From Escherichia phage REP4, in sequence record OQ174503.1: a stretch of DNA of 64,000 bases. The stretch is one strand, 5' to 3'. The translations under genes were made by a program, and so were the position numbers. Positions within the stretch are counted from its first letter, which is position 1, and each line of letters begins with the position of its first letter. Below the pieces are notes generated by a model that was given only the letters and a program-made list of their open reading frames with translations, had not been told where the DNA came from and did not search any database. Shown piece after piece: positions 1-64,000 of the stretch.

Positions 1-111
1 AACCAAAGTTACTTCATGACCATTTTTAATAAACCAATCACGTTGCTCAAGAGAAAATTTAGTTACACCACAACCTTCAAGACCTCGAGCCATAAAAATG
101 CATACTTTCAT
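1..111 (-). CDS. a-gt: alpha-glucosyltransferase, N-terminal 37 codons (gene continues beyond window start)
   Basis: Minus-strand translation from ATG at 111 reads MKVCIFMARGLEGCGVTKFSLEQRDWFIKNGHEVTLV, matching the T4 AGT N-terminus as I recall it. Confidence 0.75.
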   Translation of the reverse strand, partial: MKVCIFMARGLEGCGVTKFSLEQRDWFIKNGHEVTLV

Positions 112-354
112 TTAATATCCTCATTGTTTTGGTTTATTTTACCAAAAATTTATAAAGCAATATAGGAGCCGAAGCTCCTATCCACATAATACACCATACA
201 GAGGCTCATTAGAGCTTCTAAATTTTATGCGCTTATATGTTATAGTTCCTTCTGCTTTAGCTTTATCGTGAGCCTCTTTAAAGCGTCTCATCATTTCTAC
301 TTTAGAGGAACGAATTTTATTATAATCTATTTCAGAAGTCTGGGTGTTCATCTT

Positions 355-561
355 TCACAATTGCCACCATTTTTTGACTTGATAAGAATCAACCCACACT
401 TTCATATTAGGGTCTGCTCTTACAATAGGAGGATTAACTTCTTTGATTGAACTATCATGGTATTCTTTTTCAGAAATTTTCACGCAAAGATGACCGTTCA
501 AAGATTCAGTAAATCCTGCATTAATTTTAAGACGCTTGAATTTTACGTGTGTAAGCATCAA
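355..561 (-). CDS. hypothetical small protein
   Basis: 68-aa ORF in the a-gt/55 intergenic block; overlaps stop of the upstream ORF; no recognisable motif. Confidence 0.3.
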   Translation of the reverse strand: MMLTHVKFKRLKINAGFTESLNGHLCVKISEKEYHDSSIKEVNPPIVRADPNMKVWVDSYQVKKWWQL

Positions 562-844
562 TCATATCCTCAATCTGCGATCTAGTAGTCTTCCAAAGAA
601 TACTAATGAGTTCATCGTTATATGGCTGTTTTAGAATATCCCGACTTTTCTTGATAGCATATTCGTATTGAGCAAAATTATTGTTTTCAGCTGCAATCTG
701 AGCGTGCTTATAAAGACGGTTCAGTTCGCGTTTATTTTTAGACAATAACTTATTTGCTTTTCTTTCTGCTTCAAGACGGTTCTTTTCTTCAATAGAAGAA
801 ATAAGCTTTTCCACTTCATCATTAATTTCGGGTTTATCAGTCAT
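527..844 (-). CDS. hypothetical protein, charged/coiled-coil
   Basis: 105-aa ORF, tightly packed with neighbours on the early strand. Confidence 0.5.
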   Translation of the reverse strand: MTDKPEINDEVEKLISSIEEKNRLEAERKANKLLSKNKRELNRLYKHAQIAAENNNFAQYEYAIKKSRDILKQPYNDELISILWKTTRSQIEDMIDAYTRKIQAS

Positions 845-845
845 A

Positions 846-1064
846 TTATTTCTCTAATATAAAATAAAAATCATCATCTGTTAAATGATACCGATAGTTT
901 AATTCTACACCATTAGATTTAAAAGCGGTATCATACGGATTTTCTGGATCAATATCAATGTCAAGAGCTAAAACTTCCCTGAGATACATTTTAAGTAAAT
1001 AGGGAATAGCTTCAACTTCAGGTATTTCTTCCAAGAATCCGGAGAGGTTAATCGTTAGCCTCAT
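846..1064 (-). CDS. hypothetical protein
   Basis: 72-aa ORF whose start overlaps the 3' end of gene 55. Confidence 0.45.
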
Positions 1065-1605
1065 ATAAAAAATCCAAACTAGGAGAATCGTCTACAACAC
1101 TTTTCTTTTCAGCCCCTAGTGTTCTATAGGTTGATTCTTCGTAATGCGTCATTTTATCATAGATGTCTTGAATAAAAGTTTCATCTACTAACGCAACCAT
1201 ATCGTCGTCACGACTGTCATAGACATTGTGAACGAAGTAACTATATTTCTTTGCAACTTCCTTACGTTCTTTTTTAATACGTTGGACGAATGCATTAAAA
1301 CAAGCTTGAGTTATATATGCATGTGGGTTTTTATATTTCGTTTCATCAAAATTATGAAGCCCCTTAATAGAAGCTTCTATACCATCTGCAATCATTTCTT
1401 GTTTCCAGGATTGGGTGTATCCTGAAAAGTTGAAACGTTTAGATAAGCCTTCTGCAATAAGCATAATGGCTAATCCGATAGTATCATTCTGACGAACTAC
1501 TTTATTTGGGTCTTTATTATTTGCTAATTCTGTTTTCCAATCAATAATAGCTTGTAAAAGCTCTTTATTGTTTACGTAATTATATTTAGGCTTAGTTTCT
1601 GACAT
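1048..1605 (-). CDS. 55: late-transcription sigma factor gp55
   Basis: Reads [24 protein letters not shown]... 185 aa from the second ATG, matching T4 gp55 sequence and length. Confidence 0.9.
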
Positions 1606-1683
1606 TTTCACCTCTTAGCTCAATTCATAGATCTATTATATCATAATATTTGAAGATCTATCTTAAAGCATAGAGGATATCAG

Positions 1684-1953
1684 TTATCTAAGTAAACAGT
1701 ATGCTTGGAACACTTTCTCCATCATCTTTTTAAATTCATGAATATCTATGTAATGACTAGTTAAATCAGCATGATATAAAAAGTCTAAAAACTTTTCATG
1801 TGTGCTAACATATTCACTTTCATTTAATTCAGAAACATGGCTTTCCCAATATCCAACACCAGTCTTATTTGGGAAAAATGAAATTTTCATATATTGGTCA
1901 ACATAGAAAATTCCATAATTTTCAATAGTAATAGAAATATTAATAAATTTCAT
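1684..1953 (-). CDS. hypothetical protein
   Basis: 89-aa ORF; stop overlaps start of next ORF. Confidence 0.5.
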   Translation of the reverse strand: MKFINISITIENYGIFYVDQYMKISFFPNKTGVGYWESHVSELNESEYVSTHEKFLDFLYHADLTSHYIDIHEFKKMMEKVFQAYCLLR

Positions 1954-2165
1954 GCATTCATCAACTTAGCCGCTTCAAGAGCTGCATCTAGTGAATCAAA
2001 TTGGTCAACATATTCAATCAGTTTACCGTAATTGGCATATAACCACCATTGACTAAATTCATACTCAAGGATGAATCCGTTTCCTTCAATTTGAGTTAAA
2101 CCAATGCCGTTTGTATTTACTTCATATCCGGCAAGACGTAAATCGTTAATAAGAGCTTCGTTCAT
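1950..2165 (-). CDS. hypothetical protein
   Basis: 71-aa ORF, translationally coupled. Confidence 0.5.
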   Translation of the reverse strand: MNEALINDLRLAGYEVNTNGIGLTQIEGNGFILEYEFSQWWLYANYGKLIEYVDQFDSLDAALEAAKLMNA

Positions 2166-2167
2166 AA

Positions 2168-2494
2168 TTATGCCTTAGTAATTTTCAGGTCAGCAAATTT
2201 TTTCTTGCGTTGATTTTTCATACGACGAATAGTTTTATCAGAAATTTCATGCTTTTGATAAGCTTTAGATTCTACACCAAAAGCTTTAACATCAAATTCT
2301 GACAGGATATATTGAACCAACAATTCACGTATAGTATTGCGTCCAATTTTCTGATCATTCTTTTTCATCGTCTGATGAAGCTCTTTTTCCCATTTATCCA
2401 AAATTTGAGGAGTTACAATATCGCCTTTTTCTAGCAAAGAAACTACTTTATCATATGCATAAGAATTGATGGCGTTTTTAATTTGAATAGTCAT
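2168..2494 (-). CDS. hypothetical basic protein
   Basis: 108-aa ORF with lysine/arginine-rich C-terminus. Confidence 0.5.
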   Translation of the reverse strand: MTIQIKNAINSYAYDKVVSLLEKGDIVTPQILDKWEKELHQTMKKNDQKIGRNTIRELLVQYILSEFDVKAFGVESKAYQKHEISDKTIRRMKNQRKKKFADLKITKA

Positions 2495-2526
2495 ACATTA
2501 TCCTCAATTGCGTTAAAATTTTATTA

Positions 2527-2548
2527 TCCAAAAAGGGCCGAAGCCCTT
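2527..2548 (-). terminator. hairpin terminator (AAGGGC-UUCG-GCCCUU followed by U-run on minus strand)
   Basis: 6-bp GC stem with tetraloop at 2533-2548, T5 tract immediately 3' on the transcribed strand. Confidence 0.5.
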
Positions 2549-2747
2549 AGCTAAACTTTTTGGCACCCTTCCAGCCTTCGTACATCATTGCGGCTGATAT
2601 TAATATTGCTCCTGCGCATTTTGAATATTTGTGATTCCAAAACCAGTTCAGAAAAACTTCGTCATCAATACCTTGGGCTATCATATTTTCAAAGAACTGA
2701 CGACGAGCTTCGGCAATTCGTTGTGATAATTTAGATTCAGGATTCAT
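2547..2747 (-). CDS. hypothetical protein
   Basis: 66-aa ORF. Confidence 0.45.
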   Translation of the reverse strand: MNPESKLSQRIAEARRQFFENMIAQGIDDEVFLNWFWNHKYSKCAGAILISAAMMYEGWKGAKKFS

Positions 2748-2963
2748 TTAAATTTTCCAGTTACCGTTTTCATCAATGAATTTAATCCAGTCATTTACTG
2801 ACCACTTGGTCGTATCACCTTTTGGAGTAACATTTAAAGTGTATAATCCTTGTTTAAAAAGCATACGTTTGATATTCATATTTTCCTCAGCTGTAACGAT
2901 AACACTCGTTTGATTTGCGCTTAGCAACTCGTTGAGAAGTATTGTAATCAAAATCATCGTCAA
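2748..2963 (-). CDS. hypothetical protein
   Basis: 71-aa ORF. Confidence 0.45.
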   Translation of the reverse strand: MTMILITILLNELLSANQTSVIVTAEENMNIKRMLFKQGLYTLNVTPKGDTTKWSVNDWIKFIDENGNWKI

Positions 2964-3180
2964 TGTAAACTGATTTTTTCAACTTTCTTACTTCACTACG
3001 TAATTGACGATTTAGCTCATCTTTAACTTCTGAATCAATGCCTTTCATTCTACGCCATTTATCTGAGCGAAAAATGTTTTCAACCATATCTTTATGACTT
3101 ACACCATCAGGAGCTTTACGCTTTCCGAAATAGTCATAATCACGTACTTTTAAATCTTTACGACGATACGTTTTACCCAT
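2887..3180 (-). CDS. hypothetical basic protein
   Basis: Start refined to internal ATG (MGKTYRRKD...), which overlaps the stop of the upstream 58-aa ORF. Confidence 0.45.
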   Translation of the reverse strand: MGKTYRRKDLKVRDYDYFGKRKAPDGVSHKDMVENIFRSDKWRRMKGIDSEVKDELNRQLRSEVRKLKKSVYIDDDFDYNTSQRVAKRKSNECYRYS

Positions 3181-3349
3181 GGAGTTTAATTTCCTTAGCA
3201 ACTGAACTAAATACAGCACGATCACAAATCATGTGTTTGTTCCATTTAAGTACAGTATAATGAACATCTAGATCATCTACTGCTGTAACAATAACAATAT
3301 GTCCGTTAACACGATAATACTGATCCCTTTTAATCTCTTTATCAACCAT
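3173..3349 (-). CDS. hypothetical small protein (58 aa, not in ORF track)
   Basis: ATG at 3349 with GAGGAA ribosome-binding site, directly downstream of an early promoter; reads MVDKEIKRDQYYRVNGHIVIV... Confidence 0.4.
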   Translation of the reverse strand: MVDKEIKRDQYYRVNGHIVIVTAVDDLDVHYTVLKWNKHMICDRAVFSSVAKEIKLHG

Positions 3350-3379
3350 ATCAATTCCTCAAAGGCAATTCATATGTTA

Positions 3380-3409
3380 ATAATACCACAGTTTGAACTT
3401 GTTGTAAAC
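3380..3409 (-). promoter_or_regulatory. sigma70-type early promoter (-35 TTTACA, 17-bp spacer, -10 TATTAT)
   Basis: Member of the repeated GTTTACA...TGTGG-TA(c/t)(t/a)AT family seen throughout the early region. Confidence 0.55.
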
Positions 3410-3506
3410 AACTTTGTGAAAATTATTTTAGGGAATGATAAGAAGTGAATGATAGTTAGAATGGTAATATACAGAATGTGAGAAAGAAAGGCCCAGAGGG
3501 CCCGTC

Positions 3507-3830
3507 TTAGTCTTCTATGATATCTCTATCATATCCAAGTGAAATGAGAGTTTCTTTGAAGTGTTTAATGTTCTTTTGTCTAGAATCATTAATGAAAATG
3601 ACTGGATAACGAATGTTAAGAGATGTGAATCCAGCGCGTTTAGCAAGAGATACAATCAGTGGACGATCATACTCAATCTTACCATTATTTGTAAGAACTT
3701 TATAGAAAGTAAAAGGAGCATTGAGCTCCTTTAGAAGTTTTGTAACTGATTGACATCCAGGACAACGACCTACTTCATCTGGAATTCCATAGACTTCAAT
3801 CTTATTCTTTAAGTTCGAGTTTTGTTCCAC
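3507..3830 (-). CDS. nrdH: glutaredoxin-like protein (NrdH-like redoxin)
   Basis: CPGC redox motif after a beta-strand (KIEVYG...GRCPGCQ); sits next to nrdG as in T4. Start uncertain: proposed GTG at 3830 preceded by AAGGA; the 150-aa ORF-track version overlaps the upstream gene. Confidence 0.5.
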   Translation of the reverse strand: MEQNSNLKNKIEVYGIPDEVGRCPGCQSVTKLLKELNAPFTFYKVLTNNGKIEYDRPLIVSLAKRAGFTSLNIRYPVIFINDSRQKNIKHFKETLISLGYDRDIIED

Positions 3831-4113
3831 GAGAAATAATTCCTTGATAAGCCCAGTATGGCGGGTTAACAGAATCATCGCCAGAATTTTCTTCAGGAAA
3901 ATAAACCTGGATAACAAATCCAGATGCGTCAAAGGTAAAATACACCGTAGGTAATTCACCTAACAATTCAGCACGGTTATTAATTTCTTCGAGTTCTCGT
4001 TCTCGTCCAGCCCAAAAACTAGGATTTAGACTACATTCATAGAAATAATAGTCATTACCGAACATATCAAAACCCTTCCAACTCTCTACCACATACCGCT
4101 CAAAACTAATCAT
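3802..4113 (-). CDS. hypothetical protein
   Basis: 103-aa ORF between nrdG and the redoxin. Confidence 0.5.
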   Translation of the reverse strand: MISFERYVVESWKGFDMFGNDYYFYECSLNPSFWAGRERELEEINNRAELLGELPTVYFTFDASGFVIQVYFPEENSGDDSVNPPYWAYQGIISRGTKLELKE

Positions 4114-4115
4114 AA

Positions 4116-4355
4116 TTAAGCCTTTTTATCAAGAACAGCATTCAGCTTGTTAGTAATTTTATCCAGACGCTCATTGAACTCACTAGAAGATAAGCCTTTT
4201 TCTGGAGAAATTAAGCTAATCACGAAAAATATAGCAATAAAAGGAATAAGAAAAATAGCACCAACTGCCATAAACAAAAAGAACGTTACAGTTGTAAGAA
4301 AATCAGCTAAACCTTTACGAAATTTATACATATTTACCCTTAATTGATTAACCAA
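4116..4355 (-). CDS. small membrane protein
   Basis: 79 aa with one long hydrophobic segment (FLTTVTFFLFMAVGAIFLIPFIAIFFVISLI). Confidence 0.5.
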   Translation of the reverse strand: MVNQLRVNMYKFRKGLADFLTTVTFFLFMAVGAIFLIPFIAIFFVISLISPEKGLSSSEFNERLDKITNKLNAVLDKKA

Positions 4356-4445
4356 GCATTGATAAGTACTAAACTATACTGCGAATAAAATTCTGGACCA
4401 AAATGAAAAATCATATCATTTATAGTATCAATAATATAATTCAGT

Positions 4446-4916
4446 TTAATCATGTTTCCACACCCCATCGGTATTTGACCAAAGTCGCTGATTATCTGAA
4501 CCTCGCCACAGCTTTTTGGTCGGAAGATTTTTCTCATACTTCCCATCAATAATAACATCAACATATTTAAGCATTTCTAGTTGTTTAATATCTTCAAACT
4601 TATATCCTGTCCACAACCAAATGCTTTTATTTGGATAAAGATTTTTTACCGTTTGAACAATGCAATGAACATCATCTCGGTTATCAGGATAAAGAGGGTC
4701 TCCTCCAGTTATAGTTAATCCTTCTATATAATCATTATTCAAACATTCAATTAATTGTTCAAGTGTTTCACCAGTGAATGGAACGCCATTTCTAGCATTC
4801 CATGTTGATTTATTATAACACCCTTCACATTTATGCAAACACCCCGTAACGAAAAGAACGACCCTGCATCCAGGGCCATTCACAAAATCGCAGGGATAAA
4901 ATCTATCGTAATTCAT
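4446..4916 (-). CDS. nrdG: anaerobic ribonucleotide reductase activating enzyme (radical SAM)
   Basis: 156 aa, CxxxCxxC radical-SAM cluster motif (CLHKCEGC), ATGA overlap with nrdD. Confidence 0.9.
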   Translation of the reverse strand: MNYDRFYPCDFVNGPGCRVVLFVTGCLHKCEGCYNKSTWNARNGVPFTGETLEQLIECLNNDYIEGLTITGGDPLYPDNRDDVHCIVQTVKNLYPNKSIWLWTGYKFEDIKQLEMLKYVDVIIDGKYEKNLPTKKLWRGSDNQRLWSNTDGVWKHD

Positions 4917-6730
4917 TGGTGTTTAACCCTATGCATGATTTCTTTATTTTTGCCAAGATTAAATCCGCGTTCGTTCGGATTTCCCAAATAACCACAAGTT
5001 CTTCTTATTGTGTTCATCTTTTTAGGATCAGTTTCTCCACAAATAGAACAAACAAATCCGTTTTCAGTAGGAGTCATTTCATGGGTACTTCCACACGTAA
5101 AACATTTATCTACTGGCATGTTAACACCAAAATAATCTAAATGTTGTGCAGCATAATCCCATACAGCCTCAAGACCTTTTAGGTTATTTTTCATATCAGG
5201 AAGTTCAACATAAGAAATGTGACCGCCTGTCGCAATGAAATGATATGGGGCTTCGCGAGAAATCTTTTCAAACGGAGTAATATTTTCTTCTACTGAAACG
5301 TGGAAACTGTTGGTGTACCAGCCTTTATCAGTAACATCCTTTACACTTCCATATTTTTCGGTATCAAGTTTACAGAAGCGATAGCACAGGTTTTCAGCAG
5401 GAGTAGAATACAAACTAAAAGCAAAACCAGTTCTTTCAGTCCACTGCTTAAGACGAGCATTCATTTTAGTTAAAATTTCTTGTCCAATATCACGACCGAC
5501 AAGAATATTCAATTCGTGAATACCAATGTATCCTAGGGACACTGAACTTCTACCGTTTTTAAATAACTCAATTATGTCGTCGTCAGGTTTAAGACGAACC
5601 CCGAATGCACCTTCTTGGTAAAGAATAGGAGCAACAGTCGCTTTAACTCCTTTTAAGGAACTAATTCTACACATCAAAGCTTCAAAACATAAATCCATTC
5701 GTTCATTGAACAATTCGGCAAATTTCTGTTCATTGAACTGTGTTCCAGTATAAGAATCTAACGCAATACGAGGAAGATTCAGTGTTACAACACCAAGATT
5801 ATTACGTCCATCAAGAATTTCATTACCAGTCGAATCTTTCCATACACTCAAGAAACTACGACAACCCATTGGAGAAACAGGAATAGATGAACCGGTGATA
5901 GCTTTATTGTTCTTAGCCGAAATGATGTCAGGATACATTCTTTTGCTTGCACACTCTAAAGCAAGCTGCTTAATATCATAGTTCGGATCGTCTTTATAAA
6001 GATTAACACCCTCTTCAACGAACATAACAAGCTTAGGGAAAATAGGAGTTATCCCATCACGACCAAGGCCTTTAATACGATTTTTCAGAATTGCTTTCTG
6101 AATCATTCGTTCAGTCCAGTCAGTTCCCGTACCAAATGTAATTGTTACAAAAGGCGTTTGTCCGTTTGAACTAAAGAGAGTATTTACTTCATATTCATAA
6201 GCTTGGAACGCATCGTATACGTCTTTTTCTGTTTTAGACTGGGCGTAATTCAACGCATCAGCGATTTGCCATTTTTCTGCATCCTCAATATGTTTTGCGT
6301 AGGTGCGTTTAACATAAGGAGAAAGGACTTTATCTACATTCGCAAAAGTCGTTCCGCCATATTGATGGGAAGCAACCTGCGCAGTAATTTGTGCCATAAT
6401 TGCAGTAGCAACGCCAATTGATTTAGGAGTTTCAATCTGTGCATTACCGAGCTTAAATCCGTTCTCAAGCATTCCTTTTAAATCTACTAAACAACAATTA
6501 GTAAATGGAAGAGCAGGAGAATAATCAATATCATGGAAATGGATAATTCCGCTTTCATGCGCTTTCATAATAAAAGACGGGACCATATTTTTGGCAATGT
6601 GTTTAGACACAATACCAGCCATAAGGTCCCGTTGAGTTGGAAAAACACGAGAATCTTTATTAGCATTCTCGTTTAAAAGGTCTTTATTAGTTTTATGAAT
6701 TAATCCTTCAATTTCTTTTTCAATTGTCAT
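4913..6730 (-). CDS. nrdD: anaerobic ribonucleoside-triphosphate reductase, uninterrupted
   Basis: 605 aa; C-terminal glycyl-radical motif RRTCGYLG and Zn-ribbon cysteines; contiguous ORF with no intron. Confidence 0.95.
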   Translation of the reverse strand: MTIEKEIEGLIHKTNKDLLNENANKDSRVFPTQRDLMAGIVSKHIAKNMVPSFIMKAHESGIIHFHDIDYSPALPFTNCCLVDLKGMLENGFKLGNAQIETPKSIGVATAIMAQITAQVASHQYGGTTFANVDKVLSPYVKRTYAKHIEDAEKWQIADALNYAQSKTEKDVYDAFQAYEYEVNTLFSSNGQTPFVTITFGTGTDWTERMIQKAILKNRIKGLGRDGITPIFPKLVMFVEEGVNLYKDDPNYDIKQLALECASKRMYPDIISAKNNKAITGSSIPVSPMGCRSFLSVWKDSTGNEILDGRNNLGVVTLNLPRIALDSYTGTQFNEQKFAELFNERMDLCFEALMCRISSLKGVKATVAPILYQEGAFGVRLKPDDDIIELFKNGRSSVSLGYIGIHELNILVGRDIGQEILTKMNARLKQWTERTGFAFSLYSTPAENLCYRFCKLDTEKYGSVKDVTDKGWYTNSFHVSVEENITPFEKISREAPYHFIATGGHISYVELPDMKNNLKGLEAVWDYAAQHLDYFGVNMPVDKCFTCGSTHEMTPTENGFVCSICGETDPKKMNTIRRTCGYLGNPNERGFNLGKNKEIMHRVKHQ

Positions 6731-7200
6731 TTTAAACTCTTTCTAAGCTGCTTCTTAAATGAAGCTATTAATTGTGTTTTAGTGTCAGATTCATTATATT
6801 CAAATCCTCTTTGAAGCATCTCAGCCATCATTTCCTCTTTTCCTAAACGAGAAAATTCCTTTGATTTATCTCCAACAAAGTTAGGGTGAATATTATTTTG
6901 GGTGTAATCGGATTTTAAATAAGTAAGTAAATTTTCTAACCATTCAAGATAATCAACACCTTGTCCCTTTAAGCCAGAACGATTAAATTTATGCTTCATT
7001 TGACCTTCCGCAGCATTGCAAAGATTACAGAGCAATCCACGCACCTTTCCAGCTTTCGGTCCATTTAATTCATGGTCATGGTCAAGGTGATTAGCTTGAA
7101 CATCAGGATTTAGTTCTCGTTGGCAAATTAAGCATTTACCGTTTTGTGCATCATAAAATTTTTGTTTTTCTTCTTTGTACAATTTGCCAGTCAATAACAT
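6727..7200 (-). CDS. 49: endonuclease VII (Holliday junction resolvase)
   Basis: 157 aa, Zn-binding CxxC...CNLCN and HLDHDH motif; matches T4 gp49 length and sequence. Confidence 0.9.
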   Translation of the reverse strand: MLLTGKLYKEEKQKFYDAQNGKCLICQRELNPDVQANHLDHDHELNGPKAGKVRGLLCNLCNAAEGQMKHKFNRSGLKGQGVDYLEWLENLLTYLKSDYTQNNIHPNFVGDKSKEFSRLGKEEMMAEMLQRGFEYNESDTKTQLIASFKKQLRKSLK

Positions 7201-7249
7201 AATAAAACCCTTACCTTGAATAGATAAGGGTATTTATTATTTTCAAGTA

Positions 7250-7696
7250 TTAAAACGCTCGGTCAGAAAAAGAAATTTGAGTTTCAAGCCATTCAATATA
7301 TTCTGCCGCAGCTTGCATCAAATTTCCTTCATAACCATCGTTATTTTCTTGTGCAGCTAATTTAGCTAATGCATATGAAATACGTTCACCTTGAAAAGCG
7401 GCTTTAGGTTTATGAATAGTTTGATCAACTCGTTCTACAACTTCTTCAATTTCGCCATTTTCTACTGATTCAGTATTCCACAAGCACCAATACGTAATTG
7501 GCTTATCGTAGATGTTAATAATCTTTCCATCAGAAAGTTCAATTTCAATAATTCCAGTATCAGGTTCTATATCATCTTCACATTCTTTTGCAAGTTCACG
7601 AACTTTAAAGACAGTACCTGCACTAAGTTCAGGCCAGTAATTACACAGCCCTGTATCAGCACGATTAATTCTAAACCACTTATCTACTGTAATCAT
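7250..7696 (-). CDS. hypothetical protein at the T4 pin position
   Basis: ORF after gene 49; start refined to MITVDKWF..., which overlaps the stop of a small upstream ORF. Identity with pin not verified. Confidence 0.45.
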   Translation of the reverse strand: MITVDKWFRINRADTGLCNYWPELSAGTVFKVRELAKECEDDIEPDTGIIEIELSDGKIINIYDKPITYWCLWNTESVENGEIEEVVERVDQTIHKPKAAFQGERISYALAKLAAQENNDGYEGNLMQAAAEYIEWLETQISFSDRAF

Positions 7697-7835
7697 GTCC
7701 CATCTCCATATCAATTAAGTCATTTATTGTTGGTTCATTATATACTGTTTCTTCATCAGTGTAAACCGGTTCTTCCGGCTCTGGCTCTACTGTTTCCCAT
7801 CTAGCCGCCCACCAGGGTTTTATAGCGTAATCCAT
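7680..7835 (-). CDS. hypothetical small acidic protein (51 aa, not in ORF track)
   Basis: Reads MDYAIKPWWAARWETVEPEPEEPVYTDEE...; translationally coupled to flanking genes. Confidence 0.3.
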   Translation of the reverse strand: MDYAIKPWWAARWETVEPEPEEPVYTDEETVYNEPTINDLIDMEMGHDYSR

Positions 7836-8128
7836 TCTCGTACTGTCTGAGTTACTACACGTTCTCGAGGTTCGACTAGTTCAACAGTCGGAACTGCATA
7901 ATACCAGTCAGAATGGTAAGAACCTGAGCGAGATTCATTTACAGCCACATGAACATTGTGTTTTGGACTAAAATAAACACATTGCCGATATTGGCATTTG
8001 CCATCTTGTACCCAGTCTTCTATTTCGATAGGTTTAAGATAATCCGAAAAATCGAAATCATAGTTTTCTGAAAATGCATCATGGTCTTCGATTATTTCGC
8101 TCAGAACTGCATCAACATCGTAAATCAT
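7820..8128 (-). CDS. hypothetical protein
   Basis: 102-aa ORF between 49 and nrdC. Confidence 0.5.
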   Translation of the reverse strand: MIYDVDAVLSEIIEDHDAFSENYDFDFSDYLKPIEIEDWVQDGKCQYRQCVYFSPKHNVHVAVNESRSGSYHSDWYYAVPTVELVEPRERVVTQTVREWITL

Positions 8129-8130
8129 AT

Positions 8131-8346
8131 TTACCCCAGTTTAACCATGCAATCGCCATATTTCCATTTAGAAATAGACTTTTCACCATTAGAATAATAA
8201 ACTTCGAGTTTAGCGCGGCCATTTTTAATTTGAATAACTTTTGCTGTCATCAAAGTTCCATACCCATAATAAACTGCAACCTCATCACCCACATATACCG
8301 CGCTTCCACGGTAGTCATGGATATAATCAGTTCCTTCAAGCATCAT
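8131..8346 (-). CDS. hypothetical protein
   Basis: 71-aa ORF; ATGA-type overlap with nrdC. Confidence 0.5.
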   Translation of the reverse strand: MMLEGTDYIHDYRGSAVYVGDEVAVYYGYGTLMTAKVIQIKNGRAKLEVYYSNGEKSISKWKYGDCMVKLG

Positions 8347-8606
8347 TTAAAGTATTCACGCAATTGGTCAAATCCACCAATATGACTTCCGTCAGGAGCA
8401 AATACCTGAGGCATCGTCAATCCGATTTGAGTATCACGACCCAGTTTAGTCAGAAGCTCAGCGATTTTCTCATCATCAAAAACACCTTTTTCCGGCATAA
8501 TGTTGATAAATTCAAACGGCTGTTTCTTCACAGTCAAGAGACGTTTTGCATTATCGCAATACACACATTTGTGGATGTTGCTATCATAACCATATACTTT
8601 AAACAT
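8343..8606 (-). CDS. nrdC: T4 thioredoxin/glutaredoxin
   Basis: 87 aa, MFKVYGYDSNIHKCVYCDNAKRLL... with CVYC active site, matching T4 NrdC. Confidence 0.9.
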   Translation of the reverse strand: MFKVYGYDSNIHKCVYCDNAKRLLTVKKQPFEFINIMPEKGVFDDEKIAELLTKLGRDTQIGLTMPQVFAPDGSHIGGFDQLREYFK

Positions 8607-8607
8607 A

Positions 8608-8865
8608 TTATTCCTTAATTCCTAGTACTTGTTTAAAAGTCTCGTCATAATCAAGACTTTGGCCCGTTTGTTCTTTATGTTTGTATATAATATCACTTAC
8701 TTCTGATAGCATATTTTTATATGAACGAGTTAAAGCAGATTTAAGCACGCTGTATCTATCAGGAAATTTACCATGTTCATTATAATAAGCTATTGCTAAT
8801 TCACGGACTGCTTTTTCAGCAATCTCCATATATTCTTTACGCTTTTTCATTTTCTTCTCGGTCAA
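8608..8865 (-). CDS. hypothetical protein (nrdC.1 position)
   Basis: 85-aa ORF. Confidence 0.5.
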
Positions 8866-9154
8866 ATCGATGTTTACAATGACGACATTTATAACGAAGA
8901 TTACTAGTCTGCCAATGAACTAATTGTACCTGTTCAGTACCACATTTTGGGCAGTTCGGAACATTCTTAGAAGCCCTTTCGCGGCGTTCAACCATAGCCA
9001 TAATAGCATCCCAGGCTGGAGGTTTAAAATCTAAATCGTCACAACCATGAATCTTTCCACGCATTTCTAAATCGTCTTCTTCACCATCCATAATAATTTT
9101 AATTAGACTGGAATTACTTGAAGCTGCAATATCTTCTAATAAGCGCTTTTTCAT
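8837..9154 (-). CDS. zinc-ribbon protein (nrdC.2 position)
   Basis: 105 aa with CPKC...CRHC four-cysteine motif. Confidence 0.5.
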
Positions 9155-10083
9155 TTCAATACCTCAATAGCATTTCGTAAACCGTCAGCTTTTGCATTCA
9201 GAGCTTTTAATGATTTAGTTTGTTCTGCAATCCGGGCTTCGACTTCTTTCAGACGAGATTTGAGATATTCGCGTTCTTCTCTTAAGTTATCAACTTTTTC
9301 TGCTTTAGGCTCTTTAATAGGCTTAGGCTTATACTCATTAGGGTTCTTCAACTTAATTTGAATGTGAGAACTGTATAACATTGAACCATTATCTTCGGTT
9401 TCATCATACGTTTCTACTACGTCCATGATTCTTAACATCATGCGAAGTTTATAAGACAGCGAACGAATGGTTTTGTTGCGCTTATTAATTTCTTCGGCTT
9501 TCATGGTACCGAGATTACGTGAGTAGTAATAAGGAACCTGGATATCAATTGATAATGATGCGTTACCATTACCGGTTGGTTTGAATACTGCAGTAACCCA
9601 ATCTTTAACATGAACTTTATTTGTACGATCATCGCCGCCTGTGAATAATTTACGTGAATGTTTAAAAAGCATATTCACTTGGTTATTGAATTCACAAGCA
9701 AATTTATCAGCAAATTTAGTTTCAGGAATGGTAGATAACCAATCAGCTAAATGGGTCTTTTTAACATCGTTAACAATAGTAAATTCAACCAAATCAGTTA
9801 TAGATGTCGCAGATTTAATGAAGCTTGGCTTCATAAAGTTTTTAATGTTATCGCGAGCTACAGTAGAAGATAACATACGAGAACGTTTAAACCATTCAAG
9901 CAAATTGCCTAACGAATGAGAATAAGCGTTTTGAGTATCTTTACAGATATGATTTTCCTGGCCAACATATTGAAGGAAATCACGAAGAATATTATTGATT
10001 ACTGCTCTGTGCCCGATTTGATAATTACGGTGTTTAGTAATAAGACTGTCAAAATAATCAATATAATGTTTACGAGTTTTCAT
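9151..10083 (-). CDS. coiled-coil protein, paralog family member 1
   Basis: 310 aa; PKP-rich linker then about 40-aa C-terminal heptad coiled coil ([43 protein letters not shown]). Confidence 0.55.
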   Translation of the reverse strand: MKTRKHYIDYFDSLITKHRNYQIGHRAVINNILRDFLQYVGQENHICKDTQNAYSHSLGNLLEWFKRSRMLSSTVARDNIKNFMKPSFIKSATSITDLVEFTIVNDVKKTHLADWLSTIPETKFADKFACEFNNQVNMLFKHSRKLFTGGDDRTNKVHVKDWVTAVFKPTGNGNASLSIDIQVPYYYSRNLGTMKAEEINKRNKTIRSLSYKLRMMLRIMDVVETYDETEDNGSMLYSSHIQIKLKNPNEYKPKPIKEPKAEKVDNLREEREYLKSRLKEVEARIAEQTKSLKALNAKADGLRNAIEVLK

Positions 10084-10135
10084 GTTCTTCTCACTTGGTT
10101 AATGATTTATACTCCGAGCCATCCTTGGCTTTAAA

Positions 10136-11137
10136 TTACTTAATTAACTGTAAAGCTTGTTCAAGACGATCCAAGCGATTAACAGATTCTTCCCAAATCC
10201 TTTTAGCCTTCTCATATTCTTTCTGTGCTTTATTAGAAATTTCTAGAACTTCCTTATAAGCTTTTTCTAATGCAATAACTTCTGGACGAATTTCTACCGG
10301 TTTAGGCGAATCATCAAGATTATCCATTAGTTCCTCAAGGGTAGTTTCTTCTTTAGGAGTATTCACAATTTCATCACATTTTTGTTGGTAAATTTCTTTA
10401 TCAGTCGGTGAGTACGTACGTTTCACTTCACGAAGGCTAATTATAATTTTATATCCTTCCCAACCACACATATTTTTGAAAGGATATGTATGAATACTTT
10501 TTACGGTTTCCATACAGCCCAAAGCCGCCTCTAATTGATAAGTTATAGTGCTAGCAATTGAGAAAAATTTATTAATATTCTTTTGGTTAGCGTTTGGTGT
10601 AAAAAATCCATAATTCACAAAAATAGCTACTTTATTTTTATCAAGCTCATATTCTTTTACGATAACCATATCAGAAGCCAAAGGATGAATTTGACGATAA
10701 TCGCCATAACATAATTTAGAAGCTGATTTTAGAATCTGTCCTTTGAAAAGCCTGAAATTACTAATCCAACGACGAGTAAAAATATTCTCAGGGTCTTCTT
10801 TATTATTAAGATGATAAGAATTAACATCACCGAACCAATTATATCCTACTACATCTTTAGTTCGTTTAATTTCTTTCCCAAATTTACCAAGAATATCTCT
10901 GTTGACTAAGTATGAAAGAAGACGAGACCCTTTAAAGGTTTTCTTAATGTCATCTTTATCTGTACGACTAGAAATTTCACGAACTTCGTGAATAAATCTG
11001 CTGGAAGAAACAATGCTTACATCAATATTATTGAGCCATTGATTGATAATAGAAAGAACACTATTCTGACTAGACTTAGGTTTAACTTTATCATCAATAA
11101 CGCTATTGAATGATTTGATATATTCGTTACGAGTCAT
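10136..11137 (-). CDS. coiled-coil protein, paralog family member 2
   Basis: Start refined to MTRNEY... behind GAGGAG site; same architecture, C-terminal coiled coil. Confidence 0.55.
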   Translation of the reverse strand: MTRNEYIKSFNSVIDDKVKPKSSQNSVLSIINQWLNNIDVSIVSSSRFIHEVREISSRTDKDDIKKTFKGSRLLSYLVNRDILGKFGKEIKRTKDVVGYNWFGDVNSYHLNNKEDPENIFTRRWISNFRLFKGQILKSASKLCYGDYRQIHPLASDMVIVKEYELDKNKVAIFVNYGFFTPNANQKNINKFFSIASTITYQLEAALGCMETVKSIHTYPFKNMCGWEGYKIIISLREVKRTYSPTDKEIYQQKCDEIVNTPKEETTLEELMDNLDDSPKPVEIRPEVIALEKAYKEVLEISNKAQKEYEKAKRIWEESVNRLDRLEQALQLIK

Positions 11138-11165
11138 ATTAATCTCCTCAGTAGAAAGTAAGAAC

Positions 11166-11194
11166 ATTATACCACATCCTTGTGGCAAAGTAAA
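11166..11194 (-). promoter_or_regulatory. sigma70-type early promoter (-35 TTTACT, 17 bp, TG-extended -10 TATAAT)
   Basis: Consensus hexamers with 17-bp spacer immediately upstream of the 10136-11137 gene. Confidence 0.55.
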
Positions 11195-12217
11195 CTAGTT
11201 CAGTGCATTTAGTGCATTGTTCAGTTTAGAACGTTGCTTCGTGAGATTTTTGACTTTTTCTTGAGCTTTTTCTAGCATCTTTTCAGCTTCTAACACTTCA
11301 TTAGTTGCTTTAACGAGTTCATCATCTACTGCCTTGATAGACTTCTCAATCGCATCCGCGTGCCATTTTTCAACAGGTTTAAGACTCGGATTTTCAACAG
11401 GAAGAAAATTCGCTTTATTGAATTTCCATGCATCCTTATTACCTGAACTATACATCCAAAATTTAGGATCGTTTGATGAGTAATTGGATAAATTTAAGAT
11501 ATCTTGCACTTCTTGCTTTTTCTCTTGCGTGACTTCGTCCTTTCTCAAAAAATCGTATTTAAATGAAACGATCATATCAAGTTCATACGTTGTTGTGTCT
11601 AATTTAAATCGTTCAAAACGAGGTAAAATCTTAGACTGAACAGCGGCAACAACATCCATATACTTAAATGCTTCTGTCAACTGCGATTTAAGGCATTCGC
11701 AAATTGAAAGAGAATTTTTTGTATTAGGTTTAAAGCTAATTCGTGCAGTTCTATTATTTTCTTTTAATGGTCTTACTTCCATCTGAAGAGTATAACCATC
11801 AAATTTCAGATTCTTTAAGTTAATATCAGAACCTTTTAATCGACTCGCAGTTGATAAAATTTGCTTTAATTGTCTACGGAACAGAGCAATAAATCTCCAT
11901 TCAATACGATAATGATTTGGATTGAAAAATCCAGATGATAAATCGACCTTACTTTGACCAACGCCTTGAACAAATAGAGGATTTTTATAATCAATAGTTT
12001 TACAGAAATCGGTGAGCTGCTCACGGGCCGTCATTTGTGTAATATACCCTGCTTTACTAAAATTACGCACCCATTCACTGCTATTCGTATACTTAAAGTG
12101 ATGAATAACACGATTAACTTTATCAGGGTCTAAATTATTTTCACACAAAAATGTCATAACATCACGAGTATAGCTGGCATTACGAACCATATCTTCAATT
12201 TGAGAACGAGTTTTCAT
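11195..12217 (-). CDS. coiled-coil protein, paralog family member 3
   Basis: 340 aa, N-terminus MKTRSQ resembles member 1 (MKTRKH); C-terminal coiled coil. Confidence 0.55.
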   Translation of the reverse strand: MKTRSQIEDMVRNASYTRDVMTFLCENNLDPDKVNRVIHHFKYTNSSEWVRNFSKAGYITQMTAREQLTDFCKTIDYKNPLFVQGVGQSKVDLSSGFFNPNHYRIEWRFIALFRRQLKQILSTASRLKGSDINLKNLKFDGYTLQMEVRPLKENNRTARISFKPNTKNSLSICECLKSQLTEAFKYMDVVAAVQSKILPRFERFKLDTTTYELDMIVSFKYDFLRKDEVTQEKKQEVQDILNLSNYSSNDPKFWMYSSGNKDAWKFNKANFLPVENPSLKPVEKWHADAIEKSIKAVDDELVKATNEVLEAEKMLEKAQEKVKNLTKQRSKLNNALNALN

Positions 12218-12225
12218 GGTATTCC

Positions 12226-13116
12226 TTAAGATTTAAGTAAATCAACGATTTTAATTAACTTTTCACGCTCAGATTTAGCTTTACTACTCAATCCAGATAG
12301 TCTGAAAATTTCATCGTCATATTGTTGAATAGAAATATTCAGCTCTTCAATTTGCTTATTAAAATAATCAATTTGTTCAGAATGTTTTTCGTTACTACGA
12401 ACTGGTACAGGTTTTGTAGGCAATTTAGTTGAACTGGATTCATCCGGGCGATAAATTAAAATACAACTTGAACCAATAGGGCATTTTGCACCAGATGAAT
12501 ATTCTAATGTTCCAGCTTCTTTTAAAACTTCAAAAGCCAAACAGAGATGATGCCCCATATTAACATAATCTGTAGAGTGAGCTCTGATGTAATAATCATC
12601 TCCGCGAATACTGAATTTAAAGCATTTAAGGTCTTCTGTATTATTGGTCTTAAAAATCATTTGTTTATCTAGACCTTTAGCTAATCGAGCGCCTAATGCT
12701 AATAATCGTCGTTGATTTTCCCACAAATCCGTTATCATTTGATCGAATGATAATTTTGGCATTAGTCGACCATAAAGGTCATATCCTTTATTATAATTAC
12801 GAAGGATTTCGCTCGCATTAATACGAGACAACGCTCCAATTTTATTAAGGGCTTTCATAATGCGATTAGATAAACTCATTCCAGACCCGGTTGTTCGCTG
12901 CAAATGTTTTTCTAATCCAAATCCAATATCAACTTTAAACTTATCTAAAATTTCTGCATGAACATCTTTGTCGATAACATTCAAATCCAAAGTTGGGTTA
13001 AATCTATGAAAAAATTTATCTGGCTCTCCACGGCGAAGTACAGTCCATTCATTCATCGTTTTTTTATTAACTAATGATTTAATTACTGCATTGACATTAT
13101 TAATTACTACTGACAT
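12226..13116 (-). CDS. coiled-coil protein, paralog family member 4
   Basis: Start refined to MSVVINNVN...; C-terminal coiled coil (SKAKSEREKLIKIVDLLKS). Confidence 0.5.
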   Translation of the reverse strand: MSVVINNVNAVIKSLVNKKTMNEWTVLRRGEPDKFFHRFNPTLDLNVIDKDVHAEILDKFKVDIGFGLEKHLQRTTGSGMSLSNRIMKALNKIGALSRINASEILRNYNKGYDLYGRLMPKLSFDQMITDLWENQRRLLALGARLAKGLDKQMIFKTNNTEDLKCFKFSIRGDDYYIRAHSTDYVNMGHHLCLAFEVLKEAGTLEYSSGAKCPIGSSCILIYRPDESSSTKLPTKPVPVRSNEKHSEQIDYFNKQIEELNISIQQYDDEIFRLSGLSSKAKSEREKLIKIVDLLKS

Positions 13117-13123
13117 ATTTTCC

Positions 13124-13531
13124 TCACTCAATTTCAATTTTACTAAATACACAGAATATGATTGAACAGACTACATAAGCGCCACACACGGATTGAACTA
13201 ATACCATCCCAAAGAACCAAACAATATTATCAAACAGTGTCTGTTTTACGTCGAAAGGACGTAAACTTACAGTAATATTATCACCCTTTTCTATTGAAGA
13301 ATACATCTCTGGGGAAATATATTCACTAAATCTATAACCGTCTTTAAGTTCATATACGGCAATAAACGATAAACTAGACCCTTTTCCTTGTGTTCCTGTA
13401 ATGGTATTAACTACAGTAACATCATAATCTTTATAATGCATATAATCATTAATTGCGTAATAACCGTATGCAACTACTACACATAAACAACATATCAATA
13501 AATTCAATCTTTTAATTATCAACTGTTTCAT
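13124..13531 (-). CDS. membrane protein
   Basis: 135 aa, N-terminal and C-terminal hydrophobic helices. Confidence 0.5.
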   Translation of the reverse strand: MKQLIIKRLNLLICCLCVVVAYGYYAINDYMHYKDYDVTVVNTITGTQGKGSSLSFIAVYELKDGYRFSEYISPEMYSSIEKGDNITVSLRPFDVKQTLFDNIVWFFGMVLVQSVCGAYVVCSIIFCVFSKIEIE

Positions 13532-13589
13532 AATAATAATCTCAATTAAAAGGGCTTAGAACCATTATACCATCCTTGGTATAAAGCGG

Positions 13590-14117
13590 TTATGCGAGTA
13601 CCGTCTTTAACCGTTCTTCAAACTTCCGAAGAGTATTTTGGCGTTCAGCTCTTTGCTTTTTGTAAGTTTCAATACGCTCTGAAATGAGAGAGTATCGTTC
13701 ATTTACTGATTCTTTCATAAAATCAGGAATTTCACGAGAAGCTTTAATCTCATCAAATTTATCAATAACAGCTTGCTCTTCAGCAATTAAGTTATCATAC
13801 ATTAAAATATCTTTCTTGATGAACTCAATATCTTCTTGAGTTACACGAGATAATTTAGATGCTTTATCCTTTTTGTACTGTTCGTTAGTATCACGAGACC
13901 AGTGTAATGTACGATTTTTATTCGTATTTTTGTAAATTTCGACAATACCAATCTCATCAATAATAACGATCCAATTCCAACGGGATTTGTAAATTTGTCC
14001 TCCATCAACAGTGATTTCACCTCCGATTGAGATGTCGTTAAAGAACTTACTCTGTGCTTCAGATTTAAATTTACCATCGTTGTAATTTACCAGGTTGAAA
14101 ATATCTTTAGCGTTCAT
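13590..14117 (-). CDS. coiled-coil protein (shorter relative of the paralog family)
   Basis: Start refined to MNAKDIF... behind GGAGGA site; the ORF-track N-terminal extension is the promoter and leader read as protein. Confidence 0.55.
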   Translation of the reverse strand: MNAKDIFNLVNYNDGKFKSEAQSKFFNDISIGGEITVDGGQIYKSRWNWIVIIDEIGIVEIYKNTNKNRTLHWSRDTNEQYKKDKASKLSRVTQEDIEFIKKDILMYDNLIAEEQAVIDKFDEIKASREIPDFMKESVNERYSLISERIETYKKQRAERQNTLRKFEERLKTVLA

Positions 14118-14144
14118 TTTTGTTCCTCCGTAGTTGATAGTTGT

Positions 14145-14173
14145 ATAGTACCACAGAGGAACAGTCTTGTAAA
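14145..14173 (-). promoter_or_regulatory. sigma70-type early promoter (-35 TTTACA, 17 bp, -10 TACTAT) with conserved leader ACAACTATCAACTAC
   Basis: Hexamers and spacer on the minus strand; leader runs directly into the ribosome-binding site of the 13590-14117 gene. Confidence 0.55.
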
Positions 14174-14176
14174 CCA

Positions 14177-14479
14177 CTAAAAGAAACTTCTTTCACAATT
14201 TTTTCCACTGAACCATGCGCTCACTGCTTTCTTAGTCTCAGGAGCAGTGTTATCCATAAACCATTCAAAGGCAGCCTTTTTATGATTCTGGAGGGCTTCT
14301 CGGGCTTTAATCTGCTCACGGTCTATTAACACTAACATATGAGCCTTTCTTGTCACCATGGGCTTCTTATGATTTTTTGAATACTCCCAATCATTTGTCC
14401 ATCGCATCGTTGTTGCGAACTGAAATACTGCTTCTTTAATTTTAGTTTCGTAAATTTCACGAGCCTTTGAGTATAACAT
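14177..14479 (-). CDS. hypothetical protein
   Basis: About 100 aa; start refined to second ATG behind GGAGG. Confidence 0.45.
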   Translation of the reverse strand: MLYSKAREIYETKIKEAVFQFATTMRWTNDWEYSKNHKKPMVTRKAHMLVLIDREQIKAREALQNHKKAAFEWFMDNTAPETKKAVSAWFSGKNCERSFF

Positions 14480-14580
14480 CACTACCTCCATTCACCAGTT
14501 TAATTCTAGTCATCTTTTTAATGGCAGTCCATATAATCTATTTCTGAACTGCCTTTTTGTCATAGAAGTCCTCTTATGAA

Positions 14581-15549
14581 TTATTTCAGAAGAGTAACCT
14601 CAGCAATTTCTTCCCAACCGTTTTTGTCGGTCATAATAAAGTCAGCAAGATAAAGAGCAGTACGCAGTGAAACATTGCGTAAACGGTTAACATTAACTTT
14701 CATCCATGATAATGCTTTATAAGTTTCTTCATCAGAAAGACCACGCTTTTGCATCATGTCAGTTGAAAGAATAACATCTTCAACCCTGACCATAATTTCT
14801 TCATTAGTGTGAACACCCAAATCCAAATAAACCGAGCGGGACACTAATGCTTGTAAATGTGGAGCAAGTTTAGTACCACGGTCTAATTCGCGGTCAATGT
14901 CAACGTTTGTGATAAAAACAATCGTTCCTTTAAATTCAAACTCACGCTCAATGCCTTTTTCTTCTAAGTAAGAAGACGCAGTGCTCCAGCAGACTTTACG
15001 GATCTCTCCAGTGTCCAGAGCAGCTTTTAGAAGATTAAGAATGTCCATATCAGAGAAAACATCCACATCATCAATCAAAAGGACAGAATTCTCTTCACGA
15101 TTATTCCAAAGCTGCTCATAAAGACCAATACCAGAGATTTTACCATTAATGCTTTTATATTCAATGTATCCATTATCATTTGCTTTATTTAAAGCTTTAT
15201 CTAAAGAATACGTTTTACCAATACCTGCTGCGCCAGAGATAATTAATGAACGAATATTTCCATTAATAATACCATTCGTCATCATTCCCATAACATTAAA
15301 TCTTTTATTAATGCGGGTTTTCATATCTTCATACGATTCTTTAACTTCTTCAACTTTTACACCATCATATGAAATATCTGATTTGTAAACCCAAACACCG
15401 CGACGTTTACCGTCAATTTCAACAAAAACTTTACCATCTCCTTGTGCATCTACCGGAGCATTATCTGGGAACCATTCGCCTAAGAGCTCAAAAGTTCCAG
15501 AGATTTCTTTACCGAAGTAGATACCCTTATTGATAGTTACAGTTTTCAT
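14581..15549 (-). CDS. P-loop ATPase (AAA-like)
   Basis: Walker A GAAGIGKT and Walker B VLLIDDVD; start refined to MKTVTINKG... behind GGAGAA site, downstream of an early promoter. Confidence 0.6.
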   Translation of the reverse strand: MKTVTINKGIYFGKEISGTFELLGEWFPDNAPVDAQGDGKVFVEIDGKRRGVWVYKSDISYDGVKVEEVKESYEDMKTRINKRFNVMGMMTNGIINGNIRSLIISGAAGIGKTYSLDKALNKANDNGYIEYKSINGKISGIGLYEQLWNNREENSVLLIDDVDVFSDMDILNLLKAALDTGEIRKVCWSTASSYLEEKGIEREFEFKGTIVFITNVDIDRELDRGTKLAPHLQALVSRSVYLDLGVHTNEEIMVRVEDVILSTDMMQKRGLSDEETYKALSWMKVNVNRLRNVSLRTALYLADFIMTDKNGWEEIAEVTLLK

Positions 15550-15583
15550 TTTATTCTCCAAATCCGTATCAGTTGATAGTTGT

Positions 15584-15612
15584 ATAGTACCATAAAGCTT
15601 TATGCCTGTAAA
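15584..15612 (-). promoter_or_regulatory. sigma70-type early promoter with A/T-rich UP-like tract
   Basis: -35 TTTACA, 17 bp, -10 TACTAT, followed by the conserved ACAACTATCAACT leader; T-rich tract upstream. Confidence 0.55.
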
Positions 15613-15640
15613 CCGTTTTGTGAAAAAAAAAAAAATTTGA

Positions 15641-15669
15641 AATAAAAAAAAGGGAGCCCGAAGGCTCCC
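15641..15669 (-). terminator. hairpin terminator (GGGAGCC-UUCG-GGCUCCC + U8)
   Basis: Perfect 7-bp GC stem with tetraloop followed by a long T-run on the transcribed strand, just after the stop of the nucleotidyltransferase gene. Confidence 0.65.
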
Positions 15670-15671
15670 TA

Positions 15672-16685
15672 TCATTTATAATAACTTCGGTGGTTTTCAA
15701 GATAAACCCTCTCAAGGAAGTCATCCCAGAAACCCATGTCTACTTTTTGCTGCATACCGTTCTTAGAAGCTTCAATGGATGCTGCTTCTACTTGATCGAC
15801 CACATCTTCCAAAAACTCTTGAACAGTTTTAAATGGATGTTTACCCAGCTTCACGTCGAGAATAAATGGAGCGTCTTGAAGTGGATAAACTAAGTCACCA
15901 GTTTTGTAAATTTCCAATAGTTGGAGTCCACCACGGCAAGCATGACTAAGAGCTTTCCAGTCAATGCCCTCATTCGCTTCAGCCTTACGAGCACGTTCGC
16001 CGTATTCAGCATCTAATTTGTTCAGTGACTGCTTAAGCTCAATAAGAGAAAGTGTTGTCTGATATTTACGACCCAACACAGTGTAAAACGTTTGTGGACC
16101 TGTTTTCTCATGATTATGGAATACCCATTCGCAGAACTCGTTCTCTGGAAGACGATGCTTAATATCTTCAACTTTAGTTCGACGTTGCTTAATAGAACCA
16201 TCTTCTTGGTAATCAACCCATTGCTCAGGGATTTGATTAACTACTTTCAATACATCACGTAATGCGGCCAAACGAGAACCCTTAACACCATATTTAGAAG
16301 CTTGCTTGCGAACATATCCTAAATAGGATTTCATGTTAGTTGTATAAAACCGTGAACGATTGTCTTGAATAAACTTCCATACATCAGGCAAATCAGATTT
16401 AACTACCAGTTCAGGTGGAGTGTGGAGCATATCCAATGCTACAGTTTCACCATCTGCTGCTAATTTAAAGAAATATTTAAGACTGTATAGTTCATGGTCA
16501 ATATCATCTTTGGTGTTTTTAGATGATGTGTTGTTAGTGTTTTTACTCATATGCTCTTTAACATTTCCGATAAGAATATCACGAGCAGGAGGAACAAAGA
16601 TTTCTTTAAAATCTACATCAGATTCTGGAGTAGAAGTTCCATAAAGATGACTACCGAAATAGCTTTTCATTACTGTTTTCATCAT
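15672..16685 (-). CDS. predicted Pol-beta-superfamily nucleotidyltransferase
   Basis: 337 aa; N-terminal GS...DVD motif (YFGSHLYGTSTPESDVDF) characteristic of the minimal nucleotidyltransferase fold; 4-bp overlap with the ATPase gene. Confidence 0.55.
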   Translation of the reverse strand: MMKTVMKSYFGSHLYGTSTPESDVDFKEIFVPPARDILIGNVKEHMSKNTNNTSSKNTKDDIDHELYSLKYFFKLAADGETVALDMLHTPPELVVKSDLPDVWKFIQDNRSRFYTTNMKSYLGYVRKQASKYGVKGSRLAALRDVLKVVNQIPEQWVDYQEDGSIKQRRTKVEDIKHRLPENEFCEWVFHNHEKTGPQTFYTVLGRKYQTTLSLIELKQSLNKLDAEYGERARKAEANEGIDWKALSHACRGGLQLLEIYKTGDLVYPLQDAPFILDVKLGKHPFKTVQEFLEDVVDQVEAASIEASKNGMQQKVDMGFWDDFLERVYLENHRSYYK

Positions 16686-17143
16686 TCAGCCTTATATTCA
16701 ATAACAGGACATACTTTAGCTTTACGCGCTTTTAAAAATTCGACGATAATAGATTTCTTGGGTTGAATAGGAGGTAAACCTTTATATGCCCTATCAATAT
16801 TTTCTACATGTAAAGCATAATCCTTTTTCCATTTATAATCTTTATATTTTTCATGCAGTTGTGCAGGAATAACAAATGAACCGATAATAAGTAAAACAAG
16901 CAAAATAGCAAGTATAAATGCTGATGGAATAAGAGTCCATAAACTACCAAAAATAAGCCATTTCTGCATGATTTCTGCGCAGATGATAGTTAGACCTGCG
17001 AGTATAGTACATCCGAAAAAAGAAACGAAAAATGTAGGAATAACAATAGACCAAAAATACGCGCACAGTGTCTTAGGTCGTTTCCATTCATCATTAAACA
17101 TTTTGAATAATTTATAGTGCCAAGAGCTTTCATTAATAATCAT
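16682..17143 (-). CDS. multi-pass membrane protein
   Basis: 153 aa with 3-4 predicted transmembrane helices and a basic C-terminus. Confidence 0.5.
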   Translation of the reverse strand: MIINESSWHYKLFKMFNDEWKRPKTLCAYFWSIVIPTFFVSFFGCTILAGLTIICAEIMQKWLIFGSLWTLIPSAFILAILLVLLIIGSFVIPAQLHEKYKDYKWKKDYALHVENIDRAYKGLPPIQPKKSIIVEFLKARKAKVCPVIEYKAE

Positions 17144-17145
17144 AA

Positions 17146-17667
17146 CTATCCTTTCATTGAAGGTGTAACAGTTGTTAAATACTTAATCATAGCTTCAGCT
17201 TCTGATTTTGATAATGAAATTTCTCCATTGTTTTGACGAATAGAAATAAAATCCGGATGACGATCACCACCAGCCTTTAAAACACACATATAAGTATCAG
17301 TTTCATCTTCAATATTTGAAATGATTGAAGCAGTTCCACATGAATGTGGTTTTTGATAAATCAATGCAGCTTTTCTTCCACCGTTTGACTGTTCATAAAC
17401 TTTTAACACATCAAACAAATCACTTCTTTTATCAATAGCTAAGATGTTGTTTTCATCTTCAATGTTAAATCCTTCGGATACTTCATAAAGTGTCACCCAT
17501 AAATCACCTATATCGATAGTAGCATTTCCTTTTCCACGACTTTCAAGAATATGACAAATTTTCTTGATTTCGTCATAACTCATTTTAATAATATCATCTC
17601 CTTGAATAAGGAAGATGTCATTTTTAAATTCAACACGAATTAAACCGCTTTCACTTGAAATAAACAT
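17146..17667 (-). CDS. hypothetical protein, paralog A
   Basis: 173 aa; C-terminal motif SKSEAEAMIKYLTTVTPSM shared with the next ORF. Confidence 0.5.
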   Translation of the reverse strand: MFISSESGLIRVEFKNDIFLIQGDDIIKMSYDEIKKICHILESRGKGNATIDIGDLWVTLYEVSEGFNIEDENNILAIDKRSDLFDVLKVYEQSNGGRKAALIYQKPHSCGTASIISNIEDETDTYMCVLKAGGDRHPDFISIRQNNGEISLSKSEAEAMIKYLTTVTPSMKG

Positions 17668-17673
17668 ATTTCC

Positions 17674-18231
17674 TCACTTTGAAATCATAGTTGGAATGAC
17701 AGAATCAAGATAAGTCTTTAGCGCAATAGCTTCGTCTTTGGTAAATGTGACAATATGTGATCGAAAATCATCAATTTGACGAATAGTTAAGACATCTCCC
17801 TCTTCATAACATTTTGATACATTTAAAAGAGTTTCATCATTCTGATTGCAATCGTTAGTAATAATAGCATTGCAATTTTTGAGCCATTTTAAACTATGTT
17901 TTCTTTCATTAGAATAATAAAAATATTTAATCTTAGCTATAAAACTATCCCAATGAATAACTGATAAACACATTGACTCACTTTTAATATTAAATCCTGG
18001 GCATGAAGAATAAAAATGAATTTTGTGCTCATCATTGATGCTTACTATTTTATCAGTATAAGGATATTCAATTTGGGTTAAATGAATGATTTCACTAGGC
18101 GTAAAATACAGCATATCGTCTTCTTGCGTCAAACGATACATGTTATTTACTTTTTCTATAGCCAATTCACCAAAAAGCGGACTAACTTCTAATACTAATC
18201 GTTTCATATTGATTCTCTTCGACTCACTCAC
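17674..18231 (-). CDS. hypothetical protein, paralog B
   Basis: 185 aa; C-terminal motif TKDEAIALKTYLDSVIPTM. Start is GTG at 18231 (AAGGAG 9 nt upstream) or ATG at 18207. Confidence 0.5.
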   Translation of the reverse strand: MSESKRINMKRLVLEVSPLFGELAIEKVNNMYRLTQEDDMLYFTPSEIIHLTQIEYPYTDKIVSINDEHKIHFYSSCPGFNIKSESMCLSVIHWDSFIAKIKYFYYSNERKHSLKWLKNCNAIITNDCNQNDETLLNVSKCYEEGDVLTIRQIDDFRSHIVTFTKDEAIALKTYLDSVIPTMISK

Positions 18232-18233
18232 AA

Positions 18234-18338
18234 TTACATACTCCTTTGAATAATATCAATAATGTTGTTCACCAGATTATAAGTAAACATTGGGTAATTA
18301 TATTGAATCATCACATACACAACAAACAAAATTTTCAT
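18234..18338 (-). CDS. small hydrophobic peptide (34 aa, not in ORF track)
   Basis: ATG at 18338 behind AAGGAG, first ORF after an early promoter; reads MKILFVVYVMIQYNYPMFTYNLVNNIIDIIQRSM. Confidence 0.35.
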   Translation of the reverse strand: MKILFVVYVMIQYNYPMFTYNLVNNIIDIIQRSM

Positions 18339-18366
18339 TCTCTTCTCCTTGGCAGTTGACAAGATT

Positions 18367-18395
18367 ACTATACCATAACCTTGCCAACTTGTAAA
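18367..18395 (-). promoter_or_regulatory. sigma70-type early promoter (-35 TTTACA, 17 bp, -10 TATAGT)
   Basis: Promoter-family member upstream of the small peptide and paralog genes. Confidence 0.5.
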
Positions 18396-18399
18396 CCAT

Positions 18400-18572
18400 T
18401 AAATGACGTTTTCAATAAAATTCTGGAGTTTTGTGTGAGCATCAACCATAATTTTCATTTCTTCCTTTGCGAAAGCTGTACCTCTTTCACGAGAAGAATA
18501 CTCATAGTCAGAAACTGCATTAGCATATTCTTCAATTAGCTTCATTAAAAACATCTGCTTTTCAGTTTTCAT
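18400..18572 (-). CDS. hypothetical small protein (57 aa, not in ORF track)
   Basis: ATG at 18572 behind AGGTGG; reads MKTEKQMFLMKLIEEYANAVSDYEY... Confidence 0.4.
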
Positions 18573-18756
18573 TATTCCACCTAATCATTTCAAGATATTG
18601 AACTAACTTAGCTTTGGATTTATCCAAATCCTTTTTAGCTGCTTCTATACCATCGTACGAATATCCTTCACAATGCTCAACTGCCAATTGGTATGAATCT
18701 ATTTCAATATCACGTGCTAATTTAATGATTTTTTCAAACTGTTCACGTGTTAGCAT
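18562..18756 (-). CDS. hypothetical protein
   Basis: 64-aa ORF. Confidence 0.45.
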   Translation of the reverse strand: MLTREQFEKIIKLARDIEIDSYQLAVEHCEGYSYDGIEAAKKDLDKSKAKLVQYLEMIRWNNEN

Positions 18757-18758
18757 AC

Positions 18759-18962
18759 TTAAACTCTCGTATTATGATCGATAATTTCATCAAGAAACAT
18801 ATCTAAAGCTTCTACAGCATTATCAACTTTAGCTTCAAGTTCTTCAGCGCCTTTATTTGCAATGCCTGCCGAAAACCAAGCAAAGTCACTAAGTTCCTCG
18901 TCTGCTTTGCGAATTAAAGCTACCAATTCTTTAATTTTATCTGCTTGTTCGATACTAATCAT
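18759..18962 (-). CDS. hypothetical acidic protein
   Basis: Start refined to [13 protein letters not shown] behind GGTGG; TAATG overlap with upstream gene. Confidence 0.45.
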   Translation of the reverse strand: MISIEQADKIKELVALIRKADEELSDFAWFSAGIANKGAEELEAKVDNAVEALDMFLDEIIDHNTRV

Positions 18963-19150
18963 TATTCCACCACATATGAAAGAGAGAATATTGCACACGC
19001 CATATGAGTTGCAGCTTCATCACACATATCATAACGTTTCTTAAGAAGTTTTTCAAGTTCTTCACTAGTAACTTCATCCATGTCGACGAAAAAATCACCA
19101 TTAATGATGACGTAGATATTTCCTTCTTGATTAAGTGCTTCAATTTTCAT
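18962..19150 (-). CDS. hypothetical protein
   Basis: Start refined to [10 protein letters not shown]... behind GAGGAGAA, downstream of an early promoter. Confidence 0.45.
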
Positions 19151-19178
19151 GATGTTCTCCTCTTTATCTGATGGTTGT

Positions 19179-19207
19179 ATAGTATCACAGCTCAAATGGA
19201 AAGTAAA
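19179..19207 (-). promoter_or_regulatory. sigma70-type early promoter (-35 TTTACT, 17 bp, -10 TACTAT)
   Basis: Promoter-family member with conserved leader ACAACCATCAGA. Confidence 0.5.
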
Positions 19208-19218
19208 CCGGTAAAATG

Positions 19219-19243
19219 AAAAAAGTCTCCCGAAGGAGACTAA
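19219..19243 (-). terminator. hairpin terminator (AGUCUCC-UUCG-GGAGACU + U-run)
   Basis: 7-bp stem with tetraloop followed by a T6 tract on the minus strand after the stop of the 19246-19632 gene. Confidence 0.6.
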
Positions 19244-19245
19244 TG

Positions 19246-19632
19246 TTATTCGAGGGAAAGAAGATATTTACTCTGGTAAAACATTCCAGTAATATCATCT
19301 ATCGTGCTTTGAATGGCTGGAGGCATTTCTTTGTAAATGCTATTAGATTGGTCTAGTATGCGATCAATCATTTTAATTGTGTCGGTAGGAAGTTTACTAG
19401 CATCTGGAATTGAAGGTGTGTATTTTCTACCAGAATACCCCAAATACTGCTCACCAAATTTATCAATCAAATCTGGCAACTCAGAGAAAATAAAATCGTA
19501 TGCCTTGTGTCTAGCATAACTTTTAGTTTCAAAATGCGCAGAATGAAAATAAGCTTGCGCAGCCATTAATAAACCTAAGTATTCATCTGCCTTTGAAGGT
19601 TTTCCACTTTGTGAAAAGTCGCTGAATTTCAT
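19246..19632 (-). CDS. hypothetical protein
   Basis: 128-aa ORF; its ATG overlaps the reconstructed rI stop (ATGA). Confidence 0.5.
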
Positions 19633-19923
19633 TCAGTCTCCAATTTAATGTTCATAATTCTAGCGTATGATTGTGCCATCTCCGCGCCTCGTTCTATACA
19701 TTCAAAATCAGAAGAACACGGGTCATTTTTTATAAGTCGTTCGCATAAAACTATAGAACTGTTCAGATGATTCTACGCTTTTATTTTCAAAAAGCATATA
19801 AACGTGTCTAATACCAGATTCCATAAATTTATCAAAATGAGGATCGACATTCGCTTCAATTGGCGGAGATAAAGCAAACGCTAATCCTAGCATGGCAAAT
19901 AGTGCCGTTGCTTTTAAGGCCAT
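19629..19923 (-). pseudogene. rI: rI lysis-inhibition regulator (antiholin), disrupted by +1 frameshift in an A6 run
   Basis: N-terminal 66 codons (MALKATALFAMLGL...FYSFMRTTYK) stop after the run at 19726-19731; the +1 frame continues [32 protein letters not shown] to the expected stop. Span is 295 nt, one more than 3 x 98. Confidence 0.7.
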
Positions 19924-19935
19924 AAAGGCCTCCTA

Positions 19936-20148
19936 TCATTTTTGTCCTGTATTTACTTTATGCCGATGCACGGCCTTAACTTTATCAAGGTATTTTTCAA
20001 AATTTCGCAATCTAGTATAGTCTGCCGGAGATTGGTTAAGTGATACTTCTCGACGCAAAGCTGAAATGATATTTCCAACTTCCCTACGAATTTCATCTAA
20101 TTGAAGAACAGTAAGATTGCGAAGTTGCTTTTCAGTTAATTGTAGCAT
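19936..20148 (-). CDS. hypothetical protein
   Basis: 70-aa ORF between tk and rI. Confidence 0.45.
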
Positions 20149-20190
20149 ATATACCCCTTTAGTTAGATAAACCTATTTATAACTTTTGCA

Positions 20191-20772
20191 CTAACCGAGC
20201 TTTTTAGTTAATTCATTCCAATGTTTTCTACACAAAGAAACATAAATTTCATCACCAATACAGATTTGATTACCTTCTTTAACTGGTGTTCCATCTTCCA
20301 TTAATCGAGCTGTCATAATCGCTTTTTTACCGCAATGACAAACTGCCTTTAGTTCAATAAGTTTATCTGCAATCGCCAAAAGTTCTTTAGAACCTTCAAA
20401 TAATTTTCCAGCGAAATCAGTCCTTAGACCATAAGCCATAACAGGAACATTATATGTATCGACAATTCGGCTTAATTGATGTACCTGTTCAGTTTTTAAA
20501 AACTGAGCTTCATCTACAAATACACAATGAATATCTTTTTGTGCTTCAGCCCATTTATAGAACTCAAAAATATCCATATCATCCGTAATAATATTCGCTT
20601 CCTGCTTAATTCCAATGCGAGAAACGACTTCACAGACAGAATCACGAGTATCAATAGCAGGCTTAAGAACTAATACACCCATTCCGCGTTCTTTATAATT
20701 ATGCGCAGCAGTCAAAAGAGAAGCAGATTTTCCAGCATTCATTGCTGCATAAGTAAAAATTAAACTCGCCAT
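20191..20772 (-). CDS. tk: thymidine kinase
   Basis: 193 aa; P-loop NAGKSASLL and C-terminal Zn-binding cysteines; matches T4 Tk length. Confidence 0.9.
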   Translation of the reverse strand: MASLIFTYAAMNAGKSASLLTAAHNYKERGMGVLVLKPAIDTRDSVCEVVSRIGIKQEANIITDDMDIFEFYKWAEAQKDIHCVFVDEAQFLKTEQVHQLSRIVDTYNVPVMAYGLRTDFAGKLFEGSKELLAIADKLIELKAVCHCGKKAIMTARLMEDGTPVKEGNQICIGDEIYVSLCRKHWNELTKKLG

Positions 20773-20781
20773 ATCACCTTC

Positions 20782-20967
20782 TTAAAGCGTATTCACATAA
20801 GCTATTAATTCGTTTTCTTTCTTATCAAACCGGTCAGCAAATTCTTCCTGTTGTTCGGGAGATAGCGGGCCGTATTCATCATAAAAGGTGTTTGCTTCTA
20901 TATGCTCATCTAGAAGTTCATGGATAAGCTCAAACAATTTATCTTTTTGTTCTTTACTCAGACTCAT
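20782..20967 (-). CDS. hypothetical acidic protein
   Basis: 61-aa ORF. Confidence 0.45.
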   Translation of the reverse strand: MSLSKEQKDKLFELIHELLDEHIEANTFYDEYGPLSPEQQEEFADRFDKKENELIAYVNTL

Positions 20968-21137
20968 ATATTAATTTCCAGAAGTTTTAAAATAATTCGC
21001 TTTTGCTTAAATATTTCCATAGTTAAATGATCAGTATCTTTTTGACCAATTCCGATGGCAAAACCTTTATTAACAGCGAGTTCAATTAAATTATCAAGCT
21101 CACGTAACACTTCATATTGTAACTCAGAACTATTCAT
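20964..21137 (-). CDS. hypothetical small protein (57 aa, not in ORF track)
   Basis: ATGA overlap with the upstream gene; reads MNSSELQYEVLRELDNLIELAVNKGF... Confidence 0.35.
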   Translation of the reverse strand: MNSSELQYEVLRELDNLIELAVNKGFAIGIGQKDTDHLTMEIFKQKRIILKLLEINI

Positions 21138-21361
21138 TTTGGTTTACCTTCTTTAACAAAATCGGGATAAGGATAAAATCCTGAATAAAATCCTTCACCT
21201 TTATGATTAATGCATCCTTTATTAGAGCAATAGCACCAATAATCGAAATCACAAGCCATTTCATCATTGCATAAAGCAAAAACAACTGGCCATTTACACT
21301 TTTCACAATGTGCATTTTTAAGAATGCTAGTTTGGCTCATAACCGTGTAACCTTTAAGCAA
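21134..21361 (-). CDS. cysteine-rich small protein (putative Zn-binding)
   Basis: 75 aa with nine Cys including CEKC and CxC pairs. Confidence 0.45.
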   Translation of the reverse strand: MLKGYTVMSQTSILKNAHCEKCKWPVVFALCNDEMACDFDYWCYCSNKGCINHKGEGFYSGFYPYPDFVKEGKPK

Positions 21362-21549
21362 TATTCTTCTACATGCTGTTTACGACCTTTCTTATCAATA
21401 AAGGTATATTCAACGAATGTTCCAATATAGTCTTTATCTACATCATGTGGACTATTAATTGGGCATTTAGTACGGCAAATGCGTTCCCATTGACGAATAA
21501 TTTCCACTTTGTTTTTAGGATCAAACGGATGCGGGTAATGTGCTTTCAT
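21337..21549 (-). CDS. hypothetical protein
   Basis: 70-aa ORF. Confidence 0.4.
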   Translation of the reverse strand: MKAHYPHPFDPKNKVEIIRQWERICRTKCPINSPHDVDKDYIGTFVEYTFIDKKGRKQHVEEYCLKVTRL

Positions 21550-22000
21550 AATCCACCACTATTAAATCAATATCAGGAGTAAACATGTCGATTAATTTAG
21601 AAACCTTATCCCAATCGCCGCCAGCAATACCGCAACCTATGCGTGGAATATAAATTACTGGTTTAAACAAAAGGGTCTCTGCCTGTAGATTTAATTCTAT
21701 CATGCAGTTTACTAAAGCACCATAATCAAGATTAGGACCCGGTTCGTATTGCGTATAAAGGTTATAGCATATACCAAATCCTGTAGGACTGTGTTTAAAA
21801 ACAATAGACATATCGCCTAATTTATCACGAGAACCGTACTCGGTAGTGGTTTTATCTATTTCTAAAATTTTGGGATAGGCTTTTGCTAATTGACCTGCTA
21901 CGCCAGAGCCCATTGTGTGGAAGCAATTGCACCCGTGCGCAATAATATTACCTTGAAGAAATAGGGCGACAATATCGCCCTTGATATATTTTACAATCAT
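21521..22000 (-). CDS. macro-domain protein (putative ADP-ribose binding/processing)
   Basis: 159 aa; N-terminal GDI...QGNIIAHGCNCFHTMGSGVAGQLAKA and later IPRIGCGIAGG resemble macro-domain motifs (GDIT / NAAN / GGGV / G-x-G-G). Confidence 0.55.
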   Translation of the reverse strand: MIVKYIKGDIVALFLQGNIIAHGCNCFHTMGSGVAGQLAKAYPKILEIDKTTTEYGSRDKLGDMSIVFKHSPTGFGICYNLYTQYEPGPNLDYGALVNCMIELNLQAETLLFKPVIYIPRIGCGIAGGDWDKVSKLIDMFTPDIDLIVVDYESTLPASV

Positions 22001-22338
22001 CTAGTACTCAATCCTCGATTATAAGAATCTACCAAACGGTCAACCATTGAATGACAAGCGGCTTTATCTTTCTCCTCCGCAACTGAACATTCTAAGGTAT
22101 TCCACTTTTTAGCATATCGTTTTAATAAAGTATCATTTTTGTATCTGCTTGATTTATCTCTTTCTCCGTCTTTATATGCATATATTAATTTCTGCGCAAA
22201 TTCAGCTTGGCATGCTTTATTTTTCCCGCAATAATCCGCGGCAGTACGGTTTACATACTCTCTAATTTCAGTATATGATGTATTTGCTAACGCAGAAAAT
22301 GAAATTAATCCTATACATAAAACCAAAATTTTAGTCAT
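21997..22338 (-). CDS. small secreted/periplasmic protein
   Basis: 113 aa with N-terminal signal peptide (MTKILVLCIGLISFSALA) and four Cys. Confidence 0.5.
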   Translation of the reverse strand: MTKILVLCIGLISFSALANTSYTEIREYVNRTAADYCGKNKACQAEFAQKLIYAYKDGERDKSSRYKNDTLLKRYAKKWNTLECSVAEEKDKAACHSMVDRLVDSYNRGLSTR

Positions 22339-22876
22339 TTACTATTTCCAAAAGTTTATTATTTTTAAGGTAGTTAGCCTTTTCTAGGACTTCAGAAGCA
22401 TATTTAGAACCTGCTTTAACATTCCATCCCGAATTATAAGAGGATATTGCCTTTCTTATATCACCCTTATGTATATTTAACCAATAAGAAAGTTCAATGT
22501 ACGCCCAGGAAGCTGAATTGGACCGTTTATTCAACATTCTTTTTATTTCGGCATCGGTCATATTATAACCAAGTTCCTTAATTCTTGCTCGCATGGTCGG
22601 CAAATAATTTTGGAACATTCCGTAGGCATGATGCTTTGGTTTAGATTTTAAATTAACTCCGGCAGAGCTTTCTTGCCATAAAATAGCAGCCATTATATGA
22701 CCTAATCCACTCTTGTGGATATTTTTGTGTGTTTTATATTTTCCATCCTTAGAAAATTGTTCCCCGAATTGATACGCGTAACGCATGTTATCGAGTTGGA
22801 CATTACTGAAAGTATGCTCGGAGCTATGTGCCATCATAGAAATGGCCAATAGACCAGCGAGTAGTGCTTTTCTCAT
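22331..22876 (-). CDS. periplasmic lytic transglycosylase-like protein (SLT domain)
   Basis: 181 aa; signal peptide then SLT-type motifs (LWQESS, GMFQ, SYNSGW). Confidence 0.6.
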   Translation of the reverse strand: MRKALLAGLLAISMMAHSSEHTFSNVQLDNMRYAYQFGEQFSKDGKYKTHKNIHKSGLGHIMAAILWQESSAGVNLKSKPKHHAYGMFQNYLPTMRARIKELGYNMTDAEIKRMLNKRSNSASWAYIELSYWLNIHKGDIRKAISSYNSGWNVKAGSKYASEVLEKANYLKNNKLLEIVND

Positions 22877-22883
22877 GCTTACC

Positions 22884-23345
22884 TCATTGAGTTTTAATTA
22901 CTGCTTTAGAAGCCTTTCCTGGTAAACGACGACTGTTGATAATTGCCATCCTGCATTGAAGCGACGGGTCTTTGAACTTCGCATTAGGTTTACAAACTGT
23001 AAATCCAAGCCAAAGATTTCCATCGGTGATTTCTAAACGCCCAGGACGATATTCAACCCCATCAATAAAATCCTCGTCAATGTCAGGACGCGGAGGCATA
23101 CTTAGGAATTCATTAACTTCTAAAACATGGTCTTTTATTTTATGGAATAATTCAAAAACATATGTCTCATCAATCTCCCGTTGAATTGCGCGATCAAGAA
23201 GATGCTGAGAATATTTTAGATGAAACGATGAGACCCCTGCTGCTTTTGATGCCTCACGAATCTCATTGTTAATTTGACGAAACTCCGACTCAAAGTGACG
23301 ACGGAGCTTATTTCGACGGATAAAAACTTCTGTGTTGATAGTCAT
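22884..23345 (-). CDS. regB: RegB site-specific endoribonuclease
   Basis: 153 aa matching T4 RegB in length; early promoter immediately upstream. Confidence 0.8.
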   Translation of the reverse strand: MTINTEVFIRRNKLRRHFESEFRQINNEIREASKAAGVSSFHLKYSQHLLDRAIQREIDETYVFELFHKIKDHVLEVNEFLSMPPRPDIDEDFIDGVEYRPGRLEITDGNLWLGFTVCKPNAKFKDPSLQCRMAIINSRRLPGKASKAVIKTQ

Positions 23346-23372
23346 GTTATTCTCCTCTTAACTGATAGAAAA

Positions 23373-23401
23373 ATTATACCACAGTCAAGAGGAAAAGTAA
23401 A
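23373..23401 (-). promoter_or_regulatory. sigma70-type early promoter (-35 TTTACT, 17 bp, TG-extended -10 TATAAT)
   Basis: Consensus hexamers upstream of regB. Confidence 0.55.
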
Positions 23402-23404
23402 CAG

Positions 23405-23725
23405 TTATTCTTTAAATCTAATCAATTTATTCATAGACTTTGAAACTTCTGCACGAACCTCATGTAGGTTTTTAAGCTGTTCAAGACGCTGCTCATAGTA
23501 AGCAATTTCATCTTCTTCGAGACAGTCCTGTGAATCTTCTTTAAGATAACGTGCATAGTCCTGGAAAGCTTTACGGACTACTTCCTGGAAGTCATCAAGA
23601 CTTTGAATTTTCTTAGGAGCAACAGATACACGACGAGGGGCAGTATAATACTCATAACCAAACCCTGCGCTTAATTGAGCCATTAATATTTTTCCTCTGG
23701 TTGAAACACAGCACGACAAGCCCAC
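23405..23725 (-). CDS. hypothetical protein (vs.3 position)
   Basis: 106-aa ORF. Confidence 0.5.
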
Positions 23726-23985
23726 ATACTAGCTTCTTTGAGTTTCGTTTTAGCAATAGTTAACTGATCGATGCTTTCAGCATAATTCTTCGCGAATTCA
23801 TAGTCTTCACAATTATTTAGCACTTCCCAGAATTCGTCGTATAAAGCATCAAAGATAAGTCCTAAACGAACTTCAGCGTCTTTGATTGCATTCACTTTAC
23901 CGATTTTCTCTTCAGTATGGGGCTTATAACCTTTAATGTCTTCAATCATATTTGACTTCCTCACCAGTACATAAATCATATTCAA
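23683..23985 (-). CDS. hypothetical protein (vs.4 position; candidate Acb2-like cyclic-nucleotide sponge)
   Basis: About 90-100 aa helical protein at the position of T4 vs.4; assignment is by synteny only. Confidence 0.35.
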
Positions 23986-24163
23986 CTAAACGAATAGGTT
24001 CATGAATGCCATATCCCTGAACGGAAATTTCTGTCGTAGGATAAATTCCACTAATATCACCCATGTTCCATGCTTCATTAAATTGCTGTTCGCCTGAATT
24101 ACTAAACCATTCGGCGAAAGCATTTAGCACATCTTCAGAACCTTCAATAATTATCTTTGCCAT
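23942..24163 (-). CDS. hypothetical protein
   Basis: 73-aa ORF. Confidence 0.45.
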   Translation of the reverse strand: MAKIIIEGSEDVLNAFAEWFSNSGEQQFNEAWNMGDISGIYPTTEISVQGYGIHEPIRLVEYDLCTGEEVKYD

Positions 24164-24525
24164 TACAGGCTCTCAGTAAAGGTACGAGCGATAACGTCGC
24201 GCTGCTGTTCCGGAGTCAGAGAGTTAAAGCGAACTGCATAACCGGATACACGGATGGTCAGCTGCGGATATTTTTCCGGATGCTTAACTGCATCTTCCAG
24301 AGTTTCACGACGCAGAACGTTAACGTTCAGGTGTTGACCACCCTCGATTTTAACTGTAGGTTGTGTTTCAATTTCAATTTCACGGGCATGCAAACCATAG
24401 AAAATTTCTGGGTCTACAAAAGAGTCCTCTTTAAAAGTTTTAGAGACAATAATTCGTGCTTGAATACCATCTTCAAAATAAATAGTACCTTTATGCGTGC
24501 CTTCAAGAATTTGATATGCTTTCAT
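24163..24525 (-). CDS. autonomous glycyl-radical cofactor (GrcA/YfiD-like)
   Basis: 120 aa; C-terminal about 60 aa carry the glycyl-radical motif [25 protein letters not shown] and look identical to E. coli GrcA as I recall it. Confidence 0.75.
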
Positions 24526-24532
24526 ATAAACC

Positions 24533-24862
24533 TCAATTAGAAAATAAATTTATCCAAGATTGTTCTTTAATTAAAAATGGCTCAGAATCATATGCCATTA
24601 AACTCTGTGTGATTAGTCCTTTAAAAGGCCCATCAATAAATTCCATAGTAAAATATGGAATTTTATTCATTAGCCGTGCATTAGGAGCCGTGCACAAAAC
24701 TCTGCATCCTTTGAATACGCCTTTTTGTAATTTGTATTGCTTAGGATAAAATTCGCTCAAAATGTTATTTTTTGCTAAAATTTCAAAATGATTCACCAAT
24801 TTATTTTTAATAGTTTTTGGCGAAAAATAGAGATATTCGAAAAGCTGAGTGTCTGTCATCAT
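24533..24862 (-). CDS. hypothetical protein
   Basis: Start refined to [10 protein letters not shown]..., overlapping the stop of the upstream gene. Confidence 0.45.
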
Positions 24863-25398
24863 TGCATTCCGATTACGAAAAACTGTGGACGAGTAATACC
24901 ACCAATGCAACATTTAATATTACAGCAGCAGTGTACAGTGTCAATATGGACACTATAAATCTTATCCATATCAGGAGATTTGACAGGCTCATCAATTATA
25001 TATAAAATTCGCGAAAGCTTTAAACCTCTGAACTTGCTTCCTTTATTACCGATAAAACTGCGCACAGAATCAGTAAATAAACGAAAACGTATATCATCAT
25101 TAGAATAACGCGAAAATTCCTTTTTAATGTTATTTGCAGAAATTTTAGCGTAAGCTGAAGTATTAGAAAGAACAATAACTGTTCCGCCATCATACAACCA
25201 ATTAGCAGCAAAGTTAGTCACAGCAATTGATTTACCGGATTGACGTCCACCGTCTAGTCGAAGTGTGCAATACTGTTTAAGTAATTCTTCAAATGGCGGG
25301 ATATATTCGTTTTTACAAATTTCTTCTACTCTAGCATCAGAATGGTGTGTAAAAGCATTCATCAGGGATAGATAAGGACCAGTTAAAAATGTTCTCAT
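24859..25398 (-). CDS. P-loop NTPase-like protein
   Basis: 179 aa; Walker A-like GGRQSGKS and Walker B-like ILYIIDE. Confidence 0.45.
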   Translation of the reverse strand: MRTFLTGPYLSLMNAFTHHSDARVEEICKNEYIPPFEELLKQYCTLRLDGGRQSGKSIAVTNFAANWLYDGGTVIVLSNTSAYAKISANNIKKEFSRYSNDDIRFRLFTDSVRSFIGNKGSKFRGLKLSRILYIIDEPVKSPDMDKIYSVHIDTVHCCCNIKCCIGGITRPQFFVIGMQ

Positions 25399-25538
25399 TT
25401 CTTCTCTCTAAATTTGGGCCATTCCGTGGCGCATGAATTGTCCATTTCTGTATTTACCCATTACCGCACTTGGGCTCGACCTTATTACAGGTTGGCGGGA
25501 ATCCCTCACAGAATCATGAGGTCCAGGTTGTTCCCATA

Positions 25539-26012
25539 TTATTTGAACGATTTAACGTACTGAATAGAACCTTTACTATTCACGAAAGCGATTTTACCAT
25601 TTTTATTATACATGGTAGCAGTACGCTGATAGCCATAAGTTTGCTTACCAGATTGATAACCAACTAATGCAAAATTATCTTCACCCATTTTATTCTGTTT
25701 AGCGCGAATGCGTTCATGACCATGTGCCATAAGAACCTTAGCATCACCAGTTGCAATGGATCGACGAGTTTTTTCATCTTCAACTGTATTAACAAAGTCG
25801 TCAAATGAATCAAATTTAGCATGAGATTTATTATACAGTTTTCCATCTACTGCATAATTATATCCCTGTACATCCATCTCAACTTCTGTACCATCATCCA
25901 ATACAGCAGTGATTTTCTGTCCTTTTTTAAATTTCAAAAGATCAGTAAAAGATTCAGCAATAATTTGAGAATTAATAGTTGCTTCAGTAATAAATTCTTG
26001 ATATGTTTTCAT
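25539..26012 (-). CDS. internal-protein-like head protein with N-terminal capsid-targeting sequence
   Basis: 157 aa beginning MKTYQEFITEA, the conserved internal-protein leader shared with ipI. Confidence 0.6.
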   Translation of the reverse strand: MKTYQEFITEATINSQIIAESFTDLLKFKKGQKITAVLDDGTEVEMDVQGYNYAVDGKLYNKSHAKFDSFDDFVNTVEDEKTRRSIATGDAKVLMAHGHERIRAKQNKMGEDNFALVGYQSGKQTYGYQRTATMYNKNGKIAFVNSKGSIQYVKSFK

Positions 26013-26028
26013 GTGTATCCTTTAATTT

Positions 26029-26346
26029 TTATTCTTTAGGGAAGTTTTTAGAATATGCATCATAAAGCTTATTTCCAATACGGCGGAAAACTCTAGCCGC
26101 AAAACGATTTTCTGGGTTTTTAATCATGATTTGCATCATATAAGTACCCGCGTCAGAAAGAGCTTCTTCATAGTACCCGTTAATTTCTTTAAGAGTCCTA
26201 CGTTTACCACCAGGACCATCAACAGTGATTTTCCATTTACCTGTAGAAGTGCGACTTGGCGGCTCAACTTGTTCAATCCAGATATAACCGCCTTCTACAC
26301 GTTGTCCTTGGGCAGATTCTGCAATAAATTCTTTAAACGTTTTCAT
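26029..26346 (-). CDS. internal-protein-like head protein with capsid-targeting sequence
   Basis: 105 aa beginning MKTFKEFIAES; early promoter upstream. Confidence 0.6.
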   Translation of the reverse strand: MKTFKEFIAESAQGQRVEGGYIWIEQVEPPSRTSTGKWKITVDGPGGKRRTLKEINGYYEEALSDAGTYMMQIMIKNPENRFAARVFRRIGNKLYDAYSKNFPKE

Positions 26347-26383
26347 ATGGTTCCTTTAAATATTTTAATTAGTAACTATGAAT

Positions 26384-26412
26384 ATACTATCACAGTTCTA
26401 GGAGAAAGTAAA
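26384..26412 (-). promoter_or_regulatory. sigma70-type early promoter (-35 TTTACT, 17 bp, -10 TAGTAT)
   Basis: Promoter-family member at the 3' end of e, driving the internal-protein genes. Confidence 0.5.
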
Positions 26413-26417
26413 CAACT

Positions 26418-27386
<969 letters not shown>

Positions 27387-27405
<19 letters not shown>

Positions 27406-27890
27406 TCAGTGATAAAATTATTTAAATTTTGAGTATATTTCTTTTCATCAAAAATCTTTTGCTGCCTACGTAACCGCCATGGCATTTCAATGAACACGCA
27501 CCATATTCCTGATAGTACTGCTGCTGTAAAAATATTAACAAGTATAATTAAAAGAATCCAATCTTCCGTTCTGCCTACTGGACTTTCTCCAAAGAAGCAA
27601 AATACAAATGATGTCACAGGAAAACTAATAATATACCACAGAATCATAATCTTATCTGTGAACCAATCAGCGTTCGTTAATTTAGCGCGACCATTATGAA
27701 TACACACGAATTTATCATCTGTTGCAGTAGATGGCTTAACTGGTTGATATCCCATTCTAAACTCCCTAATCAGCAAATTTTTCATATCTTCGGAACAGCC
27801 ATTCCAGTCAACTCTATCAACTGAAATGCCATCATCCCCGTCATCTAAATCATACCAGCGAGTTTTTAAAATCATTTGATTTTCCTGCAA
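27387..27890 (-). CDS. membrane protein, tandem paralog 1
   Basis: 167 aa; transmembrane hairpin; C-terminal motif FITECRKLK. Confidence 0.5.
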
Positions 27891-28234
27891 TCACTCACAA
27901 ACTCTTTCATTGATTCATTTTCAATATAAGACATGTAGCTATTATATTCTTTTAATTGTATTTTGTAATCCTTTTTTCTTTGCCAATTTATTTTAAAATT
28001 ATCATAATGAAAATATAGCATGGTACCAAAGAATGAAAATAATGAAATAATTTTAGTATAGCGAAGTTCACTCCAAACTTCTATTATATTTACTGTGCCG
28101 TCGATGTTTAAAATAAGACAGTCAATTAATAATCCAAAAAGACTACCCGCAAGAGCTGCAGCCAACGCCACAGCAAAAATTAAAAATGACTCAGGAAGCG
28201 AATATTTGACTTTATTTAGTTTTGGCTTTTGCAT
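27872..28234 (-). CDS. membrane protein, tandem paralog 2
   Basis: 120 aa; transmembrane hairpin; C-terminal motif FVSDCRKIK. Confidence 0.5.
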   Translation of the reverse strand: MQKPKLNKVKYSLPESFLIFAVALAAALAGSLFGLLIDCLILNIDGTVNIIEVWSELRYTKIISLFSFFGTMLYFHYDNFKINWQRKKDYKIQLKEYNSYMSYIENESMKEFVSDCRKIK

Positions 28235-28629
28235 CGTGATTCCTTAACAAATTTCATAATTTCATCAAATTCATACGCAGCAAGTTTAAGCTGATGTTCC
28301 TTTTTAATCTTTTTACACTGTGCTTTCCAATCACGTACGCGTTTACGATAATGCCTTCCTTGATACCAGTATCCTACCCAATTTACAGGTACTAATAAAA
28401 GTGGAACTATTAATGGAAGAATTAGCATTAACACAAGTATTTCGCCAGAATCAATATCAGTCATAACATCTAAAACACCTCCAATAATCAATAGAATTAC
28501 AAATGATATGAGTATAACAGGACCTATTAATACATCAGTAGGAATTAGCTGGCGCTTTAATTCATACTTCAAAGGTTTACTTGGAAGGTATAGTGATGGC
28601 TTTGACATATTCTCTACATTCCTTAACAA
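28216..28629 (-). CDS. membrane protein, tandem paralog 3
   Basis: 137 aa; two hydrophobic helices; C-terminal FVKESRCK. Confidence 0.5.
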   Translation of the reverse strand: MLRNVENMSKPSLYLPSKPLKYELKRQLIPTDVLIGPVILISFVILLIIGGVLDVMTDIDSGEILVLMLILPLIVPLLLVPVNWVGYWYQGRHYRKRVRDWKAQCKKIKKEHQLKLAAYEFDEIMKFVKESRCKSQN

Positions 28630-29185
28630 ATTTTTCTAGTAATAAATCACTTTCAAAATTAGGATTTTCCACTAATTTATCAAAAAGATCATCAACAATA
28701 TTCAAGATATTTCTTTTACTAAGAATACGTTTATTTTCATGCTTCGTTTCAGAATCAACTATAAGAGTAAAGAAATATTTCTTTCCCTGAAATTTTACTG
28801 TAGTATCAATATAGAATAAATTTGACTTTTGTAAGTTACGTTTAAACCATGCGTCACTTAAACTATAAACACCGAGATAATCAAAATCGTCGTTTAAATA
28901 ACAAACTGTCCATTCAGGAGAAATGAAATCAGTAAATTCAACATCAAAATCACATGTCAATAAATGAATTGATTCAATATTGTTAATAAGTATTCCAGGA
29001 CGTATTAAAGACTTTTTACCTCTGGAAAATCTTCCAGAAAGACTTTCATCAGTTTCATATGAAGAACCCCAATAATAATTACGTCCTTCTGCCATACGTT
29101 TAAGAGCATTTAGTAATTGATCTGGAACATCAACCTGTCTTTGGAACTCTTCAAACATTGAATTGAAATCACTTTGCATTTTCAT
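28577..29185 (-). CDS. hypothetical protein
   Basis: 202-aa ORF. Confidence 0.5.
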   Translation of the reverse strand: MKMQSDFNSMFEEFQRQVDVPDQLLNALKRMAEGRNYYWGSSYETDESLSGRFSRGKKSLIRPGILINNIESIHLLTCDFDVEFTDFISPEWTVCYLNDDFDYLGVYSLSDAWFKRNLQKSNLFYIDTTVKFQGKKYFFTLIVDSETKHENKRILSKRNILNIVDDLFDKLVENPNFESDLLLEKFVKECREYVKAITIPSK

Positions 29186-29226
29186 TCCTATTTACTCCAA
29201 GTAATAGGGGCCGAAGCCCCTTATCA

Positions 29227-29820
29227 TTATTTCAGAGAATTAATGTATTCCTGAACATCGGCAGAAGTAGTTTCAACCCCAGAAATATTACCGTTAAAGG
29301 TTTCAACTCGAGCAAGGGTATCTTCAATATCAACCTTAGTCAGTGCTGCAATTTCAACTACATCATCAGCAGTACTAATTCCAAGGGCATTTGCCGCACG
29401 AGTTTCACGGATATATTCCAATTTAACTGCAAGTTCTTGGCGAGCATCATCTAACTCAACTACTTTCTTAGCGATTTCAATTCGCATTTCGGCATAACCG
29501 TCAGCCTTAGTAGTCAACTGCTCAGCTGTTCGACGATATAGTAAACCAAGTTTAGCATGCATTGTTACATCTTGACCTTCGGAAAGAAGCTTGCGAATTT
29601 CACGCTCTTTTGATTCGGCCTGTCGATTCTTTTCGATAACAAGTTCACGAATACGTTTTTCTTCATTAATAGATTTAACGGAAGCAGTTTTTAGATCTTT
29701 AATTTTATCAAGTAGTTTTGCTGCTGCAGCAGTATACTGTTCTTCAACAGATAGATTTTTAGCCATAGCAGAACCAAGTTTAGTGCGAATAAAATCAACA
29801 ATTTTCTTCAGTGTGTTCAT
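29227..29820 (-). CDS. coiled-coil protein
   Basis: 197 aa, highly charged helical sequence. Confidence 0.5.
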
Positions 29821-29864
29821 AGTATTTCCTTAGGTTAATTAAGATTTAAAATCCATGAGAGTAT

Positions 29865-30040
29865 TATACTCCGGATAGTTTGTAAACTATTTCAACATCG
29901 CCTTTTGCTGCTTTATAACCTTCAGCCCAAGATACAACCGAGTTTTTATCTGAAGATTCAAATTCTGGCATTGGACTTTCATCAATGTTCACACAGTATG
30001 TTTCTTCATTTTCGTCAAACCAAATAGTTAAAGTAGTCAT
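29865..30040 (-). CDS. hypothetical small acidic protein (58 aa, not in ORF track)
   Basis: ATG at 30040 behind GGAGAA; reads MTTLTIWFDENEETYCVNIDESPMPEFE... Confidence 0.4.
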
Positions 30041-30108
30041 TTATTTCTCCGCTTCTGTGATTGTTTTGATAAGTCTATAATAACACCGTCCTTGGTGTTT
30101 GTACACAC

Positions 30109-30372
30109 TTATTTCATATTATTGAAATATTCTTCTGCGATTTCATCGTTATCGTGGTAAACTTTAGAAGACAGTTTAACATAACCTTCAGCAGTGAACA
30201 TATTAATCACAACTTTTACAGTATACCACTGACCGTCTTCATTACCCATTACTGCGTAAGTTTCAAACATCGGATGGTCAGGACCGATGACTTTAATATC
30301 ATTCACTGTACGACCGAAATCTTCTGAAACGCATTTCATAAAGAAGTTGAACAGTTCGCCGTAATTATCCAT
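30109..30372 (-). CDS. hypothetical protein
   Basis: Start refined to MDNYGELFNFF... behind GGAGAA, directly downstream of an early promoter. Confidence 0.5.
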   Translation of the reverse strand: MDNYGELFNFFMKCVSEDFGRTVNDIKVIGPDHPMFETYAVMGNEDGQWYTVKVVINMFTAEGYVKLSSKVYHDNDEIAEEYFNNMK

Positions 30373-30406
30373 TTCATTCTCCAAGTTGTTTTTCTGTATC
30401 AGTAGT

Positions 30407-30435
30407 TGATAGTTGTATAGTACCACGGAAGAACA
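30407..30435 (-). promoter_or_regulatory. sigma70-type early promoter (-35 TTTACA, 17 bp, -10 TACTAT)
   Basis: Promoter-family member with conserved leader ACAACTATCAACTAC. Confidence 0.55.
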
Positions 30436-30579
30436 GGGATGTAAACAATTTTGTGAAAAAATTTTTAAAAAGTTTTAGGGAATTCTAGGGAAGGGAGGGG
30501 CAATTAAAGGATAGGATAATATATTATAAAGGGTAGAAACTAAATGATGCCTAGAGAGGTCCAGAAAGGCCTAGATATC

Positions 30580-30604
30580 AAAAAGCCCTATCATTTAGAT
30601 AGGG
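30580..30604 (-). terminator. hairpin terminator (CCCUAUC-UAAAU-GAUAGGG + U-run)
   Basis: 7-bp stem, 5-nt loop, T5 tract on the minus strand, just after the stop of the 30613-31176 gene. Confidence 0.55.
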
Positions 30605-30612
30605 ATTTAAAA

Positions 30613-31176
30613 TTATTTACCTAGTTTAGTTATTATAGCTTCTGCGGCAGCTTTTAGTTTAGATGCGGTGTTAATACGATTTTTAATTTCAGTATACGCA
30701 TCGCCAAGAACGTCAAGGCTATCAGAATAAACGCTTACACTATTGCGTTCGCTATTTGAAATAGAACCTTTAGTTTTACGATCAAAATCAATGTACACGT
30801 CTTGAAGATCATGGGCTGCCTTCTTTGCATCATCCAATGCATCAAGAGCTTTATTCAAAGCATTAACGTATTTTTTAGTGTCGAACATATTCTTAGAAAT
30901 TTTAACAGGCGCACGTTCAGGAGTAGCTAAGGCAGATTTAGGAACCTGAGCGCCAGATGCCAGTTTCTTAGAAATTTTGAAAAATGCTTTATTGAATTTA
31001 TTTTCTTGACTCATCGTAAAAGAACTATTATCGATGTTATACATTTCAATAGCTTTAGCTTTCCACTTAAGAAAATCGCCACGGTCTTTTGGGTCCAATT
31101 GGAAGAATACTTTAGTAAGTTCTGCTTCAGATGGTAATTTTGCTGCTTCGGTTAAAAATTCGGCATAAGTTTTCAT
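30613..31176 (-). CDS. internal-protein-like protein with capsid-targeting sequence
   Basis: 187 aa beginning MKTYAEFLTEAA; no T4 counterpart at this position that I recall. Confidence 0.55.
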   Translation of the reverse strand: MKTYAEFLTEAAKLPSEAELTKVFFQLDPKDRGDFLKWKAKAIEMYNIDNSSFTMSQENKFNKAFFKISKKLASGAQVPKSALATPERAPVKISKNMFDTKKYVNALNKALDALDDAKKAAHDLQDVYIDFDRKTKGSISNSERNSVSVYSDSLDVLGDAYTEIKNRINTASKLKAAAEAIITKLGK

Positions 31177-31263
31177 TTAAAATCCTTGAAATAATCTATC
31201 GGTTGGTTATTAATTATTTATTACTTTGTTATTATCCGTAACAGCGTTATCCGAGTGATTCAA

Positions 31264-31296
31264 ACTAAAAAGCCCCAACCTTTCGGTCGGGGCTAA
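31264..31296 (-). terminator. hairpin terminator (GCCCCGACC-GAAA-GGUUGGGGC + U5), copy 1 of a 33-bp direct repeat
   Basis: 9-bp stem with GAAA tetraloop and T5 tract on the minus strand, after the stop of the 31302-31775 gene. Confidence 0.65.
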
Positions 31297-31301
31297 GAAT
31301 G

Positions 31302-31775
31302 TTATTTGATTTGTTTAGCAGACCAAATGCGGTCTTTGATGATTTTTTGGAGATCTTCAACATACTCTAGGTCATGAGCATGTGGATTATCTTTGAAACT
31401 ATAGGCACGGGCTAATTTTTGGCCTTCGGTTTTAATTACTAAAAGCTCTTTAAGGATAGCTTCATATTTAGCGATAATTCCTTTAACAATATTTTTTTCT
31501 TGTGCAGCTTTAGGATCTGCTTTAGGAGCAGGTTTACCCGAAGCCTTTGCAAAAGCAGCACCAGTAGCAACTAAACTTTTCCAGGCCATACTAACCGCAT
31601 TTCCTGTAAATCCTTCTGCTTTCATGTCGCGAGCAAACTGGAATCGTGATTCGTCAGAAGCATCTTTATAGGAATATTTACCCGCTGCAATGGCTGCTTT
31701 TGCGACAGCTTGAATTTCGGTGCTAGATGCTTCATTTAACACCGCTTCATTTAAAAATTGAGCATATGATTTCAT
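31302..31775 (-). CDS. internal-protein-like protein with capsid-targeting sequence
   Basis: 157 aa beginning MKSYAQFLNEA; Ala/Lys-rich; late promoter upstream. Confidence 0.55.
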   Translation of the reverse strand: MKSYAQFLNEAVLNEASSTEIQAVAKAAIAAGKYSYKDASDESRFQFARDMKAEGFTGNAVSMAWKSLVATGAAFAKASGKPAPKADPKAAQEKNIVKGIIAKYEAILKELLVIKTEGQKLARAYSFKDNPHAHDLEYVEDLQKIIKDRIWSAKQIK

Positions 31776-31815
31776 CTTATTTCCTGTTTTAATTCGTGGA
31801 TTTAATATACTACTA

Positions 31816-31823
31816 TATTTATA
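31816..31823 (-). promoter_or_regulatory. late promoter (TATAAATA)
   Basis: Exact TATAAATA on the minus strand upstream of the 31302-31775 gene. Confidence 0.5.
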
Positions 31824-31855
31824 CTAAAAAGCCCCAACCTTTCGGTCGGGGCTAA
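31823..31855 (-). terminator. hairpin terminator, copy 2 of the 33-bp direct repeat
   Basis: Identical to 31264-31296 (ACTAAAAAGCCCCAACCTTTCGGTCGGGGCTAAG on the plus strand). Confidence 0.65.
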
Positions 31856-31904
31856 GCCTTGCGGCAACCTTGTCGGGGTTCCACCTGCTAAGGCAAGTGT
31901 TTGT

Positions 31905-32061
31905 ACGAAACGCCGGGATTCGAACCCGGTTATTAAGCAGTTGACGCTACTTAATATTTTTAAAAGGCCATATCTCGACCATATCCGAACGTTCCGTCAA
32001 AAACGCTACTCGGCTTACGGCAAAGATATTTCCTCGAATCGATAATTCGGTGCGCCGTTTC
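31905..32061 (-). ncRNA. putative stable small RNA with tRNA-like acceptor/T-arm (T4 species-1/rnaC-like)
   Basis: Perfect T-arm (CCGGG-UUCGAAU-CCCGG) and a closing helix GAAACG/CGUUUC, about 155 nt, no ORF, followed by a terminator; boundaries approximate. Confidence 0.4.
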
Positions 32062-32164
32062 TGCTGTGATGTAAGAGGGCATCAACAAATCATAAAGATT
32101 TATTAACACAATTCCTTACCCAGGGAACATCAGTCCGACGACTTACCGGTAGCGACCCGGTTTC

Positions 32165-32515
32165 TTAATATTCTTTTAAAGCATCAATCTGTTCACGACG
32201 TTTACGCCATAAATCAATTGCTTCATACGCAGATTCAGCATTTCGAATTGGACGGCATTTATATAAAGACTTGTGATTTTGATATTGCGTAGATAACGGA
32301 ATTTTATCTAAAAGGTCTTTACGTTCAAAGTATTCGTAACCATCTAAGCCAAATGAACGATTTTTGAGAAATTGCCAATGACCAAATTCGTTTTGAATAT
32401 AAATATAATCCGCGTGTTGATAAAGTAAATTAATTTCACGAAATGAGATATGTTTTTCATATTCATTGAAGTAAAATGTTAAATCATGAACTACTAAATA
32501 AACATTACCTTTCAT
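32165..32515 (-). CDS. hypothetical protein
   Basis: 116-aa ORF between tRNA-Arg and the small-RNA region. Confidence 0.5.
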   Translation of the reverse strand: MKGNVYLVVHDLTFYFNEYEKHISFREINLLYQHADYIYIQNEFGHWQFLKNRSFGLDGYEYFERKDLLDKIPLSTQYQNHKSLYKCRPIRNAESAYEAIDLWRKRREQIDALKEY

Positions 32516-32533
32516 ATTTTCCTCACTTATAAT

Positions 32534-32609
32534 TGGTCGAGGCAGTAGGGATCGAACCTACGACCTAGGACTTAGAAGGTCCTTGCTCTTCCTTCTGAGC
32601 TATGCCCCG
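32534..32609 (-). tRNA. tRNA-Arg (anticodon UCU)
   Basis: Hand-folded cloverleaf: acceptor CGGGGCA/UGCCUCG, anticodon loop CUUCUAA, T-loop UUCGAUC, CCA encoded. Confidence 0.85.
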
Positions 32610-32613
32610 TAAT

Positions 32614-32689
32614 TGGGGTGACCGATGGGAGTCGAACCCATGACTACGAGAATCACAATCTCGAGTTCTACCAACTGAACTACGGCCAC
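32614..32689 (-). tRNA. tRNA-His (anticodon GUG)
   Basis: Acceptor GUGGCCG/CGGUCAC, discriminator C73, anticodon loop UUGUGAU, CCA encoded; base at -1 is U, not G. Confidence 0.75.
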
Positions 32690-32802
32690 ATTAATACCTA
32701 CTCCAACAATCAAGATGTCTTCACACGAAATTAAGAGAAGAGTGATCAGTTCAACCCTATAATCGCGTCAAGTAGATATTAATGTGACAGTTGTCACAAA
32801 TT

Positions 32803-32877
32803 TGGCGGACGTGATAGGATTCGAACCTATAACCAATCGCTTAACAGGCGATCGCTCTGCCATTGAGCTACACATCC
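32803..32877 (-). tRNA. tRNA-Asn (anticodon GUU)
   Basis: Acceptor GGAUGUG/CACGUCC, anticodon loop CUGUUAA, T-loop UUCGAAU, CCA encoded. Confidence 0.75.
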
Positions 32878-32881
32878 AAAT

Positions 32882-32968
32882 TGGTGGGGAGTGATGGAGT
32901 CGAACCACCCGAGTCGCAATGACAATGGATTTACAGTCCACACCGCTACCTCTACGGGATAACTCCCC
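32882..32968 (-). tRNA. tRNA-Tyr (anticodon GUA), long variable arm
   Basis: Acceptor GGGGAGU/ACUCCCC, anticodon loop CUGUAAA, 87 nt with long variable arm. Confidence 0.7.
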
Positions 32969-32981
32969 TTAATTCTTAATT

Positions 32982-33056
32982 TGGTGGCCCTGGGTGGAAT
33001 TGAACCACCATCTGGCGATTATGAGTCGCTTGCTTGAACCTTCCAGCTACAGGGCC
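32982..33056 (-). tRNA. tRNA with anticodon CAU (Ile2-type by T4 synteny, or Met)
   Basis: Acceptor GGCCCUG/CAGGGCC, anticodon loop CUCAUAA, T-loop UUCAAUU; sits where T4 has tRNA-Ile. Confidence 0.7.
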
Positions 33057-33057
33057 T

Positions 33058-33133
33058 TGGTGCTGATTGACGGAATCGAACCGCCGACCTTCTCATTACA
33101 AGTGAGTTGCTCTACCTACTGAGCTAAATCAGC
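33058..33133 (-). tRNA. tRNA-Thr (anticodon UGU)
   Basis: Acceptor GCUGAUU/AAUCAGC, anticodon loop CUUGUAA. Confidence 0.85.
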
Positions 33134-33138
33134 AAAAC

Positions 33139-33228
33139 TGGCGGAGGCGATAGGATTTGAACCTATGAGTCGCCGGAGCGACTGCCGGTTTTCAAGACCG
33201 GTGCATTAAACCACTCTGCCACGCCTCC
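33139..33228 (-). tRNA. tRNA-Ser (anticodon UGA), long variable arm
   Basis: Acceptor GGAGGCG/CGCCUCC, anticodon loop CUUGAAA, 90 nt. Confidence 0.85.
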
Positions 33229-33230
33229 AG

Positions 33231-33304
33231 TCTCCATACAAGGATTTGAACCTTGGACCTCCTGATCCCAAATCAGGCGCTCTACCAAACTGAGCTACAC
33301 GGAG
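33231..33304 (-). tRNA. tRNA-Pro (anticodon UGG), CCA not encoded
   Basis: Acceptor CUCCGUG/UAUGGAG, anticodon loop UUUGGGA; only 2 nt from tRNA-Ser (dimeric precursor). Confidence 0.8.
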
Positions 33305-33314
33305 TAAATTAAAT

Positions 33315-33388
<74 letters not shown>

Positions 33389-33393
33389 AAATT

Positions 33394-33480
33394 TGGTGCG
33401 AGAAGTGGGACTCGAACCCACAAGGAAATCATTCCGCAGCATTTTAAGTGCTGTGCCTTTACCAATTTGACCATTCTCGC
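33394..33480 (-). tRNA. tRNA-Leu (anticodon UAA), long variable arm
   Basis: Acceptor GCGAGAA/UUCUCGC, anticodon loop CUUAAAA, 87 nt. Confidence 0.85.
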
Positions 33481-33481
33481 G

Positions 33482-33554
33482 CTGGGAATAAAGGACTCGA
33501 ACCTTTGCATCCTGGAATCAAAATCCAGTGCCTTACCAACTTGGCTAATTCCCA
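33482..33554 (-). tRNA. tRNA-Gln (anticodon UUG), CCA not encoded
   Basis: Acceptor UGGGAAU/AUUCCCA, anticodon loop UUUUGAU; 1 nt from tRNA-Leu (dimeric precursor). Confidence 0.8.
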
Positions 33555-33651
33555 ATTATTAACAAAGGCTCTCAAGCAAGAACCCTTGATGATAGAGGGT
33601 ATTAATCAGTGCGATATGAGTTAATAATAACAAATAATTCTTAAAGCATAT

Positions 33652-33939
33652 TTACCATTTATGATAATACATATTTACGATGCATTCAAGACCCAAAGGA
33701 TTCTTGAAAATATCATATTCAAGAGGACCTTTTTCCGTTTCAATAAAGAAATCAAAATTTACTGTATTAAATTTACGGTCTTCCTTCACTAATTTAACTT
33801 GAGAAGATGAACGATCAATGTAAACCTTTTCAACTTCAAAACATGTTAAAATGCCATAATCATCAATCAAGGCTTTAGCTGCTTCTTGATCATATTTATA
33901 TCCATTTTCAATGGATGATACTTTCGCATAAAGAATCAT
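33652..33939 (-). CDS. hypothetical protein
   Basis: 95-aa ORF. Confidence 0.5.
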   Translation of the reverse strand: MILYAKVSSIENGYKYDQEAAKALIDDYGILTCFEVEKVYIDRSSSQVKLVKEDRKFNTVNFDFFIETEKGPLEYDIFKNPLGLECIVNMYYHKW

Positions 33940-33941
33940 TA

Positions 33942-34346
33942 TTAACCTTTATCAACAATAGTATGTGTATGGGCATTTACGATTTGCCACCAGTCAAAAC
34001 TATCGCCAAATCGTTTTGATTTATTGTCTTCAATAATTTGGCGTAATTCATCTTCTGTTTCAGCATACGCAATCAAATCATCATATCCACCGCAAGGATA
34101 GTAATTATCGCCTGCGAACAAAAGAAAATTTACTTTAGATGGGTCTACATAATAATGCTCTTTAGGATATTTAGTTCCTTTCCAATCAGTTACTTCAACA
34201 TAACGATAAGAAAATCCATTTTTACTTTCAACCCAACTCCACGCTTCAAAAGGAGTATTAAAAACTCTATCAGGTATTAAATTACCTTCAAAATGAGAAG
34301 GATTTGCATAATCCCCAGCATAAACATAATATTCGTTAATATTCAT
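33942..34346 (-). CDS. hypothetical protein
   Basis: 134 aa, aromatic-rich. Confidence 0.5.
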   Translation of the reverse strand: MNINEYYVYAGDYANPSHFEGNLIPDRVFNTPFEAWSWVESKNGFSYRYVEVTDWKGTKYPKEHYYVDPSKVNFLLFAGDNYYPCGGYDDLIAYAETEDELRQIIEDNKSKRFGDSFDWWQIVNAHTHTIVDKG

Positions 34347-34532
34347 TTATTCACCTTTAGAAATTTTATCCATAACAATAGCGATTAAACCAATTAAAAA
34401 TGCTACTACAAGTGAAAAAACATTTTCTGCTGTAGTCAATAATCCACATATAAATCCAACAAACATTGAAAAACTAAAAGCAGAAGCAGAAATTGCAATA
34501 GCAACATTTCGAATTAATTCACAACGTTTCAT
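34347..34532 (-). CDS. small membrane protein
   Basis: 61 aa, mostly hydrophobic; early promoter and AGGAGAA site upstream. Confidence 0.5.
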   Translation of the reverse strand: MKRCELIRNVAIAISASAFSFSMFVGFICGLLTTAENVFSLVVAFLIGLIAIVMDKISKGE

Positions 34533-34560
34533 TTTATTCTCCTCAGTAGTTGATAGGGTA

Positions 34561-34589
34561 ATAGTATCACAACTAAAACCCTATGTAAA
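34561..34589 (-). promoter_or_regulatory. sigma70-type early promoter (-35 TTTACA, 17 bp, -10 TACTAT)
   Basis: Promoter-family member; -10 flanked by inverted repeat TAGGGT/ACCCTA. Confidence 0.5.
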
Positions 34590-34608
34590 CAACTTTGTGA
34601 AATATTTA

Positions 34609-34896
34609 TTACAAAAGATTTTTAGCAATAATCTTGAGATGTGCCGCAGAAATGTGTTTAGCTTTAAACAACGCAGTTTCTTCAGCAGGAGAGATAATGA
34701 TTGTAGCACCATCCTTTTTAGCAGACCACCCATCACCTAGGTAAACAGTACCTTTGATTTCTTCGCCATCAACCAAACTAATCATTGGTTTACCTTCTCG
34801 TCCTTTATTTGCTTTAATAACTTCAGAAGTAAGAGTAGCTTCAGTAATAGTAGAAACCGGGGTAGTTGTAGAAGTAAATTCTTTGAAAGTTTTCAT
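34609..34896 (-). CDS. ipI: internal protein I (injected head protein)
   Basis: 95 aa beginning MKTFKEFTS..., body ATLTSEVIKANKGREGKPMISLVDGEEIKGTVYLGDGWSAKKDG matches T4 IPI as I recall. Confidence 0.8.
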   Translation of the reverse strand: MKTFKEFTSTTTPVSTITEATLTSEVIKANKGREGKPMISLVDGEEIKGTVYLGDGWSAKKDGATIIISPAEETALFKAKHISAAHLKIIAKNLL

Positions 34897-34926
34897 TTTA
34901 TTTTCCTAATTAATTTTGATGAGATA

Positions 34927-34955
34927 ATAGTATCACTACCTCATCAACGTGTAAA
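34927..34955 (-). promoter_or_regulatory. sigma70-type early promoter for ipI
   Basis: -35 TTTACA, 17 bp, -10 TACTAT; -10 flanked by inverted repeat TTGATGAG/CTCATCAA. Confidence 0.5.
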
Positions 34956-34968
34956 CAACTTTGTGAAA

Positions 34969-35665
<697 letters not shown>

Positions 35666-35666
<1 letters not shown>

Positions 35667-36379
35667 TATAGTACCTTTAGTGTATTTTTAATTTTAGAAA
35701 AAAGTTCTTCAAGAGAACCATCGTTTGTAATTACTAAATCGCCATCACGAATTGGCAATCCAGCTTCTGTAATATGAGTATCATTGGATTTTTGACCAGG
35801 ACGAACTACATGAATTACTGTAGCACCCATCGCCCTAGCCGCATCCATTTCATGATCTTGACGAGTATCAGGAACGATATAATAATCATAACCTGAGTTA
35901 AATTTATCAAGATAATCTAAAGCAAATAATTTTACCCAATACATGCGGTCGAAGTTATTAACAATCAAATCCGTACCTAGGGCTTGCATCAGACGACGGA
36001 CTGACCATTGATCTTCAATATTATTTATAACGTCAGCAATCTTGTTAAATGCTACGAAATTAACTGCGTCATCAAAAACAAACACACCTTTAATTGGGCT
36101 TTTACTATTAAGATAGCAAAATGCTTGTTCCATAATCGTAATTACTTCTAATTTAGTCAGATTTAAATTAGTCTCACGATCATAGTCAATTCCTTCAAAC
36201 TCTTTACGAGTTAAACAAGGATAGTCAGTGTTTGCTGCAAATACACCCCATGCATAAGCCAATGCATCCTTAATAGGACCAGCAAGTTGATATTTAACTG
36301 CAGAATAATTATTCATAATAAAATCTGCAGTAGTATCTTTTCCACTACGCTTTACACCACTTAAAAAGATTAGTTTCAT
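35666..36379 (-). CDS. 1: deoxynucleoside monophosphate kinase
   Basis: 237 aa; P-loop GVKRSGKDT; T4 gene order. Confidence 0.85.
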
Positions 36380-36428
36380 ATGTTTCTCCTCAAATTTAGT
36401 TAAGATTATAACACATGAAACTGAAGCA

Positions 36429-36959
36429 TTAAACTTCTGCTATAATTTTGCCATCTTTTTCTACTTGAAAATACGTATAAGGAATCGTTGCTGTGCATAC
36501 TAAGGCTGGGTCTGAATCTTCCGTGTAGCTAAATTCTACTTCAGACAGGTCAGAAACCCAAGGCTTATAAAAATTTATTGACATCACGATTTCAGTTTTA
36601 CTATTATCTAAAATGTAAAGCGTAATGTATTCAGGACCTGTTTTTTGGGCAGTATTTTCGCCTGTAAGATAGTTACTAGTTCCTAGCATCCATTCATACA
36701 TTCCTATCCACGACTTAAGCTCTTCATCAACTATAAATCTCACGATGAGTGGGTCGTACTCAAATGTAACACCTGGACGTTGTGCTCGGCCTAGTCCAAA
36801 CGGCCCAGTCACGGTATCAGTAACAGGTATCCTAATTCCCGGAATAGGAACTGACTGAGCATTTAAAGTAAAAGCGGATGTAGTATTACTATGCGGTATT
36901 GATACTACAAAGTTAGTTGTATTTGCTTGGTTAAAAATTTGTTGTAGTGCTTGCGACAT
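36429..36959 (-). CDS. 3: gp3 tail tube terminator / sheath stabiliser
   Basis: Start refined to MSQALQQIF..., giving 176 aa as in T4. Confidence 0.8.
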   Translation of the reverse strand: MSQALQQIFNQANTTNFVVSIPHSNTTSAFTLNAQSVPIPGIRIPVTDTVTGPFGLGRAQRPGVTFEYDPLIVRFIVDEELKSWIGMYEWMLGTSNYLTGENTAQKTGPEYITLYILDNSKTEIVMSINFYKPWVSDLSEVEFSYTEDSDPALVCTATIPYTYFQVEKDGKIIAEV

Positions 36960-37065
36960 ATATTCCTCATAATGCTTCATAAATGTTGGTGGTATAATGG
37001 GTCTAAGTCCCTTCCATTCAATTCCAATTAGAACAAACAATAGAAAAGAATGGAAGATAATAGAA

Positions 37066-37890
37066 TTAGATATTTGACCAGACTTTGTTTGCAGAGAAAC
37101 GTTTTCCTTTTGAAACGAACTGCTGAAGTGGCATTAATACAACGTTCGCCCAGTCTTTCGGGGCGATTTCAACAAGGCTACCCATGATATTACCAGGTAT
37201 ATATGCCTTAATCATTTGGTCTGCACCTCTAAATCCTTTCACTTGACTCCAATCAATTTTTAATTTCGTTTTATTAGTAATAGTAGGTGTATTTGAATAT
37301 TGCTTTAAAAGCTCTTCTAGAAATTGCTGACGAGCTTTAGGTGGAATATAGTGCAAGTTCAATCCGTACATTAAATTATGTTTACCTAAACCGAGGTAAA
37401 TTATCAAAGGAAATTTATCCCAGTAAGGAAGAGTTTCTTTGTGTTTAGCATCGTAAGCAAAAGCATATATTCGTCCCGGCTGCGGGCGAACAACTTTATG
37501 TCCTTTTACCTGCTTAATAGTTTCAGCAAACCACTTTCTGGTTTTATTATTAATTGCTGCGCCTTCATTACGAATTTTATCACGCAATGTTTGCCTGAAT
37601 GAATTTATCATAAGCAGTTGTCTTTCTTGCTTATTGAGTTTATTCATTGGTTTTGATTCAAGCTTTTGAATCTTTTCAGCCGTTTTAATTCCTGAAGCAT
37701 ATTTTGACATTGCCGAAGTAAACGTAGAGTATTTGATTCCTCTTTCTTCAGCAAATTGCTTTCCTGTCATTCCTTTTGCTTTGGCCTTTTTGTATTCAAG
37801 ACCTATCTGAATCCATTTCTTTTCGTTTAATGATTGCTTAACCTTTGGAACTTGGGGAGTGCTTTCATTAATTATTTGAAAAATAGCCAT
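37066..37890 (-). CDS. 2: gp2 DNA end-protector protein
   Basis: 274 aa, T4 length and order. Confidence 0.8.
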
Positions 37891-38342
37891 TATGCCCCCT
37901 TAAAGCCAAGAGCTCGTAATCCATCTTCTGTTAGAATTCTAAATTTTATTCCACGCTTTTCAGCTAAAGCTTGCGCTGCTTTCCATTTATCAGTATTAAC
38001 GGAATATGTATAAATTTCATTCATAAATCTTTTCTTCGCTGCGGTTGTTAGATGTGCCGGTTTAACTGGTGGTTGTGTTTCTTTTTTAGGTTTTATTTCA
38101 ATAAAAAATTCTTGTCCAGAAGAATCTTTCATCCAAATATCCATGAAGTATCTACGTTTTTTCCCTTCTGCATTACAAAAATAAGGAATTACTGCTGTTT
38201 CACTACCCCATGCAATAATTTCTGGATTTTTATCTAACCATTCAAAAAAGAATTTTTCCCAATTTGATCTATACGTAATTTTTTTAGGGTCACCTCTATA
38301 TTTTGATATATTTTTAGGAACCCATTTTCCAGAATATGCCAT
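37890..38342 (-). CDS. 4: gp4 head completion protein
   Basis: 150 aa, T4 length and order. Confidence 0.8.
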
Positions 38343-38353
38343 TGGATTCTCCT

Positions 38354-38376
38354 TATAAATAGATAATATATTTATA
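38354..38376. promoter_or_regulatory. divergent late promoters (TATAAATA on each strand) between genes 4 and 53
   Basis: Plus-strand TATAAATA at 38354-38361 for gene 53; minus-strand TATAAATA at 38369-38376 for gene 4. Confidence 0.55.
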
Positions 38377-38389
38377 AACAGGAGGGCCC

Positions 38390-38980
38390 ATGCTCTTTAC
38401 ATTTTTTGATCCGATTGAATATGCGGCCAAAACGGTGAATAAAAACGCGCCGACTATTCCTATGACAGATATTTTTAGAAACTATAAAGACTATTTTAAA
38501 CGCGCTCTTGCGGGATATCGCTTACGTACTTATTATATTAAAGGTTCACCACGCCCGGAAGAATTAGCAAATGCTATATATGGAAATCCACAGTTGTATT
38601 GGGTTTTATTGATGTGTAATGATAATTATGATCCGTATTATGGATGGATTACTTCGCAGGAAGCTGCTTATCAAGCATCTATACAAAAATACAAAAATGT
38701 AGGTGGAGACCAAATAGTATATCATGTGAATGAGAACGGTGAAAAATTTTATAATTTAATATCATACGATGATAATCCGTATGTTTGGTATGACAAAGGC
38801 GATAAAGCCAGAAAATATCCTCAATATGAAGGAGCACTTGCTGCGGTCGATACGTATGAAGCTGCTGTTCTTGAAAATGAAAAACTTCGTCAAATAAAAA
38901 TAATAGCAAAATCAGACATTAATTCATTTATGAACGACCTTATACGTATAATGGAGAAATCTTATGGAAATGATAAGTAA
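38390..38980 (+). CDS. 53: gp53 baseplate wedge protein
   Basis: 196 aa, T4 length and order. Confidence 0.9.
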   Translation: MLFTFFDPIEYAAKTVNKNAPTIPMTDIFRNYKDYFKRALAGYRLRTYYIKGSPRPEELANAIYGNPQLYWVLLMCNDNYDPYYGWITSQEAAYQASIQKYKNVGGDQIVYHVNENGEKFYNLISYDDNPYVWYDKGDKARKYPQYEGALAAVDTYEAAVLENEKLRQIKIIAKSDINSFMNDLIRIMEKSYGNDK

Positions 38981-40691
38981 TAACCTTAATTGGTTTGTTG
39001 GTGTTGTTGAAGATAGAATGGACCCATTAAAATTAGGTCGTGTTCGTGTTCGTGTGGTTGGTCTGCATCCGCCTCAAAGAGCACAAGGCGATGTAATGGG
39101 TATTCCAACTGATAAATTACCATGGATGTCAGTTATTCAACCTATAACTTCTGCAGCAATGTCTGGAATTGGAGGCTCCGTTACTGGTCCGGTAGAAGGA
39201 ACTAGAGTATATGGTCATTTTTTAGACAAATGGAAAACTAACGGAATTGTCCTTGGCACGTATGGTGGGATAGTTCGCGAAAAACCTAATAGACTTGAAG
39301 GATTTTCTGACCCAACTGGACAGTATCCTAGACGTCTAGGAAATGATACTAACGTATTAAACCAAGGCGGAGAAGTAGGATATGATTCGTCTTCTAATAT
39401 TATCCAAGACAGTAATTTAGATACTGCAATAAATCCAGATGATAGACCGCTATCAGAAATTCCAACTGATGATAATCCAAATATGTCAATGGCTGAAATG
39501 CTTCGCCGTGATGAAGGATTAAGACTAAAAGTTTATTGGGATACTGAAGGATATCCGACAATTGGTATTGGTCATCTTATCATGAAGCAGCCAGTTCGTG
39601 ATATGGCCCAAATTAATAAAGTTTTATCAAAACAAGTTGGTCGTGAAATTACCGGAAATCCAGGTTCTATTACAATGGAAGAAGCGGTAACTTTATTTGA
39701 ACGCGATTTGGCTGATATGCAACGTGACATTAAATCACATTCTAAAGTTGGCCCAGTTTGGAAAGCAGTTAATCGTTCTCGTCAAATGGCGTTAGAAAAT
39801 ATGGCATTTCAGATGGGTGTTGGCGGTGTAGCTAAATTTAACACAATGTTAACTGCTATGTTAGCCGGAGATTGGGAAAAAGCATATAAAGCTGGTCGTG
39901 ATTCATTGTGGTATCAACAAACAAAAGGCCGTGCATCCCGTGTTACCATGATTATTCTTACCGGGAATTTGGAATCATACGGTATTGAAGTGAAAACGCC
40001 AGCTAGGTCTTTGTCTGCAATGGCTGCTACTGTAGCAAAGTCTTCTGACCCGGCTGATCCTCCTATTCCGAATGATTCGAGAATTTTATTTAAAGAACCT
40101 GTTTCTTCATATAAAGGTGAATATCCGTATGTTCACACAATGGAAACTGAAAGCGGTCATATTCAGGAATTCGATGATACCCCTGGGCAAGAGCGATACA
40201 GATTAGTTCATCCGACTGGAACGTATGAGGAAGTATCACCATCAGGAAGAAGAACAAGAAAAACTGTTGATAATTTGTATGATATAACAAATGCTGATGG
40301 TAATTTTTTGGTAGCCGGTGATAAAAAGACTAACGTCGGTGGATCAGAAATTTATTACAACATGGATAATCGTCTTCACCAAATAGATGGAAGCAATACA
40401 ATATTTGTGCGTGGCGATGAAACTAAGACAGTTGAAGGTAATGGAACTATCCTAGTTAAAGGTAATGTTACTATTGTAGTTGAAGGTAATGCTGACATTA
40501 CAGTTAAAGGAGATGCTACCACTTTAGTTGAAGGAAATCAAACTAATACAGTAAATGGAAATCTTTCTTGGAAAGTTGCTGGGACAGTTGATTGGGACGT
40601 TGGTGGTGATTGGACAGAAAAAATGGCATCTATGAGTTCTATTTCATCTGGTCAATACACAATTGATGGATCGAGGATTGACATTGGCTAA
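38964..40691 (+). CDS. 5: gp5 baseplate hub / tail-associated lysozyme
   Basis: 575 aa; internal lysozyme domain (MAEMLRRDEGLRLKVYWDTEGYPTIGIGHL) similar to e; C-terminal VEGN repeat beta-helix. Confidence 0.95.
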   Translation: MEMISNNLNWFVGVVEDRMDPLKLGRVRVRVVGLHPPQRAQGDVMGIPTDKLPWMSVIQPITSAAMSGIGGSVTGPVEGTRVYGHFLDKWKTNGIVLGTYGGIVREKPNRLEGFSDPTGQYPRRLGNDTNVLNQGGEVGYDSSSNIIQDSNLDTAINPDDRPLSEIPTDDNPNMSMAEMLRRDEGLRLKVYWDTEGYPTIGIGHLIMKQPVRDMAQINKVLSKQVGREITGNPGSITMEEAVTLFERDLADMQRDIKSHSKVGPVWKAVNRSRQMALENMAFQMGVGGVAKFNTMLTAMLAGDWEKAYKAGRDSLWYQQTKGRASRVTMIILTGNLESYGIEVKTPARSLSAMAATVAKSSDPADPPIPNDSRILFKEPVSSYKGEYPYVHTMETESGHIQEFDDTPGQERYRLVHPTGTYEEVSPSGRRTRKTVDNLYDITNADGNFLVAGDKKTNVGGSEIYYNMDNRLHQIDGSNTIFVRGDETKTVEGNGTILVKGNVTIVVEGNADITVKGDATTLVEGNQTNTVNGNLSWKVAGTVDWDVGGDWTEKMASMSSISSGQYTIDGSRIDIG

Positions 40692-41220
40692 TATACTTCC
40701 AATGAGCGCTGATTTAGGAGAATCCATGGAAGGTTCTTCTATCGACGTCACCTTTACCGCTCAATTAGAAACAGGTGAAACGTTAGTATCTATAAATATA
40801 ACTAGTTACGAAGAAACTCCTGGGGTTTTAGTAGAAGAAAATCATTTATATGGAACGTATGAATCTGTGTTTGGATTTGGAAATGACGCATTGAAATATC
40901 GTTTAGATGATGAATTTAAAACTGCTGCTTCATGGGAAGACCTTCCAACTGATTCTAATACTCAGTTATATTTGTGGAAAGCTCCTCAAAACCTCCAGAA
41001 GACATTCACTTATGAAGTAACATTAATATATGACTACCAAGAACAAAGTGAATCTGGAGGTTCTGGCAGTAATTCTAGGTCATCTTCTGATACTACTGAA
41101 CCAACGAATCCTCCAGCTCCAATAAGAAAAACTCTTGTTAAAAATTACACAAAAACTATAGTTGGAAATTGGAGTCGTTGGGCTAATAAATTGAGAAGCT
41201 ATGTGTATGAGAGGCCATAA
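40663..41220 (+). CDS. 5.1: gp5.1
   Basis: 185-aa ORF directly after gene 5. Confidence 0.7.
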
Positions 41221-41514
41221 ATGTCAGGATTAAGTTATGATAAGTGTGTTACTGCTGGCCATGAAGCATGGCCTCCAACAGTTGTGAATGCCACACAAAG
41301 TAAAGTATTCACCGGAGGAATTGCTGTTCTCGTAGCAGGTGATCCAATTACAGAACATACAGAAATTAAAAAGCCATATGAGACACATGGCGGAGTGACA
41401 CAACCTAGAACTTCTAAGGTATATGTCACTGGAAAGAAAGCTGTTCAAATGGCTGATCCAATATCATGCGGTGATACTGTGGCTCAGGCATCATCTAAAG
41501 TATTCATTAAATAG
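41221..41514 (+). CDS. 5.4: gp5.4 spike-tip protein
   Basis: 97 aa, directly follows 5.1 with no intervening gene. Confidence 0.75.
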
Positions 41515-41522
41515 GATTTAAA

Positions 41523-43505
41523 ATGGCAAATACCCCTGTAAATTATCAATTAACAAGAACAGCAAATGCTATTCCCGAGATATTCGTCGGGGGTACATTT
41601 GCTGAAATAAAACAAAACCTCATTGAATGGCTTAATGGTCAAAATGAATTTTTGGATTATGATTTTGAAGGCTCAAGATTAAACGTTCTGTGCGACCTTT
41701 TAGCTTATAATACATTATACATTCAGCAGTTTGGTAATGCTGCTGTGTATGAAAGCTTTATGCGTACTGCTAACTTACGTAGTTCAGTAGTTCAAGCTGC
41801 ACAAGATAATGGATATTTACCTACTTCAAAATCAGCTGCTCAAACTGAAATTATGCTAACTTGTACAGACGCATTGAATAGAAATTACATTACTATTCCT
41901 CGTGGTACTCGCTTTTTAGCATATGCAAAGGATACTTCTGTTAATCCTTATAACTTTGTCTCTACCGAAGATGTTATTGCTATTCGTGATAAAAATAACC
42001 AATATTTTCCACGTTTAAAATTGGCCCAGGGACGTATAGTAAGAACTGAAATCATTTATGATAAATTAACACCTATTATCATTTATGACAAAAATATAGA
42101 TAGAAACCAAGTTAAATTATACGTTGATGGAGCAGAATGGATTAACTGGACAAGAAAGTCAATGGTTCATGCTGGTTCTACATCAACAATTTACTACATG
42201 CGTGAAACTATTGATGGAAATACTGAATTTTATTTTGGTGAAGGCGAGATTTCCGTCAACACGGCAGAAGGAGCATTGACTGCTAATTATATTGGAGGTC
42301 TTAAACCTACCCAGAACTCTACGATTGTTATTGAGTACATCAGTACTAACGGTGCAGATGCGAATGGCGCAGTCGGATTTTCATACGCAGATACATTAAC
42401 AAATATAACTGTTATCAATATTAATGAAAACCCAAACGATGACCCAGATTTTGTTGGGGCAGACGGTGGCGGTGATCCAGAAGATATTGAGCGTATTCGC
42501 GAATTGGGTACTATTAAACGCGAAACTCAGCAACGATGCGTAACTGCGACTGACTATGATACATTCGTTTCAGAGAGATTTGGTTCTATTATTCAAGCAG
42601 TTCAGACTTTCACTGATTCTACTAAACCTGGTTATGCATTTATTGCTGCTAAACCTAAATCAGGGCTGTATTTAACTACTGTACAGCGTGAAGATATTAA
42701 AAATTATCTCAAAGACTACAATTTAGCTCCTATTACGCCATCAATTATTTCTCCTAATTATCTTTTTATTAAGACTAATTTAAAAGTCACATATGCTTTA
42801 AATAAGCTGCAAGAATCCGAACAGTGGCTCGAAGGTCAAATAATTGATAAAATTGATCGTTATTATACCGAAGATGTAGAAATTTTTAACTCATCTTTCG
42901 CTAAATCTAAGATGTTGACATACGTAGATGATGCAGATCATTCTATCATTGGCTCATCGGCGACAATTCAAATAGTACGTGAAGTACAAAACTTCTATAA
43001 AACGCCTGAAGCGGGTATTAAATACAATAATCAAATAAAAGATCGTTCTATGGAATCTAATACGTTTTCATTTAATTCTGGACGAAAGGTTGTAAATCCT
43101 GATACTGGTTTAGAAGAAGATGTATTATATGACGTTCGTATAGTATCAACAGACCGAGATTCTAAAGGAATTGGTAAAGTTATTATTGGTCCATTTGCTT
43201 CTGGCGATGTTACAGAAAATGAAAACATTCAGCCGTATACAGGCAACGATTTTAACAAATTAGCAAATTCTGATGGACGCGACAAATACTATGTTATCGG
43301 TGAAATAAATTATCCGGCTGATGTGATTTACTGGAATATCGCTAAAATTAATTTAACATCTGAAAAATTTGAAGTTCAGACTATTGAATTATATTCTGAC
43401 CCAACCGATGATGTTATCTTTACTCGCGATGGTTCACTGATTGTATTTGAAAATGACTTACGTCCACAATACTTAACTATCGATTTGGAGCCTATATCAC
43501 AATGA
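41523..43505 (+). CDS. 6: gp6 baseplate wedge
   Basis: 660 aa, T4 length and order. Confidence 0.9.
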   Translation: MANTPVNYQLTRTANAIPEIFVGGTFAEIKQNLIEWLNGQNEFLDYDFEGSRLNVLCDLLAYNTLYIQQFGNAAVYESFMRTANLRSSVVQAAQDNGYLPTSKSAAQTEIMLTCTDALNRNYITIPRGTRFLAYAKDTSVNPYNFVSTEDVIAIRDKNNQYFPRLKLAQGRIVRTEIIYDKLTPIIIYDKNIDRNQVKLYVDGAEWINWTRKSMVHAGSTSTIYYMRETIDGNTEFYFGEGEISVNTAEGALTANYIGGLKPTQNSTIVIEYISTNGADANGAVGFSYADTLTNITVININENPNDDPDFVGADGGGDPEDIERIRELGTIKRETQQRCVTATDYDTFVSERFGSIIQAVQTFTDSTKPGYAFIAAKPKSGLYLTTVQREDIKNYLKDYNLAPITPSIISPNYLFIKTNLKVTYALNKLQESEQWLEGQIIDKIDRYYTEDVEIFNSSFAKSKMLTYVDDADHSIIGSSATIQIVREVQNFYKTPEAGIKYNNQIKDRSMESNTFSFNSGRKVVNPDTGLEEDVLYDVRIVSTDRDSKGIGKVIIGPFASGDVTENENIQPYTGNDFNKLANSDGRDKYYVIGEINYPADVIYWNIAKINLTSEKFEVQTIELYSDPTDDVIFTRDGSLIVFENDLRPQYLTIDLEPISQ

Positions 43506-46500
43506 CAGTAAAAGCACCTTCAGTCACTAGTCTCAGAATTTCCAAGTTATCCGCAAATCAGGTGCAAGTACGCTGGGATGACGTTGGTGCTAATTTCTAC
43601 TATTTTGTAGAAATCGCTGAGACAAAAACAAACTCGGGGGAAAATCTCCCGAGTAATCAATATAGATGGATTAACTTAGGATATACTGCAAATAACAGCT
43701 TCTTTTTTGACGATGCTGACCCGTTGACATCATACATTATCAGAGTAGCTACTGCTGCGCAAGATTTTGAGCAGTCTGATTGGATTTATACCGAAGAGTT
43801 TGAAACTTTTGCTACAAATGCTTATACATTTCAAAACATGATTGAAATGCAATTAGCTAATAAATTCATTCAGGAAAAATTTACTCTTAATAATTCTGAT
43901 TATGTCAATTTTAATAATGACACTATAATGGCTGCATTAATGAATGAATCATTTCAGTTCAGCCCATCATATGTTGACGTTTCATCAATAAGTAATTTTA
44001 TTATTGGTGAAAATGAGTATCATGAAATACAGGGTTCTATTCAGCAAGTATGTAAGGATATTAACCGAGTTTATTTGATGGAATCAGAAGGGATTTTATA
44101 CCTTTTTGAGCGCTATCAACCTGTAGTTAAAGTATCCAATGATAAAGGACAAACTTGGAAAGCTGTAAAGCTCTTCAATGACCGCGTAGGATATCCTTTA
44201 TCTAAGACAGTATATTACCAATCTGCGAACACAACATACGTTCTAGGATACGACAAGATTTTCTATGGCCGCAAATCTACTGATGTTAGATGGTCAGCTG
44301 ACGATGTCAGATTTAGTTCGCAGGATATAACATTCGCTAAACTTGGCGACCAATTACATCTAGGATTTGATGTAGAAATTTTTGCCACTTACGCAACTTT
44401 GCCAGCGAATGTATATCGCATTGCAGAAGCTATTACTTGCACCGATGATTACATTTACGTTGTCGCCAGAGACAAAGTTAGATACATAAAAACGAGTAAT
44501 GCACCTATAGATTCTGATCCATTATCTCCGACATATTCGGAAAGACTTTTTGAACCTGATACTATGACTATAACTGGAAATCCTAAAGCAGTATGCTATA
44601 AAATGGATTCTGTCGGTGATAAAGTTTTTGCTCTTATTATTGGTGAAGTTGAAACACTAAATGCTAATCCTAGAACATCAAAAATAATTGATTCTGCTGA
44701 TAAAGGAATATATGTTTTAAATCATTACACAAAAACATGGAAAAGAGTTTTTGGCAACACTGAAGAAGAAAGAAGACGTATTCAACCAGGGTATGCGAAT
44801 ATGTCAACTGATGGTAAATTAGTTTCTCTATCATCGAGTAATTTTAAATTTTTAAGTGATAATGTTGTTAATGACCCTGAAACTGCGGCAAAATATCAGT
44901 TAATCGGTGCCGTTAAATATGAATTTCCTCGTGAATGGCTAGCTGATAAACATTATCATATGATGGCATTTATAGCGGATGAAAAGTCTGATTGGGAAAC
45001 TTTTACTCCTCAGCCGATGAAATACTACGCAGAACCATTCTTTAACTGGTCTAAAAAATCTAACACACGTTGTTGGATAAACAACTCTGATAGGGTTGTA
45101 GTAGTTTATGCTGATTTAAAATACACTAAAGTTATAGAAAATATTCCGGAAACATCACCAGATAGATTAGTTCATGAATACTGGGATGATGGCGATTGCA
45201 CTATAGTAATGCCAAATGTTAAATTCACTGGATTTAAAAAATATGCATCTGGGATGCTTTTCTATAAAGCCTCTGGTGAAATAATTTCTTACTATGATTT
45301 TAACTATCGTGTTAGAGACACTGTCGAAATTATTTGGAAGCCAACTGAAGTATTTTTAAAAGCATTTTTACAAAACCAAGAGCATGAAACTCCTTGGTCG
45401 CCCGAAGAAGAGCGTGGATTAGCTGACCCTGATTTAAGACCATTGATTGGCACAATGATGCCTGATTCTTATTTGTTACAGGATTCGAATTTTGAGGCAT
45501 TTTGCGAAGCATATATTCAGTATCTTTCTGATGGATATGGAACTCAGTATAACAATTTACGAAATTTAATTCGTAACAAATATCCACGAGAAGAGCATGC
45601 ATGGGAATATTTGTGGTCAGAGATATATAAAAGAAACATTTATTTAAATGCTGACAAACGTGATGCTGTTGCAAGATTTTTCGAATCACGCAGCTATGAT
45701 TTTTATTCTACTAAAGGAATTGAAGCATCATACAAATTTCTTTTTAAAGTTCTTTATAATGAAGAAGTTGAAATTGAAATTGAATCTGGAGCTGGTACTG
45801 AATATGATATAATCGTTCAATCTGATTCTTTGACTGAAGATTTAGTAGGACAAACGATTTATACAGCTACAGGAAGATGTAATGTTACTTATATAGAAAG
45901 AAGCTATTCTAATGGTAAATTGCAATGGACCGTAACTATTCATAATCTTTTGGGAAGATTAATTGCTGGTCAAGAAGTTAAAGCAGAAAGACTCCCTAGT
46001 TTTGAAGGCGAAATTATTCGCGGGGTTAAAGGAAAGGATTTGCTTCAAAATAATATAGACTATATTAATAGAAGTCGATCATATTATGTAATGAAAATTA
46101 AATCCAATTTACCTTCTTCCCGCTGGAAATCTGACGTTATTCGTTTTGTTCATCCAGTAGGATTTGGATTTATAGCAATTACTCTTTTAACAATGTTTAT
46201 TAATGTTGGTTTAACTCTTAAACATACAGAGACTATAATTAATAAATACAAAAACTATAAATGGGATTCTGGATTGCCTATTGAATATGCTGATAGAGTA
46301 GCTAAATTGACTCCAACCGGTGAAATTGAGCATGATTCGGTAACAGGCGAAGCAATTTATGAACCTGGCCCAATGGCTGGTGTAAAATATCCTCTTCCTG
46401 ATGACTATAATGCTGAAAATAATAATTCAATATTTCAAGGTCAATTGCCATCTGAACGACGTAAATTAATGAGTCCTCTATTTGATGCATCTGGAACAAC

Positions 46501-46600
46501 ATTTGCACAATTTAGGGATTTAGTTAATAAACGTCTAAAAGATAATATAGGAAATCCAAGAGACCCTGAAAATCCAACACAGGTTAAAATAGATGAATGA
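43502..46600 (+). CDS. 7: gp7 baseplate wedge
   Basis: 1032 aa, T4 length and order. Confidence 0.9.
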   Translation: MTVKAPSVTSLRISKLSANQVQVRWDDVGANFYYFVEIAETKTNSGENLPSNQYRWINLGYTANNSFFFDDADPLTSYIIRVATAAQDFEQSDWIYTEEFETFATNAYTFQNMIEMQLANKFIQEKFTLNNSDYVNFNNDTIMAALMNESFQFSPSYVDVSSISNFIIGENEYHEIQGSIQQVCKDINRVYLMESEGILYLFERYQPVVKVSNDKGQTWKAVKLFNDRVGYPLSKTVYYQSANTTYVLGYDKIFYGRKSTDVRWSADDVRFSSQDITFAKLGDQLHLGFDVEIFATYATLPANVYRIAEAITCTDDYIYVVARDKVRYIKTSNAPIDSDPLSPTYSERLFEPDTMTITGNPKAVCYKMDSVGDKVFALIIGEVETLNANPRTSKIIDSADKGIYVLNHYTKTWKRVFGNTEEERRRIQPGYANMSTDGKLVSLSSSNFKFLSDNVVNDPETAAKYQLIGAVKYEFPREWLADKHYHMMAFIADEKSDWETFTPQPMKYYAEPFFNWSKKSNTRCWINNSDRVVVVYADLKYTKVIENIPETSPDRLVHEYWDDGDCTIVMPNVKFTGFKKYASGMLFYKASGEIISYYDFNYRVRDTVEIIWKPTEVFLKAFLQNQEHETPWSPEEERGLADPDLRPLIGTMMPDSYLLQDSNFEAFCEAYIQYLSDGYGTQYNNLRNLIRNKYPREEHAWEYLWSEIYKRNIYLNADKRDAVARFFESRSYDFYSTKGIEASYKFLFKVLYNEEVEIEIESGAGTEYDIIVQSDSLTEDLVGQTIYTATGRCNVTYIERSYSNGKLQWTVTIHNLLGRLIAGQEVKAERLPSFEGEIIRGVKGKDLLQNNIDYINRSRSYYVMKIKSNLPSSRWKSDVIRFVHPVGFGFIAITLLTMFINVGLTLKHTETIINKYKNYKWDSGLPIEYADRVAKLTPTGEIEHDSVTGEAIYEPGPMAGVKYPLPDDYNAENNNSIFQGQLPSERRKLMSPLFDASGTTFAQFRDLVNKRLKDNIGNPRDPENPTQVKIDE

Positions 46601-47597
46601 TTCAAGTGTTATCTATCGTGCGATAGTTACTTCAAAATTTAGAACAGAAAAAATGTTGAATTTTTATAATTCAATTGGAAGTGGTCCGGATAAAAACACT
46701 ATCTTTATCACATTTGGAAGATCAGAACCATGGTCATCAAATGAAAATGAGGTGGGATTTGCCCCACCTTATCCCACCGATTCTGTATTAGGTGTAACTG
46801 ACATGTGGACTCATATGATGGGAACCGTGAAGGTTCTTCCATCTATGCTTGATGCAGTTATTCCTCGTCGAGATTGGGGAGATACTAGATATCCGGATCC
46901 ATACACATTTAGAATTAACGATATTGTAGTATGTAACTCAGCTCCTTACAATGCTACCGAATCAGGCGCAGGCTGGTTAGTATATCGTTGTTTAGATGTT
47001 CCTGATACCGGAATGTGTTCAATTGAGTCTTTAACTAATAAGGATGAATGCCTTAAGTTAGGTGGAAAATGGACTCCTTCTGCTAGGTCAATGACTCCTC
47101 CTGAAGGTCGAGGAGACGCGGAAGGAACAATTGAACCTGGAGACGGATATGTTTGGGAATATCTTTTTGAGATTCCGCCTGATGTGTCTATAAATAGATG
47201 CACGAATGAATATATCGTGGTTCCTTGGCCTGAGGAATTAAAAGAAGACCCGACTAGATGGGGATATGAAGATAATCTCACATGGCAGCAAGATGATTTT
47301 GGATTAATTTACCGGGTTAAGGCAAATACTATTCGTTTTAAAGCATATTTAGATTCAGTTTATTTTCCTGAAGCTGCATTGCCGGGAAATAAAGGATTTA
47401 GACAAATATCAATAATCACGAATCCTCTTGAAGCTAAAGCTCATCCAAATGACCCAAACGTTAAAGCTGAAAAGGATTATTATGATCCGGAAGATTTAAT
47501 GAGGCATTCGGGCGAAATGATTTATATGGAAAATAGGCCACCTATTATCATGGCAATGGATCAAACAGAAGAAATCAATATTCTGTTTACATTTTAA
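46593..47597 (+). CDS. 8: gp8 baseplate wedge
   Basis: 334 aa. Confidence 0.9.
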   Translation: MNDSSVIYRAIVTSKFRTEKMLNFYNSIGSGPDKNTIFITFGRSEPWSSNENEVGFAPPYPTDSVLGVTDMWTHMMGTVKVLPSMLDAVIPRRDWGDTRYPDPYTFRINDIVVCNSAPYNATESGAGWLVYRCLDVPDTGMCSIESLTNKDECLKLGGKWTPSARSMTPPEGRGDAEGTIEPGDGYVWEYLFEIPPDVSINRCTNEYIVVPWPEELKEDPTRWGYEDNLTWQQDDFGLIYRVKANTIRFKAYLDSVYFPEAALPGNKGFRQISIITNPLEAKAHPNDPNVKAEKDYYDPEDLMRHSGEMIYMENRPPIIMAMDQTEEINILFTF

Positions 47598-47602
47598 CTT
47601 AA

Positions 47603-47629
47603 GGGAGCCCATGGGCTCCCTTTTTCTTT
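47603..47629 (+). terminator. hairpin terminator after gene 8 (GGGAGCCC-AUGGGCUCCC + U-run)
   Basis: Perfect GC-rich palindrome followed by TTTTTCTTT; late promoter TATAAATA follows at 47629-47636. Confidence 0.65.
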
Positions 47630-47636
47630 ATAAATA
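47629..47636 (+). promoter_or_regulatory. late promoter (TATAAATA) for gene 9
   Basis: Exact TATAAATA 25 nt upstream of the gene 9 ATG. Confidence 0.6.
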
Positions 47637-47660
47637 CTATAAACTCATAAGGAAACCGCT

Positions 47661-48527
47661 ATGTTCATTCAAGAACCAAAGAAATTGATTGATACCGGCG
47701 AAATTGGTAACGCTTCTACTGGTGATATCTTATTCGACGGTGGTAATAAAATTAATAGTGATTTTAACGCAATTTATAATGCGTTTGGCGATCAACGTAA
47801 AATGGCAGTAGCAAATGGCACTGGAGCAGATGGTCAAATTATCCATGCTACTGGATATTATCAAAAACACTCTATTGCAGAGTACGCAACTCCAGTAAAA
47901 GTTGGCACTAGACATGATATTGATACCTCTACTGTAGGTGTTAAAGTTATCATTGAAAGAGGCGAACTTGGCGACTGCGTTGAATTTATTAACTCAAATG
48001 GATCAATATCAGTTACTAATCCTTTAACGATTCAAGCTATTGATTCAATTAAAGGCGTTTCAGGTAATTTGGTAGTAACTAGCCCATATAGTAAAGTAAC
48101 TTTACGCTGTATTTCATCTGATAATTCTACATCGGTTTGGAATTATTCTATTGAAAGTATGTTTGGACAAAAGGAATCACCAGCTGAAGGTACATGGAAT
48201 ATTTCTACATCCGGATCAGTTGATATTCCACTATTTCATCGTACTGAATATAACATGGCTAAATTGTTAGTTACATGTCAATCAGTAGATGGAAGAAAAA
48301 TTAAAACGGCAGAAATAAATATTCTTGTAGATACTGTTAATTCAGCGGTCATTTCTTCTGAATATGCTGTCATGCGAGTTGGGAATGAAACCGAAGAAGA
48401 CGAAATCGCTAATATTGCATTTAGTATTAAAGAAAATTATGTAACGGCGACTATAAGTTCTTCAACTGTCGGTATGAGAGCAGCAGTTAAAGTTATCGCT
48501 ACGCAGAAAATCGGGGTGGCTCAATAA
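47661..48527 (+). CDS. 9: gp9 baseplate, long-tail-fibre socket
   Basis: 288 aa. Confidence 0.9.
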   Translation: MFIQEPKKLIDTGEIGNASTGDILFDGGNKINSDFNAIYNAFGDQRKMAVANGTGADGQIIHATGYYQKHSIAEYATPVKVGTRHDIDTSTVGVKVIIERGELGDCVEFINSNGSISVTNPLTIQAIDSIKGVSGNLVVTSPYSKVTLRCISSDNSTSVWNYSIESMFGQKESPAEGTWNISTSGSVDIPLFHRTEYNMAKLLVTCQSVDGRKIKTAEINILVDTVNSAVISSEYAVMRVGNETEEDEIANIAFSIKENYVTATISSSTVGMRAAVKVIATQKIGVAQ

Positions 48528-50335
48528 TGAAACAAAATATTAATATCGGTAATGTTGTTGATGATGGTACCGGTGACTACCTGCGTAAAGGTGGTATAAA
48601 AATAAATGAAAACTTTGATGAGCTTTATTACGAGCTTGGTGATGGAGATGTTCCATATTCAGCCGGTGCCTGGAAAACTTATGATGCTTCATCTGGTCAA
48701 ACACTAAAAGCCGAATGGGGAAAATCATACGCTATTAATACCTCTTCTGGAAGAGTGACTATAAATCTTCCAAAAGGAACTGTCAATGATTACAACAAGG
48801 TAATTAGAGCTAGAGACGTATTTGCTACATGGAACGTCAACCCAGTTACACTAGTAGCTGCTTCCGGCGATACGATTAAAGGGTCTGCAGTACCAGTTGA
48901 AATTAATGTTCAATTCAGCGATTTAGAATTAGTGTATTGCGCCCCAGGACGTTGGGAATATGTCAAAAATAAGCAAATTGACAAAATTACCAGTTCAGAC
49001 ATTAGTAATGTAGCTCGTAAAGAATTTTTAGTCGAAGTCCAAGGACAAACAGACTTTTTAGATGTTTTCCGTGGAACTAGTTATAATGTAAATAACATCA
49101 GAGTAAAACATCGTGGTAACGAATTGTATTACGGCGATGTATTTAGTGAAAACAGCGATTTTGGCTCTCCGGGCGAAAACGAAGGTGAATTAGTTCCTCT
49201 TGATGGATTTAATATTCGATTAAGACAGCCTTGTAATATTGGTGATACTGTTCAAATTGAAACATTTATGGATGGCGTATCACAGTGGAGAAGTTCATAT
49301 ACAAGACGTCAAATTAGAGTGTTAGATTCAAAATTAACGTCAAAGACTTCTTTAGAAGGAAGCATTTACGTTACTGATTTATCAACAATGAAATCAATTC
49401 CGTTTTCAGCTTTTGGATTAATTCCAGGTGAACCTATTAATCCTAATTCTCTTGAGGTTCGTTTTAATGGAATTTTACAAGAATTGGCTGGAACAGTTGG
49501 AATGCCATTATTTCATTGTGTTGGTGCCGATTCAGACGATGAAGTAGAATGCTCTGTTTTAGGTGGAACTTGGGAACAGTCTCATACAGACTATTCAGTT
49601 GAAACTGATGAAAACGGCATACCAGAAATTTTACATTTCGATAGAGTATTTGAGCATGGTGACATTATCAATATCACCTGGTTTAATAATGATTTAGGTA
49701 CATTATTAACAAAAGATGAGATTATCGATGAAACTGATAATCTCTATGTATCGCAAGGACCAGGAGTAGATATTTCCGGTGATGTAAATTTAACAGACTT
49801 CGATAAAATTGGTTGGCCAAATGTAGAAGCAGTTCAATCCTATCAACGCGAATTTAATGCTGTTTCAAATATCTTTGATACGATTTATCCTATTGGAACT
49901 ATATATGAAAACGCTGTTAATCCAAATAACCCTGTTACATATATGGGATTCGGCTCATGGAAATTATTTGGGCAAGGAAAAGTTTTAGTTGGATGGAATG
50001 AAGATATTTCGGACCCTAACTTTGCTCTAAATAATAACGATTTAGATTCGGGTGGAAATCCTTCACATACGGCGGGTGGAACAGGCGGTTCTACTTCTGT
50101 TACATTGGAAAATGCTAATCTTCCTGCAACTGAGACAGATGAAGAAGTTCTAATAGTTGATGAAAATGGATCAGTCATTGTTGGTGGATGTCAATACGAC
50201 CCAGATGAATCCGGTCCAGTTTACACGAAATACCGTGAAGCTAAAGCATCTACTAACTCTACTCATACTCCGCCAACATCAATAACTAACATTCAACCAT
50301 ATATTACAGTTTATCGTTGGATAAGGATTGCATAA
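48527..50335 (+). CDS. 10: gp10 baseplate wedge
   Basis: 602 aa. Confidence 0.9.
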
Positions 50336-50994
50336 TGAGTTTACTTAATAATAAAGCGGGAGTTATTTCCCGCTTAGCCGATTTTCTTGGTTTTAGACCT
50401 AAAACTGGCGACATCGATGTAATGAATCGTCAATCAGTTGGGTCAGTGACAATTTCTCAATTAGCGAAAGGATTTTATGAACCAAACGTAGAATCAGCTA
50501 TTAATGACGTTCATAATTTTTCTATAAAAGACGTTGGTACAATTATTACTAATAAAACTGGTGTTTCTCCTGAGGGTGTTTCTCAAACTGATTATTGGGC
50601 ATTTTCGGGAACTGTAACAGATGATTCGCTTCCTCCTGGTTCTCCTGTTACTGTGTTAGTATTTGGTCTTCCAGTTTCAGCAACAACTGGAATGACAGCT
50701 ATTGAGTTTGTCGCCAAAGTTCGTGTTGCTCTACAAGAAGCTATTGCGTCATTTACTGCTATCAATTCATATAAAGACCATCCAACAGATGGTAGTAAAT
50801 TAGAAGTTACTTATTTAGATAATCAAAAACATGTATTAAGCACATATTCTACATATGGAATAACTATTTCTCAGGAAATTATTTCAGAATCTAAGCCTGG
50901 ATATGGCACATGGAATTTGCTTGGTGCACAAACTGTAACTTTAGATAATCAGCAAACTCCGATAGTACTTTATCATTTTGAGAGAACAGCATGA
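50335..50994 (+). CDS. 11: gp11 baseplate wedge, short-tail-fibre attachment
   Basis: Start refined to MSLLNNKAG..., giving 219 aa as in T4; ATGA overlap with gene 10. Confidence 0.85.
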
Positions 50995-52574
50995 GTAATA
51001 ATACATACCAACACGTTTCTAATGAATCTCGCTATGTAAAATTTGATCCAACTGGTACAAATTTTCCAGCAGAGATTACTGATGTTCAGGCTGCTATAGC
51101 AGCCATTTCTCCTGCTGGTGTAAATGGAGTTCCTGATGCATCATCAACAACAAAGGGAATTTTATTTCTTGCCACTGAACAGGAAGTTATCGACGGAACT
51201 GATAATACCAAAGCAGTTACACCAGCAACGTTGGCAACAAGATTATCTTATCCAAACGCAACTGAAACTGTTTATGGATTAACAAGATATTCAACCAATG
51301 ATGAAGCAATTGCCGGAGTTAATAATGAATCTTCTATAACTCCTGCTAAATTTACTGTTGCCCTTAATAATGCCTTTGAAACTCGTGTTTCAACTGAATC
51401 AAAGAATGGAGTTATTAAAATTTCATCTCTACCGCAAGCATTAGCTGGCGCAGATGATACTACTGCGATGACTCCGTTAAAAACGCAGCAGTTAGCTATT
51501 AAACTAATTGCGCAAATCGCTCCTTCTGAAACCACAGCTACCGAATCGGACCAAGGTGTTGTTCAATTAGCGACAGTAGCTCAAGTTCGTCAAGGAACCT
51601 TAAGAGAAGGCTATGCAATTTCTCCTTATACGCTAATGAATTCTACTGCTACTGAAGAATATAAAGGCGTAATTAAATTAGGAACACAATCAGAAGTTAA
51701 CTCGAATAATGCTTCTGTTGCGGTTACTGGCGCAACTCTTAATGGTCGTGGTTCTACAACGTCAATGAGAGGCGTAGTTAAATTAACTACAACCGCCGGC
51801 TCACAGAGTGGAGGTGATGCTTCATCAGCATTAGCTTGGAATGCTGATGTTATCCACCAAAGAGGTGGTCAAACGATTAATGGAACACTTCGCATTAATA
51901 ATACGCTCACAATAGCTTCAGGCGGAGCAAATATTACCGGAACAGTTAACATGACCGGTGGTTATATTCAGGGTAAGCGTGTTGTAACACAGAATGAAAT
52001 AGATAGAACTATTCCTGTCGGAGCTATTATGATGTGGGCGGCAGATAGTCTTCCTAGTGATGCTTGGCGCTTCTGTCATGGCGGAACTGTTTCAGCATCA
52101 GATTGTCCGTTATATGCTTCTAGAATTGGAACAAGATACGGCGGAAGCTCATCAAATCCTGGATTACCTGATATGCGCGGTCTTTTTGTTCGTGGCTCTG
52201 GTCGTGGCTCTCACTTAACAAATCCAAATGTTAACGGTAATGACCAATTTGGCAAGCCTAGATTAGGCGTAGGTTGTACTGGTGGGTATGTTGGTGAAGT
52301 ACAGAAACAACAGATGTCTTATCATAAACACGCTGGCGGATTTGGTGAGCATGATGATTCTGGAGCATTCGGTAATACCCGTAGATCAAATTTTGTTGGT
52401 ACACGTAAAGGACTTGACTGGGATAACCGTTCATATTTCACCAATGACGGATATGAAATTGACCCAGCATCACAACGAAATTCCAAATATACACTAAACC
52501 GTCCTGAATTAATTGGAAATGAAACACGTCCATGGAACATTTCTTTAAACTACATAATTAAGGTAAAAGAATGA
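50991..52574 (+). CDS. 12: gp12 short tail fibre
   Basis: 527 aa. Confidence 0.9.
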
Positions 52575-54034
52575 CAGATATTGTACTGAATGACTTACCA
52601 TTCGTTGACGGCCCTCCTGCAGAGGGCCAGAGCCGCATTTCCTGGATTAAAAACGGCGAAGAAATATTAGGAGCTGACACACAGTATGGAAGTGAAGGTT
52701 CAATGAATAGACCTACAGTTTCTGTACTAAGAAATGTTGAAGTTCTTGATAAAAACATTGGAATACTCAAAACATCTTTAGAATCCGCGAATAGTGATAT
52801 TAAAACAATTCAGGGCATCTTAGATGTATCTGGTGATATTGAAGCTTTGGCCCAAATAAGTATCAATAAAAAGGATATTTCTGACCTTAAAACGCTAACC
52901 AGTGAACATACAGAAATATTAAATGGAACTAATAGTACAGTTGACAGCATTCTTGCTGATATTGGTCCATTTAACTCCGAGGCCAACTCTGTATACAGAA
53001 CGATCAGAAATGATTTACTGTGGATAAAGCGTGAACTTGGGCAATATACAGGCCAAGATATTAATGGTCTTCCTGTTGTAGGAAATCCTAGCACAGGAAT
53101 GAAGCATCGCATTATTAATAATACTGATGTCATCACTTCACAGGGAATACGTTTAAGCGAATTAGAAACAAAATTTATTGAATCTGATGTAGGTTCTTTA
53201 ACTATTGAAGTTGGTAATCTTCGCGAAGAACTTGGACCTAAACCACCATCGTTTTCACAAACCGTTTATAGTCGCTTAAATGAAATTGACACTAAACAGA
53301 CAACAGTTGAGTCTGACATTAGTGTTATTAAGACCTCAATAGGATATCCAGGAAATAATTCGATTATTACGAGTGTTAATACAAACACTGATAATATTGC
53401 ATCTATTAATTTAGAGCTAAATCAAAGTGGAGGTATTAAACAACGTTTAACCGTTATTGAAACTTCTATTGGTTCAGATGATATTCCTTCGAGTATTAAA
53501 GGCCAAATCAAAGATAATACAACTTCAATCGAAGCTCTAAATGGAATCGTCGGTGAAAACACTTCATCCGGTTTAAGAGCGAATGTTTCGTGGTTAAACC
53601 AAATTGTTGGAACTGATTCTAGCGGTGGACAACCTTCTCCTCCTGGGTCTCTTTTAAACCGAGTTTCTACAATTGAAACTTCTGTTTCAAGCTTGAACAA
53701 CGATGTTCAAAACCTACAAGTAGAGATTGGTAATAACAGCGCAGGAATTAAAGGGCAAGTTGTAGCGTTAAATACTTTAGTAAATGGAACTAATCCAAAC
53801 GGTTCAACTGTCGAAGAACGTGGATTAACCAATTCAATAAAAGCTAACGAAACCAACATTGCATCAGTTACACAAGAAGTGAATACAGCCAAAGGCAGTA
53901 TATCTTCTCTGCAAAGTGATGTTCAAGCTCTACAAGAAGCAGGTTATATTCCTGAAGCTCCGAAAGATGGTCAAGCTTACGTTCGTAAAGACGGCGAATG
54001 GGTATTACTTTCTACCTTTTTATCACCAGCATAA
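52571..54034 (+). CDS. wac: fibritin (whisker antigen control)
   Basis: 487 aa; long heptad coiled coil; C-terminal foldon [27 protein letters not shown]. Confidence 0.95.
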
Positions 54035-54066
54035 CATGGGGCCGCAAGGCCCCAAAGGATTTTTAA

Positions 54067-55768
<1,702 letters not shown>

Positions 55769-55809
55769 TAAATATTATAAACTAATTAAAGCCCAGATTA
55801 GGAGAAATC

Positions 55810-58950
<3,141 letters not shown>

Positions 58951-58978
58951 TATTAAAGCATATTAAAGAGGATTAAAA

Positions 58979-60958
58979 ATGACTTTATTATCTCCGGGCA
59001 TTGAGCTCAAAGAAACTACGGTTCAAAGCACCGTGGTTAATAACTCTACTGGTACAGCAGCTTTGGCCGGTAAATTCCAGTGGGGTCCTGCTTTTCAGAT
59101 TAAACAGGTTACAAATGAAGTAGATTTAGTTAATACTTTTGGTCAACCTACAGCTGAAACTGCTGATTATTTTATGTCTGCAATGAATTTCTTACAATAT
59201 GGAAATGATTTACGAGTTGTGCGCGCTGTCGATAGAGATACCGCTAAAAACTCATCTCCGATTGCTGGTAATATTGAATACACTATTTCTACCCCAGGTA
59301 GTAACTACGCGGTTGGAGATAAAATCACAGTTAAGTATGTTTCAGAAGACATTGAAACGGAAGGTAAAATTACCGAAGTAGATGCTGATGGAAAAATTAA
59401 GAAAATTAATATTCCTACCGCAAAAATTATCGCTAAAGCGAAAGAAGTCGGTGAATATCCAGCATTAGGTTCTAACTGGACCGCGGAAATTTCTTCGTCT
59501 TCCTCTGGTTTAGCTGCAGTAATAACTCTTGGAAAAATTATTACTGATTCTGGTATTTTATTAGCTGAAATTGAAAATGCCGAAGCTGCTATGACAGCGG
59601 TTGAATTTCAAACAAATCTTGAAAAATATGGAATTCCAGGAGTAGTAGCTCTTTATCCAGGCGAGTTGGGCGATAAAATCGAAATTGAAATCGTATCTAA
59701 AGCTGACTACGCAAAAGGCGCTTCTGCATTACTCCCAATTTATCCAGGTGGCGGAACACGCGCATCTACTGCAAAAGCAGTGTTTGGATATGGACCACAA
59801 ACTGATTCACAATATGCTATTATAGTTCGTCGCAATGATGCTATTGTTCAAAGCGTTGTTCTTTCAACAAAGCGTGGTGAAAAAGATATTTACGATAGTA
59901 ACATCTATATTGATGACTTTTTCGCAAAAGGTGGTTCAGAATATATTTTTGCAACTGCACAAAACTGGCCAGAAGGCTTCTCTGGAATTTTAACTCTGTC
60001 TGGCGGATTATCATCAAATGCTGAAGTAACAGCAGGAGATTTGATGGAAGCTTGGGACTTCTTTGCTGACCGTGAATCCGTTGATGTTCAGTTGTTTATT
60101 GCTGGCTCTTGTGCCGGTGAATCTTTAGAAACAGCATCTACTGTCCAAAAACATGTTGTTTCAATCGGGGATGCTCGTCAGGATTGCTTAGTATTATGCT
60201 CACCACCGCGTGAAACTGTAGTTGGAATTCCTGTAACTCGTGCTGTCGATAACTTAGTCAATTGGAGAACTGCAACTGGTTCATACACTGATAATAACTT
60301 TAATATCAGTTCAACCTATGCAGCAATTGATGGTAACTACAAATATCAGTATGACAAATATAATGATGTAAATCGTTGGGTTCCATTAGCAGCTGATATT
60401 GCTGGTTTATGCGCAAGAACTGATAACGTTTCTCAGACTTGGATGTCTCCAGCTGGTTATAATCGCGGCCAGATTCTTAACGTTATTAAACTTGCTATTG
60501 AAACTCGCCAGGCTCAGCGCGACCGTTTATATCAAGAAGCTATCAACCCGGTAACCGGTACAGGTGGTGATGGTTACGTATTGTATGGTGATAAAACAGC
60601 TACTTCTGTTCCTTCTCCATTTGATCGTATTAACGTTCGTCGTCTGTTTAATATGTTGAAAACGAATATCGGACGTAGTTCAAAATATCGTTTGTTCGAA
60701 TTAAACAACGCGTTTACTCGTTCATCATTCCGCACAGAAACTGCCCAATACTTACAGGGAATTAAAGCTCTCGGTGGAATTTATGAATATCGTGTAGTTT
60801 GCGATACAACAAATAACACTCCGTCAGTAATTGATAGAAATGAGTTTGTTGCAACATTCTACATCCAACCGGCTAGAAGCATTAACTACATTACCTTGAA
60901 CTTCGTAGCAACTGCTACTGGTGCAGATTTCGATGAGTTAACTGGTCTTGCAGGTTAA
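58979..60958 (+). CDS. 18: tail sheath protein
   Basis: 659 aa. Confidence 0.95.
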   Translation: MTLLSPGIELKETTVQSTVVNNSTGTAALAGKFQWGPAFQIKQVTNEVDLVNTFGQPTAETADYFMSAMNFLQYGNDLRVVRAVDRDTAKNSSPIAGNIEYTISTPGSNYAVGDKITVKYVSEDIETEGKITEVDADGKIKKINIPTAKIIAKAKEVGEYPALGSNWTAEISSSSSGLAAVITLGKIITDSGILLAEIENAEAAMTAVEFQTNLEKYGIPGVVALYPGELGDKIEIEIVSKADYAKGASALLPIYPGGGTRASTAKAVFGYGPQTDSQYAIIVRRNDAIVQSVVLSTKRGEKDIYDSNIYIDDFFAKGGSEYIFATAQNWPEGFSGILTLSGGLSSNAEVTAGDLMEAWDFFADRESVDVQLFIAGSCAGESLETASTVQKHVVSIGDARQDCLVLCSPPRETVVGIPVTRAVDNLVNWRTATGSYTDNNFNISSTYAAIDGNYKYQYDKYNDVNRWVPLAADIAGLCARTDNVSQTWMSPAGYNRGQILNVIKLAIETRQAQRDRLYQEAINPVTGTGGDGYVLYGDKTATSVPSPFDRINVRRLFNMLKTNIGRSSKYRLFELNNAFTRSSFRTETAQYLQGIKALGGIYEYRVVCDTTNNTPSVIDRNEFVATFYIQPARSINYITLNFVATATGADFDELTGLAG

Positions 60959-60993
60959 TACGGTGCATTCTAAAGGCCTGTTTCGGCAGGCCA

Positions 60994-61060
60994 TATAAAT
61001 ACACTATATCCTTAATTCTTTAATTCTATATGCCCTAGGTTAAACATAGGGATATAAATA
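60994..61060 (+). promoter_or_regulatory. two late promoters (TATAAATA) for gene 19
   Basis: Exact TATAAATA at 60994-61001 and 61053-61060; GGCCUG...CAGGCC hairpin just upstream. Confidence 0.55.
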
Positions 61061-61074
61061 CTACAGAGGCTAAT

Positions 61075-61566
61075 ATGTTTGTAGATGATGTAACACGAGC
61101 GTTTGAATCTGGTGATTTTGCTCGACCTAACTTATTCCAAGTAGAAATTTCTTATCTTGGACAAAATTTTACGTTTCAATGTAAAGCCACTGCTTTACCA
61201 GCTGGTATTGTAGAAAAAATTCCAGTCGGATTTATGAACCGTAAAATTAACGTAGCAGGCGATCGTACATTCGATGACTGGACTATTACAGTAATGAACG
61301 ATGAAGCACATGATGCTCGCCAGAAGTTTGTTGATTGGCAAAGCATTGCTGCTGGGCAAGGGAACGAAATTACTGGTGGAAAACCAGCAGAATATAAAAA
61401 GAGCGCTGTTGTTCGCCAATATGCTCGTGACGCTAAAACTGTAACAAAAGAAGTCGAAATTAAAGGCTTGTGGCCTACTAACGTGGGTGAACTTCAATTA
61501 GATTGGGATTCAAACAATGAAATCCAAACCTTTGAAGTAACTCTCGCTCTCGATTATTGGGAATAA
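61075..61566 (+). CDS. 19: tail tube protein
   Basis: 163 aa. Confidence 0.95.
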   Translation: MFVDDVTRAFESGDFARPNLFQVEISYLGQNFTFQCKATALPAGIVEKIPVGFMNRKINVAGDRTFDDWTITVMNDEAHDARQKFVDWQSIAAGQGNEITGGKPAEYKKSAVVRQYARDAKTVTKEVEIKGLWPTNVGELQLDWDSNNEIQTFEVTLALDYWE

Positions 61567-61598
61567 AATGAATGGGGAGAAATCCCCATCCTGCTTAA

Positions 61599-63223
<1,625 letters not shown>

Positions 63224-63224
<1 letters not shown>

Positions 63225-63472
63225 TGGAAGGTTTAATTGAAGCTATTAAATCAAACGACCTCGTAGCCGCTCGTAAATTATTTGCTGAAGCCATGGCTGC
63301 AAGAACGATTGATTTAATTAAAGAAGAAAAAATCGCTATCGCTCGTAATTTCTTAATCGAAGGTGAAGAACCTGAAGACGAGGATGATGACGAAGACGAA
63401 GATAGTGATGATAAAGACGACAAAAAAGACAAAGACTCTGACGAAGATGACGAAGACGAGGATGATGAATAA
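63224..63472 (+). CDS. 67: prohead core protein gp67
   Basis: 82 aa with extremely acidic Asp/Glu C-terminal tail. Confidence 0.85.
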
Positions 63473-63897
63473 TGCTTCTGATCCCTGAAACTCATGAATT
63501 AGTTCTCGAGAATGTCGAAGCACTTATTCCTGAAGCACAGGGTCGCTTTGACGAATTGTCTTCTGCTTTAAATAAAGACGATATAAATACAATTGTCGAG
63601 AATATGCTTGATGATGAAACTGATTTAGCAGTTGCATTAGCTTCTATTAATGAAAATATGCCGTTAAATGAATTCATTGTTAAGCATGTTTCAGCTCGTG
63701 GTGAAATTACACGTACTAAAGACCGCAAAACACGCGAACGTAATGCATTTCAAACCACTGGGCTGTCTAAAGCAAAACGTAGACAAATTGCTCGCAAAGC
63801 TACCAAAACGAAGATTGCCAATCCAGCAGGTCAATCTCGTGCTCAGCGTAAGCGTAAAAAAGCTCTTAAACGCCGTAAAGCATTAGGATTAAGCTAA
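63472..63897 (+). CDS. 68: prohead core protein gp68
   Basis: 141 aa, basic C-terminus. Confidence 0.85.
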
Positions 63898-64000
63898 TGA
63901 ATGAACCCCAATTACTAATTGAAACTTGGGGTCAACCTGGCGAAATTATTGATGGTGTGCCAATGCTTGAATCCCACGATGGAAAAGACTTAGGTTTAAA
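63897..64000 (+). CDS. 21: prohead core protease gp21, N-terminal fragment (continues beyond window end)
   Basis: Begins [34 protein letters not shown]; TAATG overlap with gene 68. Confidence 0.8.
   Translation, partial: MNEPQLLIETWGQPGEIIDGVPMLESHDGKDLGL

What the first reader, a model, noticed from the sequence alone, without database searches (positions are those of the whole stretch)
25399..25538. No denV at its expected T4 locus; a short GC-richer structured spacer instead
In T4 the pyrimidine-dimer glycosylase gene denV lies between the vs.x genes and the internal-protein genes upstream of e. Here the P-loop ORF (24859-25398) is followed directly by an ip-like gene (25539-26012), and no ORF in the window resembles DenV. 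The 140-bp spacer is GC-richer than its surroundings and contains nested inverted repeats (GGGAA...CCUCA-loop-UGAGG...UUCCC) and a 17-codon ORF. This predicts T2-like UV sensitivity.
Basis: partly seen in the sequence, partly recalled or inferred. Interest (0 to 1): 0.45.

Follow-up and report, generated by a model that had tools for sequence, protein, structure and literature searches.

The report
Conserved phage RNA element, not denV scar
The UV-repair gene denV is indeed missing, which is ordinary, but the GC-rich "spacer" is a conserved, apparently undescribed structured RNA element that phage T4 also carries (hidden inside an over-long gene annotation) and that many other virulent phages keep beside their tRNA genes.

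Summary
The window comes from a T4-like phage (Tequatrovirus; closest record G50, 98-99% identical). There is a 140-bp gap between an internal-protein gene and the vs.8 homologue, with 47% GC against 36% overall, nested inverted repeats, a 17-codon ORF, and no denV.

T4 itself carries the same sequence next to denV, annotated as the first 40 codons of vs.8, so the spacer does not replace denV. In the nearest denV-bearing relatives denV sits between e and the ip genes. That slot is empty here (26358-26371).

Among 18 T4-like variants the conserved core is read in all three frames, with stop codons, so it is non-coding. Its 47-nt core (25453-25499, minus strand) occurs in about 1,000 phage records: T4-like, rV5-like, phAPEC8-like, Pylas-like, jumbo and other phages. 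Outside T4-likes it lies on the tRNA strand, usually within 1 kb of a tRNA.

Fifty-three distinct copies support a three-way junction by compensatory changes: 91% of cells are paired against 28-42% for shifted controls. It matches no Rfam family, no E. coli genome and no paper searched. The function is unknown. My best guess is a stable structured RNA that binds a conserved partner.

The parts
25399..25538 (-). The 'spacer' as reported. It lies on the transcribed (minus) strand between the stop codon of the ip-like gene and the ATG of vs.8.
   Evidence: GC is 47.1% against 35.6% for the window.
25453..25499 (-). The core module, a three-way junction. It is the only copy in the window.
   Evidence: Covariance model R1 scores it 66.8 bits, E 4e-19; the next best hit in the window is 9.8 bits.
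25497..25535 (-). The P1/P2 domain. P1 pairs GGGAA (25531-25535) with UUCCC (25497-25501). P2 pairs CCUCAU (25516-25521) with GUGAGG (25504-25509).
   Evidence: Pairs are listed. Relatives keep the helices with different letters (GGGAG/CUCCC, AAAGG/CCUUU, GGGG/CCCC, GGAAC/GUUCC, GAGUG/CACUC, GUGUAU/AUACAC; P2 U.G becomes U-A in T4). My own statistic for P1 is weak, z about 2.7.
25456..25496 (-). Px, the closing helix of the junction. Strand 25493-25496 pairs with 25456-25458 and 25460; the invariant bulged G is at 25459.
   Evidence: The three inner pairs are canonical in all 53 distinct sequences, with 3-5 pair types each.
25479..25492 (-). Pa hairpin: ACCU[GUAAUA]AGGU, a 4-bp stem with a GNRA-like hexaloop.
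   Evidence: The closing pair is A-U in 48, G-C in 3 and C-G in 2 sequences. One divergent copy has ACCA[GUAA]UGGU.
25466..25475 (-). Pc mini-hairpin: GCC[CAA]G(U)GC, three pairs with one variable bulged base.
   Evidence: The middle pair is C-G in 38 and U-A in 14 sequences, and differs between tandem or sister copies (L054a/b, L028b/L032b).
25461..25465 (-). Invariant junction strand GGUAA, between Pc and the 3' strand of Px.
   Evidence: Invariant in alignment A2.
25418..25430 (-). A 3' block found only in T4-likes: GCCA[CGGAA]UGGC, 20 nt upstream of the vs.8 ATG.
   Evidence: Conserved in T4-like variants but without compensatory change, so it is not shown to be a helix.
25408..25410 (-). 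A TAG in frame with vs.8, three codons upstream of its ATG. It ends the 17-codon and 33-codon ORFs of the spacer.
24859..25398 (-). vs.8 homologue (179 aa, Walker-A-like GGRQSGKS). It is the gene downstream of the element in every T4-like locus that holds enough sequence.
   Evidence: PHROG 1488: profile positions 2-177 of 177 match residues 3-179. Synteny is shown.
25539..26012 (-). ip-like gene (157 aa) that abuts the element, where T4 has denV.
   Evidence: PHROG 3155 and DUF7412.
26358..26371 (-). The empty denV slot of this lineage. 14 nt (TAATTAAAATATTT) stand where A2 and teqhal carry the 414-bp denV cassette.
   Evidence: Alignment; annotations.

Best explanation
The 140 bp are not a scar or filler left by the loss of denV. 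They hold a conserved, non-coding, structured RNA element, read from the minus strand as part of the transcript that runs from the ip genes into vs.8.

The element has a 5' hairpin domain (P1/P2). This abuts a compact three-way junction made of a short closing helix Px with an invariant bulged G, a 4-bp hairpin Pa with a GNRA-like loop, a 3-bp mini-hairpin Pc, and the invariant joining strands C-N-A and GGUAA.

The same module sits in the tRNA gene arrays of many unrelated virulent phages. In some of these it has its own terminator, and in others it is bracketed by long complementary arms. I therefore think it works as an RNA in its own right: a small stable RNA, or an RNA domain released from a longer transcript, whose invariant junction and loop bind a conserved partner (a host or phage protein, an RNA or a small ligand), probably in tRNA or translation biology. 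In T4-likes it doubles as the leader of vs.8.

Shown: conservation, non-coding nature, strand, secondary structure, association with tRNA genes, and the absence of denV.
Inferred: that the RNA is stable or released, that it acts in trans, and what it binds.
For: (1) It is the same sequence as in T4. T4 annotates it as codons 1-40 of vs.8, and homology with the window stops at the upstream stop codon.

(2) It is non-coding. In 18 T4-like variants the invariant core is read in all three frames relative to the vs.8 ATG, and only 3 of the 18 are open for 45 or more codons upstream of it. The PHROG 1488 profile is 177 positions long and matches the short 179-aa protein end to end.

(3) It is widespread. 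About 1,000 of 50,697 phage records hold it. The core is 93-95% identical in rV5-like phages and PsgM04F, whose flanks are unrelated.

(4) The structure is supported. On 45 distinct sequences, and again on 53, 91% of cells are paired against 26-43% for slid controls. The covariation score is 0.41-0.43 against 0.04-0.11, and 0 of 500 shuffles reach it. Seven to eight of the 12 pairs have changes on both sides.

(5) Strand and context are consistent. In 10 of 13 non-T4 classes a tRNA gene lies 27-1023 nt away on the same strand, and every tRNA in these loci is on the element's strand.

(6) No protein family recurs next to it across classes.

(7) Terminator-like hairpins with U runs follow it directly in L060 and L061 (read by eye). 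A sigma-70 promoter lies upstream of the whole array and long complementary arms flank the element in L030.

(8) There is a single copy per genome.
Against: I have no expression, end-mapping or stability data for this RNA.

The comparative structure is thermodynamically weak for this sequence: -17.5 kcal/mol against an MFE of -30.7, and the MFE itself is no better than shuffles. The helices are only 3-5 bp, so the fold would need tertiary contacts or a partner.

I derived the structure from the same sequences on which it was counted, which inflates the comparison with slid controls.

Much of the core is invariant and therefore says nothing about pairing.

Many carrier phages infect the same hosts (enterobacteria). 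The high identity may partly reflect recent exchange rather than strong constraint.

In T4-likes the element is 7 kb from the tRNA cluster and always just upstream of vs.8, which would equally fit a cis-acting leader.

The absence of a published description was checked only against Rfam 15 and the open-access text library.
Confidence: 0.65

Rival explanations
1. The element is a cis-acting leader of vs.8, either a riboswitch or a protein-binding translational operator. The junction binds a ligand or protein and so controls translation or stability of the vs.8 message.
For: In every T4-like locus with enough sequence the element lies directly upstream of a vs.8 homologue, across genera whose Vs.8 proteins share only 37-60% identity. 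The one exception has an ip gene inserted between them. A conserved block GCCA-NGGAA-UGGC lies 20 nt before the ATG. An invariant junction closed by a short helix is typical of an aptamer.
Against: Outside T4-likes no vs.8 homologue is near the element and no other protein family recurs there. In rV5-like phages a consensus sigma-70 promoter separates it from the next CDS. In L060 and L061 a terminator-like hairpin follows it. In several arrays the next gene is a tRNA. I found no conserved alternative pairing with the ribosome-binding site.
Confidence: 0.17
2. It is a DNA-level element: a recombination junction or mobile regulatory cassette that shuffles gene modules, or the target of a homing endonuclease. 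Its conservation would then be at the DNA level.
For: The element sits exactly at the border of a hypervariable region. Across relatives, ip genes and denV come and go immediately upstream of it, and homology breaks at its 5' edge. T4-type genomes are known, from my own recollection of Arbiol et al. 2010 which I did not check here, to carry mobile promoter-stem-loop cassettes at module borders.
Against: Compensatory base changes in three helices point to selection on an RNA or single-strand fold, not on a duplex site. The orientation always matches the local transcription and tRNA strand. No promoter or terminator consensus is found in or next to it in the window.
Confidence: 0.07
3. It is the 5' coding part of a longer Vs.8 protein, as annotated in T4 (219 aa), knocked out here by an in-frame TAG. 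The window would then carry a truncated or N-terminally shortened vs.8.
For: In T4 the frame is open from an ATG inside P2 through to vs.8. In the window the same frame is open for 33 codons and ends in a TAG three codons before the ATG.
Against: Only 3 of 18 variants keep a long open frame. The others are frame-shifted or carry one to four stops, yet the nucleotides stay conserved. The family profile covers only the short protein. The same core occurs in tRNA arrays with no ORF at all.
Confidence: 0.03
4. This is the reader's view: the spacer is what remains at the place from which denV was lost.
For: In T4 and many T4-likes denV does end 48-65 nt upstream of the core.
Against: The whole 140 bp is present, 93-98% identical, in phages that have denV, T4 included. 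No part of it resembles denV. In the closest relatives the denV presence/absence difference maps 0.8 kb away.
Confidence: 0.01

Closest known systems
T4 stable RNAs rnaC and rnaD (species 1 and 2 RNAs)
   Same: They are small, non-tRNA RNAs of unknown function encoded by a T4-type phage, lying with the tRNA genes on the same strand. A 2022 T4 omics paper still calls them RNAs of unknown function (PMC9697503). In other phages the present element occupies the same kind of place.
   Different: There is no sequence or structure relation: model R1 finds nothing in the T4 tRNA/rnaC/rnaD region. rnaC and rnaD have tRNA-like 3' parts, and this element does not. In T4-likes this element lies 7 kb from the tRNA cluster.
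Lambda-type boxB hairpin of nut sites (N antitermination)
   Same: Pa is NCCU[G-Y-R-R-N-A]AGGN', for example CCCUGUGAAAAGGG in L046. It resembles boxB, GCCCUGAAAAAGGGC as I recall it, which is a short G-C stem with a GNRA-like purine loop. Some tRNA-array versions are flanked by boxA-like UGCUCUU.
   Different: The loop has six bases rather than five. Pa is one arm of a junction whose other parts are equally invariant. The window has no boxA and no N-like protein is known in these phages. This is a resemblance from memory only and was not tested.
Large ornate RNAs GOLLD and ROOL, and HDV-like 'theta' ribozymes, found next to phage tRNA genes
   Same: They are structured non-coding RNAs whose only consistent genomic neighbour is a phage tRNA gene. 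This is from my own knowledge; GOLLD and ROOL are described in PMC12286853, which was listed but which I did not read.
   Different: Those are Rfam families or have defined folds, and no Rfam family matches here at E up to 10. This element is far smaller than GOLLD or ROOL and lacks the nested double pseudoknot of HDV-like ribozymes.
T4 DenV (endonuclease V, pyrimidine-dimer glycosylase)
   Same: It is the gene that flanks the element in T4 and in many T4-likes.
   Different: It is absent here. The element is unrelated to it.

Membership tests
DenV / T4 endonuclease V | A protein of about 138 aa alignable to T4 DenV over most of its length | tested here: not met
   tblastn of T4 DenV against the window gives no hit except the C-terminal part of the 157-aa ORF at 6727-7200, which I take to be EndoVII/gp49 (49 aa, E 5e-4). 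The positive control, A2, gives E 8e-74. There is no hit for T4-type or A2-type DenV in the rest of the G50 genome.
Vs.8 protein, long form as annotated in T4 (219 aa) | The upstream 40 codons are translated: the frame is kept open and conserved among relatives | tested here: not met
   The core is read in three different frames, and only 3 of 18 T4-like variants keep a long open frame. The window has a TAG at 25408-25410. The PHROG 1488 profile (177 positions) spans only the short form.
Any Rfam 15 family (riboswitches, ribozymes, tRNA-like RNAs, phage RNAs) | A covariance-model match at or near the gathering score | tested here: not met
   There is no match inside 25399-25538 at E up to 10. 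In six loci from other phages only tRNA-type models match, and nothing matches at the element.
tRNA or tmRNA | A cloverleaf recognised by ARAGORN | tested here: not met
   The 11 tRNAs of the window all lie at 32534-33554, and none is at the element.
Riboswitch or cis-regulatory leader | The same class of downstream gene across carriers, and an expression platform that competes with the aptamer | tested here: not met
   The downstream gene is constant only within T4-likes. Elsewhere it is a tRNA, a promoter or a terminator-like hairpin, and no vs.8 homologue is nearby.
Riboswitch or cis-regulatory leader | Binding of a ligand or protein | not testable with these tools
   This needs in-line probing or binding assays.
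Intrinsic terminator or sigma-70 promoter | A G+C-rich hairpin followed by a T run, or a -35/-10 pair | tested here: not met
   No terminator-like site was found anywhere in 25200-26500, and no promoter-like site lies within or adjacent to the element.
Host-derived sequence, or an antisense or mimic of a host RNA | Similarity to the E. coli genome on either strand | tested here: not met
   blastn against 5,426 complete E. coli genomes gives no match at E up to 10. The strict core pattern is absent from 185,579 bacterial and archaeal species genomes. With the relaxed pattern only one convincing copy appears, on a Pseudomonas serbica megaplasmid. Matches shorter than about 20 nt would be missed.
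Lambda nut (boxA + boxB) | A boxA sequence next to a boxB hairpin, and an N-type antiterminator protein | not tested
   Only a by-eye resemblance of Pa to boxB. I saw no boxA in the window element, and boxA-like UGCUCUU occurs only in the siphovirus arrays.

The most novel reading that the evidence does not exclude
A previously unrecognised family of functional phage RNA: a roughly 45-nt three-way-junction module with an invariant core. T4 and about 1,000 sequenced virulent phages carry it, and it is a regular member of phage tRNA gene arrays. It could act as an aptamer, a small ribozyme, or a decoy or cofactor in the contest over host translation and tRNA-directed defence. In T4 it has been hidden for decades inside the annotated vs.8 reading frame.
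Probability: 0.45. Interest if true: 0.8.

Novelty: new member of a known kind. Interest (0 to 1): 0.6.

Why it matters
The absence of denV is routine: many T4-like phages lack it. It matters only for predicting UV sensitivity of this isolate.

The spacer is the valuable part, for three reasons.
- T4 is among the best-studied genomes, yet this element appears to have been read as protein-coding. Correcting that changes the annotation of vs.8 in hundreds of records.
- A 47-nt module has an invariant core and covarying helices, is shared by at least a dozen phage lineages, and has tRNA genes as its only constant neighbour. That is the signature of an RNA with a specific molecular partner.
- Phage tRNA arrays are now studied as counter-defence against host tRNA nucleases. 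An unexplained RNA riding in those arrays is a directly testable lead, because T4 genetics, CRISPR editing and RNA probing are all routine.

Tried and rejected
- **Single-sequence folding** of the 140 nt on both strands was no better than shuffles. The MFE's long-range pairing (CAUGAUUCUGU with ACAGAA...UCAUG) is lost in T4 without compensation, so I rejected it.
- **Rfam** at permissive thresholds gave nothing.
- **RNAalifold on T4-like sequences** proposed pairing of the core GYGCG with a downstream YGYGC. I rejected it because the two variable positions are not partners, the variable core base is the bulge of Pc in all classes, and other classes lack the 3' partner.
- **An earlier by-eye model**, a local helix GAGCC/GGYUC closing a 12-nt loop, was given up in favour of Px plus Pc once more diverse copies showed C-G/U-A covariation inside it.
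- **A link to vs.8 outside T4-likes** was sought with tblastn and none was found. All-against-all comparison of neighbouring ORFs across 14 classes found no shared family in more than three related classes.
- **Host origin or antisense** was tested against E. coli genomes and bacterial species genomes, with no result.
- **'Campylobacter phage' hits** turned out to be 137-143-kb records whose element matches the rV5-like naswa at 92-94% over the whole 71-nt query, so I take them to be rV5-like and not evidence of deep host range.
- **T4 rnaC and rnaD** are unrelated.
- **Literature**: no paper holds the core sequence as text, and keyword searches found no description.
- **My own statistic for the P1 hairpin** was weak: mean helix 5.9 against 5.5 bp in shuffles.
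- **Resemblances recalled from memory** are the SRP Alu UGUAAU turn, the twister P4 loop, RNase P J11/12, and the 16S 530 and 690 loops. I considered these string coincidences, since none is supported by Rfam models and the covariation places UGUAAU in a hairpin loop.

Full report
**What is there.** The window is from a T4-like phage. The 3 kb around the finding is 99.3% identical to Escherichia phage vB_EcoM_G50 (Tequatrovirus), and 25 kb around it is 98.2% identical, so the exact source genome is not in the collection. All genes here are on the minus strand:
- e (lysozyme), 26418-26912
- an ip-like gene of 105 aa, 26029-26346
- an ip-like gene of 157 aa, 25539-26012 (PHROG 3155 'internal virion protein', DUF7412)
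- the 140-bp gap, 25399-25538
- a 179-aa P-loop ORF, 24859-25398, which is the homologue of T4 vs.8 (PHROG 1488)
- vs.7 and the GrcA-like vs.6

The gap is 47.1% GC in a 35.6% GC window, placing it in the top 1.45% of 140-nt windows.

**denV.** T4 DenV finds nothing in the window by tblastn except a short similarity (49 aa, E 5e-4) to the C-terminal part of the 157-aa ORF at 6727-7200. I recognise that ORF by its sequence as EndoVII/gp49. The control locus with denV scores E 8e-74. The window corresponds to G50 positions 36,588-101,029. The rest of G50 (1-40,000 and 95,000-167,728) also has no DenV homologue of either the T4 or the A2 type.

In the nearest relatives that have denV (Shigella phage A2, phage teqhal), however, the gene lies between e and the 105-aa ip gene. 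The difference from the window is a clean 414-bp cassette, and 14 nt (26358-26371) stand in its place.

Across 36 T4-like loci, 30 gave a DenV hit upstream of the element, most within 1.5 kb. In L006 the hit is only a 42-residue fragment. Often denV directly abuts the element, as in T4. No hit was found in six loci, including this window. DenV homologues occur in 1,119 phage records. Missing denV is therefore real but ordinary. The UV phenotype is a reasonable inference that cannot be tested here.

**The spacer is not a replacement for denV.** T4 carries the same sequence. Its annotated vs.8 (219 aa) begins 40 codons upstream of the methionine that starts the window's ORF, and those 40 codons are the spacer: T4 reads MRDSRQPVIRSSPSAVMGKYRNGQFMCHGMAQTYRAYREEM-RTFLTG..., and the window reads VRDSRQPVIRSSPSAVMGKYRNGQFMRHGMAQI*REEM-RTFLTG.... 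DNA homology between T4 and the window stops at or within a base of the stop codon of the upstream gene, which is denV in T4 and the ip gene here.

**The region is not coding.** A2 is frame-shifted and teqhal has several stops. In 18 distinct T4-like variants the invariant core is read in all three frames relative to the vs.8 ATG (...PVIRSSPSAV......PTCNKVEPKCG......ANL**GRAQVR*...). Only three variants are open for 45 or more codons upstream of the ATG. The PHROG 1488 profile has 177 positions and matches the 179-aa form end to end. The T4 annotation of the long form is very probably an artefact of taking the longest ORF.

**Distribution.** The 140 nt match 1,031 phage records. Nucleotides 40-83 of the minus-strand sequence also match, at 93-95%, phages unrelated to T4: rV5-like Vequintavirus (naswa, APECc02 and others) and the 151-kb phage PsgM04F. 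In both the match is intergenic and sits in or next to a tRNA cluster on the tRNA strand.

Pattern scans of IMG/VR and of metagenomes, followed by a covariance-model search, added further carriers. These include 46-kb siphovirus-like contigs, Pylas-like 70-kb phages, phAPEC8-like 150-kb phages, a 360-kb jumbo phage and several further classes.

The 'Campylobacter phage' records among the hits are 137-143 kb. Their element matches the rV5-like naswa at 92-94% over the whole 71-nt query, so I take them to be rV5-like.

The strict core pattern is absent from 185,579 bacterial and archaeal species genomes. A relaxed pattern gave six hits, about the number expected by chance. Only one, on a 1.06-Mb Pseudomonas serbica plasmid, scores as a real copy at 51.5 bits. 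There is no similarity to 5,426 complete E. coli genomes on either strand. The element belongs to virulent phages rather than to hosts or prophages.

**Context outside T4-likes.**
- In 10 of 13 classes a tRNA gene lies 27-1023 nt from the element on the same strand.
- Every tRNA in these loci is on the element's strand.
- No vs.8 homologue and no other protein family recurs beside it.
- In L060 it is the last gene of a ten-tRNA array and is followed, by my reading of the sequence, by a hairpin with a U run. L061 shows the same.
- In rV5-like phages a consensus sigma-70 promoter for the next gene follows it.
- In the 46-kb contigs the whole array follows a consensus promoter. There the element is bracketed by 17-18-nt complementary arms of the kind that RNase III cuts; that it is cut is my inference.

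These features fit a discrete RNA product rather than a regulator of one particular gene.

**Structure.** The more divergent copies revealed which positions co-vary. I derived the model by eye. Read 5' to 3' it is:
- Px 5' strand
- Pa = N-CCU[G-Y-R-R-N-A]AGG-N'
- joining strand C-(N)-A
- Pc = G-Y-C[NNN]G-(N)-R-C
- joining strand GGUAA
- Px 3' strand, with an invariant bulged G after its first base

On 45 distinct sequences 91.1% of cells are standard pairs, against 26-43% when the 3' partners are slid by 1-3 columns. The covariation score is 0.412 against 0.05-0.11, and 0 of 500 shuffles reach it.

With the metagenomic copies (53 distinct sequences, aligned by the model) the figures are:

| Measure | Structure | Slid controls |
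|---|---|---|
| Cells paired | 91.3% | 28-42% |
| Covariation score | 0.429 | 0.04-0.11 |
| Pairs changed on both sides | 8 of 12 | 2-5 |

Individual pairs in the same set:

| Pair | Pair types observed |
|---|---|
| Px inner pair 1 | AU 27, UA 15, CG 6, UG 5 |
| Px inner pair 2 | CG 37, GC 7, UA 5, AU 3, GU 1 |
| Px inner pair 3 | CG 35, GC 12, AU 6 |
| Pa closing pair | AU 48, GC 3, CG 2 |
| Pc middle pair | CG 38, UA 14 |

The three inner Px pairs are canonical in all 53 sequences. The Pc middle pair differs between the tandem copies L054a and L054b and between the sister copies L028b and L032b, so it changed more than once. One divergent copy replaces the Pa hexaloop with a GUAA tetraloop and swaps a stem pair from U-A to A-U, which supports a GNRA-like loop.

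Upstream, a hairpin P1, often enclosing a second hairpin P2, ends right at Px in every class, with unrelated sequences: GGGAA/UUCCC, GGGAG/CUCCC, AAAGG/CCUUU, GGGG/CCCC, GGAAC/GUUCC, GAGUG/CACUC, GAAUG/CAUUC, GUGUAU/AUACAC. My attempt at a statistic for P1 was only weakly positive.

The window has one copy (25453-25499, 66.8 bits, E 4e-19). T4 has one, inside annotated vs.8, and none in its tRNA/rnaC/rnaD region. The rest of G50 has none.

**Cautions.**
- The structure was derived from the sequences on which it was then counted.
- Much of the core never varies.
- The helices are short.
- For this sequence the comparative fold is worth -17.5 kcal/mol against an MFE of -30.7, although the MFE's long-range pairing is not kept in T4.
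- Such a junction would need tertiary contacts or a bound partner.
- There are no expression data.

**What it most likely is.** I read it as a structured RNA module with a specific partner. In phage tRNA arrays it is made as a small stable RNA. In T4-likes it is carried in the transcript between the variable ip/denV region and vs.8.

The main rival is a cis-acting leader of vs.8. Strict synteny in T4-likes favours this, and every other lineage argues against it.

A DNA-level role at a recombination border is possible. The element sits exactly where gene content changes. Such a role does not explain the compensatory changes or the constant strand.

**Comparison with what is known.** No Rfam 15 family matches. 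No paper in the searchable library contains the core sequence, and keyword searches found no description. A 2022 T4 omics paper discusses only RNAC and RNAD as T4's small RNAs.

The closest analogues in kind are T4 rnaC and rnaD and other orphan RNAs that ride in phage tRNA clusters. Pa resembles a lambda boxB hairpin, but that is a recollection and was not tested.

I file the element as a new family within a known kind, namely orphan structured RNAs of phages. The function is unknown, and the claim of novelty is limited by what could be searched.

Noticed in passing
T4 record NC_000866 64253-64912 (L004 2254-2913); window 25399-25509: The T4 vs.8 CDS (NP_049732, 219 aa) is probably annotated 40 codons too long. 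The real start is the ATG of MRTFLTG. Hundreds of related records differ in how they call this gene: 167, 179, 200 or 219 aa.
   Followed up: yes
window 6727-7200 (hit at 6742-6888): The C-terminal part of a 157-aa ORF, which I recognise as EndoVII/gp49, gives the only sub-threshold tblastn hit to DenV: 41% identity over 49 aa, E 5e-4.
   Followed up: partly
window 26384-26413: An early-promoter-like GTTTAC-17 nt-TAGTAT lies just downstream of e and just upstream of the empty denV slot, and is shared with denV-bearing relatives. I read this by eye only; the consensus scan did not flag it.
   Followed up: partly
L030 1930-2330 (46-kb siphovirus-like contig); also L018, L023, L034: Upstream of the tRNA genes lies a chain of RNA units. 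Each is bracketed by complementary 17-18-nt arms (CACAACAGGUAAGAGCA / UGCUCUUAUCGUUGUG) that contain a boxA-like UGCUCUU. One unit (L030 2218-2330) has two T-arm-like hairpins but is not called as a tRNA.
   Followed up: no
L030 2120-2200: This unit of the array is 96% identical over 79 nt to unannotated DNA of phages HK620 and HK633, and 100% identical in several 48-50-kb phages. It may be a second shared non-coding element.
   Followed up: no
L028 5093-5250, L032 9021-9179, L100 363-521 (T4-like); L054 830-961, L076 2108-2239: Tandem duplicate copies of the module, about 85-115 nt apart. The second copy is more divergent, with a shorter Pc.
   Followed up: partly
L069 1314-1360 (Pseudomonas serbica, 1.06-Mb plasmid): This is the only convincing copy outside phage sequence (51.5 bits). 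No tRNA lies within the 8 kb held.
   Followed up: partly
L013 3582-3680 (naswa); L020 9535-9610 (Pylas-like): ARAGORN calls a tRNA with a four-base anticodon in the rV5-like phage. In the Pylas-like phage it calls a tRNA with a CUA anticodon, which would read amber codons.
   Followed up: no
window 32534-33554: The tRNA cluster has 11 genes, including His, Asn, Tyr and Met, against 8 in T4. No segB-like gene interruption was looked for.
   Followed up: no
window 25418-25430: The block GCCA-CGGAA-UGGC, with GGA in the putative loop, is conserved in all T4-like variants 20 nt upstream of the vs.8 ATG. No covariation was seen. It could be a protein-binding or processing site separate from the junction module.
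   Followed up: partly

Follow-up and report, generated by a model that had tools for sequence, protein, structure and literature searches.

Three tandem membrane-protein genes of a Tequatrovirus and a C-terminal motif found in both membrane and soluble phage proteins

What do three small membrane-protein genes, encoded in tandem beside nudE and the endolysin gene e, have in common, and on which side of the membrane might their products act? The genes lie in a 64-kb stretch of Tequatrovirus DNA (hereafter the window), which is 99.7% identical to phage G50. A first reading made from the sequence alone had described them as a tandem triplication and had proposed a function at the cell envelope, such as superinfection exclusion. 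Here, we analyzed their families, topology, gene junctions and published expression data, and weighed the functions that might explain a tail motif recurring along the block.

Identity of the genes and layout of the block

The three genes are the Tequatrovirus orthologues of T4 e.4, e.3 and e.2, all encoded on the minus strand (Table 1). Their T4 counterparts e.2, e.3 and e.4 carry the UniProt accessions P32273, P32274 and P39222 and belong to PHROGs 2203, 2330 and 2604 (newer Pfam entries PF26896 and PF26873). Profile searches gave a full-length match of e.3 to phrog_2330 (E 3.9e-60 over residues 1-118), a match of e.4 to phrog_2604 (E 7.1e-71 over residues 8-137 of its TTG-extended ORF) and a match of e.2 to phrog_2203, labeled 'membrane protein' (E 1.7e-79 over residues 6-165 of a 167-aa TTG-extended ORF). 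A weak full-length match of e.3 to the e.4 family, phrog_2604, was also obtained. The e.3 protein is 90% identical to T4 e.3, the e.4 orthologues within Tequatrovirus are 83-100% identical, and at least 80% of the e.2 protein was found in 527 phage records. These are long-annotated T4 ORFs, and the genes themselves are already known and ordinary; in T4 they are annotated as 'conserved hypothetical predicted membrane protein'. The e.2 gene of the T4 reference is disrupted by a -1/+1 frameshift pair and annotated as a 102-aa stub, whereas that of the window is intact, encodes 162 aa and overlaps nudE.

The gene order e.6-e.5-e.4-e.3-e.2-nudE-e, on one strand, matches that of T4 and phage G50, where the early strand likewise carries e.3 and e.4 with e.5 on one side and e.2/nudE on the other. 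Three consecutive overlapping ORFs spanning positions 27387-28629 had been recognized in the sequence-only reading, and they are indeed present on the minus strand. The first of these limits stands; the second, 28629, is the end of a TTG-extended form of e.4, and the annotations of both G50 and T4 place the start at the ATG at 28608. The genes had also been placed downstream of e and nudE. In the direction of transcription, e.4-e.3-e.2 sit upstream of both, with e.2 directly preceding nudE through an ATGA overlap.

The overlapping block comprises e.5-e.4-e.3-e.2-nudE, and all four of its junctions overlap (two by ATGA, one by 19 nt and one by 32 nt). An alternative longer start of nudE lies at 27405. 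At its 5' end the coupled block is bounded by the GC-rich stem-loop between e.6 and e.5. A promoter scan found no enrichment (19 sites against 19.6 expected).

Table 1. Genes, predicted transmembrane (TM) segments, motif copies and junction repeats of the block
Feature	Window position	Strand	Residues or sequence	Remarks
e.5	28577..29185	-	202 aa	Soluble; heads the overlapping block
e.4	28216..28608	-	130 aa	ORF, start context, T4/G50 annotation
e.3	27872..28234	-	120 aa	ORF call, PHROG, hydropathy
e.2	27387..27875	-	162 aa	ORF call, PHROG, hydropathy
nudE	26950..27390	-		Nudix hydrolase (PF00293, E 2e-12); closes the overlapping block
Stem-loop	29206..29221	-	GGGGC-UUCG-GCCCC	GC-rich; between e.6 and e.5; terminator in phage G50 annotation
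e.4 TM1	28471-28533	-	about 26-46	Hydropathy
e.4 TM2	28369-28437	-	about 58-80	Hydropathy
e.3 TM1	28109-28186	-	17-42	Hydropathy
e.3 TM2	28007-28054	-	61-76	Hydropathy; weaker
e.2 TM1	27576-27650	-	about 76-100	Hydropathy
e.2 TM2	27474-27560	-	about 106-134	Hydropathy
e.5 motif	28613-28630	-	FVKECR, 186-191	Strict form; 11 residues from C-terminus
e.4 motif variant	28234..28251	-	FVKESR, 120-125	Motif cysteine absent
e.3 motif	27884..27901	-	FVSDCR, 112-117	Strict form
e.2 motif	27399..27416	-	FITECR, 154-159	Strict form
Junction repeat A, copy 1	28618..28633	-	AAATTTGTTAAGGAAT	KFVKE of e.5; AAGGA Shine-Dalgarno for e.4
Junction repeat A, copy 2	28239..28254	-	AAATTTGTTAAGGAAT	KFVKE of e.4; Shine-Dalgarno for e.3
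Junction repeat B, copy 1	27872..27889	-	TGCAGGAAAATCAAATGA	CRKIK-stop of e.3; AGGAAA Shine-Dalgarno and ATGA overlap of e.2
Junction repeat B, copy 2	27387..27404	-	TGCAGGAAATTAAAATGA	CRKLK-stop of e.2; Shine-Dalgarno and ATGA overlap of nudE

Searches of e.2-e.6 against Pfam, NCBIfam and PADLOC returned no above-threshold match; the newer Pfam accessions PF26873, PF26896 and PF26876 are present as precomputed labels. An exhaustive HMMER search of 1.84 billion representative proteins yielded 11 matches, all of them T4-like phage proteins, and the family is restricted to T4-like phages. A fold search with the AlphaFold2 (AF2) model of e.4 recovered only its own orthologues in BFVD and no PDB match with E below 2. 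For the neighboring gene e.6, which encodes a coiled-coil protein and is the invariable neighbor, membership of the PspA/Vipp1 (ESCRT-III) family was considered and dropped. Its PDB matches are weak and colinear only (sll0617, E 0.84; Vipp1, E 5.2), nine homologues had no Pfam match, and hhalign gave 0.15% against an approximate E. coli PspA sequence.

Membrane topology and paralogy of e.2, e.3 and e.4

Each of the three products had been described as a short N-terminal segment followed by a transmembrane hairpin and a cytoplasmic tail, and an alignment and topology check had been proposed; it recovered both a shared motif and predicted transmembrane helices. Hydropathy and charge support a two-helix hydrophobic hairpin with a basic cytoplasmic tail in e.2, e.3 and e.4. 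The Kyte-Doolittle profile has two strong peaks in e.4 (2.85 and 3.04) and two in e.2 (2.09 and 2.43), and e.3 has one strong peak together with a shorter aromatic segment that aligns with the second transmembrane helix (TM2) of the family. The N-termini and tails are rich in K/R and the loops are acidic, which implies an N-in/C-in topology.

Judging from sequence and model, e.4 and e.3 are probably inner-membrane helical hairpins of this orientation in which TM2 runs on as a long basic cytoplasmic helix. In the AF2 model of e.4 (pLDDT 72.6), a helix at residues 24-48 and a short loop are followed by a single continuous helix at residues 54-129. After TM2, the basic helical tail of e.4 extends for 50 aa and closes with FVKESRCKSQN, and the tail of e.3 ends in FVSDCRKIK. 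The e.2 protein is predicted to have the same hairpin-plus-tail layout after an additional 75-aa cytoplasmic domain, with a 28-aa tail ending in FITECRKLK. This soluble N-terminal domain is at odds with the short N-terminal segment that had been assigned to all three proteins. The AF2 model of e.5 was unusable (pLDDT 47).

Are the three genes copies of one another? Pairwise BLASTP among the proteins gave E values of only 0.009-0.1, and profiles were required. When the family alignments of e.3 and e.4 were compared by hhalign, a probability of 92.4% was obtained over 112 columns (E 5e-7), compared with 0.4% for a reversed-sequence control, and a second run gave 89% over 46 columns covering the whole tail (E 2e-6). 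An HMM built without Tequatrovirus sequences also finds both e.4 (2e-19) and e.3 (6e-13) in the window. The e.3/e.4 pair is thus the product of a duplication, and the only pair whose paralogy profile comparison can demonstrate.

The case of e.2 is different. Its family aligns with the merged e.3/e.4 superfamily at 93.6%, over 15 columns that correspond to the motif only, and the separate comparisons gave 79% over 19 columns with e.3 and 1.7% with e.4. Longer Viterbi alignments of e.2 to some clusters (61-67% over 63-88 columns) scored above all 120 reversed controls. Because soluble proteins carry the same motif, the motif alone is no proof of common descent of the hairpins. Of the proposed triplication, the e.3/e.4 pair is therefore retained (hhalign 89-92%), and e.2, which aligns significantly over the 15-19 motif columns only, is not demonstrably a third copy.

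Gene neighborhoods in other genera agree with this division. In Dhakavirus and Gaprivervirus, e.2 lies inside a separate conserved block, e.2-(78-aa ORF)-nudE-e, so its adjacency to e.3 in Tequatrovirus does not reflect a local triplication. Hairpin-nudE-lysozyme blocks comparable to e.2-nudE-e are found in Roth34-like loci and in two others (L039/L046). The e.3/e.4 genes of other genera accompany e.5 and e.6, not e, and the number of hairpin genes ranges from 0 to 4 between genera.

A C-terminal motif and the gene junctions that encode it

The strict motif, F[IV]..C[RK], occurs three times among all window ORFs of at least 40 aa on both strands, in e.2, e.3 and e.5, each time near the C-terminus. 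A related tail motif had been assigned to the three membrane proteins; its non-random C-terminal placement is borne out, with the amendments that e.4 has only the variant FVKESR and that the soluble e.5 has the strict form. In its extended form (hydrophobic-x-x-F-[IV]-x-x-C-R), the motif is a conserved turn that closes the tail helix. We also considered it as a generic feature of small T4 proteins and rejected this, since the strict form is found nowhere else in the window and relaxed matches occur only in short ORFs outside the cluster.

A count over 1313 ORF products from related loci gave 100 occurrences, 99 of them no more than 20 residues from the C-terminus; residue shuffles gave 1.8. 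The motif ends 25 BLAST sequence clusters in T4-like phages, comprising 16 membrane and nine soluble ones, and in other T4-like phages several unrelated small soluble proteins encoded in this hyperplastic region end in it as well. In an alignment of ten divergent e.5 homologues (13-47% identity), the only invariant residues are M1, N98, F186, C190 and R191.

Each motif copy is encoded on, or just 5' of, the sites that start translation of the following gene (Shine-Dalgarno sequence and start codon), and the window junctions consist of two pairs of near-identical DNA repeats of 16-18 nt. Repeat A has exactly two identical copies in the window; repeat B has two copies where 0.02 would be expected. 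Recombination between such repeats does occur: a related locus that lacks e.2 (L011) is explained by recombination between copies 1 and 2 of repeat B. These short junction repeats, which combine motif codons with the ribosome-binding site of the next gene, are deletion sites.

On these grounds the motif might have no protein function and be a by-product of overlapping translation-initiation regions together with DNA repeats arising from duplication or gene conversion. We regard this as highly improbable. At the F, C and R positions, synonymous codons alternate freely: the Cys codons are TGT (39) and TGC (35), and Arg is drawn from both codon families (AGA 38, AGG 15, CGT 20, CGC 16, CGA 6 and CGG 4). 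The position of the next start relative to the motif is not fixed, with extremes within the motif itself and over 40 nt away, and the motif is kept where the next gene has no overlap. Moreover, the F and I/V codons lie outside any ribosome-binding site, and F, C and R are almost the sole invariant residues of the e.5 family. The motif overlaps the ribosome-binding site of the next gene yet appears, from its codon usage and conservation, to be selected at the protein level, and the codon evidence rules out a pure ribosome-binding-site artefact as the sole explanation. Part of the conservation, of the K/E/R codons especially, could nevertheless be translational because of this overlap or abutment.

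T4-type phages have been described as shuffling gene modules in their hyperplastic regions by way of PeSLs (Arbiol et al. 2010, PMC2839356; Comeau et al. 2014, PMC4122927). Like PeSLs, the junction repeats are short conserved sequences that recur at gene boundaries among non-essential genes of a hyperplastic region, and recombination between them drops or reshuffles whole genes. PeSLs are non-coding cassettes of promoter and stem-loop, whereas the repeats described here are coding (last codons plus the next ribosome-binding site) and their protein product is conserved.

Expression and candidate functions

In the literature searched, no statement on the function of e.2-e.5 was found, and expression and knockdown data came from supplementary tables alone. 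In T4, the RNAs of e.2-e.6 fall into the class 'early', as expected of the early-region genes that the sequence-only reading took them to be, and all five proteins have been detected, with e.4 appearing early, e.2 in the middle period and e.3 accumulating late (PMC9697503 supplement). In a T4 CRISPRi-ART screen, e.2-e.6 were called 'Not Fit' (PMC11879866 supplement), which we read as no fitness defect on knockdown. Thus, e.2-e.4 are early genes that laboratory infection can do without.

These data bear on the possibility that the proteins are holin- or antiholin-like regulators adjoining the endolysin gene, with a hairpin of the class II holin type modulating lysis timing. Like class II holins and pinholins, e.2-e.4 are small, have two transmembrane helices in an N-in/C-in arrangement with a highly charged C-terminal tail (hydropathy and charge, and the AF2 model of e.4), and have an endolysin gene nearby; the link of e.2 to nudE-e is consistent across Tequatrovirus, Dhakavirus and Gaprivervirus, with the comparable blocks listed above. 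Unlike such holins, they are transcribed early, with e.4 and e.2 proteins present from early to middle times, their knockdown has no fitness effect, and no holin family was matched in Pfam or PHROGs. The association of e.3/e.4 with e.5/e.6 rather than e in other genera also speaks against this role. T4-like phages use the unrelated holin T, and the timing of T4 lysis is explained by holin T and the antiholin RI. A function in lysis is therefore very unlikely.

The motif could also be a turnover or targeting tag, read by a host AAA+ protease (ClpXP, Lon or FtsH) or another common processing factor, that gives early proteins a shared time of removal. It is strictly C-terminal on many unrelated N-terminal bodies, with K/R-rich ends after it (CRKLK, VRRK and MRK, for example), and some ClpX substrates have basic C-terminal signals. 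However, in e.5 the motif is followed by a variable stretch of 6-17 more residues and is not at the extreme end, and the T4 e.3 protein accumulates late rather than transiently, which makes a tag quite unlikely.

Because these are inner-membrane proteins, action at the envelope is reasonable, and the exclusion or immunity role suggested earlier would have them act like T4 Imm and Sp, stopping T-even phages that arrive later at the step of DNA entry or of lysozyme action. Imm and Sp come from the same phage group and are likewise small, early, non-essential envelope proteins. The early expression of e.2-e.4 in the inner membrane, the lack of a need for them in a single laboratory infection, and the difference in copy number between genera would all suit such a role. 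So would the pattern of variation among close relatives, in which the periplasmic loop and TM1 change most, as an arms race with co-infecting phages predicts. Nevertheless, e.2-e.4 have no sequence-family link to Imm or Sp, no exclusion family was matched in Pfam, PHROGs, NCBIfam or PADLOC even at permissive thresholds, and imm and sp already explain exclusion in T4. The same four databases gave no match of e.2-e.4 to defence-related families.

Where conservation lies is informative here. Among Tequatrovirus orthologues of all three proteins, the tails are 4-7 times more conserved than the loops and transmembrane segments, and the periplasmic loops are variable and short (about 5-18 residues). 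The most conserved part is thus a cytoplasmic tail whose motif is common to soluble cytoplasmic proteins, which argues for a conserved activity on the cytoplasmic side and weakens a periplasm-directed exclusion role. We consider exclusion unlikely.

Our best guess, to which we assign a probability of roughly 0.4, is that e.2-e.4 are membrane-tethered adaptors that dock through a shared C-terminal helix and serve a host-specific early accessory function. The motif would be the working end, a short helix-packing or docking element, through which differently anchored proteins (the membrane hairpins and the soluble e.5) may bind one common partner or each other. Binding would take place at the inner membrane, on its cytoplasmic face. 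The purpose may lie outside the core steps of replication and lysis, in a host-specific accessory function early in infection such as host takeover or counter-defence at the level of the membrane. The absence of the motif cysteine from e.4 speaks against this reading, and the family and fold searches offered no hint of function in its favor.

A broader form of the adaptor reading is more speculative. The motif may be a previously undescribed interaction module that links at least 25 otherwise unrelated early accessory clusters to a common hub, for which the adjacent e.6 or a host factor are candidates. In that case, the products of the overlapping genes e.5-e.4-e.3-e.2 would assemble into a membrane-anchored hetero-oligomer whose composition would differ between phages through recombination at the motif-encoding junctions.

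The genes being known, the new lead is the motif, and a modest one. Compared with the papers searched, the new elements are the e.3/e.4 duplication, the protein-level C-terminal motif across membrane and soluble families, and the junctions of motif plus ribosome-binding site as recombination sites in an array of 0 to 4 copies. Should the motif prove to be a docking element common to these proteins, many T4 'dark matter' genes would become approachable at once; a single pull-down or motif mutant could be informative for many families, and the junctions would represent a coding counterpart to cassette shuffling of the PeSL type.

The adaptor reading would have the hairpin act mainly as a tether. 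Instead of marking a passive tether, the high variability of the transmembrane segments and loops could point to a periplasm-facing function under diversifying selection.

Identity and gene models of e.2-e.4

Over a 3.5-kb stretch around e.2-e.4, the sequence is 99.7% identical to that of Escherichia phage vB_EcoM_G50 and 95-97% identical to those of many other Tequatrovirus genomes. The gene order (e.6, e.5, e.4, e.3, e.2, nudE, and e, all on the minus strand) is that of T4, and full-length PHROG profile matches were obtained for e.2 (phrog_2203 "membrane protein", E 2e-79), e.3 (phrog_2330, E 4e-60), and e.4 (phrog_2604, E 7e-71). Based on this order and these matches, the three ORFs can be assigned to the long-annotated T4 ORFs e.2, e.3, and e.4. 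All three are described as "conserved hypothetical predicted membrane protein" in T4, and are already known but uncharacterised. A start of e.4 at 28629 was rejected, as the ORF extended to this TTG lacks a ribosome-binding site. Genes overlap at every junction of the e.5-e.4-e.3-e.2-nudE block, which bears out the three consecutive overlapping genes described in the sequence-only reading. That reading placed them downstream of e and nudE; since transcription runs from e.8 to e, they lie upstream of both. Most of what it observed is right; four points are corrected here, namely transcriptional orientation, an N-terminal domain in e.2, presence of the motif in e.5, and the extent of paralogy, which is confined to e.3 and e.4.

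The gene e.6 is always found directly upstream of e.5. Weak colinear PDB matches were detected for its residues 1-133 (Synechocystis sll0617, E 0.84; Vipp1, E 5.2); a PspA/ESCRT-III relationship received no support from Pfam or hhalign, and e.6 is not demonstrably PspA-like. The counterpart in G50 of the stem-loop between e.6 and e.5 carries a terminator annotation. A good T-run is absent after the hairpin on the coding strand, and instead of terminating transcription the stem-loop may serve to stabilise or process RNA.

Coordinates of the features discussed (window positions unless a locus or record is named; identity is to Mosigvirus)
Feature	Coordinates	Strand	Identity	Description
e.6	29227-29820	-	88%	197-aa coiled-coil protein, strongly conserved
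Stem-loop	29206-29221			GC-rich, perfect, GGGGC-UUCG-GCCCC
e.5	28577-29185	-	47%	202 aa, soluble; overlaps e.4 by 32 nt
e.4	28216-28608	-	55%	130 aa; ATG start 28608 after Shine-Dalgarno; overlaps e.3 by 19 nt
e.3	27872-28234	-	39%	120 aa; ATG start 28234 after Shine-Dalgarno; ATGA overlap with e.2
e.2	27387-27875	-		162 aa; ATG start 27875 after Shine-Dalgarno; ATGA overlap with nudE
nudE	26950-27390	-		Nudix hydrolase
Junction repeat AAATTTGTTAAGGAAT	28239-28254 and 28618-28633			found nowhere else in window
Junction repeat TGCAGGAAAWTHAAATGA	27387-27404 and 27872-27889			found nowhere else in window
Two-TM protein	16682-17143	-		153 aa, basic tail (…IIVEFLKARKAKV…)
T4 reference e.2	L001:1973-2461 = NC_000866 67472-67960			frameshift pair
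Locus lacking e.2	L011, about 6594-7400			hybrid junction at e.3 end
G-x-W-[VI]-S-S-S-x-x-C array	L003:3229-4023; L004:4191-5453; L005:6022-7266			equivalents in most non-Tequatrovirus loci

Membrane hairpins and the C-terminal motif

Hydropathy analysis upheld the transmembrane hairpins. Two strong hydrophobic segments are present in e.4 (Kyte-Doolittle 2.85 and 3.04) and two segments in e.2 (2.09 and 2.43), while in e.3 a single strong segment is followed by a shorter, aromatic one that aligns with TM2 of the family. Because the N-termini and tails of e.2-e.4 are K/R-rich (15 K+R per 50 residues in the e.4 tail) and the loops are acidic (no K/R and four D/E in the e.4 loop), the positive-inside rule predicts an N-in/C-in topology. 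An AlphaFold2 model of e.4 built from a 13-sequence alignment (pLDDT 72.6) comprises a helix at 24-48, a five-residue loop, and an unbroken helix at 54-129 spanning TM2 and then the tail up to the motif; fold searches with it returned only orthologues. The short N-terminal segment that had been described for all three does not apply to e.2, whose hairpin follows a conserved 75-residue soluble domain (MIxKxxWxxxDDGDEGIS...VDWxGC...).

Searches of e.2-e.6 against Pfam, NCBIfam, and PADLOC gave no family match. Public records name e.3 and e.4 "sulfurtransferase", e.3 also "DNA primase", and e.6 "host specificity protein"; all seem to be misannotations that have propagated, and the e.3/e.4 names found no support in the family searches run here.

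All ORFs of 40 aa or longer in the window, from either strand, together contain just three copies of the strict motif F[IV]..C[RK]: in e.2 (FITECR) and e.3 (FVSDCR), each three residues from the C-terminus, and in e.5 (FVKECR), 11 residues from it. The related tail motif noticed earlier therefore holds in strict form for e.2 and e.3, whereas e.4 has FVKESR, a variant form. Relaxing the pattern brings in e.4 and, beyond it, nothing but short ORFs that lie outside the e gene cluster. In a set of 1313 unique ORF products, drawn from the window together with about 50 related loci, 100 strict occurrences were found (many of them orthologues and hence not independent), 99 of which lie within 20 residues of the C-terminus; residue shuffles gave 1.8 occurrences. 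Of the 25 BLAST-level clusters ending in the motif, 16 are membrane and nine soluble. The motif is real, but the three membrane proteins are not alone in having it: soluble e.5 carries it too, as do several small, unrelated soluble proteins from other T4-like genera (ends such as ...ELFIMQCRMRKTECC, ...NRFIKYCRGKHVS, ...KLFLEYCRSDVQL, and ...MFIAKCRAK). Its spacing, L(-3), F(0), I/V(+1), and C(+4), would fit one helix face. In the e.4 model this stretch is helical throughout; the e.5 model is helical at residues 181-196, but with pLDDT <50, and is too poor for use. In the e.4 family (alignment A8), the motif cysteine is replaced by S, I, or V, and an invariant W94...C98 pair (WKAQC) is kept in the tail, 22 residues upstream.

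Every motif lies on or adjoins the next gene's ribosome-binding site, and near-identical DNA repeats, in two pairs, make up the junctions in the window, which makes a purely translational origin a serious alternative. As sole explanation it fails on codon use, variable spacing, and e.5 invariants. Across loci, codons are mixed for Cys (TGT 39, TGC 35), Phe (TTT 79, TTC 26), and, in both families, Arg (AGA 38, AGG 15, CGT 20, CGC 16, CGA 6, CGG 4), the distance from motif to next start varies widely, and among ten e.5 homologues (13-47% identity) only M1, N98, F186, C190, and R191 are invariant. These patterns point to selection of the motif at the protein level; a pure ribosome-binding-site or repeat artefact, contradicted by the codons, is scarcely credible.

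Paralogy and rearrangement of the hairpin genes

Pairwise BLASTP among e.2, e.3, and e.4 is weak (E 0.009-0.1). In profile comparison, the e.4 and e.3 families align over their full length (92.4%, E 5e-7, 112 columns), against 0.4% for the reversed-sequence control (120 reversed controls scored at most 23.5), and hhalign aligns the whole tail (89%, E 2e-6, 46 columns). The proposed paralogy thus survives for e.3 and e.4, which these profiles indicate to be paralogs. For e.2 the case is weaker: its family reaches 93.6% against the merged e.3/e.4 superfamily, but over 15 columns only, with 79% over 19 columns against e.3 and 1.7% against e.4. Some other hairpin clusters give e.2 longer alignments (61-67%), with local likeness after TM2 (IEMPWRLRR in e.2, FIPARLRN in those clusters). 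As soluble proteins carry the motif too, it cannot by itself prove that the e.2 hairpin shares an ancestor; e.2 has the architecture and C-terminal module of e.3/e.4, and its common descent with them is putative. The two-TM protein at 16682-17143 is the third-best window match of the e.3/e.4 superfamily HMM, ahead of e.2 (E 0.001, 14.6 bits), and could be a distant relative or reflect TM composition bias.

We compared Tevenvirinae-type loci and Aeromonas phage 44RR2.8t.2. Downstream of the highly conserved e.6 lies an e.5-like soluble protein gene with the motif end, followed by a variable number of hairpin genes: none (several Dhakavirus, 44RR2.8t.2), one (other Dhakavirus, Kanagawavirus, some Klebsiella phages), two (Mosigvirus, Gaprivervirus, Moonvirus), three (Tequatrovirus, Klebsiella phage Roth34, locus L033), or four (locus L039). 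In Dhakavirus and Gaprivervirus, e.2 belongs to a separate block, e.2-(78 aa ORF)-nudE-e, several kilobases away from e.6-e.5-(e.4)-e.3; local triplication, the earlier supposition, therefore does not account for its position beside e.3 in Tequatrovirus. In one related locus (L011), e.2 is missing and e.3 ends in a hybrid junction, the product of crossing over within TGCAGGAAA, which is repeated at the two junctions. Moreover, in a chimeric protein of phage vB_EcoM-UFV05 (P0155, 106 aa), e.4 is fused in register to e.2 (e.4::e.2), with a 6-nt microhomology at the join within TM1, and a separate protein, P0167 (69 aa), is e.4 minus the hairpin. Hairpin copy number changes through recombination at junctions. 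Word-index searches matched T4-like phages only, and scanning 1.84 billion representatives exhaustively with HMMER gave 11 matches; the family is confined to T4-like phages.

Expression and possible function

In T4, the supplement of PMC9697503 assigns e.2-e.6 to the early RNA class and lists all five proteins as detected, e.4 and e.5 early, e.2 and e.6 middle, and e.3 late. The supplement of PMC11879866 gives the CRISPRi-ART class "Not Fit" for e.2, e.3, e.4, e.5, and e.6, which we take to mean that knockdown leaves fitness in a laboratory host unimpaired. The literature main texts searched contained no function statement on e.2-e.5. The e.2-e.4 proteins are early, dispensable inner-membrane hairpins with a long cytoplasmic helix ending in the motif, and soluble e.5 carries the same motif inside the same overlapping gene block. 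Considering these early hairpins, the protein-level motif, its sharing with e.5, and junction-driven copy number, we tentatively propose (probability about 0.4) that the motif would be a helix-packing or docking element through which e.2-e.5 interact mutually or with a single shared partner on the cytoplasmic side of the membrane, with the hairpin as a tether, in a host-specific accessory function. Holin-like modulation of lysis is very unlikely given early expression and knockdown without phenotype, and a turnover or targeting tag is an improbable role for the motif. The shared motif and recombinogenic junctions offer a modest new lead.

Identity to Mosigvirus differs sharply by gene (see the table). 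Among Tequatrovirus orthologues, variability in the tails of e.2, e.3, and e.4 is lower than in the loops by a factor of 4-7 (share of residues that depart from the majority, 0.019-0.045 vs 0.135-0.188), and all 11 e.4 loop columns vary. Variable loops would suit superinfection exclusion, but the conserved element is cytoplasmic and common to soluble proteins, making such a role unlikely.

Relative to the window, T4 reference e.2 carries a -1/+1 frameshift pair, a 1-nt deletion followed about 77 nt later by a 1-nt insertion. Because the stretch between is out of frame with stops, T4 e.2 is annotated as a 102-aa stub (e.2a and e.2b in T4T); e.2 is intact at 162 aa in most other Tequatrovirus records. 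The disruption may be a genuine lab-strain lesion or an old sequencing error.

A separate tandem array, absent from the 64-kb window, comprises 3-7 small soluble paralogs (60-150 aa), all ending in G-x-W-[VI]-S-S-S-x-x-C. In Mosigvirus, Gaprivervirus, Dhakavirus, Kanagawavirus, and Moonvirus, it occupies the interval that separates the e.3-like gene from the e.2-nudE-e block.

Follow-up and report, generated by a model that had tools for sequence, protein, structure and literature searches.

The locus between the stable-RNA genes and e.8 of Escherichia phage REP4 raises the question of what the two small genes found there encode, and how they came to occupy this position. The window, as the whole stretch of analysed DNA is called here, is 64 kb of the genome of this phage (64,000 nucleotides, sequence record OQ174503.1), which is a Tequatrovirus. 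The genes, designated A and B, occupy the rnaC-e.8 interval, which in T4 contains just one copy of the same terminator. They probably encode paralogous internal head proteins of the T4 type, belonging to the unannotated family phrog_2280, and would form a third ip locus extending from the tRNA/rnaC operon to e.8. The coordinates of the relevant features are collected in Table 1.

Table 1. Features of the rnaC-e.8 locus and other leader-bearing genes in the REP4 window
Feature	Position	Strand	Remarks
e.8	30109..30372	-	conserved downstream anchor gene; 96% identity to T4 e.8
Early-promoter-like site	30417..30445	-	conserved spacer upstream of e.8; outside cassettes; downstream anchor
Gene A terminator, CCCTATC-TAAAT-GATAGGG, then CUUUUU	30578..30604	-	differs from 34-bp repeat
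Gene A, 187 aa	30613..31176	-	leader MKTYAEFLTE↓A; paralogue of B, same PHROG
Late-promoter-like box AATAAATA upstream of A	31215..31222	-	one mismatch to consensus; putative
T1, downstream copy of 34-bp repeat	31264..31297	-	begins 4 nt past stop codon of B
Gene B, 157 aa	31302..31775	-	leader MKSYAQFLNE↓A; second LNE↓A at residue 15
Late promoter TATAAATA of gene B	31816..31823	-	exact, canonical T4 motif; 40 nt upstream of B ATG
T2, upstream copy of 34-bp repeat	31823..31856	-	native terminator of tRNA/rnaC operon
rnaD/rnaC stable-RNA region and 3' trailer	31857..32164	-	tRNA operon end; upstream anchor of variable site
ipI	34609-34896		leader-bearing ORF
Two leader-bearing ORFs beside lysozyme e	25539-26012, 26029-26346
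Lysozyme e	26418-26912

The preliminary description proposed that both genes begin with the capsid-targeting leader of known internal proteins. Both open reading frames are present, starting MKTYAEFLTEAAKL (A) and MKSYAQFLNEAVLNEA (B), and their leaders align with those of T4 IPI-III and PST IpIV-VI. The leader was also said to occur in ipI and in two genes beside e, and a motif scan of the window confirmed this, since five open reading frames start with MK[TS][YF]x[EQK]F, namely A, B, ipI and these two. At residue 10 of both proteins a gp21-type L-x-E↓A sequence motif is found (LTE↓A in A and LNE↓A in B). The predicted mature proteins are basic, with sizes of ~19.6 and ~16 kDa, respectively, and a pI of ~9.4. 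The match to IPIII in hhalign covers residues 1-10 only, as is usual among internal proteins. The BLASTP similarity between A and B is confined to the leader, and their paralogy is visible through profiles only: both match phrog_2280 (E = 7e-53 for A and 1e-59 for B), a family with the label 'unknown function' which is also matched by a 205-aa protein of JS98/IME281 and by Klebsiella-phage P0011. Members of the family come exclusively from T4-like phages, with 16 representatives in a search of 1.84 billion proteins, and in Tequatrovirus, Mosigvirus, Dhakavirus and Jiaodavirus they share the position between the tRNA genes and e.x. Among divergent members in four genera the leader and cleavage motif are conserved while the adjoining sequence is variable, and one member carries the name 'Internal head protein' in UniRef.

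Past the leader, the gene B product consists of two helical domains, N- and C-terminal, connected by a Pro/Ala/Lys linker, and its AlphaFold2 model is all-alpha with a pLDDT of 74.7. Foldseek searches with this model gave nothing below E = 0.8 in the PDB and orthologues only in BFVD. The model of A has low confidence (pLDDT 46) and is thus too poor for a fold search. A profile search of PDB sequences gave no match, and Pfam returned sub-threshold noise only for both proteins. The IPI_T4 domain (PF11634, GmrSD inhibitor) was not found in A or B; the ipI product alone matches it in the window (E = 2e-53). No likeness in fold or sequence between A or B and known anti-restriction proteins was detected. 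The dN/dS values of gene B, ~0.03-0.07 in the C-domain and ~0.16-0.24 in the N-domain, of which three alleles exist, are below 1, indicating purifying selection and therefore a real gene. Gene B is present in 511 phage records. Gene A occurs in 164, with at least 84% identity in all of them and at least 95% in 163 of the 164; in OE5505 and ECO07P1, deposited genomes of isolated phages, it is split or truncated.

The late promoter attributed to gene B is indeed its own, and its first T is at the same time the last base of the upstream repeat copy. RB51, G50, L007-L009, L016 and pEK20 have retained the motif at the equivalent position. Upstream of gene A no canonical late promoter was found, the near-consensus AATAAATA only, and RB14 has GATAAATA at the corresponding position.

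Gene B had been described as bracketed by two identical repeats of 33 bp. The identity of the copies holds, but the maximal exact repeat is 34 letters long. Each copy is a GAAA-tetraloop terminator, as proposed, with a 10-bp stem, a GAAA loop and a following UUUUU on the minus strand. The folding energy is -20.3 kcal/mol (z = -4.1 and -5.1). With up to three mismatches allowed, the repeat occurs twice in the 64 kb, compared with 0 occurrences expected from shuffles. The position of T2 is that of the sole copy in T4 and PST. Rather than being a ubiquitous terminator, the repeat is specific to the rnaC-e.8 locus, with 541 places in 433 phage records and at most two per record among the records listed. 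Stem substitutions in related genomes keep the base pairing, which points to selection on the structure. The terminator of gene A has a stem-loop of its own (30604-30586; -10.4 to -11.5 kcal/mol), and its 3' half, GGGCTTTTTG, is the point where homology to the empty site resumes. Both borders of the locus are conserved: rnaD/rnaC has 94-97% identity with the T4 counterparts, and the spacer upstream of e.8 has 93%. No Rfam family was found for the rnaD/rnaC RNAs. The early-promoter-like site in the spacer belongs to repeat family D2, common to the flanks of ipI, which in the window is flanked by repeated early-promoter blocks of this family.

A gene placed between direct repeats suggested an exchangeable cassette, and related T-even genomes agree with this idea, since the content between the copies varies from empty to filled. 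Four states exist: the site is empty in T4, contains B only in RB51, A only in RB14, and both B and A in the window, as also in Bas37 (KarlGJung) and G50. The junctions in all four are exactly those predicted by terminator-to-terminator exchange, so the cassette reading is well supported. Gene A is a cassette too, bounded by a terminator unlike the 34-bp repeat. Each module consists of a promoter, a ribosome-binding site, a leader-bearing ORF and an intrinsic terminator, and the modules follow one another downstream of the tRNA-operon terminator. Each begins directly past GGGGCTTTTT(A/G)G of the terminator before it and is closed by its own. This layout suggests that recombination between terminators adds or removes whole modules and leaves the neighbours undisturbed. 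The sequence shared for recombination amounts to 34 bp for B and ~12-16 bp for A, where the crossover stretch would be GGGCTTTTTGG. In other genera different cargo is found at the same site. The counts of states are estimates from sampled rows (empty versus B-only, 5 of 18 rows; A-only versus A+B, 4 of 15 rows), because the similarity search merged both halves of split junction queries. Since T4-like contigs are scarce in IMG/VR, where the repeat was found at 4 loci and e.8 at 10, counts were taken from INPHARED summaries and sampled rows. Gene A is absent from about three quarters of the locus-bearing relatives (it is found in 164 of ~687 records), including T4 and T2, in which B is missing as well, PST and RB51.

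This natural absence argues for dispensability of gene A, and classical internal proteins are dispensable. At odds with this picture, the A orthologue of phage Bas37, bas37_0243, was scored 'Essential' in a transposon screen (HIDEN-SEQ) with a library made on K-12 deltaRM, with insertions at 1/48 TA sites (10.1101/2025.11.20.689424). In the same screen the B orthologue was non-essential (29/34 TA sites hit), and its insertions were fitness-neutral on K-12 and on the two clinical isolates checked, CFT073 and CFE299. The explanation which fares best, although we place it somewhat short of an even chance, is that the call is technical and that A, like other internal proteins, can be dispensed with. 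Recombination at the terminators may, for example, have removed the A cassette from the library stock, or insertions in it may have been counter-selected on grounds that have nothing to do with what A does; in nature the cassette is gained and lost at exactly these junctions. The results are gene-level counts only, and the authors of the screen put most differences between T4 and Bas37 down to classification technicalities, without discussing the A orthologue. However, one TA site in A did collect reads, and the neighbours of A, gene B and e.8, were saturated with insertions. According to its description, the Bas37 reference genome is that of a Basel isolate, and the BASEL phage collection originates from the same research group, which also speaks against a technical cause.

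Two other explanations take the score at face value. It is unlikely that A is a cassette-borne, head-targeted accessory protein which its phage cannot lose, and thus an 'addictive' injected effector. In this case A might neutralise a K-12 function distinct from EcoKI and from the three type IV systems, or a toxic partner encoded by the phage itself, and would represent a new functional class among internal proteins. The phrog_2280 family would then be a third cross-genus injected arsenal, with targets outside the GmrSD/McrBC set tested so far. It appears still less probable that A, and possibly B as well, is brought by its leader into the scaffolding core to act there, or in assembly more generally, with a role in head assembly or DNA organisation, and is not an injected effector. 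Such a role would explain why A is non-disruptable in Bas37 and is in line with the high conservation of A; basic helical proteins with a linker rich in Pro, Ala and Lys are also suited to DNA or scaffold contacts. However, A is missing from most relatives and disrupted in OE5505 and ECO07P1, and its paralogue B is dispensable.

The participation of the hairpins in gene exchange could also be questioned. Each copy of the repeat is suitably placed for termination, is strong as an intrinsic terminator and has conserved stem pairing, and the two could be required terminators which selection or gene conversion keeps alike, with no part in exchange. We consider this improbable, because empty sites have exactly one copy and filled sites have two bracketing B, the flanks of A-only and B-only sites are hybrid as expected from crossovers inside the repeat, and the identity of T1 and T2 (34/34 bases) runs past the stem into the unpaired flanks. 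A transposon or homing-endonuclease cassette was rejected: the cassettes contain no transposase or endonuclease gene, the leader-bearing ORF being the sole content, and the 34-bp repeat is itself a functional terminator and thus not a target-site duplication. The exchange of whole cassettes between terminators remains the preferred reading. Repoila and colleagues (1994; cited in PMC12373910 and PMC3012670) are said to have proposed that internal-protein genes are shuffled by way of conserved signals in their flanks.

If A and B are internal head proteins, their life in the infected cell can be outlined as follows. Late transcription of B would start from the canonical TATAAATA, and that of A from the one-mismatch variant or by read-through. 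The 10-residue leader would direct both proteins to the prohead scaffolding core, where the prohead protease gp21 would cut after Glu10, at LTE↓A in A and LNE↓A in B. The mature N-terminus of A would be Ala11, AAKLPSEAELTK, and that of B either Ala11, AVLNEASSTEIQAVAK, or, with cleavage at the second LNE↓A, Ala16, ASSTEIQAVAK. The basic mature proteins would be kept in the head with the DNA and then co-injected. After injection their most likely action would be against a host defence, as the parallel with Ip1-3 and Bas37_0260 suggests.

Packaging of B is supported by one virion proteome of low specificity: g140 of phage fD1, a B orthologue with 96.8% identity, was detected by LC-MS/MS in purified virions (PMC8309999; dataset PXD026812). 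The list of particle-associated proteins of fD1 also includes DenV, lysozyme e and NudE (PMC8309999), which indicates that the specificity of this dataset is poor. For A no virion data were found in the literature, and the fPS-phage paper contains no proteomics. DNA similarity links A, B and ipI at their 5' ends (families D6/D7), and it could be argued from this that A and B are cytoplasmic late proteins which are not packaged and whose leader DNA was kept or gained via recombination with internal-protein genes, but this is very unlikely given that divergent members in four genera have retained the leader and cleavage motif next to variable sequence, and that B was seen in fD1 virions.

The proposed action against host defence comes from known systems. 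Ip1, Ip2 and Ip3 inhibit GmrSD enzymes, a different one in each case (PMC12373910), and Bas37_0260, a leader-bearing protein encoded at the ipI locus, blocks McrBC (bioRxiv 10.1101/2025.11.20.689424). An anti-restriction role of A and B, suggested in the preliminary description, is purely an analogy, and the analogy is stronger now that these four proteins are known inhibitors of type IV restriction.

The cassette idea with a flanking repeat is not new, since the GenBank record of RB51 contains the note 'flanked by 34 bp imperfect direct repeat'. The new elements are this ip locus and its phrog_2280 members. The kind of locus is known, and an overlap with the ip4-10 set is possible. No discussion of the A and B ORFs was found in Petrov 2010 or Nolan 2006, and the supplements of Silas et al. 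contain no ip sequences. Current papers consider two Ip loci, and ip1-10 alone were tested. The third locus with its cross-genus conserved family is present in ~500 sequenced phages, annotated as 'hypothetical' almost everywhere, and the phrog_2280 proteins encoded there are extra candidates for the restriction arms race. The four natural configurations make it possible to compare host range with and without each gene. The terminator-to-terminator junctions are a clean example of the swapping of small modules in T4-like phages.

It is useful to compare the locus with the systems already described. With T4-type internal proteins (Mullaney and Black 1996), A and B share the MKTYxEFxxE-type leader with (L/I)-x-E↓A at residue 10, a late promoter in the case of B (for A a putative near-consensus one), the small basic mature proteins, a likeness to other members in the leader only, and a presence or absence that varies between close relatives. 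They differ in their location at a third site, rnaC-e.8, and not at ipI or the e/ipII-ipIII locus, in their two-domain helical architecture with a Pro/Ala/Lys linker, in the family not being labelled as internal protein in databases with the exception of one UniRef entry, and in A being apparently non-disruptable in Bas37. Like Bas37_0260, Ip2 and Ip3, they are leader-bearing Tequatrovirus accessory proteins without homology beyond the leader, but those three are functionally proven against type IV restriction.

The regulatory elements at the borders can be compared with PeSL (promoter-early stem-loop), a stem-loop paired with an early promoter which forms mobile regulatory cassettes in T4-type phages (Arbiol et al. 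2010; Comeau et al. 2014, PMC4122927). In both cases indels in hyperplastic regions are bordered by a terminator-plus-promoter motif, and motif-to-motif recombination is the mechanism proposed. However, the stem-loop at the A/B locus adjoins a late promoter in the case of B and no canonical promoter in the case of A, instead of an early promoter. Identity with PeSL was therefore rejected, as the motif has no early promoter and occurs at one locus, with two copies in the window and at most two per genome among the records listed. In organisation the locus also resembles the polymorphic ip loci (Repoila et al. 1994), where variable leader-bearing ORFs are likewise found between reiterated regulatory sequences through which shuffling could take place. 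At the A/B locus, unlike at those loci, an intrinsic terminator with an adjoining late promoter makes up the reiterated block, and all four expected recombinant states are seen.

The interval between rnaC and e.8 is best read as a third internal-protein locus made of terminator-bounded late-gene modules, with genes A and B representing an unannotated internal-protein family. Every gene discussed, from ipI through e.8, is located on the minus strand. The region shares 99.9% identity with Shigella phage SF2-1, and many other Tequatrovirus genomes are 95-98% identical. There are eleven tRNA genes in the window and eight in T4, and the window lacks segB. The RB51 counterpart of the 116-aa ORF is annotated as 'similar to RB69ORF150c'. 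The stable RNAs rnaC and rnaD are identifiable solely via homology to the T4 annotation; no family was found for them in Rfam 15, even with a permissive E-value.

Coordinates of the locus and of related features in the window
Feature	Coordinates	Strand	Remark
ipI	34896-34609	-	first in transcription order
Early-promoter blocks	34550-34603; 34916-34969		bracket ipI
Eleven tRNA genes	33554-32534	-	after ipI
116-aa ORF	32165-32515	-	between tRNA-Arg and rnaD; phrog_3355, unknown function
rnaD then rnaC	31857-32164	-	directly before the B/A locus
34-bp repeat, upstream copy	31823-31856		identical to downstream copy
Gene B	31302-31775	-	157 aa
34-bp repeat, downstream copy	31264-31297		
Gene A	30613-31176	-	187 aa
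Gene A terminator	30604-30586		
Conserved spacer	between gene A and e.8	-	early-promoter-like site
Early-promoter block	30406-30459		upstream of e.8
e.8	30372-30109	-	last of the ordered series
e.6	29227-29820	-	
e.5	28577-29185	-	
105-aa protein gene	26029-26346	-	beside lysozyme e

Both ORFs are present with the N-termini reported in the preliminary description: MKTYAEFLTE↓A in gene A and MKSYAQFLNE↓A in gene B, the latter with LNE↓A again at residue 15 (arrows, predicted cuts). This capsid-targeting leader is present in five ORFs of the window, which fall into three loci: ipI, the pair next to lysozyme e, and A with B. The A and B leaders can be aligned with those of T4 IPI, IPII and IPIII and PST IpIV-VI, including the motif L/I-x-E↓A/S cut by the prohead protease gp21. 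The leader suggests that both proteins are packaged into the head, and the cleavage motif that they may be processed by gp21. The predicted mature proteins are basic (pI 9.4-9.5), a feature common to IPII and IPIII. After residue 10, neither protein resembles IPIII, IPI (Pfam PF11634 matches only the ipI of the window) or any solved structure. The 105-aa protein beside lysozyme e has the leader MKTFKEFIAE↓S and belongs to phrog_3966 ('unknown function'), and is therefore another leader-bearing gene without an internal-protein label in databases.

The paralogy of genes A and B escapes pairwise BLAST. Both match phrog_2280 ('unknown function'), as does one protein each from Dhakavirus JS98/IME281 (205 aa) and from Klebsiella Jiaodavirus phages (177 aa). 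Members of the family have a common architecture. The leader is followed by a small helical N-domain (AGKYSYKD...RF.F..DM...GF...AWKS) and then by a linker rich in Pro, Ala and Lys; the C-terminal part is a helical hairpin, of which there are at least three types that can replace one another. A search of 1.84 billion proteins gave 16 representatives at 50% identity, from T4-like phages only. Purifying selection acts on gene B, whose N-domain, with three allele types recurring across genera, evolves about 6-8 times faster than the C-domain.

Identical repeats do flank gene B, as had been described, but the maximal exact repeat is 34 bp and not 33 bp (the string originally quoted itself has 34 letters). 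Allowing up to three mismatches, it occurs twice in the window, where shuffled sequences are expected to give none. Each copy contains the proposed GAAA-tetraloop terminator, AGCCCCGACC-GAAA-GGUUGGGGCU followed by UUUUU on the minus strand, with a hairpin energy of -20.3 kcal/mol that no shuffle equalled. The late promoter assigned to gene B, TATAAATA, was found directly after the upstream copy, of which its first T is the final base, 40 nt from the ATG. At the corresponding distance gene A has just AATAAATA, and its terminator is a different and weaker hairpin. These features are real and not a product of chance.

The suggestion that the gene between the repeats is an exchangeable cassette was borne out by comparison with related phages, in which the junctions lie exactly at terminators. 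In T4 and PST the site is empty and consists of rnaC, a single copy of the same terminator, the spacer and e.8. Gene B alone is found between two terminator copies in RB51 and two IMG/VR genomes, gene A alone in RB14 and, as a junction query suggests, in Shfl2, and B followed by A in the window, G50, Bas37 and others. The start of each module directly follows GGGGCTTTTT(A/G)G of the terminator before it. A second copy of that 34-bp terminator closes the B module, and the A module closes with its own hairpin, at whose 3' half (GGGCTTTTTGGTATCT) identity to the empty site resumes. Removal of B by a crossover between the 34-bp copies would convert the B-A arrangement precisely into that of RB14, and RB51 precisely into T4. 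In variant copies such as AGCCCTAGCC of RB51, ten of ten stem pairs are maintained through G-U or A-U pairing. Gain and loss of modules at the terminators is shown by this comparison of genomes.

The repeat has 541 occurrences in 433 phage records, with at most two copies in any record listed, which indicates that it is specific to the rnaC-e.8 locus and is not a ubiquitous terminator. In rough figures, gene A is present in 164 of about 687 INPHARED records with the rnaC flank, about 127 times together with B and about 37 times without a closely similar B (4 of 15 sampled junction matches contiguous); in 303 records the site is empty or holds B only (empty in 5 of the 18 rows sampled), and B-family genes total 511 records.

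Other genes also occupy the site. Dhakavirus JS98 has a DUF7338 membrane protein and a 205-aa leader protein, each with TATAAATA; some genomes combine a B allele with the DUF7338 protein; Mosigvirus pEK20 has a terminator, TATAAATA and a 208-aa leader protein. The leader protein is absent at the site in Gaprivervirus VR7. The DUF7338 protein of Dhakavirus and related genomes (184 aa, predicted membrane, phrog_2143) has no leader, so internal proteins are not the only products encoded at the site. Its gene spans 4636-5190 in two loci (L012, L014) and about 5325-5880 in two (L013, L015); depending on the genome, it precedes or follows the leader genes. The homologue in Klebsiella phage KpV477 (locus 3341-3731) is annotated as two short ORFs, and gene A is split in vB_EcoM_OE5505 and truncated in ECO07P1; these disrupted copies may stem from sequencing errors or from natural loss of function. 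In Escherichia phage vB_Eco_F26 (OP870145; positions 402-1150 of locus L022), 351 bp corresponding to 30349-30699 of the window are duplicated in tandem; they comprise the e.8 5' end, spacer, gene A terminator and A 3' end, and a 123-nt ORF fragment is left. It could be a true rearrangement or an assembly artefact.

Experimental data exist for orthologues. The protein g140 of fD1 (HE956711), 96.8% identical to B, was listed as particle-associated by LC-MS/MS of purified virions (PMC8309999); this is weak evidence for packaging of B, since DenV, lysozyme and NudE are on the same list. The fD1 orthologues of e.5 and e.6 are also listed (PMC8309999). Bas37 (KarlGJung, MZ501089) carries A as bas37_0243 and B as bas37_0244, and was studied by HIDEN-SEQ with a K-12 deltaRM library host (10.1101/2025.11.20.689424). 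There, bas37_0244 had insertions at 29 of 34 TA sites and was non-essential; on CFT073 and CFE299 it did not change significantly. Insertions in bas37_0243 were found at 1 of 48 TA sites and the gene was classed 'Essential', on which the authors did not comment. This score could come from a stock or mapping problem. It could also reflect real dependence on A, but most relatives lack A and deposited genomes of isolated phages have it split or truncated. The result is a concrete question raised by the locus. The e.5 and e.6 orthologues, bas37_0239 and bas37_0240, were non-essential on K-12. The first comparison sheet, K-12 versus UPEC CFT073 as judged from sheet order, shows strong depletion of both (log2FC of -3.6 and -6.5, each with adjusted p = 0); a bas37_0240 deletion was made by the authors (10.1101/2025.11.20.689424).

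The GenBank record of RB51 already describes B as 'flanked by 34 bp imperfect direct repeat', and that of RB14 likens A to two RB69 ORFs. Neither gives an internal-protein name, though their annotators did name Ip4 and Ip5 at the classical loci. Among the names read, cluster members are 'hypothetical protein' nearly throughout, except for one UniRef 'Internal head protein' (Klebsiella phage) and one evidently spurious gene A name. The arrangement is not new in kind; the locus and the A/B family are effectively unlabelled. A 54-nt early-promoter block occurs three times in the window (69-78% identical), twice around ipI and once upstream of e.8, and resembles the conserved signal blocks that were proposed to flank classical internal-protein loci. 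Repoila et al. reportedly proposed in 1994 that such conserved signals shuffle internal-protein genes. A related proposal in the PeSL papers concerns early-promoter stem-loops (PMC4122927). Silas et al. 2025 described internal proteins at 'two Ip loci', where Ip1, Ip2 and Ip3 each block one different GmrSD enzyme and targets for ip4-10 were not found (PMC12373910). Bas37_0260, which is encoded at the ipI locus and also bears the leader, is an inhibitor of McrBC (10.1101/2025.11.20.689424). By analogy with these proteins, A and B might have the counter-defence role put forward in the preliminary description.

What the first reader, a model, noticed from the sequence alone, without database searches (positions are those of the whole stretch)
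31858..32165. ORF-free 300-nt segment with a tRNA-like T-arm and closing helix (candidate stable small RNA)
Between the 116-aa ORF and the second terminator copy there is no plausible ORF. The minus strand contains a perfect tRNA T-arm (CCGGG-UUCGAAU-CCCGG) adjacent to a 6-bp acceptor-like helix that closes about 150 nt, an RNase P-type substrate shape. T4 encodes two stable RNAs of unknown function next to its tRNA-Arg; this looks like their counterpart, but the internal fold is not a standard cloverleaf and I could not define a second RNA in 32062-32165.
Basis: partly seen in the sequence, partly recalled or inferred. Interest (0 to 1): 0.4.

Follow-up and report, generated by a model that had tools for sequence, protein, structure and literature searches.

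The report
Phage T4 stable RNAs rnaC/rnaD
This ORF-free stretch holds this T4-like phage's copies of two small stable RNAs, rnaD and rnaC, which are annotated in phage T4 and still have no known function. The finding is therefore a rediscovery, although comparing relatives shows that rnaC is a tRNA mimic whose two side arms are tied together by a loop-loop contact.

Summary
The window comes from a Tequatrovirus and is 100% identical to phages G50 and SF2-1 over this region. On the minus strand, 31858-32168 aligns base for base with the misc_RNA features rnaD (species 2) and rnaC (species 1) annotated in phage T4.

- **rnaD:** about 32049-32168, 93% identical to T4.
- **rnaC:** 31904-32042, 97% identical to T4.
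- **Downstream:** a near-invariant 46-nt trailer, then the terminator of the tRNA operon.

It most likely borrows GAAACG from the 3' end of rnaD. Compensatory changes show the true acceptor stem is rnaC's own 7-bp CGAUUCG/CGUUUCG.

Across 28 distinct rnaC homologues from at least eight named Tevenvirinae genera plus the Klebsiella F48/Marfa phages, 35 of 54 proposed pairs show compensatory changes. The two hairpin loops, UUGACG and CGUCAA, stay complementary in all 28, through two independent double substitutions. rnaC is thus a tRNA-shaped RNA with an acceptor/T minihelix and no anticodon arm.

The papers I could read say its function is unknown. A role as a tRNA decoy is my inference only.

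Verdict: already known, and of low to moderate interest.

The parts
32049..32168 (-). rnaD (T4 'species 2' stable RNA) orthologue. The ends are mapped by alignment to the T4 annotation, not measured.
   Evidence: Aligns to T4 NC_000866 misc_RNA rnaD (71053-71171). It is 93% identical over 118 nt. Its 5' and 3' blocks are conserved in 15 distinct homologues.
32145..32161 (-). rnaD 5' hairpin H1: ACCGG-GUCGCUA-CCGGU
   Evidence: The closing pair changes from A-U to G-C in 2 of 15 sequences. The fold predicts the same hairpin. Read on the plus strand, it scores as a terminator-like site.
31904..32042 (-). rnaC (T4 'species 1' stable RNA) orthologue, a tRNA mimic of 139 nt
   Evidence: Aligns to T4 misc_RNA rnaC (70908-71046). 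It is 97% identical including short flanks. My covariance model R1 scores it at 164.7 bits, the same score as T4 itself. The fold has z = -4.1 against shuffles.
32035..32041 (-). rnaC acceptor-stem 5' strand CGAUUCG, which pairs with 31906-31912
   Evidence: the third pair is A-U in 10 sequences and G-C in 18. The two U.U positions become U-A and C-G in the Yersinia phage TG1 lineage.
31906..31912 (-). rnaC acceptor-stem 3' strand CGUUUCG, joined directly to the T-arm. It is followed by U-A-CAAA, with no encoded CCA.
31913..31929 (-). rnaC T-arm CCGGG-UUCGAAU-CCCGG
   Evidence: Two stem pairs covary, with 99% of cells paired.
31965..32034 (-). rnaC long irregular hairpin, in the position of a tRNA D-arm. 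It ends in the 6-nt loop UUGACG at 31995-32000.
   Evidence: Predicted by the fold. Of its 26 pairs, 21 show changes on both sides (helices 2-6). In Kanagawa-, Gelderland- and F48/Marfa-type phages the arm sequence is largely replaced but the loop is kept.
31931..31956 (-). rnaC second hairpin: a 10-bp stem with the 6-nt loop CGUCAA at 31941-31946, which is complementary to loop 1
   Evidence: Nine of 10 stem pairs covary. Loop-loop pairing is 100% in 28 of 28 distinct sequences. There are two independent double changes, UUGAUG/CAUCAA and UUGGCG/CGCCAA.
31858..31903 (-). Conserved 3' trailer between rnaC and the terminator
   Evidence: It is nearly invariant in Tequatro-, Mosig-, Gapriver- and Dhakavirus loci. 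It is retained in Dhakavirus, where rnaC is precisely absent. Trailer plus terminator fold with z = -4.3.
31825..31853 (-). Intrinsic terminator ending the tRNA/rnaD/rnaC transcription unit: a 10-bp stem, a GAAA loop and a U tract
   Evidence: The G50 record annotates it as a terminator. In T4 the tRNA-cluster transcript is reported to terminate after the species I gene (PMC2330249).
32165..32515 (-). Context: a 116-aa ORF of unknown function inserted between tRNA-Arg and rnaD. Its stop codon (32165-32167) lies inside the stretch that aligns to the T4 rnaD 5' end.
   Evidence: It matches phrog_3355 at E = 1e-52, a family of unknown function. It is absent at this position in T4.
32534..32609 (-). 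Context: tRNA-Arg(UCU), the last of 11 tRNA genes in the same orientation

Best explanation
**Identity.** The segment carries the orthologues of phage T4 rnaD (species 2 RNA) and rnaC (species 1 RNA). They are followed by a conserved 46-nt trailer and the terminator of the tRNA operon.

**Maturation (inferred).** Both RNAs are most likely transcribed as part of the long tRNA-cluster precursor and cut out of it.

**Structure of rnaC (shown here by compensatory changes).** rnaC is a tRNA mimic. A 7-bp acceptor stem abuts a canonical T-arm, giving the 12-bp minihelix that tRNA-maturation enzymes read. There are no D and anticodon arms. In their place are a long irregular hairpin and a 10-bp hairpin whose 6-nt loops (UUGACG and CGUCAA) pair with each other. 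This closes the body of the molecule and leaves no anticodon.

**Structure of rnaD.** rnaD is a separate module: a 5' hairpin plus a long rod. The base of the rod is invariant and its tip is exchangeable.

**Processing and function (inferred, not shown).**
- rnaC probably enters the tRNA processing pathway: RNase P at the 5' end, then 3' trimming and possibly CCA addition.
- It cannot decode.
- It probably acts through its tRNA-like end, most plausibly by occupying or diverting a tRNA-binding host factor. That would fit an accessory, host-dependent role.

**Confidence by part.** I put identity at about 0.97, the secondary structure at about 0.9, the loop-loop contact at about 0.8, and the decoy function at about 0.2.
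For: **Identity**
- The T4 reference record annotates rnaC and rnaD at the aligned positions.
- Identity to T4 is 97% for rnaC and 93% for rnaD.
- 761-809 phage records share the segment.

**Structure of rnaC**
- 93.3% of cells are paired, against 36-48% when the partners are slid.
- 35 of 54 pairs have changes on both sides, against 22.6 +/- 2.3 in shuffles and 6-13 when slid. Searches agree on smaller sets.

**Acceptor stem**
- A-U changes to G-C at the third pair, and the stem is a perfect 7 bp in TG1.

**Loop-loop contact**
- It is 100% paired in 28 of 28 sequences.
- Two positions changed on both sides, in different lineages.
- The stem under loop 1 is rewritten (GCGUUU/GAACGU, AGCAU/AUGCU, CACGU/ACGUG) while the loop is kept.
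- This contact was not part of the covariance model that made the alignment.

**tRNA-gene-like placement**
- rnaC sits between tRNA-Trp or tRNA-Met and tRNA-Gly in several phages, only a few nt from the upstream tRNA: Moon, Karamvirus, Gelderlandvirus and SonariX.

**Modularity**
- Dhakavirus has rnaD and the trailer but no rnaC.
- Moon, TG1, Karamvirus and others have rnaC but no rnaD.

**Transcripts**
- In T4 the precursor is reported to run through the cluster and end after species I (PMC2330249).
- RNAC and RNAD were detected as late RNAs, with a Northern blot using an RNAC probe (PMC9697503).

**Hint of a host-dependent role**
- A convergent SNP arose in rnaD when a T4-like phage adapted to E. 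coli strain ECOR34 (PMC12685909).
Against: **Function**
- No experiment assigns a function. Papers from 2010, 2022 and 2025 all state it is unknown.
- The decoy idea rests only on shape.

**Ends**
- The RNA ends in this phage are mapped from the T4 annotation, not measured.
- No CCA is encoded after the rnaC acceptor stem.
- In this phage a translated ORF precedes rnaD, so its 5' end cannot be made the way it is in T4, where a tRNA lies just upstream.

**Departures from tRNA**
- One lineage (Enterobacter phage MY742 type) has a non-canonical T-loop, UGCAUGC. Strict tRNA T-loop chemistry is therefore not required.

**Loop-loop contact**
- The pairing could be between two molecules (a dimer) rather than within one.
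- Only two evolutionary events support it.

**rnaD**
- Several rnaD helices are invariant, so they are untested.
Confidence: 0.85

Rival explanations
1. The RNAs are decayed tRNA genes (pseudo-tRNAs) carried along in the tRNA cluster, with no function of their own.
For: rnaC has a tRNA T-arm and acceptor stem and sits where a tRNA gene would sit. My recollection, not checked here, is that T4 mutants deleted for the whole tRNA region grow on laboratory hosts.
Against: rnaC is kept at full length in at least eight named genera. Its compensatory changes extend into the parts that are not tRNA-like, and it has a conserved complementary loop pair. A neutral relic would not keep 93% pairing while the long arm is rewritten.
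Confidence: 0.05
2. The segment is one RNA of about 300 nt, or about 155 nt, closed by the helix GAAACG/CGUUUC.
For: Those six bases are perfectly complementary in this window.
Against: Both strands are invariant wherever both exist, so nothing supports the pairing. The 5' strand is absent in the phages that have rnaC alone. The change in the 3' strand is compensated inside rnaC. T4 annotates two separate RNAs.
Confidence: 0.02
3. rnaC is a real, unusually long decoding tRNA of type II or Sec-like shape. ARAGORN and depositors call its Karamvirus homologue a 95-nt tRNA-Met.
For: ARAGORN calls tRNA-Met(CAU) at L005 1554-1648, and three phage records annotate it that way. Rfam tRNA-Sec gives 17.3 bits at 31905-31997. 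An internal 8-bp helix ACGGAACG/CGUUUCGU is possible in this window.
Against: The Rfam score is far below the family threshold (17.3 against 47 bits, E = 3.4). ARAGORN calls nothing in this window or in T4. The internal helix shows no compensatory change, breaks in 7 of 17 sequences at one pair and fails in TG1. The 'CAU anticodon' lies in a linker that reads UUUUAAAAA here.
Confidence: 0.03
4. One or both RNAs, rnaD especially, are base-pairing regulatory small RNAs that act on phage or host mRNAs.
For: rnaD has long invariant single-stranded stretches, while its tip is freely exchanged. A convergent SNP in rnaD was selected during host adaptation (PMC12685909). Two papers loosely call these RNAs 'regulatory'.
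Against: No target is known. BLAST of the whole segment against 5,426 complete E. coli genomes finds no similar stretch at E <= 1, although short antisense seeds would be missed. The most conserved loops of rnaC are complementary to each other rather than free.
Confidence: 0.15
5. The segment encodes a small protein, the 49-aa GTG ORF at 31960-32109.
For: The ORF exists mechanically.
Against: It starts in the exchangeable tip of rnaD and ends inside rnaC. These two modules occur separately in other genera and differ by indels. Substitutions follow base-pairing rather than codon position.
Confidence: 0.01

Closest known systems
Phage T4 rnaC (species 1 / band C RNA) and rnaD (species 2 / band D RNA)
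   Same: The sequences are 97% and 93% identical. The order (rnaD, then rnaC, then trailer, then terminator) and the strand are the same. Both sit at the distal end of the tRNA cluster.
   Different: Here a 116-aa ORF lies between tRNA-Arg and rnaD, whereas in T4 rnaD starts two bases after the tRNA. The tRNA set is also different: it adds His, Asn, Tyr and Met and lacks segB.
Canonical tRNA (Rfam RF00005)
   Same: There is a 7-position acceptor stem joined directly to a 5-bp T stem with a UUCGAAU loop. The element is embedded among tRNA genes at tRNA-like spacing.
   Different: It has no D-arm, no 5-bp/7-nt anticodon arm, no anticodon and no encoded CCA. It has two U.U mismatches in the acceptor stem and is 139 nt long. 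tRNA detectors do not call it.
tRNA-like domains of non-decoding RNAs: the tmRNA tRNA-like domain, bacterial Y-RNA-like YrlA (RF02553), and the tRNA-like structures of plant viruses
   Same: The principle is the same: an acceptor/T-arm mimic grafted onto a body that is not a tRNA. The comparison itself is from my own knowledge.
   Different: There is no tag reading frame and ARAGORN calls no tmRNA. There is no YrlA match in the segment. The element is not the 3' end of a viral genome. The closure by pairing between two hairpin loops is not a feature I know from those families.
Loop-loop 'kissing' complexes such as HIV TAR/TAR* or ColE1 RNA I/RNA II
   Same: Two 6-nt hairpin loops are fully complementary. 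The comparison is from my own knowledge.
   Different: Here both loops lie in one 139-nt molecule. Whether the contact is within one molecule or between two was not tested.

Membership tests
T4 rnaC (species 1 RNA) | Sequence homology to the annotated T4 rnaC over its full length | tested here: met
   97% identity including short flanks. Model R1 gives 164.7 bits for both the window and T4.
T4 rnaC (species 1 RNA) | Last RNA gene of the tRNA transcription unit, just upstream of the terminator | tested here: met
   PMC2330249.
T4 rnaC (species 1 RNA) | Accumulates as a discrete stable RNA of about 140 nt in infected cells | not testable with these tools
   Reported for T4 itself, with a Northern blot in PMC9697503. 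No expression data exist for this phage.
T4 rnaD (species 2 RNA) | Sequence homology to the annotated T4 rnaD | tested here: met
   93% identity over 118 nt. The 5' and 3' blocks are identical and the central hairpin differs by a few bases.
T4 rnaD (species 2 RNA) | Starts directly after tRNA-Arg, as in T4 | tested here: not met
   The 116-aa ORF (32165-32515) intervenes. The same arrangement is seen in RB69 and in many tequatroviruses, so this is a difference of context, not of the RNA.
Canonical tRNA | T-arm: a 5-bp stem with a UUCRANN loop | tested here: met
   31913-31929.
Canonical tRNA | A 7-bp acceptor stem adjoining the T-arm | tested here: met
   CGAUUCG/CGUUUCG, with 5 Watson-Crick pairs and 2 U.U. 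It covaries and is perfect in TG1.
Canonical tRNA | D-arm and a 5-bp/7-nt anticodon arm with an anticodon, meaning a cloverleaf recognised by tRNA models | tested here: not met
   No ARAGORN call. Nothing at Rfam gathering thresholds. The best Rfam match is tRNA-Sec at 17.3 bits against a cut-off of 47. The covariation-supported arms are a roughly 70-nt hairpin and a 10-bp/6-nt hairpin.
Canonical tRNA | A 3' CCA end and aminoacylation | not testable with these tools
   CCA is not encoded (the stem is followed by UACAAA). Post-transcriptional addition of CCA and charging with an amino acid need experiments.
tmRNA | A tRNA-like domain together with a tag reading frame | tested here: not met
   ARAGORN finds no tmRNA in the window.
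Y-RNA-like YrlA (RF02553) | A match to the family model | tested here: not met
   The only weak YrlA match in the stretch searched (31200-32800; 17.7 bits against 69) lies on the tRNA genes at 32584-32646, not in the segment.

The most novel reading that the evidence does not exclude
rnaC is a ring-closed tRNA mimic. It has an intact acceptor/T minihelix, and its body is locked by an intramolecular loop-loop contact. It is conserved across enterobacterial T4-like phages because it titrates or misdirects a host factor that reads the acceptor end or elbow of tRNA. One candidate is a tRNA-targeting anti-phage nuclease; another is a toxin that modifies the CCA end. rnaD would be a second, independently exchangeable host-range RNA. 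This would give a function to two RNAs annotated in T4 whose roles are still described as unknown.
Probability: 0.15. Interest if true: 0.75.

Novelty: already known. Interest (0 to 1): 0.28.

Why it matters
As a finding it is a rediscovery. rnaC and rnaD are annotated in the T4 reference genome, and most other records leave them unannotated or mislabel them as 'hypothetical protein' or as a 95-nt 'tRNA-Met'.

What could matter is the open question of their function, which the papers I read still call unknown. Rfam matched no family here. The comparative model built here gives concrete handles for experiments:
- a defined acceptor stem;
- a covarying loop-loop contact;
- a list of lineages that lack one RNA or the other.

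If these RNAs turn out to be tRNA decoys or host-range factors, they would add an RNA-based layer to phage counter-defence.

Tried and rejected
**Detectors and family models**
- Rfam at gathering thresholds and ARAGORN find nothing in the segment.
- Rfam with permissive E-values gives only sub-threshold noise: tRNA-Sec at 17.3 bits, isrK, mir-251 and anti-hemB. No curated family matched these RNAs.

**Alternative helix**
- An internal 8-bp 'acceptor' (ACGGAACG/CGUUUCGU) that would give a 93-nt tRNA-like fold was rejected by pair counts.

**Searches outside phages**
- The rnaC core pattern has no match in 185,579 bacterial and archaeal genomes.
- BLAST of the segment finds no match in 5,426 complete E. 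coli genomes.
- There is therefore no host or prophage counterpart at this sensitivity.

**Searches that added little**
- A looser viral pattern gave one hit, L027. This is a chance match in GC-rich coding DNA.
- The metagenome scan added mostly near-identical tequatrovirus copies and one F48/Marfa-type copy.

**Flanking ORFs**
- Pfam finds nothing above threshold for the three flanking ORFs.
- PHROGs places them in families of unknown function.

**Complementarity between the two RNAs**
- The rnaD hairpin loop is complementary to GUAGCG in rnaC. I noted this by eye and dropped it, because those rnaC positions are not conserved and most rnaC-bearing genera lack rnaD.

**Literature**
- The Miller et al. 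2003 T4 genome review is not held.
- A 2026 hit for 'rnaC' was a false match to 'RNACS' and 'RNAClean'.
- Searches were rejected for input errors, and one search was an empty script.
Full report
**What is at the coordinates**

All features here lie on the minus strand. Reading in the direction of transcription, the order is as follows:
- eleven tRNA genes, Gln through Arg, at 33554-32534;
- a 116-aa ORF at 32515-32165;
- the flagged ORF-free stretch;
- an intrinsic terminator with its stem at 31853-31830.

A scan for perfect 5-bp stems around a TTCRANN loop finds ten sites in the whole 64-kb window. Eight are in called tRNAs, one is this site, and one is an A/T-only chance site. Shuffled sequence gives a mean of 0.56. 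The motif is therefore real. ARAGORN and Rfam at gathering thresholds call nothing in the stretch.

**Identity**

Over 31780-32200 the window is 100% identical to Escherichia phage vB_EcoM_G50 and to Shigella phage SF2-1. It matches 761 phage records, nearly all of them Tequatrovirus and close relatives.

The T4 reference record NC_000866 annotates two misc_RNA features directly downstream of tRNA-Arg:
- rnaD, 'small, stable RNA; species 2 RNA', at 71053-71171;
- rnaC, 'species 1 RNA', at 70908-71046.

The window aligns to them base for base. rnaC maps to 31904-32042 and is 97% identical including short flanks. rnaD maps to about 32049-32168 and is 93% identical. The remaining 46 nt (31858-31903) are a trailer that also matches T4.

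The 'second RNA' it could not define in 32062-32165 is rnaD.

Most public records leave the segment unannotated or place 'hypothetical protein' over it. Only a few T4-type records label it rnaC.

**How this phage differs from T4**

In T4, rnaD begins two bases after the CCA of tRNA-Arg. Here the 116-aa ORF sits between them. It belongs to phrog_3355, a family of unknown function.

The ORF's stop codon (32167-32165) lies within the stretch that aligns to the T4 rnaD 5' end. Other phages carry a different ORF, or none, at that junction. Sequence conservation always starts at about AGAAACCGG.

**Structure of rnaC**

I collected homologues in four ways:
- BLAST against the phage collection;
- pattern scans of IMG/VR and of metagenomes;
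- fetching annotated regions from phage records;
- searching the collected loci with a covariance model, R1, built from 17 sequences.

This gave 28 distinct full-length sequences. They come from eight named genera:
- Tequatrovirus
- Mosigvirus (RB69)
- Gaprivervirus (VR7)
- Tegunavirus (TG1)
- Moonvirus
- Karamvirus
- Kanagawavirus (KLB31, Kosakonia phage 305)
- Gelderlandvirus (Melville, Proteus ABTNLPp2)

The set also includes the Klebsiella vB_Kpn_F48/Marfa lineage.

On that alignment my proposed structure has these counts:

| Measure | Proposed structure | Partners slid by 1-3 columns | Shuffles |
|---|---|---|---|
| Cells paired | 93.3% | 36-48% | 79.8% |
| Pairs changed on both sides (of 54) | 35 | 6-13 | 22.6 +/- 2.3 |
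| Covariation score | 0.448 | 0.06-0.12 | 0.189 |

The elements of the structure are:
- **Acceptor stem.** Seven positions, CGAUUCG (32041-32035) with CGUUUCG (31912-31906). The third pair is A-U in 10 sequences and G-C in 18. The two U.U positions become U-A and C-G in TG1, which gives a perfect 7-bp stem.
- **T-arm.** It follows the acceptor 3' strand with no spacer. Two of its stem pairs covary.
- **Long irregular hairpin (32034-31965).** It occupies the D-arm position. Of its 26 pairs, 21 show changes on both sides.
- **Second hairpin (31956-31931).** A 10-bp stem with 9 covarying pairs, in the anticodon-arm position.

That 5' strand lies in the 3' end of rnaD. It is absent from the phages that carry rnaC alone. 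The change in the 3' strand is compensated inside rnaC instead.

A second alternative is an internal 8-bp helix, ACGGAACG/CGUUUCGU. It underlies the weak Rfam tRNA-Sec match (17.3 bits, E = 3.4) and the 95-nt 'tRNA-Met' that ARAGORN and depositors call in Karamvirus phages. This helix shows no compensatory change, breaks at one pair in 7 of 17 sequences and fails in TG1.

**A loop-loop contact in rnaC**

The long hairpin ends in the 6-nt loop UUGACG (32000-31995). The second hairpin ends in the 6-nt loop CGUCAA (31946-31941). The two loops are perfectly complementary. Three observations argue that they pair:

1. The complementarity holds in 28 of 28 distinct sequences.
2. Two lineages changed both loops together, at different positions. 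Yersinia phage TG1 has UUGAUG/CAUCAA. The Klebsiella F48/Marfa lineage has UUGGCG/CGCCAA.
3. The stem that presents loop 1 has been completely rewritten while the loop is kept. It reads GCGUUU/GAACGU in T4-type phages, AGCAU/AUGCU in KLB31, AGUGU/ACGCU in Kosakonia phage 305 and CACGU/ACGUG in F48-type phages. The closing pair covaries as U.G, U-A, A-U and G-C.

The covariance model cannot represent this contact, so the alignment was not fitted to it.

There are caveats. Only two evolutionary events support the contact. The pairing could link two molecules rather than close one. I could not check whether the T4 papers of the 1970s, which are not in the held library, already drew it.

**Structure of rnaD**

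Fifteen distinct homologues were found, in Tequatro-, Mosig-, Gapriver- and Dhakavirus only. They show an invariant 5' block, an invariant 3' block and a central hairpin that exists in three unrelated versions.

Covariation supports these features:
- the 5' hairpin (A/G)CCGG-GUCGCUA-CCGG(U/C);
- one pair of the rod, where U-A becomes A-U;
- the UAAG/CUUA helix.

The closing helix GUCGUCG/CGGCG(C)AC never varies, so it is neither supported nor refuted. The fold is less exceptional than rnaC's, with z = -2.1 against shuffles. I found no tRNA-like feature in rnaD.

**Modularity and context**

- Dhakaviruses (VR5, AnYang, SHP1, UP19) have tRNA-Arg, rnaD, the trailer and the terminator. rnaC is excised cleanly, giving ...GCGCACCGAA|CACUUGCC....
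- Moon, Karamvirus, Gelderlandvirus and SonariX have rnaC alone, set between tRNA-Trp or tRNA-Met and tRNA-Gly only a few nt from the upstream tRNA. TG1, Kanagawavirus and the F48/Marfa phages also carry rnaC alone.
- The short flanks travel with rnaC: AAUUAU on the 5' side and ACAAA on the 3' side.
- The core rnaC pattern is absent from 185,579 bacterial and archaeal genomes. BLAST of the segment finds nothing in 5,426 complete E. coli genomes.

**How it most likely works**

*Shown here:* the identity, the folds described above, and the tRNA-gene-like placement.

*Taken from papers on T4:*
- The tRNA-cluster transcript is a precursor of about 1.75 kb. [quoted passage not shown]
- RNAC and RNAD behave as late RNAs, and the authors report validating this by Northern blot, using an RNAC probe (PMC9697503).
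- Their roles are stated to be unknown in 2010, 2022 and 2025 (PMC3014915, PMC9697503, PMC12685909).

*From my own memory, not checked here:*
- Species 1 RNA was sequenced in the 1970s and served as an RNase III substrate in vitro, which would fit the long hairpin.
- T4 mutants deleted for the tRNA region are viable on laboratory strains.

*Inferred:*
- rnaC presents the 12-bp acceptor/T minihelix that RNase P, 3'-trimming enzymes and the CCA-adding enzyme recognise. It is therefore matured and stabilised like a tRNA.
- It has no anticodon arm, and its body is closed by the loop-loop contact, so it cannot decode.
- Its most plausible mode of action is through the tRNA-like end, by binding or diverting a tRNA-recognising host factor. 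I put this at about 0.2.
- An accessory, host-dependent role fits one observation: a single convergent SNP in rnaD arose in all lines of a T4-like phage evolved on E. coli strain ECOR34 (PMC12685909).

**Comparison and verdict**

The segment belongs to the T4 rnaC and rnaD families by homology and position. rnaC is not a tRNA, because the defining D and anticodon arms were tested and not met. It is not a tmRNA and not a YrlA-type RNA.

It works like other non-decoding tRNA mimics in principle. The novelty class is 'already known'. The added value lies in three things:
- a covariation-backed structure;
- a candidate tertiary contact;
- the family's distribution and its routine mis-annotation.

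The interest of the finding itself is low to moderate.

Noticed in passing
window 31271-31294 and 31830-31853 (minus strand), with ORFs 31302-31775 and 30613-31176: The same 24-nt terminator stem-loop (AGCCCCGACCGAAAGGTTGGGGCT plus a T tract) occurs twice. Between and after the two copies lie two paralogous ORFs of 157 and 187 aa. Both belong to phrog_2280 (unknown function) and share an N-terminus of the form MK(S/T)YA(Q/E)FL. This looks like a tandem duplication of a terminator-plus-gene unit.
   Followed up: partly
window 31858-31903 (minus strand): The 46-nt trailer between rnaC and the terminator is almost invariant across Tequatro-, Mosig-, Gapriver- and Dhakavirus. It is more conserved than the centre of rnaD, and it is retained where rnaC is deleted. 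It folds into small hairpins, but with no sequence variation no structure can be tested. Its role is unknown; a processing signal or a third small RNA fragment are possibilities.
   Followed up: partly
window 31816-31823 (minus strand): TATAAATA lies a few bases after the terminator's T tract and upstream of the 157-aa ORF. From memory, this is the consensus of T4 late promoters. The second terminator copy lacks it.
   Followed up: no
window 32165-32515 (minus strand): The 116-aa ORF (phrog_3355, unknown function) occupies the tRNA-Arg/rnaD junction, which is only two bases wide in T4. Other phages carry a different ORF or none at the same point. The junction therefore behaves as an insertion hotspot, much like the segB site elsewhere in the T4 cluster.
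   Followed up: partly
window 32690-32802 (minus strand): A 113-nt gap lies between tRNA-His and tRNA-Asn, with no tRNA or Rfam call. It folds with a 13-bp closing helix (AUUAAUAUCUACU/AGUAGGUAUUAAU) and z = -2.95 against shuffles. It could be a processing hairpin or a remnant of something else.
   Followed up: partly
L005 1554-1648 (Enterobacter phage vB_Ecl_id4496), L055 574-668 (SonariX), and PG7 records: The 3' 95 nt of the rnaC homologue is annotated in public records as 'tRNA-Met', and ARAGORN reproduces the call. Covariation does not support that fold, so this is probably a recurring mis-annotation in Karamvirus-type genomes.
   Followed up: yes
L008, L023 and L031 (Enterobacter phage MY742 type), rnaC T-loop: In one lineage the T-loop reads UGCAUGC instead of UUCGAAU, while the T stem and the rest of rnaC are kept. 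The canonical T-loop sequence is therefore not strictly required. The new loop contains the palindrome GCAUGC.
   Followed up: no
L010 3794-3909; L032-L034 about 1500-1630: The apical domain of rnaD exists in three unrelated versions (window/T4 type, L010 type, and the type seen in three of the four Dhakavirus loci), grafted onto identical 5' and 3' blocks. This suggests cassette-like exchange of the tip.
   Followed up: partly
window 32534-33554 (minus strand): This phage carries 11 tRNAs: Gln, Leu, Gly, Pro, Ser, Thr, Met, Tyr, Asn, His and Arg. T4 carries 8. There is no segB gene. The tRNA-Asn gene is the reported SegB cleavage target in T2L, RB1 and RB3 (PMC2330249). The tRNA-Tyr scores only 30.2 bits against Rfam's cut-off of 29.
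   Followed up: no
window 32145-32161 (plus strand): Read on the plus strand, the rnaD 5' hairpin followed by TTTCTTAATAT matches the terminator-like consensus. It could in principle stop antisense transcription entering the tRNA cluster.
   Followed up: no
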